Of a DNA stretch of 26,980 nt, positions 1-26,980 are shown piece after piece; positions within the stretch are counted from its first letter, which is position 1; each line of letters starts with the position of its first letter. Under the pieces are notes generated by a model. The model saw only the letters and a list, made by a program, of their open reading frames with translations. It ran no database searches and had not been told where the DNA came from. The translations under genes and the position numbers were made by a program. Source of the stretch: Candidatus Eiseniibacteriota bacterium (GTDB lineage: Bacteria; Eisenbacteria; RBG-16-71-46); assembly GCA_031364845.1 (NCBI GenBank), contig JANLWX010000121.1:1-26980 (forward strand), read 5' to 3'.

Positions 1-3
1 TTG

Positions 4-1363
4 GGCTCTTCCGAGAATGGTGTGGCTGGAATCATGATGCCGCGCCGAGGCTCGCGGGGTAGAGGTCGAGTCCGCCGCAGTGGAAGTAGATCGCGGTGCG
101 GAAGCGCTCGCGGCTGCGGAACCCGCACGCACGCCGCTTCGCCGACTGGATCTTCGCGTTGATCGCCTCGGCTCCGGCATTGGTGATCCGATGGATGAAG
201 TAGGTGCGGATGTTCGCCCAGTGACGCTTGATCATCGCGGCGACCTTGCGCATCGGCTCGAGTCGACTGCGTCGCGCCCAGCGATACCAGACCGCGAAGT
301 TCCGATCGGCGGCGCCCGGGTAATGCAGATCCCACAGCGCCATGGCCGACTCGCGCAGCCCCCATGCCCGGCCGACGCGGGTGACGATCTCGCACAGCAG
401 ATTGAAGGCGCGCGCCGCCGTGCGGTCGCGACCCTGCGGGTTCTCGAGCCACCGATACTTGGTCCCTTTGAGGATCGGGTCGCCTTCGGCCATGCGCGCA
501 CGGTGTTCCTGGCGCCGCACGAGGTCGACGGCATTACCGAGGTGTTGGGCGACGTGGAACTTGTCGAACACGATCTTGGTCTCCGCCCCGGGCAGATGTT
601 CGCGGGTCGACTGGATGTACGGCTCCCACATGTCCATCGCCACCGCCTCGATTCGCTCGCGCTGCTTGGGCGCCAGCAGCGTCCAGAAACCATCGAGCGC
701 TGGGCGACCGCGATCGTCGGCGACGTGTACCACCGTGCCACGTTCCAGGTCGCTCACCACCGTGACGTACTCATGGCGCTTCTGAAAGCTCGTCTCGTCC
801 ACGCCTGCGTGGCGCGGTGCTTCCGTTTGACGCCGCGCCAGTCCGCGCGTCACGGCGCGCTGCATGATGCCGTCAGCTTGCGCCCAACTGATCCGCAGCT
901 GCTTCGCCACCGCCTTCACGCTCGCGCACCGCAGCCAATCGATCGTCAGCGCCTCGAACATCGCCGTGAATCGCGAACCCGTCTCCGCCCACGGCACCGA
1001 CAGTTGTTTGACCCCGTGCGTCGGGCACTTCAACCGCGGCACGCGCGCGTGCACGATGGTCGGGAACTGACACGTGTCGAGATGCCGCCAGCGGCGCTCC
1101 TGGTGGTCGTGGATCGGCGCCGCGGTGCCGCACTCCGGGCACACCCACAACGTGCCTTCGGGCAGCGCCACGCGGATGTGCACTTCGCCGGGCGGCTGCT
1201 TCACTTCTACGTCCGTGATCTCCCACGGCGCCTTCAAGCCCAGCAGTGTCGCGTACAGGGTCCGGCTGTCGATCGTCATCGCGCGTCCTCGGGGAAAGGG
1301 TCCGCGCTCAGCCTATCAGGACTTCAGGCCGCCGTTCTCAGCCACACCAAAGTCGGAAGGGCC
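4..1363 (-). mobile_element. Complete ISL3-family insertion sequence (1360 bp)
   Basis: Terminal inverted repeats: GGCTCTTCCGAGAATGGTGTGGCTG (4-28) versus the reverse complement of 1339-1363, GGCCCTTCCGACTTTGGTGTGGCTG (21/25 match; ISL3-type GGCTCT start). They enclose one transposase. The right flank is TTATATTG (1364-1371) and the three visible left-flank bases are TTG, consistent with an 8-bp AT-rich target duplication. Confidence 0.93.
32..1279 (-). CDS. ISL3 family transposase (415 aa)
   Basis: N-terminal zinc finger (CPECG...RRWRHLD...CPTHG), HTH region, DDE-type motifs GVDETSF, AMDMW, FDKFH, TNAGAEAINAKIQ and C-terminal RACGFRS. Confidence 0.96.
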   Translation of the reverse strand: MTIDSRTLYATLLGLKAPWEITDVEVKQPPGEVHIRVALPEGTLWVCPECGTAAPIHDHQERRWRHLDTCQFPTIVHARVPRLKCPTHGVKQLSVPWAETGSRFTAMFEALTIDWLRCASVKAVAKQLRISWAQADGIMQRAVTRGLARRQTEAPRHAGVDETSFQKRHEYVTVVSDLERGTVVHVADDRGRPALDGFWTLLAPKQRERIEAVAMDMWEPYIQSTREHLPGAETKIVFDKFHVAQHLGNAVDLVRRQEHRARMAEGDPILKGTKYRWLENPQGRDRTAARAFNLLCEIVTRVGRAWGLRESAMALWDLHYPGAADRNFAVWYRWARRSRLEPMRKVAAMIKRHWANIRTYFIHRITNAGAEAINAKIQSAKRRACGFRSRERFRTAIYFHCGGLDLYPASLGAAS

Positions 1364-1841
1364 TTATATTGAACTGAAGCTTTGGCGCGCCACCCCACAC
1401 GAAGATACCGCCACCCACTTGTGCACGACATCGTTCAATGATGTTTCCTCTAATGACGCACCTGGAGTTTTGCACATACATTCCCCCCGCGTTACCAACG
1501 TCCTGCATGTCTGGTGGCTGACGAATCGTGAATCCTTCGATGGATGTTTGGTCCCCCACGCCGTCAAGAGTCACGGCAGTTCCCGGGAATTGGCCGGGAT
1601 TTGGTTCGATGAACGTAACGTTCGGACCGGAGGTGCTTACCAGACGCACACCATTGCTCAGAGCGTTGAACGCAACTGCCCCCCTGTGCACTCCCGGCGC
1701 GACCTCGATGACATCCCCGAAGGTTGAAGCTAGCATGGCACGCTGAATCGTCGGATATTGCTCGGGCACCAACCTGGTGGTGGCCAAAGCCATATCTGCG
1801 AGATAAGCGATCACGACCAGGGAGAACACGATTTGGAGCAT
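1364..1841 (-). pseudogene. 5' part of a secreted right-handed parallel beta-helix (pectin lyase-fold) protein, interrupted by ISL3
   Basis: ATG at 1841 after AGGA. Signal peptide MLQIVFSLVVIAYLADMALA, then VPEQYPTIQRAM..GDVIEVAPG, IEGFTI, GGMY...IRGNIIERCRAQVGGGI. The frame enters the IS end at 1363 (…LQFNI|RPFRLWCG*). The remainder should lie beyond the window's left edge. Confidence 0.82.
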
Positions 1842-1894
1842 GGTGCGTTCCTGTCTGAAGGCGAGCTGACAATCTTTACTCCAGAAGTATTCGT

Positions 1895-3067
1895 CTATTC
1901 TGAGCCCGCATGCGCTTCCCGCGCAACTGTTGATCTCCTCATCGACTCGCGTCGTCTGTCTTGGATGAACTTTATTCCAAAGGTCTGCTCCGCCTCGTAC
2001 TGATTGTGAGCGCGGCAACGTAACCGCATGCGCTCCGCGGTGGCCTTGCCACCGCGTGCTACGGGATCGATGTGATCGAACTCGAGAAAGTGCCGCTCCG
2101 GACAGCGCTGGCCGGATTCGCTCACGAACGTGCACTGACACCCGTCGCGTTCGCGCACGGCGCGCCTTACGTGCGCCGGGATAGTCCGCGGATTCGCGCT
2201 TGCGCGGATCTGCCGAGGCTTGTCGGTCGCCGCGAACTGCGCCTTCTCCAAGTTCGCGATGAGCGCGTCGAGTGCGCGCTCCAGTACCTGAGGTACATCG
2301 CCTGAAGGAAGCGCGTGCGACAGCAACGCCTGCGCATGGCGCAGCTTGTCGTGCATCTCCTGGCTCATCGTAAGATGGAGCGCGTAGCGACGCGGCGCGA
2401 GGGGTTCGACCTTCGCCGGCCTCGAGGGTGCATCAACTGTCCGCGCGGACAGTTCAACTTCGGTCCGTCCCTCTTCGGTCCGAAGGACCGAAGAACTCTG
2501 TGTTACCGGGCGCACAATGCCAGCGGCCAGCTCGGCGTTCGAGTTGCCAACTTTCCGCGGGGCCAGTTGCGCATCACCGACTGCGTGCACACTCGCATTA
2601 TCAGCAGGCTGCGCTGCCGAGGTACTCGCGCGCGGCAGCGCCCGCACCCTCGTCGCGACATCCTCCTGCGGGTATCGCTCAGCCAGCAGCTTCTTGATCT
2701 CCCGACAACTCTTGTGGGTCACCGCTGCCAGCAGCTCGTCCACATTCCGACGCGTCATGTAGGCCTTCAACAGGATTAGCCCGCTCAGATGCACTCGATT
2801 CTCCGCGAGCGCGTCATAGATCGCGGGAAACCTGCGCGCCATGCGCCCGACACGAATGCGCTTGTACGCTGCCGGCTCGGAAAAGTGCAGGATGTCCACG
2901 CAGTACGAGAACATCGAAGAGTGCGCTGCCGCGCGAAATAGCTTGCGGGCGTCGACCTCGCCAATGTAGAGGACGAGCTTCGCGGTGTGCGTGCAGCCTC
3001 CAGCGACGATCGTCGCGAGGCCCTGCTCCACAACCTGATCGGTGAGATGGGAAAGTTCGCGTTTCAT
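1895..3067 (-). CDS. HNH endonuclease with DUF222-like N-terminal region (about 390 aa)
   Basis: GGAGG RBS before ATG 3067. N-terminal motif EVDARKLF...SSMFSYCVDILHFSEPAAYKRIRVGRMARRFP. C-terminal R.IPAHVRRAVRERDGCQCTF...RC...LEFDHIDPVARGG...LRCRAHN (HNH with Zn ligands). Low-complexity linker between the two. Confidence 0.9.
   Translation of the reverse strand: MKRELSHLTDQVVEQGLATIVAGGCTHTAKLVLYIGEVDARKLFRAAAHSSMFSYCVDILHFSEPAAYKRIRVGRMARRFPAIYDALAENRVHLSGLILLKAYMTRRNVDELLAAVTHKSCREIKKLLAERYPQEDVATRVRALPRASTSAAQPADNASVHAVGDAQLAPRKVGNSNAELAAGIVRPVTQSSSVLRTEEGRTEVELSARTVDAPSRPAKVEPLAPRRYALHLTMSQEMHDKLRHAQALLSHALPSGDVPQVLERALDALIANLEKAQFAATDKPRQIRASANPRTIPAHVRRAVRERDGCQCTFVSESGQRCPERHFLEFDHIDPVARGGKATAERMRLRCRAHNQYEAEQTFGIKFIQDRRRESMRRSTVAREAHAGSE
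2435..2454. repeat. Perfect 20-bp palindrome AACTGTCCGCGCGGACAGTT (REP-like family copy inside the HNH gene)
   Basis: Read directly. Same AACTGTCC/GGACAGTT arms as 9778-9797 and 9849-9868. A 2-mismatch copy lies at 2549-2568. Confidence 0.8.
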
Positions 3068-3351
3068 GATCCCTCCGCGCATGACGACGATGCATCCGAT
3101 CGCGGGGGCGATGAACACGCGTTGATTCTATCCCATGCATTTTTGGCGCACGGAGATGCGCGGAGTTCGCATCATGGGGCGCACCGAGAAAAGTTTTCGC
3201 GGACGAGAGGATTGCGCATGCCATCGAGCGCCGTAGGCGCGATGCGGTGCGATCCGACAAGCATTCCGGATTTTCGAAGATTGCGCTTCAGAACCCGTCA
3301 AGAAGAAAAGACGGTCCGAACCGGGTACATGGGTAGCACCCGCGGTGCATA

Positions 3352-3427
3352 GTCGAGTAGCCCCGGCGGTTTCGACAACCGGGGCCCTCGCCAGATCCGG
3401 ACTAGGAGATTGCCACCATCCGGCTCT
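3352..3427 (-). ncRNA. Group II intron catalytic domains V and VI
   Basis: AGC triad, CCGGA/UCCGG stem, GCAA tetraloop. DVI stem GCCCCGG/CCGGGGC followed by the branch A and a 3' AC. Confidence 0.9.
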
Positions 3428-4760
3428 TCCGTTGGTGCGGCTCGCGGCGATCGCCCCATACCGATACGGTGATGAGGGGTGCAGGAAGCGGAAGGCGCCG
3501 AAGCAGCGCGCTGAACCGTTCCCAGTTGAGACGACGTTTCTGGCTACGACGACGAAGCCACAGGTACCAGATGCGTTCAGTGGCCTGCACCAGATTCTTC
3601 AGGCTCTGTCCGTTGCCATTCACTCCGAAGTAGTTGAAGTGCCCTCGGAGCCGTCTCGTGAGCGCGGCGTGCTGATCCTTGACCGGTAGGTGCCGGTGGC
3701 GCCGGCAGTACTCGGCGACGGACTGTATCGCCCGTCTGAGTCGCGCACGCCGGGTCTTACACCACATCTGCCATCGGCCACTGAGCGTTCGCCGCCAGTA
3801 GAGCGTGAAGCCCAGAAAGTCGAAGCTGGCCGGACCTCGGCCCCCGGTCCCCGTCGGTCTTATGAAGGGCACCAGACGCGTCTTGTCCGCGTGGAGAGTC
3901 AGTCCGTAACGTCCCATCCGCTGAGGCAGCACCGCCATCACCCGTTCCGCATCGTCCTTGCGCTCGAAGCCGATGACGAAGTCATCCGCATACCGCACGA
4001 GGGTTGCTTTCCCCCGTAGTCGCGGTCGGACCTCGCGTTCGAACCACAGGTCGAGTACGTAGTGGAGATAGACGTTGCCGAGCAGCGGTGAGATCACCGA
4101 CCCCTGCGTCGTGCCCTGATCCGGCTCGGAGTACTCCGCTCCGTCGAGCACGCCTACATGCAAGCACTTGCCGACCAGTCGCAACAGCGACCCGTCGGCG
4201 ATTCGTTCGCGGAGCATCTCCATCAGATGGGTGCGGTCCACGCTGTCGAAGAAGGAGACGATGTCCGCCTCCAGTACCCAGCTCACTTCACCCCGGAACA
4301 CGACTCGGTTCATCGCACGAAGTGCGTCATGGGCGCCGCGCTCGGGTCGAAAGCCATACGAACAGTCCAGAAACTCCTGTTCGTAGATCGCTTCCAGTAC
4401 TTCCCGCACCGCGTCCTGAACGATCTTGTCTTCGATCGTCGAGATCCCAATCGGCCGCGTCTTGCCCTGCTCCTTGGGGATGTTCACACGTCGGATCGGT
4501 TGATGCCGCCATCGCTGGGACTTCAACCGTGCGTGCAGATCTTGCAGCCGAGGCCGCAGGTCCTGCCCGTATTGTTCCTTCGTGATCCCATCCACACCTA
4601 CCGCCGCACCCTTGCGGAGACGATGGTAGGCCCGTTCGAGACTCGGCACATCGATGAGATGCGCCAGTGAGTGGAACTTCCCCGCGCGTTCGTTTCGCGC
4701 TCGTTCCGCTACCTTCCGAAGTTGCGGTGACATGCGTTCCGATGTCGAAGCATCGGGCAT
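3402..4760 (-). CDS. ltrA: Group II intron reverse transcriptase/maturase (452 aa), no endonuclease domain
   Basis: GVDG (RT0), IPK..G.TRPIGI, SYGFRP, ADIVSFFD, GTTQGSVISPLLGNVYLHYVLDLWF, RYADDF, FDFLGF and domain X (LRGHFNYFG). No C-terminal HNH. GGAGG RBS. Confidence 0.97.
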   Translation of the reverse strand: MPDASTSERMSPQLRKVAERARNERAGKFHSLAHLIDVPSLERAYHRLRKGAAVGVDGITKEQYGQDLRPRLQDLHARLKSQRWRHQPIRRVNIPKEQGKTRPIGISTIEDKIVQDAVREVLEAIYEQEFLDCSYGFRPERGAHDALRAMNRVVFRGEVSWVLEADIVSFFDSVDRTHLMEMLRERIADGSLLRLVGKCLHVGVLDGAEYSEPDQGTTQGSVISPLLGNVYLHYVLDLWFEREVRPRLRGKATLVRYADDFVIGFERKDDAERVMAVLPQRMGRYGLTLHADKTRLVPFIRPTGTGGRGPASFDFLGFTLYWRRTLSGRWQMWCKTRRARLRRAIQSVAEYCRRHRHLPVKDQHAALTRRLRGHFNYFGVNGNGQSLKNLVQATERIWYLWLRRRSQKRRLNWERFSALLRRLPLPAPLITVSVWGDRREPHQRKSRMVAIS

Positions 4761-5315
4761 GGTGCCCTCCGAGAGTTCGCATCAACACGGACCGCCTTTG
4801 CTCCGCCGGGTCCGGTTACCATCCCGTTCCCCGACTTCATCGCTCGTATGCGGTCCTCCGACTCCCTCGCCACCTTCGGTCGCGGCTTCGGTTGCCCCTT
4901 GCCCGCGCCCTACCACCATCTGCCGTGGAGTGGTGAGGGTCTCCCAAGTGCCTGGGACGTCCTCGTTGAGCGTGCCGTGATTCCTAACCCCGTCCGTTGC
5001 GCCGTCCACTCACCCGTTCCCACGTGCTCGGCGCTGCTGCCTTCGAGTGACAGTAAGCTCTCGGCTCCGGAGATGACCCGATTTCGGGGCTAACTCACGC
5101 GGCCCACTCACTCGCGTGCCTACGCATCGCCGCGTCCGTTACCGTCCGCGTCGCAAGGCTCGCTTCCGGCCCGCCGGGTTCAGCTTTGGCCGGTCGGTTT
5201 CGCACCCGCTGGACGCCTCACAGAATTTCAGGTCGCTACCGCTTCGCGTCCCTCCCTTCTGTCCAAGCTGGCTTGGTCGCACACTGTCCCCGAAGACAGT
5301 TGAAACGCGCGGATC

Positions 5316-6308
5316 TCACACCCCACACACCTCGCGCGCAAACCGCTCCACGATCTCTCCCGCCGGCTCGACCGCTCCGATCGTCGCCACGCTCTTGCCC
5401 GCCTGCCAGTAGTCGCTGCGTGATTCATCGAGCGACGTGCGCTTCAACATCAGCCCCGCGCGTAACGCGTACAAAGATCTCATCAGATAGCGCGTGCGCT
5501 TTCCGCGCAGCAACCATCGCGCGATCGCGCCGGAGCGTAGACCGATGCGCTGAACATAGGGCGTGTTCAATACCGACACGGGAATCCCGGTCAGCCGCTC
5601 GGTCAGCACGACGTCGCCTTCTCCGGCGCGTACGATCGCCTGCTTGTAAGCATCGCTCGCCCGGCATTCGGGCGTCGCGATGAAGCGTGTGCCGAGCTGC
5701 GCTCCGGCGTAGCCCATCGCGAGCGCATCCTTGAATTCGCGCGCATCGCCGATGCCTCCGGCGCACACGACCGGTAAGCCCAAAGGCGCCAGCTCATCCA
5801 ACAGCGCCCGCACTTCGCGCGGCCCGGCGTGCCCGCCAGCGCGACGGTTCACGGCGATCAGTCCATCGACGCCGGCATCCGCGCCTTTCTGTCCCCACTT
5901 CAGCTCGGTGACGTCGTGGTACACGACGCCGCCGAGCGGTTTCACACGATCCACGACCCACCGCGGGTTGCCCAATGAAGTCACAAAAAATCGAACGCCC
6001 TCTTCGAGGGCGATATCCACCCACTTCACCATGCGCTCGTGATAGCGCTTCGACGATTTCTCGATCAGCGCGTTCATACCGACCGGCTTGGAGGTCAGGC
6101 GGCGAATCAACTGCAGTCCGGCGCGAAACTCGTGTCCGTGAACGAAGGTCAGCGAGATCGGCTGAATGATCCCGAGGCCGCCGGCGTCGGACACGGCGGC
6201 GACCAGCTCGGGATTGCTGCACGGGTACATGGCGCCGCAGATGAGGGGAACTTCGATGCGCGCCTGGCGCGCGAGGGGCGTAGCGAGCGCCTCACACGGC
6301 GCGATCAC
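5316..6308 (-). CDS. Nitronate monooxygenase / NAD(P)H-dependent flavin oxidoreductase family protein
   Basis: [56 protein letters not shown]. Likely GTG start at 6308 overlapping the upstream stop (GTGA). Confidence 0.92.
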
Positions 6309-6817
6309 GCGCGGCCCAGCCGCCACTTCACCGTCACGCGGGCGACAACGTCGCCCGCAGCGTCACGAATGTCGGCGTACACGTGATGATCGACGCTTGC
6401 CAACACCTCCGGCACATCGCAGCGACTCTCGGCGACGAGTTTCCCGCGCGCCTTCTTCATGTACACGATGTCGATGCCGGTCACGATGCCGCGCACGCCC
6501 GATGGCAGCGCGCACATCATCGCGAGGCCGCTCGCCAGCTCGCCGACGTTCGCGAGCGCGATCGCGTGCACGGACTTGAGGTGGTTCCGCACGCCGCGCC
6601 AGTCGTTCATGACGATGCGAGCGTGGCCGGGTTCGAGCTCGAGCACGCGGGCGCCGGTGGTTCCGCTGTAGGGGACGACGAAGAACAGCACGCGAGAGAA
6701 GATCCACGAGCCGCCGGGGAGCGGGCTGAGGCGCCGCCACCACGCGAGCAACGGCGTAACGCCGCCGCTGCGGGTTCTCGCAGCGGTGGCAGGTTGGGTC
6801 GTGGTCTCAACGGTCAT
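6305..6817 (-). CDS. Hotdog-fold thioesterase-like protein (DUF4442/PaaI-like)
   Basis: [46 protein letters not shown]. Confidence 0.88.
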
Positions 6818-7125
6818 TGAACTCGCTCCTCACTTCGTCTAGTCGGGCGGCCTCATGCGGAATTGAGATCCGCGGGCCCGCGGGCACTCGGCCCCGCGGC
6901 TTCGCCGCGCGGATGACACGCATCGTAACATCGCGCCGGTCGGCACATCCCGCCCGCCGGGCCGTTCGTCCCACCAAAGGCGACACTCGTGACGCATCGA
7001 TTGCGGTTGGCATCACTCCGCCGCCAAGGTATCGGCAGATTGATTCAAACCCTTTCCCCCCTCGCGCGTTCCCATGATCTGTCCGTGACCGGGGCTTCTA
7101 TCCTTAAAAACATTGGAGTTCACTC

Positions 7126-9765
7126 ATGAGACGAGCCGTCATCGCCTCCCTGCTGCTCGCCTGCGCGGTCGCGCCCGCGATAGCTCAGACGCCTGTCACC
7201 ACGCCGCCGGAAGTTCGCACGATCCTGCTGACGTCGCCGATCATCATCGACGGCACGCCGTCCGAGGCGGCATGGCTCGCGGCCGATCCGTGCAGCACGT
7301 TCACGCAGCGCGACCCGGTCGAGGGCGCGCCGCCGACCCAGCGCACCGAAGTGCGGGTGTTGTACGACAAGGACGCGCTCTACATCTGCGCTCGGATGTT
7401 CGACACCGCACCCGACTCGATCGTTTCCGAGCTGGCGCGCCGCGACGGCGGCACACGCTCCGATCGCTTCACGGCCTATCTCGATCCGTATCACGACCAG
7501 CGCAGCGGCTATTACTTCGGCATGAACGTCGCAGGCACCCAGTTCGACGGCACACTGTTCAACGACGCGTGGTCGGACGATTCATGGGACGGCGTGTGGG
7601 AAGGCCGCTCCAAGCGCGACGCGCAGGGCTGGACCACCGAGATGCGCATCCCGTTCTCCCAGATCCGCTTCGGTCGCGCCGAACCCCAGACCTGGGGCAT
7701 CAACTTCCTACGCCAGATGGGCCGCGGATTCGAAGACGTCTACCTCGTGCCGCGGCCCAAGAAGTCGAACGGATTCGTCTCGCTGTTCTCGCACCTCGTC
7801 GGACTCGAGAATGTGAATCCGACCAACGCGATCGAGATCACGCCCTACGCGACCGGCAAAGCGGAGTTCCTGCGCGTCGACGAAAACGATCCGTTCAACG
7901 ATGGTTCGCGCATGCGTCCCAACGCGGGCGGCGATCTGCGGATGCCGTTCGGCAGCAAGCTCACGCTGAGCGCCACAGTCAATCCCGACTTCGGCCAGGT
8001 CGAAGTCGACCCCGCCGTGGTCAACCTCAGCGACGTCGAGACGTTCTTTCCCGAGAAGCGCCCGTTCTTCGTCGAAGGCAGCTCGATCTTCGATGCGGGA
8101 CAGCAGGGTGCGAGCGACTACTGGGGCTTCAACTATCCCCAGCCGACATTCTTCTACTCGCGGCGCATCGGTCATGCGCCCGAAGGCCGGCTTCCGGGCG
8201 ATGCGGAGTTTGCCGATGTCCCGCAGGGCACCACGATCCTGGGTGCGGCGAAGCTCAGCGGAAAACTCGCCCCGAGCATGAACTTCGGAATGCTCCACAC
8301 GGTGACGGCCAAGGAGAACGCGGAGTTCGAGCGCGGCGACCTGACCCGCGGTGAAGCGGTCGTCGAGCCGCTCACGTACTACGGCGTGGCGCGCATGCTC
8401 AAGGAGTTCAAGGACCGCCGCAACGGGCTTGGCGTCATGACCACCTTTGCGCACCGAAATCTCGAATCATCGCTCGAGAATCAGTTCAACAGCACGGCGC
8501 TGACGACGGTCATGGATGGATGGCACTTCATTGGGGCCAATCAGGGCTGGGTGTTGTCGGGCTTCGCGGCAGGCAGCGTGGTGAATGGAACGAAGCAGCG
8601 CATCACGGCACTTCAAACCAGCAGCCGCCGTTATCTGCAGCGCCCCGATGCCACGAGCTTCGATGTCGATCCCGACGCCACCTCGATGGTCGGCGGGGCC
8701 GCGCGGCTGTGGCTCAACAAGGAGAAGGGCAACTGGTTCAGCAATTCGGCCGTGGGGATGATTTCGCCCGGCTTCGAAGCGAACGATCTCGGCTTCCAGA
8801 GCCGTGCCGACCTGACCAATGCCCACATCGGTGCCGGATACAAATGGACCGAACCCACCCGGCACGTGAAGAAGCACGACGTCGCGGCCGCGGTGTTCGG
8901 CGGCACGAACTTCGACGGCGACCTCACCGGCGCCGGCGTGTGGGCGAAGGGCTTCTGGTGGTACACGAACAACTGGACGCTCGACATCAGCACCGCCTAC
9001 AACCCGCAGACCGTGAACCAGCGCCGCAGCCGGGGCGGTCCGCTGATGCTCAAAAAGCCGGGCTACGAGCTGAACCTGTTCGGAGACACCGACGGCAGCC
9101 GCAAGCGCTATTACAACGCGAGCTTCTATCAGTACCTGCAGCCCGAGGAGAACTCGTTCAACTACAGCGTGAATCCGTACATGGTGTACAAGCCGATGGC
9201 GAACCTGCGCTTCGAGGTCGGCCCGGGGTACGAGTCCTCGCGTGACGGCGCGTTCTACGTGACGACGATTCCCGATGCCGCCGCGACGTCGACCTACGGC
9301 AATCGCTACGTGTTCGCGCGACTCGACCAGCAGACACTGTCTGCCAACGTCCGCATGAACATCTCGTTCACGCCGACCATGAGCTTCCAGTTCTACGGCC
9401 AGCCCCTGATCGCGACCGGACGCTACTCGGACTTCAAGGAACTGGCGCGCCCGCGCAGTCTCGACTTCGTGGGCCCGAGTCCGGGCTCGTGGACCTACGA
9501 TCCCGCGACGCGTCAATTCGACCGCGACGGCGCAGGCCCGGGGTCACCCCAGGTGCGCGACTTCAACTCGAAGTCGATCCGCGGGAATGCAGTGTTCCGC
9601 TGGGAATACCGGCCGGGGTCGGCGTTCTATCTGGTGTGGACGCAGCAGCGCACCGACGACGAGCGGATTCCGGACTTCAAGATCGGGCCGTCGTTCAAGA
9701 GGCTCGCGGAGGCGGAGGCGGATAATATTTTTCTGGCGAAGGTGACGTATTACCTGACTCGCTAG
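7126..9765 (+). CDS. Secreted CBM9-like/DUF5916 domain protein (879 aa), probable outer-membrane protein
   Basis: GGAG RBS and signal peptide. IIIDG..E.AW, TEVRVLYD..ALY, GWTTEMRIPFSQIRF, WGINF (CBM9-like). TVNPDFGQVEVD..NLSDVETFFPEKRPFFVEG, FFYSRRIG (DUF5916). Beta-strand-rich C-terminus FLAKVTYYL. Confidence 0.88.
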   Translation: MRRAVIASLLLACAVAPAIAQTPVTTPPEVRTILLTSPIIIDGTPSEAAWLAADPCSTFTQRDPVEGAPPTQRTEVRVLYDKDALYICARMFDTAPDSIVSELARRDGGTRSDRFTAYLDPYHDQRSGYYFGMNVAGTQFDGTLFNDAWSDDSWDGVWEGRSKRDAQGWTTEMRIPFSQIRFGRAEPQTWGINFLRQMGRGFEDVYLVPRPKKSNGFVSLFSHLVGLENVNPTNAIEITPYATGKAEFLRVDENDPFNDGSRMRPNAGGDLRMPFGSKLTLSATVNPDFGQVEVDPAVVNLSDVETFFPEKRPFFVEGSSIFDAGQQGASDYWGFNYPQPTFFYSRRIGHAPEGRLPGDAEFADVPQGTTILGAAKLSGKLAPSMNFGMLHTVTAKENAEFERGDLTRGEAVVEPLTYYGVARMLKEFKDRRNGLGVMTTFAHRNLESSLENQFNSTALTTVMDGWHFIGANQGWVLSGFAAGSVVNGTKQRITALQTSSRRYLQRPDATSFDVDPDATSMVGGAARLWLNKEKGNWFSNSAVGMISPGFEANDLGFQSRADLTNAHIGAGYKWTEPTRHVKKHDVAAAVFGGTNFDGDLTGAGVWAKGFWWYTNNWTLDISTAYNPQTVNQRRSRGGPLMLKKPGYELNLFGDTDGSRKRYYNASFYQYLQPEENSFNYSVNPYMVYKPMANLRFEVGPGYESSRDGAFYVTTIPDAAATSTYGNRYVFARLDQQTLSANVRMNISFTPTMSFQFYGQPLIATGRYSDFKELARPRSLDFVGPSPGSWTYDPATRQFDRDGAGPGSPQVRDFNSKSIRGNAVFRWEYRPGSAFYLVWTQQRTDDERIPDFKIGPSFKRLAEAEADNIFLAKVTYYLTR

Positions 9766-9775
9766 CGAGTCAGGT
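9752..9775. repeat. Perfect 24-bp palindrome ACCTGACTCGCTAGCGAGTCAGGT centred on the DUF5916 stop codon
   Basis: Read directly; self-complementary with no spacer. Confidence 0.9.
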
Positions 9776-9870
9776 CGAACTGTCCGCAAGGACAGTTCGC
9801 AGTCTTAACCCTTGATCTCTTCTTGCAGCACTCACGCGAAAGACTGCGAACTGTCCTTGCGGACAGTTCG
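9776..9870. repeat. REP-like doublet (REPIN-like): perfect 31-bp inverted repeats with a 33-bp spacer; possible bidirectional terminator
   Basis: CGAACTGTCCGCAAGGACAGTTCGCAGTCTT (9776-9806) and its exact reverse complement (9840-9870). Each unit is itself a 10-bp-stem hairpin with a 4-nt loop. It fills the gap between convergent genes. Confidence 0.88.
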
Positions 9871-9872
9871 CT

Positions 9873-10841
9873 TTATGGTGGCGTAAACACAAACGGCGCC
9901 TGAAACGTCGTCGCCCCATGCGCGATCGCCGGGAACTTCCACTCCCGAATCTGCGACAACGCGCACGCTTCCAAACGCGTCGATGCCATCGTGTCGCTCA
10001 GGATCCGAGCGTCAGTCACTTCCCCGGCCGCAGAAACCGTCAAAGCCACCACCAGCTTTCCGCGCAGCCCCGGCGCCCGGGTCAGCTCATTGCTGTAGCA
10101 GTACTGAATCCCCGCCGCATACTTCTGCACCGCCGTAAGCAGTGACGCGTTACTGCGCTGCGTCGCGGACGCCGTCGAGGCCGTCACCGCGTCGGCAGTG
10201 CCGTCGTCTTCCGTCCGCGCGGATTCCAAAGCTCCGATCGCAACCTGCGAGCCCTTAACCGTCGCGCCATCGAGCGCAGTGCTGGTGCCCGCCGCTCCAG
10301 GATCGACCGAGGCCAGCATCTGGTCCGATCGGCCGGAACGCACGCCGCGTGAACGGCGCCCCCGCGCGGGCTCGGTGGCGTTCGCACTCAGCGCACCCGT
10401 GAGATCGCCGAGACTCCGGTCGAGCGCGGACGTCGCGCTCGCCAGTGCAGCAGTCGCTTCGTTCGCGCGCGCGCGTCCTTCGGTTCCGGCATCGGGATCG
10501 AGCGGCGCCTGGCGCTTCGGCGGGGCTGCCGCTTCGAGTTTCTCCGCCTCCGTCGCGGGGCGTTGCTTGAACTCCTGGACCGTGAGGTTCTCCGGGATCT
10601 GCTGGGGCACGGACGCGGGCGGCGGGATCTCCGGCAGTTCCTGGATCAGAATCGTGCGCGACTTGGGCAACAGCACGCGGATCACCGCAGCCTCGTTGCG
10701 CGGCCACAGCAGCACGGTGACGAAGAACAGGAACGACGCGACCGCCGAAGCAAACAATAACGCCTTCGCTACGCGCTCGCGATTCGCGTCGAACAGCCCG
10801 CGACGCTGCGAACTCATGAGAAGTCCCGACGGCATCATCAT
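9873..10841 (-). CDS. TonB-like / AgmX-PglI C-terminal domain protein (GltG/GltJ-like energy transducer)
   Basis: ATGA overlap with the upstream stop and GGGAGA RBS. One N-terminal TM helix, Pro/Ala-rich linker, C-terminal IQYCYSNEL..PGLRGKLVVALTV...G.V...LEACAL..IREWKFP....F.APFVF. Confidence 0.85.
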   Translation of the reverse strand: MMMPSGLLMSSQRRGLFDANRERVAKALLFASAVASFLFFVTVLLWPRNEAAVIRVLLPKSRTILIQELPEIPPPASVPQQIPENLTVQEFKQRPATEAEKLEAAAPPKRQAPLDPDAGTEGRARANEATAALASATSALDRSLGDLTGALSANATEPARGRRSRGVRSGRSDQMLASVDPGAAGTSTALDGATVKGSQVAIGALESARTEDDGTADAVTASTASATQRSNASLLTAVQKYAAGIQYCYSNELTRAPGLRGKLVVALTVSAAGEVTDARILSDTMASTRLEACALSQIREWKFPAIAHGATTFQAPFVFTPP

Positions 10842-11242
10842 GGCGCGGTCTCCCGGCGTGTGCTGCCCGTGACGGTCATCCATGACGGAATCGGCGTGGC
10901 TTCGATCAGATCGCGGCTCGACTTGAGATAGCGCGCGTGATGGAAGTCCGCGAAGCGGCGCTGATCGCGCGCGGTGATGAACAGCACCTGCGGCACGGGC
11001 ACTTCACCCGCGATGTGAGTGGTCTCGATGCGGCGCGCGGGAGCGGCACCCGGCTGCGCAGGCGCCGCCGCCCGGACCGAGGCGCGGCCCGCACGGCTCG
11101 TGTCGCGCTTCGCCGCCGCAACGCGCGCCGCGGTGGCAGCCGGCGTGAAGGCGTCCGCGCGCGACTTCACTCCGGACTTGGCGGCCAACGCGATGCCGGG
11201 CATCCCGAGCAACACGACCATCACCGCGCACCAGCGCCTCAT
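10838..11242 (-). CDS. Small exported protein, GltF/CglF-like
   Basis: ATGA overlap and GGAGG RBS. Signal peptide, Ala-rich linker, motif IETTHIAGEVPVPQVLFI resembling the I.G....P motif of GltF-like proteins. Located between a TPR lipoprotein and a TonB-like gene. Family call is inference. Confidence 0.6.
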   Translation of the reverse strand: MRRWCAVMVVLLGMPGIALAAKSGVKSRADAFTPAATAARVAAAKRDTSRAGRASVRAAAPAQPGAAPARRIETTHIAGEVPVPQVLFITARDQRRFADFHHARYLKSSRDLIEATPIPSWMTVTGSTRRETAP

Positions 11243-12147
11243 CGGGCACCTCCCTGCTTCGCCAAGTCGTCCGACTCGGCCGCGGGCAACGCGCCGAACG
11301 TGGGCTGCAGGCTGTCGGGGTCGTCGTGCGAGCGCTTCCAATAGGCATCGAACCAGCGCTTGGCCGCGCGGTCGTCCAATCCGTAGAACTTCTCGAGGAT
11401 CGCGAGGTTGTAGTACGGGCCCGGCAGCTTCGAATCGATTTCAATCGCGGCCATGAATGCCGCTCGCGCCGCACGCACATCGCCCGCGCGCAGCTTCGTG
11501 ATTCCGAAGTTGTTCTGATGCACCGCACTCTTCGGCTCGTCGCCCACCGCCTTCACGGCGTCCTTCACCGCGTCGTCGGGCGTCTCACCGCGCAGCATCA
11601 CGAACACGCGCGCCGGGCGGATCGAGGCGCGGCCGGGGTCGGCCAGCGTGGCCAGGATCGCGCGCGCCTGCTCGGGCTGATCGAGTGCGTCGTAGTGCAT
11701 CGCGAGTCCCGCGAGCAGCTCGTCCGGCACCGCACCCTGTTTGCGCGCCGCTTCGAGCAGCGCGATACCCTCGGCGTGGCGGCGTGAGCCGAAGTAGAGC
11801 TTCGACAGCAGCGCGAGTGCCGGAGCATACGAAGGCTCGCGTTCGAGCGAAGCGCGCAGCGACGCCTCGGCGGCGGACAGCGAATCGATCTCCACGAACA
11901 TTTGCGCCAGGCGATACGGCCAGTAGGGCTCGAGCGGTGCGAGTGCCGCACGTTCACCCACGGCGATGCGTTCCCGCTCCGCGCGCTGCTCGGGTGTCGT
12001 CTCTTCGTGATTGGAGGCATCGGGCAGGCTCGTGACGCGCCCCGGCTCCGCGACGCCACGGTCCATGAGCCCCGCGACGCGACAGCCACCGAGCGCCATG
12101 CACGCCACGGCGATCAACGCGAGTTCGATTGTCCGGTGCGTTCTCAC
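11239..12147 (-). CDS. TPR lipoprotein (GltE-like position)
   Basis: GTGA overlap, lipobox ALGG-C, TPR motifs (YAPALALLSKLY; VHQNNFGI...A..AF..AIEIDSKLPGPYYNLAIL). Confidence 0.82.
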   Translation of the reverse strand: MRTHRTIELALIAVACMALGGCRVAGLMDRGVAEPGRVTSLPDASNHEETTPEQRAERERIAVGERAALAPLEPYWPYRLAQMFVEIDSLSAAEASLRASLEREPSYAPALALLSKLYFGSRRHAEGIALLEAARKQGAVPDELLAGLAMHYDALDQPEQARAILATLADPGRASIRPARVFVMLRGETPDDAVKDAVKAVGDEPKSAVHQNNFGITKLRAGDVRAARAAFMAAIEIDSKLPGPYYNLAILEKFYGLDDRAAKRWFDAYWKRSHDDPDSLQPTFGALPAAESDDLAKQGGAR

Positions 12148-15100
12148 TTCACCTCCCGCGTCGCATCACCCCGCGGTGTCGTCGATGCATCCGTCTCGAG
12201 CATCGTCGGATCGCTGCCGCGCGCGGGCGGCGTCGCCGCGACCAGCGGATAGTCGGTTTCGGGCCGGAAGAAGAAGCGGGTGCCGAGGCGCTGCCACAGC
12301 GACGATTCCGCCTTCTCGATCCACGCATCACGCGCCGCGCCCTCGGCCTGCTGGCGCAGCAGATCGGACCACACGCCTTCGCCACGATCGTGGTACGGCC
12401 TGCTCTTCACCGACAGCACCTCTTCGTAGGCCGCGAGGTCGTCACCCTTGAGATCGGCAGGTCGCTCGCTGCGCTCCAGCGCCTCGGCGAAGCCGACCAG
12501 CGCCTCACCCATGCGGAACGCCGCGGCGTGCGACCACTCGGGCACGCCGAGATCGGCCGTGCGGCGATAGAGCGCGAGCGTGCGGTCGAGCGCCTTGAGG
12601 CGCGGGGCGATCGACTTCGCGAGCGGCTGCTTGAGTCGCATTTGCGCGGCCGCGGCGAACGACGCTTCCGCCTCGAGGAACCGCACGCGAGCGAGCAACG
12701 ACGGCGACGCCGCGTTCGGATGCGTTTCTGCGCGTTTGAGATATTGGGCGAGATAGGACGGCGGCGCTGCCTTCACACCCTTGGCCGCGCGCGGCGTCGC
12801 GAGCAACGCAGCGAGCGGCTTTCCGGCGTCGACCGCATCGAGATCACGGCGCGCGAACGGCTCCAGAATCTCGAGCGCGGCCTCGTGATCGGCGGGGAAC
12901 GCCGCGAGATACGCGAGTCGCTGCTCGTCGGCGCGCGCGTTGAGACCGCCGGCTTCGAACAGGTCGGCCGCTTCGAGCCACGCGCCGTGCGCGCTCGCGT
13001 CATCGGGAAAGCGTGCGGCGAACCGCGCGTAGGCTTCGGCCGCGCGCTCACGGTCGTTCGCCTGCTTCCACGCTGCGGCGATGTGCAGGTGTGCGTCGCG
13101 CACGTACGGGCTGTTTGGAAAGTCGGTGATCACCGCGTCCATCGCGCACACCGCGGCGTCGGTTTTTCCTGCGGCGAGGAACGCGAGCCCCGCGCGATAC
13201 TGCGCGAGATGCGCGTGCTCGTAGGCGGGCCAGCGATGCGCGATCGTCTCGAAGCGCGCCGCGTGGGCTTCGTACTGCGTCGAATCGGCGGCGACTTGCG
13301 CCTCGGCGTGACGGTAGTAAGCGATCGGAATCGCGCGTGCCGCGGCGCGGCCGAGCGAGTCGTTGCCCGCGCGTTGCGCGACGATCTGTGCCGCCTCATA
13401 TGCGACCGCCGCATCCGCAAACCGATCGAGCCGGTACAGAGCGTCGGCGCGCAGGCAAGCGGCCTGTGGCACGTGCGGGTCGGTGCCGTGATGCTTTGCG
13501 AGCCTCTCGAAGTCCTGTGCGGCTCGCTCGTATTCGCCATGCGCGAACGCGAGATTCCCCGCGCGCCACACCAGCTCGGGCGCCCGCGGATGACGCGGGT
13601 ACCGCGCGAGCAACTCATCAACGGAACCGAGCACGATGTGCGCGAGCGAATCGCGACCGAGTACGGCAGGTGTACCGGATCCCGCGTGCGCGGCCGTGGC
13701 CGTGCCGCGATACCACTCATCCGCCACCGCGACGCGCTGCCACAACGCCGCCTGGGCCACGCTGTCGCGCTTCGATGCCGCGGCGATGCCGTAGAGCTGG
13801 AGCGACTGCGCATGCTTCCCGAGCGCCGACGCCGCTTCGCCCGCGGCGAGCGCCAGCATCTCGTTCTCGGAATCGTGCGGCCAGCGCTCGAGCAGGATCT
13901 CGTACGTCGCGAGCGCCTTGCCCCAGTCCGCGGGGGCGCCATTCTTGCGCGCGAGACGATGATGCTCGCGTGCCGCTGCGGTCCATGATGCGCGCGCGAA
14001 GTCCGAGCCCGCGCGGCGCAGTGAATCCGACGTCTGTGCTTCCGCCCACGCGCTGCCCGGCGCGAACTTCGGAGCGTAGTCGAGCCGCGCCCGCGTGATC
14101 TCGGCGCGCGGGCTCGTACGCCGCCGCGAGGCGAGCATCCGTTGCACGCCGAGCAGCGCGTCCGGGTGCTTCGGATAACGCGCGGCGAACAGCTCGTCGG
14201 CCGCACCCGCATCCGCGTGCAGGCCGAGGCGGCGCAGATTCTCTCCGAGCGCCAGCAGCACGCGCGTCTCGTAGGGGCGCGGCCCAATGCGATCGAAGTA
14301 CTCCGCGAACACGCGCGCGCCGCCGGCGCCGGCGAGTGAGTGCACGAGGTACGCTTCGGCTTCGTCCGCCAGATCCGCCTGCTTCGCGATCGCCGGCTGT
14401 TCGCTGTAGAGATCGAGCACCGAGCGGAATGAATCCGCGGCCTCGCGATAGCGGTTCTCGAGATAGTGACTCCATCCCGACTTGTAGAGAGCGATCGCCG
14501 TGAGGCCCGCCTCTCCGCCCGCCGCGGCCTTACCGTAGAGCGCGATCGCCTCGGTGTACTGCGACGCGCCGAAGCGCATGTCGCCCATGCGCAGATACGT
14601 CTCCTGACAGTAGTCCGATTGCGGATGCGTGCGCACGAGTTCGGCGAACAAGACTTCCGCTTCACGCGCGCCCGAATCGCCCTGATCGGCGAGCAGCATC
14701 GCGGCATTGAACATCGCGGCATCGCGATGCTCGAACGCGGCGTCCTCTGTCAGAAGCGCGCGATACAGCGAGAGCGGTTCTGCGATGCTCAGCACCGGCA
14801 GCGGGCCGGCGGGGCGTTGTTCCGATGACGCTCGCAGATACTCCGCCATGCGTCGATTGAAATCGTGCCGCGCCTCGACCAGCAGGAGATCCGCGAGGCG
14901 AAAGCGCATCTCGCCGCGCGCGAACGAGCGTGGGTGCTTGCCGAGGAATGCGCGCGTGCGCGCGATCGCGCCGGCACGCCAGCGGTTCAGGAACGGATCG
15001 TCGGCCTTGGTGCCGGTCATCGCCGTGGTCGTGTCGTCCACGCCGCGCGCGAGCATCGCCGGCGCGGAAGCGGGTGTCGCCGCGAGGTTCACGCCGAGCC

Positions 15101-17066
15101 CGTAAGCCGCCGACGCGAGGCCGTAGTCGATCGCTTCGCGCTCGTCGGCGAGGGCCGCGATGGCGCGCGTCACCGCGGTGCGCGCGACGTCGGCGCGCAG
15201 GGCGTCGTGACGGTCGCCGAGCGAATCGGCCGTGCGCTCGAGCCGAGTCACGCTGGCCAGCAGTGTGCGCAGTTCCGGGCTCGTCGCGTACGCCGCGATG
15301 CTCGAGTCGATGCTCCCGGCAAGCCGCCGCGCCCACGCGAGCGCGCGGGCCGCTTCGTCGGCCTGACGGCGGCTGCGATCGATCAGCCCCGGGCGCCACG
15401 CCTGTTCGTAGGAGCGCGCAATGAGATCGGGGGCCGACGCCGCCAGATCCTGCACGGCGGCCAGGATCTCGCGCGCAAGGCCCTCCTCCGCGCGGAGCAC
15501 CGAGTCGGGCGCAACGTGTCCCGCGGGTGCGGCGAGCAGCGCCGCCCGGCGCGGGCCGTCGAGGTGGAAGTGGCGCATGCCGCCGATCCACAACAGATCG
15601 TTCGCGCACTGTTCGACGACACTCGTCGCGCGCTCCAGCACGCGGCGCGTCGCCGCGTCACGCACGGATCGCAGGCGCGCATCAAGCGCTTCCAACGTGC
15701 GGCGCAACGAGTCGAGCAGCGCCGCGCGCGCCACCAACTCGCGTGTCTCGCGCTGCGTGAGCTCCTGTCCCGCTCCGAGATAGCGACGAAGCTCTTCGAG
15801 CCGCTCTCGCTCGGCCGCCAGATCCCAGCGGGTGCGCGTGAGGTTCGCCATGGCTTCGTCGGCGTCGCGCGCCGCCTGCGCCACCGCAGTCCACTCCTGA
15901 GCTGAAGGCAGCGGAACGTTCGACGGCAGCGACGCGCGCGCGGCAACATCGAGCACCGGCACCTTCAACTCCGGACGCAACGTGAGATCGAGCGAAGCAC
16001 GCGCGAGCACGTCTGCTCCGCCCTTCGCAAGCCGCGCGTCCAGCACCAGCACATCGGCTGGATTGGCATCGAGGCCCCATGCCGCCCACACGTCATCGAA
16101 TGCGCGGGCTTCGAGCGTCCGCGTGAGCCCGTCGCGATCGCGCGTCCACTCGCGATCGATCTGCTCGTACGATTCGAGCGCCCTCGACCAGCTCGCGCGA
16201 TCGAGCGCGCGGCCTGCGAGCGCGAGGCCCACCTGCCGCCGCCCGGCGTACGACGAGTCGGCGCGCAATGCTTCGAGAATGCGCTCGCCATTTGCGGCGT
16301 CGCCGTGCTCGAGCGTGTGCGTCGCGAGGATGTGCTGCGCGCGCGCCGCATAGCGGCTTCCGGCGGGCACGGCCTCGAGCAGCGCGCGCGGATCCTCGCC
16401 TCGCGCGAGTGCCTGCTGCGCGCGGCGCACGAGAGCCGCACCCGCTAGATCGCGGCCGAGCGTGGTCTCGGTATCGGTGGCGAGACGTGCCCACTCGGCG
16501 TCTGCGTTGCCGCCCTGCGCTTCGAGCGCGAGCGCCGCGCGATATGTGGTGAGCGCTGAAGGCCCCGCGGAACCGGTGGCGTCGAGCGCCGGTGCCGGAG
16601 CCGCTTCGACCAGCTCACGCTGGAACGCGAGCCATCCCGTGTACGGCGACGGGAGGTTCCACGCCGCAACGACTGTCGCGAGCGACGTGAACGCCGCGAT
16701 GTCGCCGAGATTCAGATACGCGTGCCCGAGCAGGAACGCGGCGCGATCCGCTTCGCGAACTCCGGCGGACGCCGCGAAGTCGATCGGCTCGAGATTCTCG
16801 ATCACACCGCGCGGATTGCCGGCGCGCCACTCGGCCACCGCGCGTCCCAGACGGAATGCAACCGGATCGACACGCGGCGCATCAGGCGACGCTTCGTCTC
16901 CCGCACGTGCGGTGGACGCGTTACGCCCGGCTGCCGCGGCGCGCGCCGCCGCCAGATCGACCGCATCCGCGCCGGAACCACCCGCGCGCGCGCTCTCCCG
17001 CAGCGGCGCGCACAGCGCGGTCGCCGCGGCCAGGATCGCGAGGCCGTGGTGTGCTCTCAGGCGCAT
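12144..17066 (-). CDS. Giant exported TPR/coiled-coil protein (1640 aa; GltD/AgmU-like C-terminal part)
   Basis: Signal peptide, Ala-rich helical sequence and many TPR motifs (EMRFRLADL, HPQSDYCQETYLRMGDMRF, ALYKSGWSHY, YPRHPRAPELVWRAG, FPNSPYVRDA, EWSHAAAFRMGE). Confidence 0.85.
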   Translation of the reverse strand: MRLRAHHGLAILAAATALCAPLRESARAGGSGADAVDLAAARAAAAGRNASTARAGDEASPDAPRVDPVAFRLGRAVAEWRAGNPRGVIENLEPIDFAASAGVREADRAAFLLGHAYLNLGDIAAFTSLATVVAAWNLPSPYTGWLAFQRELVEAAPAPALDATGSAGPSALTTYRAALALEAQGGNADAEWARLATDTETTLGRDLAGAALVRRAQQALARGEDPRALLEAVPAGSRYAARAQHILATHTLEHGDAANGERILEALRADSSYAGRRQVGLALAGRALDRASWSRALESYEQIDREWTRDRDGLTRTLEARAFDDVWAAWGLDANPADVLVLDARLAKGGADVLARASLDLTLRPELKVPVLDVAARASLPSNVPLPSAQEWTAVAQAARDADEAMANLTRTRWDLAAERERLEELRRYLGAGQELTQRETRELVARAALLDSLRRTLEALDARLRSVRDAATRRVLERATSVVEQCANDLLWIGGMRHFHLDGPRRAALLAAPAGHVAPDSVLRAEEGLAREILAAVQDLAASAPDLIARSYEQAWRPGLIDRSRRQADEAARALAWARRLAGSIDSSIAAYATSPELRTLLASVTRLERTADSLGDRHDALRADVARTAVTRAIAALADEREAIDYGLASAAYGLGVNLAATPASAPAMLARGVDDTTTAMTGTKADDPFLNRWRAGAIARTRAFLGKHPRSFARGEMRFRLADLLLVEARHDFNRRMAEYLRASSEQRPAGPLPVLSIAEPLSLYRALLTEDAAFEHRDAAMFNAAMLLADQGDSGAREAEVLFAELVRTHPQSDYCQETYLRMGDMRFGASQYTEAIALYGKAAAGGEAGLTAIALYKSGWSHYLENRYREAADSFRSVLDLYSEQPAIAKQADLADEAEAYLVHSLAGAGGARVFAEYFDRIGPRPYETRVLLALGENLRRLGLHADAGAADELFAARYPKHPDALLGVQRMLASRRRTSPRAEITRARLDYAPKFAPGSAWAEAQTSDSLRRAGSDFARASWTAAAREHHRLARKNGAPADWGKALATYEILLERWPHDSENEMLALAAGEAASALGKHAQSLQLYGIAAASKRDSVAQAALWQRVAVADEWYRGTATAAHAGSGTPAVLGRDSLAHIVLGSVDELLARYPRHPRAPELVWRAGNLAFAHGEYERAAQDFERLAKHHGTDPHVPQAACLRADALYRLDRFADAAVAYEAAQIVAQRAGNDSLGRAAARAIPIAYYRHAEAQVAADSTQYEAHAARFETIAHRWPAYEHAHLAQYRAGLAFLAAGKTDAAVCAMDAVITDFPNSPYVRDAHLHIAAAWKQANDRERAAEAYARFAARFPDDASAHGAWLEAADLFEAGGLNARADEQRLAYLAAFPADHEAALEILEPFARRDLDAVDAGKPLAALLATPRAAKGVKAAPPSYLAQYLKRAETHPNAASPSLLARVRFLEAEASFAAAAQMRLKQPLAKSIAPRLKALDRTLALYRRTADLGVPEWSHAAAFRMGEALVGFAEALERSERPADLKGDDLAAYEEVLSVKSRPYHDRGEGVWSDLLRQQAEGAARDAWIEKAESSLWQRLGTRFFFRPETDYPLVAATPPARGSDPTMLETDASTTPRGDATREVK

Positions 17067-17072
17067 GACGTT

Positions 17073-17906
17073 TCAGTGCTCCCGTGCGCCGAGTTGCTCG
17101 TCGTGCAGCCAGGTCGTTGCTTCGATGCTCGCAGCACCACGCGTGTCGAGCGGTGCAAGGTGGAGCCGCAGCATCGTGATGCGGTCGCGCGGCGGATCGA
17201 GCCGCACGAACGCGGAATCACCGCCCGGCCACTGCTCACCCGTGATGCGCAACGCGAGCGACTGCACGCGCGGCTCCACGAATCCATGGAACACCTGAAC
17301 GACGCCGCCCGTGCGCAGTGTTTCGCGCTGCTCGGGCGTAAGTGCCAGCACCAGCGGTGCGGCGTCTTCCGGCGTGACCGCGAGTTCATCCAGACCCGCC
17401 GCCTTCGGATATCCGCTGACGACCACGATCAGTTCGGTCTTCTGACGGCCGGTGAAGTCTGCCTGCAGCACGCCGAGGCGCTCGCGCTGCTGCGCGAGCT
17501 TGCGATCCATCAGATCCAGCTCGGCCTCGAGCTGTCCGAGTTGCGTGATGCTCGTGAGCAGGTCGAGCCCGGAGCGCGAGCGCGCCGCGAGCGCGACGGA
17601 GTCACCGTCGGCGCGGATCTCGCCGAGCATCCGCGAGTACGCGAGGTAGCGCGGATCGATCGCTTCCGCGCTGCCCTTGCCCGCCACCAGCTTCTCGCGC
17701 ATCAGATCGAAACGCGCGCGGATGAAGTCGCGGTTCTCCTTGAGGAAACGCAGGGTCGGATAGTGCTCGCGCTTCGGGCGTACGCGTTCGAGCTCGACGA
17801 CGGTGGGTGCGGTTGCGGCATGCGCGAGAGTCGGCGTCAGCAGCGTCAGCGCCGCAAGAAGCAGAATCGCATCGCGCGCGGGCGCGCGATGCTCATGAAT
17901 AGGCAT
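17073..17906 (-). CDS. Exported hypothetical protein: coiled coil plus beta domain, of the kind found beside TPR genes in Glt-like clusters
   Basis: TGATG overlap and GGAGG RBS. Signal peptide, heptad-like segment LGQLEAELDLMDRKLAQQRERL, motif EQRETLRTGGVVQVFHG. Confidence 0.75.
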   Translation of the reverse strand: MPIHEHRAPARDAILLLAALTLLTPTLAHAATAPTVVELERVRPKREHYPTLRFLKENRDFIRARFDLMREKLVAGKGSAEAIDPRYLAYSRMLGEIRADGDSVALAARSRSGLDLLTSITQLGQLEAELDLMDRKLAQQRERLGVLQADFTGRQKTELIVVVSGYPKAAGLDELAVTPEDAAPLVLALTPEQRETLRTGGVVQVFHGFVEPRVQSLALRITGEQWPGGDSAFVRLDPPRDRITMLRLHLAPLDTRGAASIEATTWLHDEQLGAREH

Positions 17907-18496
17907 CAGCCCCTCCACGTGCGGCGGACTTTCCCGTCCACCGCATCGACGACCACGAACAGCGACGGACCGCTCGCCGCCGCATACACCAGTGTCCAGT
18001 TGGTCGCATCGGGATCGTCATCGCGGAACGCGCCGCGCATCAGCAGCATCGTCTCCAACCGGCCACCGTGATCGCGGCGGAACGCCTGCGCCGGTCCGTC
18101 TTCGGCGCTGCGGAGTGCTGCTTCGCTGTCGATCCACTGCCCTGCGACCGGCGGTGCGGTGAACTTCATCTCGAGGTTCTCCGCCACGAGGATGTGTCCC
18201 TCGCGCACCGAGTACACGCGCGAGCGTCCGAGCGACGGCGAATGGAACAGATAGCCCCAGCGCGGTGCGGCACCGCGTTCGTCGACGGTTTCATCGTTCT
18301 CGACATAGACCAATTCGGCATCATCGGCCCACGCGCGCGCACCCGAGCGCGCGACCTCGAGACCCGAACGCGCGGCGAACGGTTCGAACGTGTCGGCGCC
18401 GGTGGTGGCGGCGAGCGTCGCGAACGCGACGAGTCCCGCCGCGACCGCGGCGCGCCACACGCGAAGCGACGGCAGGGAGCGCTGTGAATCCTTCAT
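17906..18496 (-). CDS. Exported hypothetical protein with PepSY-like segments
   Basis: GGAGG RBS, signal peptide, WIDSEAALRSAE...WTLVY...VVVDAVDGKV pattern. Confidence 0.7.
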   Translation of the reverse strand: MKDSQRSLPSLRVWRAAVAAGLVAFATLAATTGADTFEPFAARSGLEVARSGARAWADDAELVYVENDETVDERGAAPRWGYLFHSPSLGRSRVYSVREGHILVAENLEMKFTAPPVAGQWIDSEAALRSAEDGPAQAFRRDHGGRLETMLLMRGAFRDDDPDATNWTLVYAAASGPSLFVVVDAVDGKVRRTWRG

Positions 18497-18510
18497 CGAC
18501 GCCCTCCGGT

Positions 18511-19431
18511 TCAGAAGAGAAAGGTGGTGCCGAGCGTGAACTCGACGTTGTTGCTGCGCACGCGGCTCTTGCCCGAACCGATGTCGAGACGGTGATCACG
18601 CACGTCCCAGCGCACCGCGGCACGCTTCGAGATGAACAGCGAGGTTCCGCCGCCGAAGTTGATGCTGGGTTCGCTCTCGCCACGCATGATCGAATTGCCC
18701 ACACCCGCCGTGACGTACGGCACCATCTGGCGCCCGGGCAGCAACTCCCACGCGAGGTTCAGGTTGTAGAACAGCATGTGGAAGTCTTCCGCTTCGAGCG
18801 ACAGATCGAACAGCGACTCGACGATTTCGGCCGGACGGTGGATGTGTGTCCACGCGAGGCCGCCTTCGACCTGCAGCCGGTCGAACACGTAGTAGCCCAG
18901 GCGCCCGCCGGCGACGAACGAGTTCGACTTGCGATCGAACGCGTATGCGCCGCCGTAGCCGCCGAGGATGAACGTGCCGGTGCGTGTGTAGAGCTTGGGG
19001 TTCGGCCGGAACTCGAGATCGGACACGTCGTCGTGCTCCTCGCATAGGGAGGAATGCACCCATGCGGTCTCGGACGGCGAGAGGCGGATGTTGTACCAGG
19101 GTCCGCTCTTCGCAATCACCGGGAACTGCGCGTCCTTGCCGTAAACGCCCGCGATCGAGAACGCATCGCCGGGCCCCGAACGCACAACCGTGTTCGCATC
19201 GAGCAGGCGCACCTTGCGCGTGGTGACGACCGGATGCGGATTGCCGACGATGGGTGCCGGCGTTGTGGCCGCAGCGGGCGCCACTGCTGACGTGCCCGTC
19301 GAGTCCTGCGCCATGGCATCCGCGCCACGCAACAACATCGCGAGTGCCGCGCACCGCGCGAACGCCCGCAGCACGCGCGCGCGACGCGCGGCGCCGTTGT
19401 TCGCAAGGCTCGTGTGATCGAAGTTCATCAT
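18511..19431 (-). CDS. SH3b domain + outer-membrane beta-barrel protein
   Basis: Signal peptide. VVRSGPG..F.I.G..(K)SGPWYNIRL..ETAWV (bacterial SH3). OmpA-like barrel strands (GGRLGYY, PYVTAGVG, NFGGG, VRWDVRD) and C-terminal F. Start chosen by AGAGG RBS; 19437 or 19428 are possible. Confidence 0.85.
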   Translation of the reverse strand: MMNFDHTSLANNGAARRARVLRAFARCAALAMLLRGADAMAQDSTGTSAVAPAAATTPAPIVGNPHPVVTTRKVRLLDANTVVRSGPGDAFSIAGVYGKDAQFPVIAKSGPWYNIRLSPSETAWVHSSLCEEHDDVSDLEFRPNPKLYTRTGTFILGGYGGAYAFDRKSNSFVAGGRLGYYVFDRLQVEGGLAWTHIHRPAEIVESLFDLSLEAEDFHMLFYNLNLAWELLPGRQMVPYVTAGVGNSIMRGESEPSINFGGGTSLFISKRAAVRWDVRDHRLDIGSGKSRVRSNNVEFTLGTTFLF

Positions 19432-19442
19432 GAACATCCCTC

Positions 19443-20144
19443 TCAACGTGAACCGACGAGCCGTGCCAGCTCGACGCGCGCGTTCCAGTCGCCCATCGTC
19501 TCGCGCCGCTCGACGTTCACTTCGCCGTCGCGATGCGCGGTGTCGAGGCCGAAGAAACGGCGCTCGACTTCGAATCCCACTCTCCATGCACCGGCGACCC
19601 GGCGCTCCAGCGCAAGCCCCGCGCCCGCGATCCACTCGTCGATCGGCCCGAGCTTCACGGCGTTCGCATCGCCCGACACTTCGATGTGATCGGGGTCATA
19701 GCCCAGATGCAGGCGCCCGCCGCTCGCGGTCGCGAGCACCTGGCTCGCCCCCACGTTCAGCAATCGCCCGCGACCGACCAACTCGAAGCTCGTGCTCCGC
19801 ACCGTCGCCGGTTCGGCGGCTCCGATCTCCTGCCGAGCGTGCGTGTTCCACAGGCGCACGCCGCCTGACCATCGATCCGCCTCCGCCAGCGCCTGAATTC
19901 CCCAGGCCGCGGACGGCAGAGTCCTCCACTGGTAATCGGCAAGATCGCGCTCGGGTTGCACCGAACCTGCGAGAATTCCGAACGACCATGGGGGCGCCGA
20001 CTCCGGCGCCGCATGGGACGGCTGCGCCGTGCCCATCAGGACGGTTGCAGCAATCACCCAACGCGCGTCGAGCAACCCGCGTCGCGCCGGCGTCGCGGGT
20101 CCCTTAATCACCGCGCGCCGGTCGCGAACGCAGGCCACACTCAT
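19443..20144 (-). CDS. Probable outer-membrane beta-barrel protein
   Basis: ATGA overlap. Hydrophobic leader ending SHA, then alternating amphipathic strands (WSFGILAG, WGIQAL, WIAGAGLALE, WRVGFEVER, WNARVEL). Confidence 0.7.
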   Translation of the reverse strand: MSVACVRDRRAVIKGPATPARRGLLDARWVIAATVLMGTAQPSHAAPESAPPWSFGILAGSVQPERDLADYQWRTLPSAAWGIQALAEADRWSGGVRLWNTHARQEIGAAEPATVRSTSFELVGRGRLLNVGASQVLATASGGRLHLGYDPDHIEVSGDANAVKLGPIDEWIAGAGLALERRVAGAWRVGFEVERRFFGLDTAHRDGEVNVERRETMGDWNARVELARLVGSR

Positions 20145-20728
20145 GGCGCGACCGCTGCGTTGAGCTCGAGGCCGACGGGCAACAGCTCGTAGGCCTCCGA
20201 TGGAAATGGGGTCACGATCAGCGAGTCGGTTCCGTCGGCGCGCTCCAGCTCGACACCCGACCCGAGGTAGCACACGAGGAATAACCCGGGTGCCGCTCCC
20301 GTCGAATCGAGGGCCGCGGGTGCGGTGCCGACGAACGTGAAGTCGATATGCTGGATCAGGTGATCCCAGCCCGTGACGGCGCGCGTCGCGCGTCCGACCG
20401 ACACCGAGTTGGCGAGGATGTGATCGATCTCGCCCGCCATGCGCACGCGATTGGCACTCGGTTCGACGTCGACGCTCGCCGGATCCACGGTGCTTGCGCG
20501 CAGCTCGGCAACCGCGAAGCCCGTGAGGATCGCGCGATACGTGATCGCCGCGCGTACCGCGAACGTGGTCGGCACACCGGGCGTGATCGCCTGGTACGGC
20601 GCAACACTCGCGCCGGCGATGTCGATGCGCGTCCAGCGATCCTCGATCTCGGGCTTGCCGAGGCAACCGCCCAGGCACACCGCGCCGAGCACGAGGACCA
20701 GCGGAACGAAACGACGCGCGTCCGTCAT
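20141..20728 (-). CDS. Hypothetical lipoprotein
   Basis: TGATG overlap. MTDARRFVPLVLVLGAVCLGG-C lipobox. Beta-rich mature part. Confidence 0.78.
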   Translation of the reverse strand: MTDARRFVPLVLVLGAVCLGGCLGKPEIEDRWTRIDIAGASVAPYQAITPGVPTTFAVRAAITYRAILTGFAVAELRASTVDPASVDVEPSANRVRMAGEIDHILANSVSVGRATRAVTGWDHLIQHIDFTFVGTAPAALDSTGAAPGLFLVCYLGSGVELERADGTDSLIVTPFPSEAYELLPVGLELNAAVAP

Positions 20729-22374
20729 CAGCGCACCAGCACCAGTCGCTCGGCGAAATGCGTGTCGCCGATGTCGAGTCGCGAGAAGTAGACGCCGCCC
20801 CGCAGCGCGCGGCCCCGATCGTCGGTGCCATCCCATACGACTTCGTTGAGGCCGGCCGCGAAGTCGCCGCCCAGCGTGCGCACGCGGCGGCCCTGCGCAT
20901 CCATCACGCTCAGGCCGACGCGGCCCGCGGGTGACGCCGGCAGCAGGAAGGCGATGCGCGTCACCGGTGCGGCGGGATTGGGCGAATTGCCGAGCAACGT
21001 CGCGCGCAGCGGCGACGCGCCAGGCGCACCGCCGTTGACGCGGAACGGCGTCTGCACCGAGTGCGACGGTCCGTCCTTGTAGCTCGACGCCGCCGTAAGT
21101 CGCAGCATCAGATCGCCGCCTGCGCTCGAAGGAATCCCGTCGGGGAACAGCGCGAGCACGTGCGTGCCCGCATCGAGCGGTGCGGTGGTGCGGCGCGCGA
21201 TCCGGCGCGCGTTCGCGACGTCGATCACTTCGACCGTCACCGCGGCGCGATCGCCGAGCTGGAAGCGCGCCGCCGGTCCTTCGTTCGCGACGATCTCCAA
21301 AGCCGAAAGCTCCACGCCGAGCTTCCACTTGGCGATGCCGCTCGAAGGCGACCAGTCGCCGACCGTCACACCGGCCGGCTGGCCGACGCGCGCCACGGTG
21401 CCCGTGCGATGGTCGCGCACATTCGCGAACGGAATGTGGAAGTCGCGCGGATGATCGAGTCCCTCGCGCCGGCTTGCGACCGGTTCGAGATTCGCCGAGA
21501 ACTTGTGCACCGCACCCTGCCGCGGTGCAGCGGCGTAGACGTTGCCCCAGCGGTCGGCATCGAGCGACGTGACGACGTCGGCGTCGTGGCGCACTTCACC
21601 CATCCACGCCAGGACCGCGCCTTCGTCACGCAGCCGCACGATGCGGCGGTTGTGCGCGTCGGCGACGTAGACATCGCGCGTGTGTCCGCCCTCGGTTCGA
21701 CCGACGGTGATGGCCAACGGCCCGCCGAAGCGCGCGGGACCGCTGCCGAGCTCGCCGAGCACCGCAACCTGGCGAGCGCCGGCGGCTTCGAGCGCGTACG
21801 CGATCACGCGGTTGCGTCCGGTGTCGGCGACATACAGACGATCGTCACCCGCGACGAACGGCGTTCCGCCGTCGGAGTACGCGACTCCGTACGGGCCGCT
21901 CAGCCCGGCGATCACCGCGACCGGCGTGAGTGTCATAGATTCGAACTCGGTCGATGCCTGGAGCACGACGATGCGATCGTTGCCGGTGTCGGCGACATAC
22001 ACGCGATCGCGCTCGTCGACCGCCATGCCGCGCGGCTGCGCGAGCGCGATGGTGCCCGGGCCGCGACCGTCGTAGGCGCGCACGCTACGGCCGCGCTCAC
22101 CGAAGACGAGCCGGTTCCAGCGCGGATCCGAGACGATCTGGAAGTCGCGCGACTCGACATACGGGAAGCGGTCGTACACGTCGACATGCGAGATCGTCAC
22201 GGTCGCGTACGGATGCGCGAGCAGATTGCGTCCGGTCTGTGCGCGCGCCACATCGCGCGTGAGTACCTCGATGTCGGCTTCGGGTGCGATCGGCGCGCGC
22301 TCGAACATCCCCGCGGCCACGGGCGATGCCGCCGCCAGCGCCAGGGTGAGGATCAGCAAGATGGTTCGTCGCAC
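20728..22374 (-). CDS. Exported NHL-repeat beta-propeller protein with C-terminal FlgD Ig-like (T9SS CTD-like) domain
   Basis: GTG at 22374 after GAGGAG. Signal peptide. NHL repeats PRGMAVD..VYVADTGNDRI, LYVADTGRNRV, VYVADAHNRRI. C-terminal PNPAAPVTRIAF...DAQGRRVRTL...WDGTDDRG...GVYFSRL. Confidence 0.88.
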   Translation of the reverse strand: MRRTILLILTLALAAASPVAAGMFERAPIAPEADIEVLTRDVARAQTGRNLLAHPYATVTISHVDVYDRFPYVESRDFQIVSDPRWNRLVFGERGRSVRAYDGRGPGTIALAQPRGMAVDERDRVYVADTGNDRIVVLQASTEFESMTLTPVAVIAGLSGPYGVAYSDGGTPFVAGDDRLYVADTGRNRVIAYALEAAGARQVAVLGELGSGPARFGGPLAITVGRTEGGHTRDVYVADAHNRRIVRLRDEGAVLAWMGEVRHDADVVTSLDADRWGNVYAAAPRQGAVHKFSANLEPVASRREGLDHPRDFHIPFANVRDHRTGTVARVGQPAGVTVGDWSPSSGIAKWKLGVELSALEIVANEGPAARFQLGDRAAVTVEVIDVANARRIARRTTAPLDAGTHVLALFPDGIPSSAGGDLMLRLTAASSYKDGPSHSVQTPFRVNGGAPGASPLRATLLGNSPNPAAPVTRIAFLLPASPAGRVGLSVMDAQGRRVRTLGGDFAAGLNEVVWDGTDDRGRALRGGVYFSRLDIGDTHFAERLVLVR

Positions 22375-22403
22375 GATGTGCTCCTCTCGCGAGACCGGCC
22401 GGC

Positions 22404-23537
22404 TCAGAAGCGCCATGCGATCTGGGTCGTCAGGATGTTGGCCGAGTAGTTGTTGCTGTTGAAATAGCGCTCGTAGTTGCAACGCAGTCCCATGCGATCG
22501 AGCACCGGGGTCGCGATGTCGAACGCGGCGAGGTCGACATCGAGCGCCACGCCGAACAGATGCGAGGCGAGGTCGGCCATGCGGTAGTCGCCCGAGCGGT
22601 ATCCGTCGATGCCGCCCGCGCTTTCGTATTCGTCGCGGTAGAAGTCGGCCGGCGTCTGCGTGTACCAGCGGTACTCCCAGCTCGCGAACATCCCGCGCGT
22701 CACGTACTGGCTGAGCTTGCCGCCGAGCTCGTGCGAGTCGATGCCCCAGTCGTCGTGGTAGAAGCGATAGTTGAGTTTCACGCTCGAACGGTTGGGCAGG
22801 TACTGATGCAGCTTCACGAACGCATCGCGGCGCTCGCGATGGTCGGGATGCCGCTCGGCGACCCGCGACCCGCCCGCGTACACGTTGCGATACGGATTGT
22901 GCTGTAGGCCGTTCACGACGTTGTATTCGACGCCCGCGCGCAACAGCGTGGTCGGTGTCAGCACCTGGGTCGCGACGGCGTTGCCGTGCAGCGTGGTCTT
23001 GGAATCGGGTGACGCGCCGGTGTCGTCGTCGGCGACCGGATCGATCGCGTCCCAGCCGTAGCTGGTGCCGAGGGCGAGGTTGAACTGGTCGCCGCCGAGG
23101 TCGCGGTTGTAGCCCGCGCTCACCTGCTGGCCGACATAGTCGGTTTCGCCCGAGTAGTAATAGCCGAGTGTCGCGTGTCCGCGCGTGAGGCCGCTTTCGA
23201 ATTCGTTGCGCGTCTTCACGAAATCCTGGAACGCATTGCCCGAGATCGGCCGGCTCGCGGTTGTGATCGCGTCCACCGCCTCGTTGCTTCCGACCGGCGC
23301 ATCGATCGCCGGGATCACGACGCGCTCGTTGTTCCAATGCACCGAGAGCACCGCGTTGCTTTGCAGCGTCATCGAGTAGTTGCCGATCGCCGAGCGCACC
23401 GTGACGTGGTCCGAGTCGGTGAAGTACTGCATCAGCGTCTCGGCCGAGTGCTCCTCGATGATGCGCGCGGTGGCGGCATGGGCGGGCGCGGCGCAGAAGA
23501 GCGCAGCGACGACGATGGCGGCGGCGATCAATTGCAC
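22404..23537 (-). CDS. DUF3570 family outer-membrane beta-barrel protein
   Basis: GTG (VQL…) overlaps the DUF4266 3' end. VDAITTAS, GLQHNPYR, ERHPDHRER, YRFYHDDWGIDSH, YRWYTQTPADFY, SGDYRM, C-terminal WRF. Confidence 0.87.
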   Translation of the reverse strand: MQLIAAAIVVAALFCAAPAHAATARIIEEHSAETLMQYFTDSDHVTVRSAIGNYSMTLQSNAVLSVHWNNERVVIPAIDAPVGSNEAVDAITTASRPISGNAFQDFVKTRNEFESGLTRGHATLGYYYSGETDYVGQQVSAGYNRDLGGDQFNLALGTSYGWDAIDPVADDDTGASPDSKTTLHGNAVATQVLTPTTLLRAGVEYNVVNGLQHNPYRNVYAGGSRVAERHPDHRERRDAFVKLHQYLPNRSSVKLNYRFYHDDWGIDSHELGGKLSQYVTRGMFASWEYRWYTQTPADFYRDEYESAGGIDGYRSGDYRMADLASHLFGVALDVDLAAFDIATPVLDRMGLRCNYERYFNSNNYSANILTTQIAWRF

Positions 23538-23776
23538 GCACACCCTCCGCCCGCACCGCCGTTGCCGCCGGTCGAGCCTTCGCGCGCTTCGAGCGACTTG
23601 GTGCGCCGTGCCGCGTCCCGGGCATCGGCATCCATGCGCATGATGCGATCGGAAAGCTGCTCGCGCTGGTAGGCGCGCACGGACTGCGCGGCACAACCGC
23701 TCCCGAGCAGCAGCAGCGCGCCGAGTGCCGCGGCGACCGCGAACGCGCGGCCCACCGGCGCAGGAACGCGCGTCAC
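23528..23776 (-). CDS. DUF4266 family small lipoprotein
   Basis: Lipobox LGSG-C, V..YQRE.L.D.IM, REGSTGGNGGAGGGCACN C-terminus. GTGA overlap with TlpA. Confidence 0.9.
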   Translation of the reverse strand: MTRVPAPVGRAFAVAAALGALLLLGSGCAAQSVRAYQREQLSDRIMRMDADARDAARRTKSLEAREGSTGGNGGAGGGCACN

Positions 23777-24345
23777 CGTGCGCCTCCCGTGCGCACGACC
23801 GCGGCATCGGGCTGCGCCATGAGCCGGCGCACGACCTCGTTCAAGCGATCGACGTTGGCACCATCGGCGACATAGGCCACAGCACCGCTGCGGTCGAGCA
23901 CCATCGTGTAAGGAATCCGGTCGAGATCGAGCAGGTTCGCGATCCCGCCGGGTCCGTCGTGGACCACCGGCAGCGATAGTTTGTGCGTCTTCACGAAGCG
24001 GCGCGCGTTGTCTGCGTTCGCGTCGATCGAGATCGCGATCACCTGTCCTCCGCGCTCGGCGATCTCTAAGTTCAGGGCATCGAGCTGTGGAAGCTCTTTA
24101 CGACACGGCTGGCACCAACTCGCCCAGAACGTCACGACCACGACTTCACCGCGATGATCCGCGAGCCGCCACGAGCGCCCGTCGAGCCGCGTGAGTCCGC
24201 GTCCTTCCAGCACCGTGCGCGCCGACTCTGCGCGCGAAGCGTCGTCGTTCGCCGCGCTCTCGGCGCGCGCGAACCCGGCGCCGCACGTCAGCGCAACGAC
24301 CAGCGCCGCCGTCGCGAAAGCACGGAACGCCGCTGGATGCTTCAT
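23773..24345 (-). CDS. TlpA/ResA-family thiol-disulfide oxidoreductase
   Basis: Signal peptide, GEVVVVTFWASWCQPCRKELP, cis-Pro motif IPYTMVLDRSG. GAGG RBS. Confidence 0.93.
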   Translation of the reverse strand: MKHPAAFRAFATAALVVALTCGAGFARAESAANDDASRAESARTVLEGRGLTRLDGRSWRLADHRGEVVVVTFWASWCQPCRKELPQLDALNLEIAERGGQVIAISIDANADNARRFVKTHKLSLPVVHDGPGGIANLLDLDRIPYTMVLDRSGAVAYVADGANVDRLNEVVRRLMAQPDAAVVRTGGAR

Positions 24346-24377
24346 TGATCCCTCGTGAACCTGCATCCGATCCTCCG

Positions 24378-26354
24378 CTATTTGTACTGGGCGCCGAGCA
24401 GCACCCACAGGTTGAACATGCGTTTCTCGCGATCGGTCAGCGTCACCGCGGTCGGGTGCGCACCGGTGACCGACTGCGATCCCAACCCGAGCACGTAGTC
24501 GATCAGCAGCGACCGGCGCGGGAACGCGGGGTCCACCACCTGGTGTGCCGCCATCATCGATTCGCCGGACAGGCTCACGTAGCCGCGCGGGAAGATGCGG
24601 CCCATCTCGGTCGTGTCGGGTACCGCGGTCAGATCGAGATTGCCCGCTGCGGCCGTGGTGTCGGGACCGATGATCACGGGCTGGTGACACGACACGCACT
24701 TCGCGGCCACGATCGGCCCGATCGTCTGCTCGTAGTTGATGACCATGAAGTTCGAACTCGGCACGTTGAGATCGTGCGCCGGCAGCAGAGCCGCGAGCGG
24801 TGTGGGGTTCGTCACCACCGGTCCGCCTGCCGCGCGGTCCTCGTGGCAGCCCACGCACTTCTTGAACTCCTCGCCCGGCCGCACCGAGAGGTGCGTGCGC
24901 TTCACCACGAACCCGCGCCCGTTCTGGTCGAGCGTCGCGAAGCTGATCGGAGTGTTCGCGGGCACCTTGATGCGGAACGAGCCATCGGACTGGACCGGCG
25001 CAAACCCGATCAGCGCACGCTTCTCGAACTCGTTCGCCGAGAAGTCGTTCATCTCGCCCGGCCGCGTCGGACGCGCGGCGATCACCGCGATGCTGTCGAT
25101 CGCATCGATGCCGCGCAGCGGCCGCTCCTGGCCGTCGTTCGTCCCGCGATTGAACACGTCCTGCGCGAGGAAGATGCCATAGTCGACATTGCGATCGATG
25201 GTCGATGCGATCACCGGCGGCTTGGTGCGCGCCGCCAGCAACTGCGCGTCGAATTCGTTCGCGTCGGGATCGTTGTAGAGGAAGGTGAGGTTTGACACCG
25301 AGAACGTCGCCGGATCGGACGGCGTGCCCGCACCGCGCTGCGCGAGCGTGAAGGTGTAGAGCCCGTAGTCGACATCGCCTTCGGTCGCCGCGGGCAGCGT
25401 GTACGACGCGACGAACTTGTTGCCGCCGACCGGCTCGGGATACTTGAACGCCCCATACGGCCACGGCTCACCGTCGTTGTTCACGTTCGTCGTCACCACG
25501 TCCCAGTGCGTCGAAGTCGAACCGCTCGCCGGATCCGCCGGACCCTGCTCCAGCTTGAGCACCGCGATCGGGCCCGCGTCCTCTTCGATCATCGTCGACT
25601 CGATCGCGATCATGCGGCCATCGGGCGTCGGCTTCGCGTGGAAGAAGTTGCGCCCATGCGGGCCGAACATGTGAAACGTGCCCGAGCCGTCGGGATTGGT
25701 GAAGAACAGCGGAAAGCGGTTCATGGTGCCGAAGTGCTCCCAGCGTGTGTACATGATGCGGCCATTGGGGAGCAGCGTCGGGTCGAAGTCGTCGCTCTGG
25801 TTGTAGCTGATGCGCTCGGCGTTCGAACCGTCGGCGTCGCAGACGTAGAGCTTCTCGGACGGCGCGTGGTTGTACTCGTCCATCTCGCCGTCGCGCGAAC
25901 TGGTGAAGAGGATGCGGTCGTCCGGCAGGTAGAGCGGATCGAAGTCCGGGCCGGGGCCGCTGGACACTTGGTGCAGCCCGCCGCCATCGGCGTTGATCTC
26001 GTAGATGTTGCGAGCCCCACCGCCGGCCGGCCGCATCGAGAACAGGATGCGCTGGCCGTCGAACGACACGCACGGGTCCGAGATGCTCGCGCCGGTGAAG
26101 TTCGTGAGCGGCGACACCACGCCGTCGGGCGAGATGGGCGACAGCTTGTACAGGTTCGAGCTGCCGTTCGTGCGGTTGAGCGTCTCCTCCGCGTCGGCCT
26201 TCACGAATACCAGCGCGTCGGTGGTGGGCGTTTGTAGGATCAGATCGTCCGGCGCGCTCTCCTGGCAGCCTGCGAGCGACAGCCCGCCGGCCAGGAGTGC
26301 GATCACGAGCGCGGGCCGGTGAAGGCGCGCGCGATGCAGCGTTCGTTTAGGCAT
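24378..26354 (-). CDS. HzsA-related lipoprotein: TolB/PD40 propeller, hydrazine-synthase-alpha middle-domain-like region, two c-type heme motifs
   Basis: Lipobox LSLAG-C. DPCVSFDGQRILFS, DFDPLYLPDDRILFTSSR, GRIMYTRWEH, APVQSDGSFRIKVPANTPISFATLD.NGR, VRPGE..CVGCH (24843-24857), CVSCH (24684-24698). Confidence 0.87.
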   Translation of the reverse strand: MPKRTLHRARLHRPALVIALLAGGLSLAGCQESAPDDLILQTPTTDALVFVKADAEETLNRTNGSSNLYKLSPISPDGVVSPLTNFTGASISDPCVSFDGQRILFSMRPAGGGARNIYEINADGGGLHQVSSGPGPDFDPLYLPDDRILFTSSRDGEMDEYNHAPSEKLYVCDADGSNAERISYNQSDDFDPTLLPNGRIMYTRWEHFGTMNRFPLFFTNPDGSGTFHMFGPHGRNFFHAKPTPDGRMIAIESTMIEEDAGPIAVLKLEQGPADPASGSTSTHWDVVTTNVNNDGEPWPYGAFKYPEPVGGNKFVASYTLPAATEGDVDYGLYTFTLAQRGAGTPSDPATFSVSNLTFLYNDPDANEFDAQLLAARTKPPVIASTIDRNVDYGIFLAQDVFNRGTNDGQERPLRGIDAIDSIAVIAARPTRPGEMNDFSANEFEKRALIGFAPVQSDGSFRIKVPANTPISFATLDQNGRGFVVKRTHLSVRPGEEFKKCVGCHEDRAAGGPVVTNPTPLAALLPAHDLNVPSSNFMVINYEQTIGPIVAAKCVSCHQPVIIGPDTTAAAGNLDLTAVPDTTEMGRIFPRGYVSLSGESMMAAHQVVDPAFPRRSLLIDYVLGLGSQSVTGAHPTAVTLTDREKRMFNLWVLLGAQYK

Positions 26355-26386
26355 GGTGTTGCTGGACCTCCCGGCCGCGACGCCCG

Positions 26387-26980
26387 TCATGGGCGGATCG
26401 ACCGATAGAACGCGAGCCCGACCGTCGCCTGCGTGTAGTTGTAGACGACGACGCCATCCCGCCCACGCTGCTCGCCGAACACGGCGGCCTGCCGCCATTC
26501 GGTGCGCAGCGCCAGATCGTCACGAATGAACAGCTCCAGACCCGCGCCACCCGAGAGCGCGTTCTTGGTGACGGGCTTCGCGTTGAGCGAAGGTCCCGGT
26601 TCCACGATCACCATCCCGTAGCCCCCCGTCGCGTAGGGCTGGATCCGACCAGGACGCGGCCAGCGAGCGAGAAGGCTGAACGTGTGCAACACCGCGTGCA
26701 CCGACTGCCCGGGGTTGTGCATCAACGCCGCCTCGTAGCCGAGCCAGGCCGAGGGGTGGTACGCCGCACGCAGGACGAAGAGCCGGTCCCGTCCCAGGGT
26801 CCCGTAGCCGGGGCTCACCTCGAACCGTTCGCGGAACGGCCGCACGCCGGGCTGGAGCGCGAACGGCGCGCGCGCGGCGTCCGGGACCAGCGCCTCGAGC
26901 CCGTTCACGTAGACGACGCTGTCCGCGGGCGTCGAGTGCGCGTGCACCGGAGCCGGCGCCGCCAACAGCACGAGGGCGAG
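26387..26980 (-). CDS. Outer-membrane beta-barrel protein (5' end outside window)
   Basis: Frame open to the window edge inside a signal peptide (LALVLLAAPAPVHA). Strands LGYEAAL, IQPYATGGYG, GGAGLELFI, VGLAFY resemble the 18511-19431 barrel. Confidence 0.8.
   Translation of the reverse strand, partial: LALVLLAAPAPVHAHSTPADSVVYVNGLEALVPDAARAPFALQPGVRPFRERFEVSPGYGTLGRDRLFVLRAAYHPSAWLGYEAALMHNPGQSVHAVLHTFSLLARWPRPGRIQPYATGGYGMVIVEPGPSLNAKPVTKNALSGGAGLELFIRDDLALRTEWRQAAVFGEQRGRDGVVVYNYTQATVGLAFYRSIRP

Follow-up and report, generated by a model that had tools for sequence, protein, structure and literature searches.

Structure of the intron locus

The DNA analyzed here is a stretch of 26,980 nucleotides (the window) from a Candidatus Eiseniibacteriota genome. 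Its minus strand carries a group II intron of 1,931 nt (3352..5282) with a class E intron-encoded protein (IEP), which is present in at least three near-identical copies in the genome. A nitronate monooxygenase-family gene (5316..6326, minus strand) ends 33 nt before the intron, and a multi-copy HNH gene of a DUF222-like family (1895..3067, minus strand) follows it; the palindrome upstream of this HNH gene is the insertion site. Read on the minus strand from 5282 to 3352, the intron starts with GUGCG and ends with CGAC. The hallmarks of group II introns were all found, namely a GUGYG 5′ end, an AY 3′ end, the AGC triad of domain V, the bulged A of domain VI, and the core of domain I, which matched Rfam RF02005 with 102 bits. 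Domain V (3393..3427, minus strand; AGC triad at 3425-3423) and domain VI (3354..3390, minus strand; bulged branch A at 3358) folded as expected. The extent of 3352-5282 given in the original prediction was borne out by the end motifs, domain I, the fold of domains V and VI, and the starts of homologues. An alternative start, GUGUG at 5284, was ruled out, because homologues with other exons start at the equivalent G and because the uninterrupted forms of two other junctions in this genome (contigs C89 and C219, see below) read GACAGT followed by T. Identical copies at different sites point to an intact and recently mobile intron, which presumably self-splices and retrohomes. A scan of 3000-5500 called no promoters or terminators; read-through transcription from the nitronate monooxygenase-family gene is the likely source of the intron RNA.

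The intron encodes a reverse transcriptase/maturase of 452 aa (3402..4760, minus strand) with an intact YADD motif. This IEP scored 344 bits against TIGR04416 (cut-off, 300 bits), and RVT_1 was its sole Pfam domain; no endonuclease domain was present. In a tree of 24 sequences and 422 columns, the IEP grouped with an S.meI4-like class E protein (45% identity) with a UFBoot value of 100 against the class D, g1, and g3 references. This class assignment is relative to a single class E reference, recognized via its plasmid and disrupted state, and to a reference set made up without the g2 reference (no ORF) and without labelled class A, B, C, CL, or ML references. This reference is an S. meliloti intron of which pRmeGR4b carries a disrupted copy and which is named class E in the part of PMC5894124 that was available. 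The intron described here shares with S.meI4 an IEP of the RT-X only type and EBS1, EBS2, and EBS3 of the IIB type, both of which are class E traits. The prediction of a class E-like, endonuclease-less intron thus agrees with the tree and with the domain content of the IEP. Fragmentary class E introns have been noted beside attC-like hairpins, the role of which is only speculated on in the available part of PMC7923331, and no published palindrome or HNH target for class E introns was found in the literature searched.

Guide sequences and their pairing with the exons

Covariation between intron and exon bases was examined with 80 homologue loci, in which junctions were called by the intron-end motifs. 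With 30 distinct domain I sequences (two mis-called starts among them), intron bases 229-234 were the best-pairing columns for exon positions −1 to −6 (20-26 of 30 Watson-Crick at each position). These bases correspond to ACUGUC at 5049..5054 (minus strand) in the Id3 loop, and the consensus fold left them in a hairpin loop; the assignment of ACUGUC at 5054-5049 as EBS1 in the original prediction was therefore confirmed. Intron bases 203-206 paired with exon positions −9 to −12 in 24-30 of 37 distinct guides per position, which places EBS2 (CGGG) at 5077..5080 (minus strand). This EBS2, at 5080-5077, was absent from the original prediction. Intron base 298 paired with exon position +1 in 14 of 16 sequences of the first set and 14 of 15 of the 37-guide set (Watson-Crick), and EBS3 is accordingly the A at 4985 (minus strand). 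EBS1 and EBS3, for which a check of the domain I fold had been proposed, were thus both located by covariation. A position of EBS3 or delta-prime beside the GAAGGC motif was rejected, since no covariation was seen there and the pairing column comes after CGGGGU. An EBS2a-like extra pair at −13/−14 (cf. the available part of PMC8643678) was also rejected, there being no clear column near EBS2.

The 5′ exon (5283..5301, minus strand) consists of the first 19 nt of a 20-nt palindrome. It contains IBS1 (5288-5283), an unpaired linker (5290-5289), and IBS2 (5294-5291). The T at 3351 (minus strand) is IBS3; it is the last base of the palindrome and is common to all three assembled 3′ junctions.

Palindrome family and HNH gene unit

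Removal of the intron restores the 20-nt palindrome at 5282-5301. As had been predicted, the same palindrome was found at 2435, 2549 (degenerate, two mismatches), 9778, and 9849, making five matches in the window against 0.04 expected. The copies at 2435..2454 (perfect, in frame) and 2549..2568 (degenerate) lie inside the linker of the HNH gene. The other two lie between convergent genes in a 31-nt perfect inverted repeat (9776..9870), a REPIN-like doublet, and both are predicted to be empty targets. Genome-wide, 17 exact copies, 16 with one mismatch, and 27 with two were counted at a spacer of 4. The palindrome, the rarity of which would have spoken against the prediction, therefore has 60 copies with up to two mismatches, whereas spacers of 3, 5, and 6 gave 2, 1, and 0 matches, respectively, at the same tolerance. 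Likewise, ACTGTC-N6-GACAGT occurs 45 times, against 0-1 times at six other spacers. The palindrome shares with REPs and REPINs its short length, multiple copies, fixed spacer, and inverted doublet. On the other hand, REPs are extragenic, and 17 of the 56 core copies are within HNH genes and share one frame, and 8 more lie within 2 kb of such a gene. Thus, the predicted multicopy REP-like palindrome is indeed multi-copy but is not only intergenic, the copies at 2435 and 2549 being coding. The remaining 31 of 56 are more than 2 kb from an HNH gene or on contigs without one, which counts against the intron's use of the palindromes as parts of an HNH unit. REPs and REPINs are also defined by a tag (GTAG or CGTC) and by linkage to a RAYT; the ends of the present palindrome are ACT and AGT.

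The HNH gene has more than 20 matches in this genome and is present in 50 of 61 genomes searched, one of which is unpublished and is counted in tallies of this kind alone. No Pfam domain was detected on the HNH protein at E 0.001; its atlas neighbors carried HNH in 35-76% of cases, and DUF222 in 23% in one cluster. When the exons of the window locus are joined, the HNH start is 303 nt downstream of the palindrome, compared with 285, 310, and 322 nt in paralogues; 5 of 16 other HNH upstream regions have a palindrome at 285-390 nt. In the HNH loci of relatives, a 20-nt ACT..AGT palindrome was found in 23 of 29 cases with 11 arm types, and 0-2 were found at other lengths, while the ACTGTC variant itself is patchy (16 of 61 genomes). 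The target palindrome is therefore part of an HNH-palindrome unit and is not only an extragenic repeat. The HNH unit itself may spread. Present in 50 of the 61 genomes, it is an unstudied unit that is conserved and common enough for four intron types to use it. A TTGACG motif (3296..3301, minus strand), a possible −35 box, is conserved upstream of the HNH paralogues; the window copy of the intron lies upstream of it, and its cost is thus probably low. In one HNH gene (contig C158), GTGCG follows the palindrome; the ORF is continuous there, and this occurrence was taken as chance and not as an intron.

DUF222-HNH or REP13E12-type genes are multi-copy and combine PF02720 with an HNH domain, and RAYTs are the single-copy HUH enzymes of REP-RAYT systems. 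The gene described here resembles the former in being present in multiple copies and in coding for an HNH protein with a helical N-terminal region. It resembles REP-RAYT systems in that a nuclease gene is flanked by short palindromes, with REPIN-like doublets; in contrast to the single-copy HUH RAYT, the HNH gene has more than 20 copies and carries palindromes in frame.

Insertion sites of the intron in this genome

The assembly has collapsed the copies of the intron. Apart from the one in the window, 5′ stubs (C220, C219) and 3′ stubs (C89, C64) were found, with 99-100% identity. All three assembled 5′ exons end in the palindrome minus its last base, and all three 3′ exons start with T. This collection of copies, which had been proposed as a check, thus placed every assembled 5′ junction in the palindrome. 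Contigs of the probable source study are shared through GACAGT and through the T, and in one run the depth of the intron was 48-50 compared with 13-15 in the flanks. No spanning contig and no empty-site joint for the window locus was found in four runs of source-study contigs. The pairing of the 5′ and 3′ exons of the window is thus seen in no spanning contig, and yet it rebuilds the usual layout of the HNH unit. The junctions on C219 and C89 fall within an HNH gene; for each of them, the other contig carries the uninterrupted form, with 93 bases identical. Either the two are alleles or a single locus carries a duplication of 93 bp, and three insertions were counted. Counting C219 and C89 as two insertions (four of four sites) was not adopted, since one duplicated locus fits the 3 + 3 junctions and the depth equally well. 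Two of the three assembled 5′ junctions are in HNH-unit palindromes, and the C220 site is not beside an HNH gene. Two loose ends hint at further insertion sites, neither of which turned up in the assembly.

Related introns with re-tuned guides

The IEP clade of the window intron is compact, comprising 25 members with 81-87% identity. A metagenome scan, which required AGT before the intron, gave 17 matches, of which two were true introns (L111 and L112); because of this requirement, the two represent the 25-member clade with a bias. The other 15 matches and a match in genome G030 were rejected as introns. Searches of 206 genomes from the phylum, 168 from a second, 401 from a third, and viral contigs yielded no further members of the window clade. 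L112 is 84% identical to the window intron and has its ORF deleted. It is inserted in an AACTTGC arm variant of the palindrome in the same register, and its EBS1, ACUUGC, pairs at six of six positions; no HNH gene was detected on its short contig. L111 (83%) is full length and the closest full-length relative. Its site, which is non-palindromic and without a stem, falls on the codons for H-N-Q-Y in an HNH gene. The L111 guide pairs at six of six positions with 11 of 13 HNH motifs in the genome described here and with 21 of 26 pattern matches in the loci of relatives, and the wobble pairs fall at codon third positions. A view of L111 as a displaced palindrome-targeter became less likely once this codon fit was counted. 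Homologues at sites unrelated to the palindrome would speak against the predicted link; L111 is such a case in that its site is non-palindromic, but not in that this site belongs to the same HNH gene family. The EBS3 of L111 is U when anchored from the 5′ side, and an extra T makes this reading ambiguous.

A second lineage, known from one genome (G070) and with 49% IEP identity, was found by domain I similarity with no condition on the flanks. All six of its 5′ junctions are in ACT..(A/G)GT palindromes, and five of the six sites are imperfect, with a broken or wobble arm pair. Four of the six junctions belong to remnants without a readable guide. Two copies that are 97% alike have EBS1 of ACUCUC and ACUGUC and EBS3 of C and A, respectively, each matching its own site, and the genome holds 14 copies of its own arm variant. 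The nearest relative of this lineage, in G063, has a non-palindromic target. In a 33-sequence tree, the window and G070 lineages are apart and are divided by relatives with other targets. Among outgroup junctions, a stem of at least 6 bp was found in 4 of 51, none of the ACT..AGT family (shuffled sequences, 0.6%). Furthermore, the genome described here contains a second intron, represented by stubs that lie antisense in a cysteine codon of the HNH active-site motif (four 5′ and two 3′ junctions).

As judged from guides and sites, other introns appear to have independently tuned their guides to palindrome variants or to the HNH gene, which would amount to convergent targeting. The predicted match between intron and palindrome is in line with this, since all observed copies are in palindromes and the guides of relatives change with the palindrome variant. 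The three arm variants, including the 97%-identical pair with a switched guide, offer a natural guide-target series in which the re-targeting of an RNA-guided retroelement can be watched. A bolder reading is that the HNH gene and the ACT..AGT palindromes form a so far undescribed type of selfish element, equivalent to REP-RAYT but with an HNH gene, and that several class E introns are independent specialists on it, which re-tune their guides to arm variants or active-site codons and prime from its nuclease cut without a replication fork; we think this unlikely.

Basis of target-site selection

The genome contains 244 GACAGT-T sites that can pair with EBS1 and EBS3, of which 67 are palindrome ends by arm count (69 by a second count). 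When EBS2 was added, 35 sites remained, 27 of them palindromic by arm count (26 by the second count). The probability that three of three insertions fall in palindromes was 0.023 with EBS1 and EBS3 (69/244) and 0.41 with EBS2 included (26/35); the corresponding four-site values, if C219 and C89 are counted separately, were 0.006 and 0.30. The value of 0.41 means that the guides explain the choice of site and that base pairing is enough, with a sample of three junctions in this genome. The idea that each perfect palindrome offers sites on both strands held for EBS1 and EBS3 alone, IBS1 and IBS3 being present on both strands in 24 of 45 palindromes. With EBS2 it did not: full targets were found on both strands in 5, on one strand in 15, and on neither in 25.

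The intron might need a DNA hairpin besides the sequence, as IIC introns do, or might use the loop as a toehold, with EBS2 pairing to the loop and EBS1 displacing the identical left arm. The spacer of the palindrome indeed contains IBS2, the left arm is identical to EBS1, none of the eight non-palindromic full matches is occupied, and the stems at 4 of 51 outgroup sites, compared with 0.6% in shuffles, may reflect some stem preference in the wider clade. However, three of three insertions are expected from the sequence alone (P = 0.41; n = 3), an arm pair is broken or a wobble at five of the six G070 sites, and the L111 site is stemless. Moreover, according to the available part of PMC7923331, IIC introns have no EBS2, and their insertion point lies past the stem instead of at the stem's last base. 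Hairpin energies of the occupied sites (−5.3 to −6.3) were inside the range of empty sites (−4.5 to −7.3). A requirement for the hairpin is therefore improbable, and the analogy with IIC introns that had been drawn is unnecessary, as the intron has an EBS2 and the sequence rule alone predicts palindromes. In the available parts of PMC7923331 and PMC12584367, the reading of hairpins is described for IIC introns only and is a speculation for IIB and class E introns; with the present system, it can be tested directly whether introns other than IIC recognize DNA hairpins, a question left open in that part of PMC7923331.

It is quite improbable that there is no adaptation at all and that a chance founder landed in a palindrome, its guides drifted to fit, and repeats simply dominate the matching sites. 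Guides in the wider clade do vary freely and match whichever site is occupied, and any intron with a guide that fits will build up copies in a repeat family. Against this, two separate lineages use the same palindrome family and register with three arm variants, although palindrome ends make up only 0.27% of the AGT sites in this genome. In addition, two more introns are in the active-site codons of the same gene, one of which (L111) has its wobbles at third positions and pairs with the 11 of 13 and 21 of 26 motifs described above.

The convergence of four intron types on one nuclease-bearing unit could also mean that the HNH protein nicks near the palindromes or active-site codons and that the introns borrow the nick or the single strand for priming, or ride the moving unit. 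In relatives, the length and ACT..AGT ends of the palindrome are kept while the arms vary in 11 ways, as in a protein-bound site. Nicking by the HNH protein is putative, though, and copy number and conservation are sufficient to account for the convergence, as they are for RmInt1 and RmInt2 with IS elements. Insertions in the gene would also disable the nuclease unless spliced, and an antisense intron is unspliceable from its mRNA. We regard help from the nuclease as very unlikely; if true, it would mean that priming can proceed by a new route. Finally, it is hardly credible that the window locus was misassembled as a chimera from a collapsed repeat, with an artefactual palindrome: stubs do stand at contig ends and no source-study contig spans the locus, but every 5′ exon is the 19-nt palindrome and every 3′ exon starts with T, so that any pairing restores the palindrome, and the joined site has the spacing to the HNH start seen in paralogues (303 nt; cf. 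285, 310, and 322).

Proposed mode of mobility and comparison with known systems

The intron is probably an endonuclease-less class E element, recently mobile, that is guided by sequence to the HNH-unit palindromes as a renewable, low-cost landing pad and does not need the hairpin. It would be transcribed by read-through from an upstream promoter, as is established for group II introns, and would splice as a lariat. The lariat would then reverse-splice into DNA where 11 bases pair, namely EBS1 with GACAGT (−6 to −1), EBS2 with YYYG (−12 to −9), and EBS3 with T (+1). In this genome, this rule would mainly select the 20-nt ACT...AGT palindromes of the HNH unit, in the linker, about 300 nt upstream, and scattered between genes. 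Lacking an endonuclease, the intron is expected to insert at replication forks, mostly into the lagging-strand template, as class D introns do. The copy number and conservation of the HNH unit would select guides that fit, and sense insertions in the HNH gene could be spliced out. The boundaries, guides, sites, copy number, recent copying, and covariation in this scheme are as they appear in the sequences; splicing, fork dependence, and selection for a palindromic target we infer.

The closest parallel is RmInt2, an endonuclease-less class D intron of S. meliloti GR4, which homes into the inverted repeats of a multi-copy IS and thereby reaches both replication strands (available parts of PMC4615759 and PMC5894124); fork-dependent completion and a lagging-strand bias have been measured for it (PMC4615759, in the same part). 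The two introns are alike in the U-A type of EBS3-IBS3, the two unpaired bases between IBS1 and IBS2, and the tolerance of an imperfect IBS2 (parts of PMC4615759 and PMC5894124). They differ in that RmInt2 belongs to class D and, in the text available, targets the terminal repeat pair of ISRm17, whereas the present intron belongs to class E and targets a self-complementary 20-mer of the HNH unit. Unlike RmInt2, the guides of this intron group change with arm variants across genomes. The pairing of intron and palindrome had been thought undescribed, and no description was found in the literature searched; the two-orientation strategy, on the other hand, is known for RmInt2 (part of PMC4615759). 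Within that literature, which covered few subscription journals and did not extend to the intron database or bioRxiv supplements, we found no class E intron homing to such palindromes and no introns specialized on this HNH family, and neither "palindrom" nor "repeat" nor "HNH" occurs in PMC7306698. The strategy of retroelements living on other repeats is thus known; the novelty lies in the target, in the repeated convergence, and in the guide series.

IIC and IIC-attC introns also use multi-copy, palindromic, often intergenic sites, with an EBS1 of 3-4 bp, no EBS2, and an upstream stem-loop, as described in the available parts of PMC7923331 and PMC12584367. The intron described here differs in that 6 + 4 + 1 base pairs are formed, the insertion is within the palindrome, and the 6-nt EBS1 and 4-nt EBS2 covary with the exons. 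Repeated palindromes also serve as landing pads for the REP-targeting insertion sequences ISPa11, ISPpu9, ISPpu10, and ISPsy8 (PMC1525189, in the part available). In those systems a transposase protein reads the REP and the REPs are extragenic, whereas the targeting described here is RNA-guided and about a third of the palindromes are coding. The same part of PMC1525189 lists two of nine P. putida group II introns as REP-associated.

Repeated units and a second intron in the HNH genes

An exact 93-bp (31-codon) unit bounded by palindromes was found to flank an intron on either side in the genome carrying the window (G000), at positions 31244-31336 of contig C219 and 44925-45017 of contig C89. 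If these two contigs represent one locus, this arrangement shows a possible route by which the linkers of the multi-copy HNH genes gain in-frame palindromes. A second group II intron, which starts with UUGCG, lies antisense within HNH genes of G000, and its insertion point is the cysteine codon of the motif R-C-R-x-H-N. Its body was absent from the G000 assembly, in which only stubs were found: 5' stubs at C224:20157, C70:40511, C163:33235, and C34:103551, and 3' stubs at the starts of contigs C110 and C165.

Targets and 5' ends of other introns

A relative with 69% identity is present in Sorangium cellulosum So ce56 as four copies (L064, L065, L066, and L081), which were all located in a purine-rich repeated sequence, and their EBS1, EBS2, and EBS3 guide bases match this site. 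Three copies (L215, L221, and L224) of a sister intron of the G070 lineage occupy one conserved, non-palindromic, and apparently coding site in another genome (G063). In G054, L005, L017, L131, and L141 are copies of an intron with 44% identity and have one repeated 5' flank in common, which at L017 lies approximately 280 nt downstream of an HNH-like gene. One group of outgroup introns (L031, L033, L037, L052, L059, L106, L193, L197, and L198) shares TAGG approximately 7-11 nt upstream of the insertion site, possibly representing another repeated target.

Many homologues (L038, L042, L047, L048, L050, L051, L057, L061, L073, L082, L085, and L086) start with G-N-N-GCG and have one additional 5' base, as in GUUGCG, GAUGCG, GAAGCG, or GUAGCG; the EBS1 register is unchanged.

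Other genes in the window and G000

An intact-looking ISL3 transposase gene (32-1279) is situated approximately 600 nt from the HNH gene of the window. The gene set at 9873-17066, which encodes an AgmX/TonB-C-terminal protein and, according to the ORF list, large TPR-like proteins, is similar to a myxobacterial gliding-type cluster. Elsewhere in G000, an unrelated reverse transcriptase (C61:68736-69488; 33-40% identity) falls outside the class E group.
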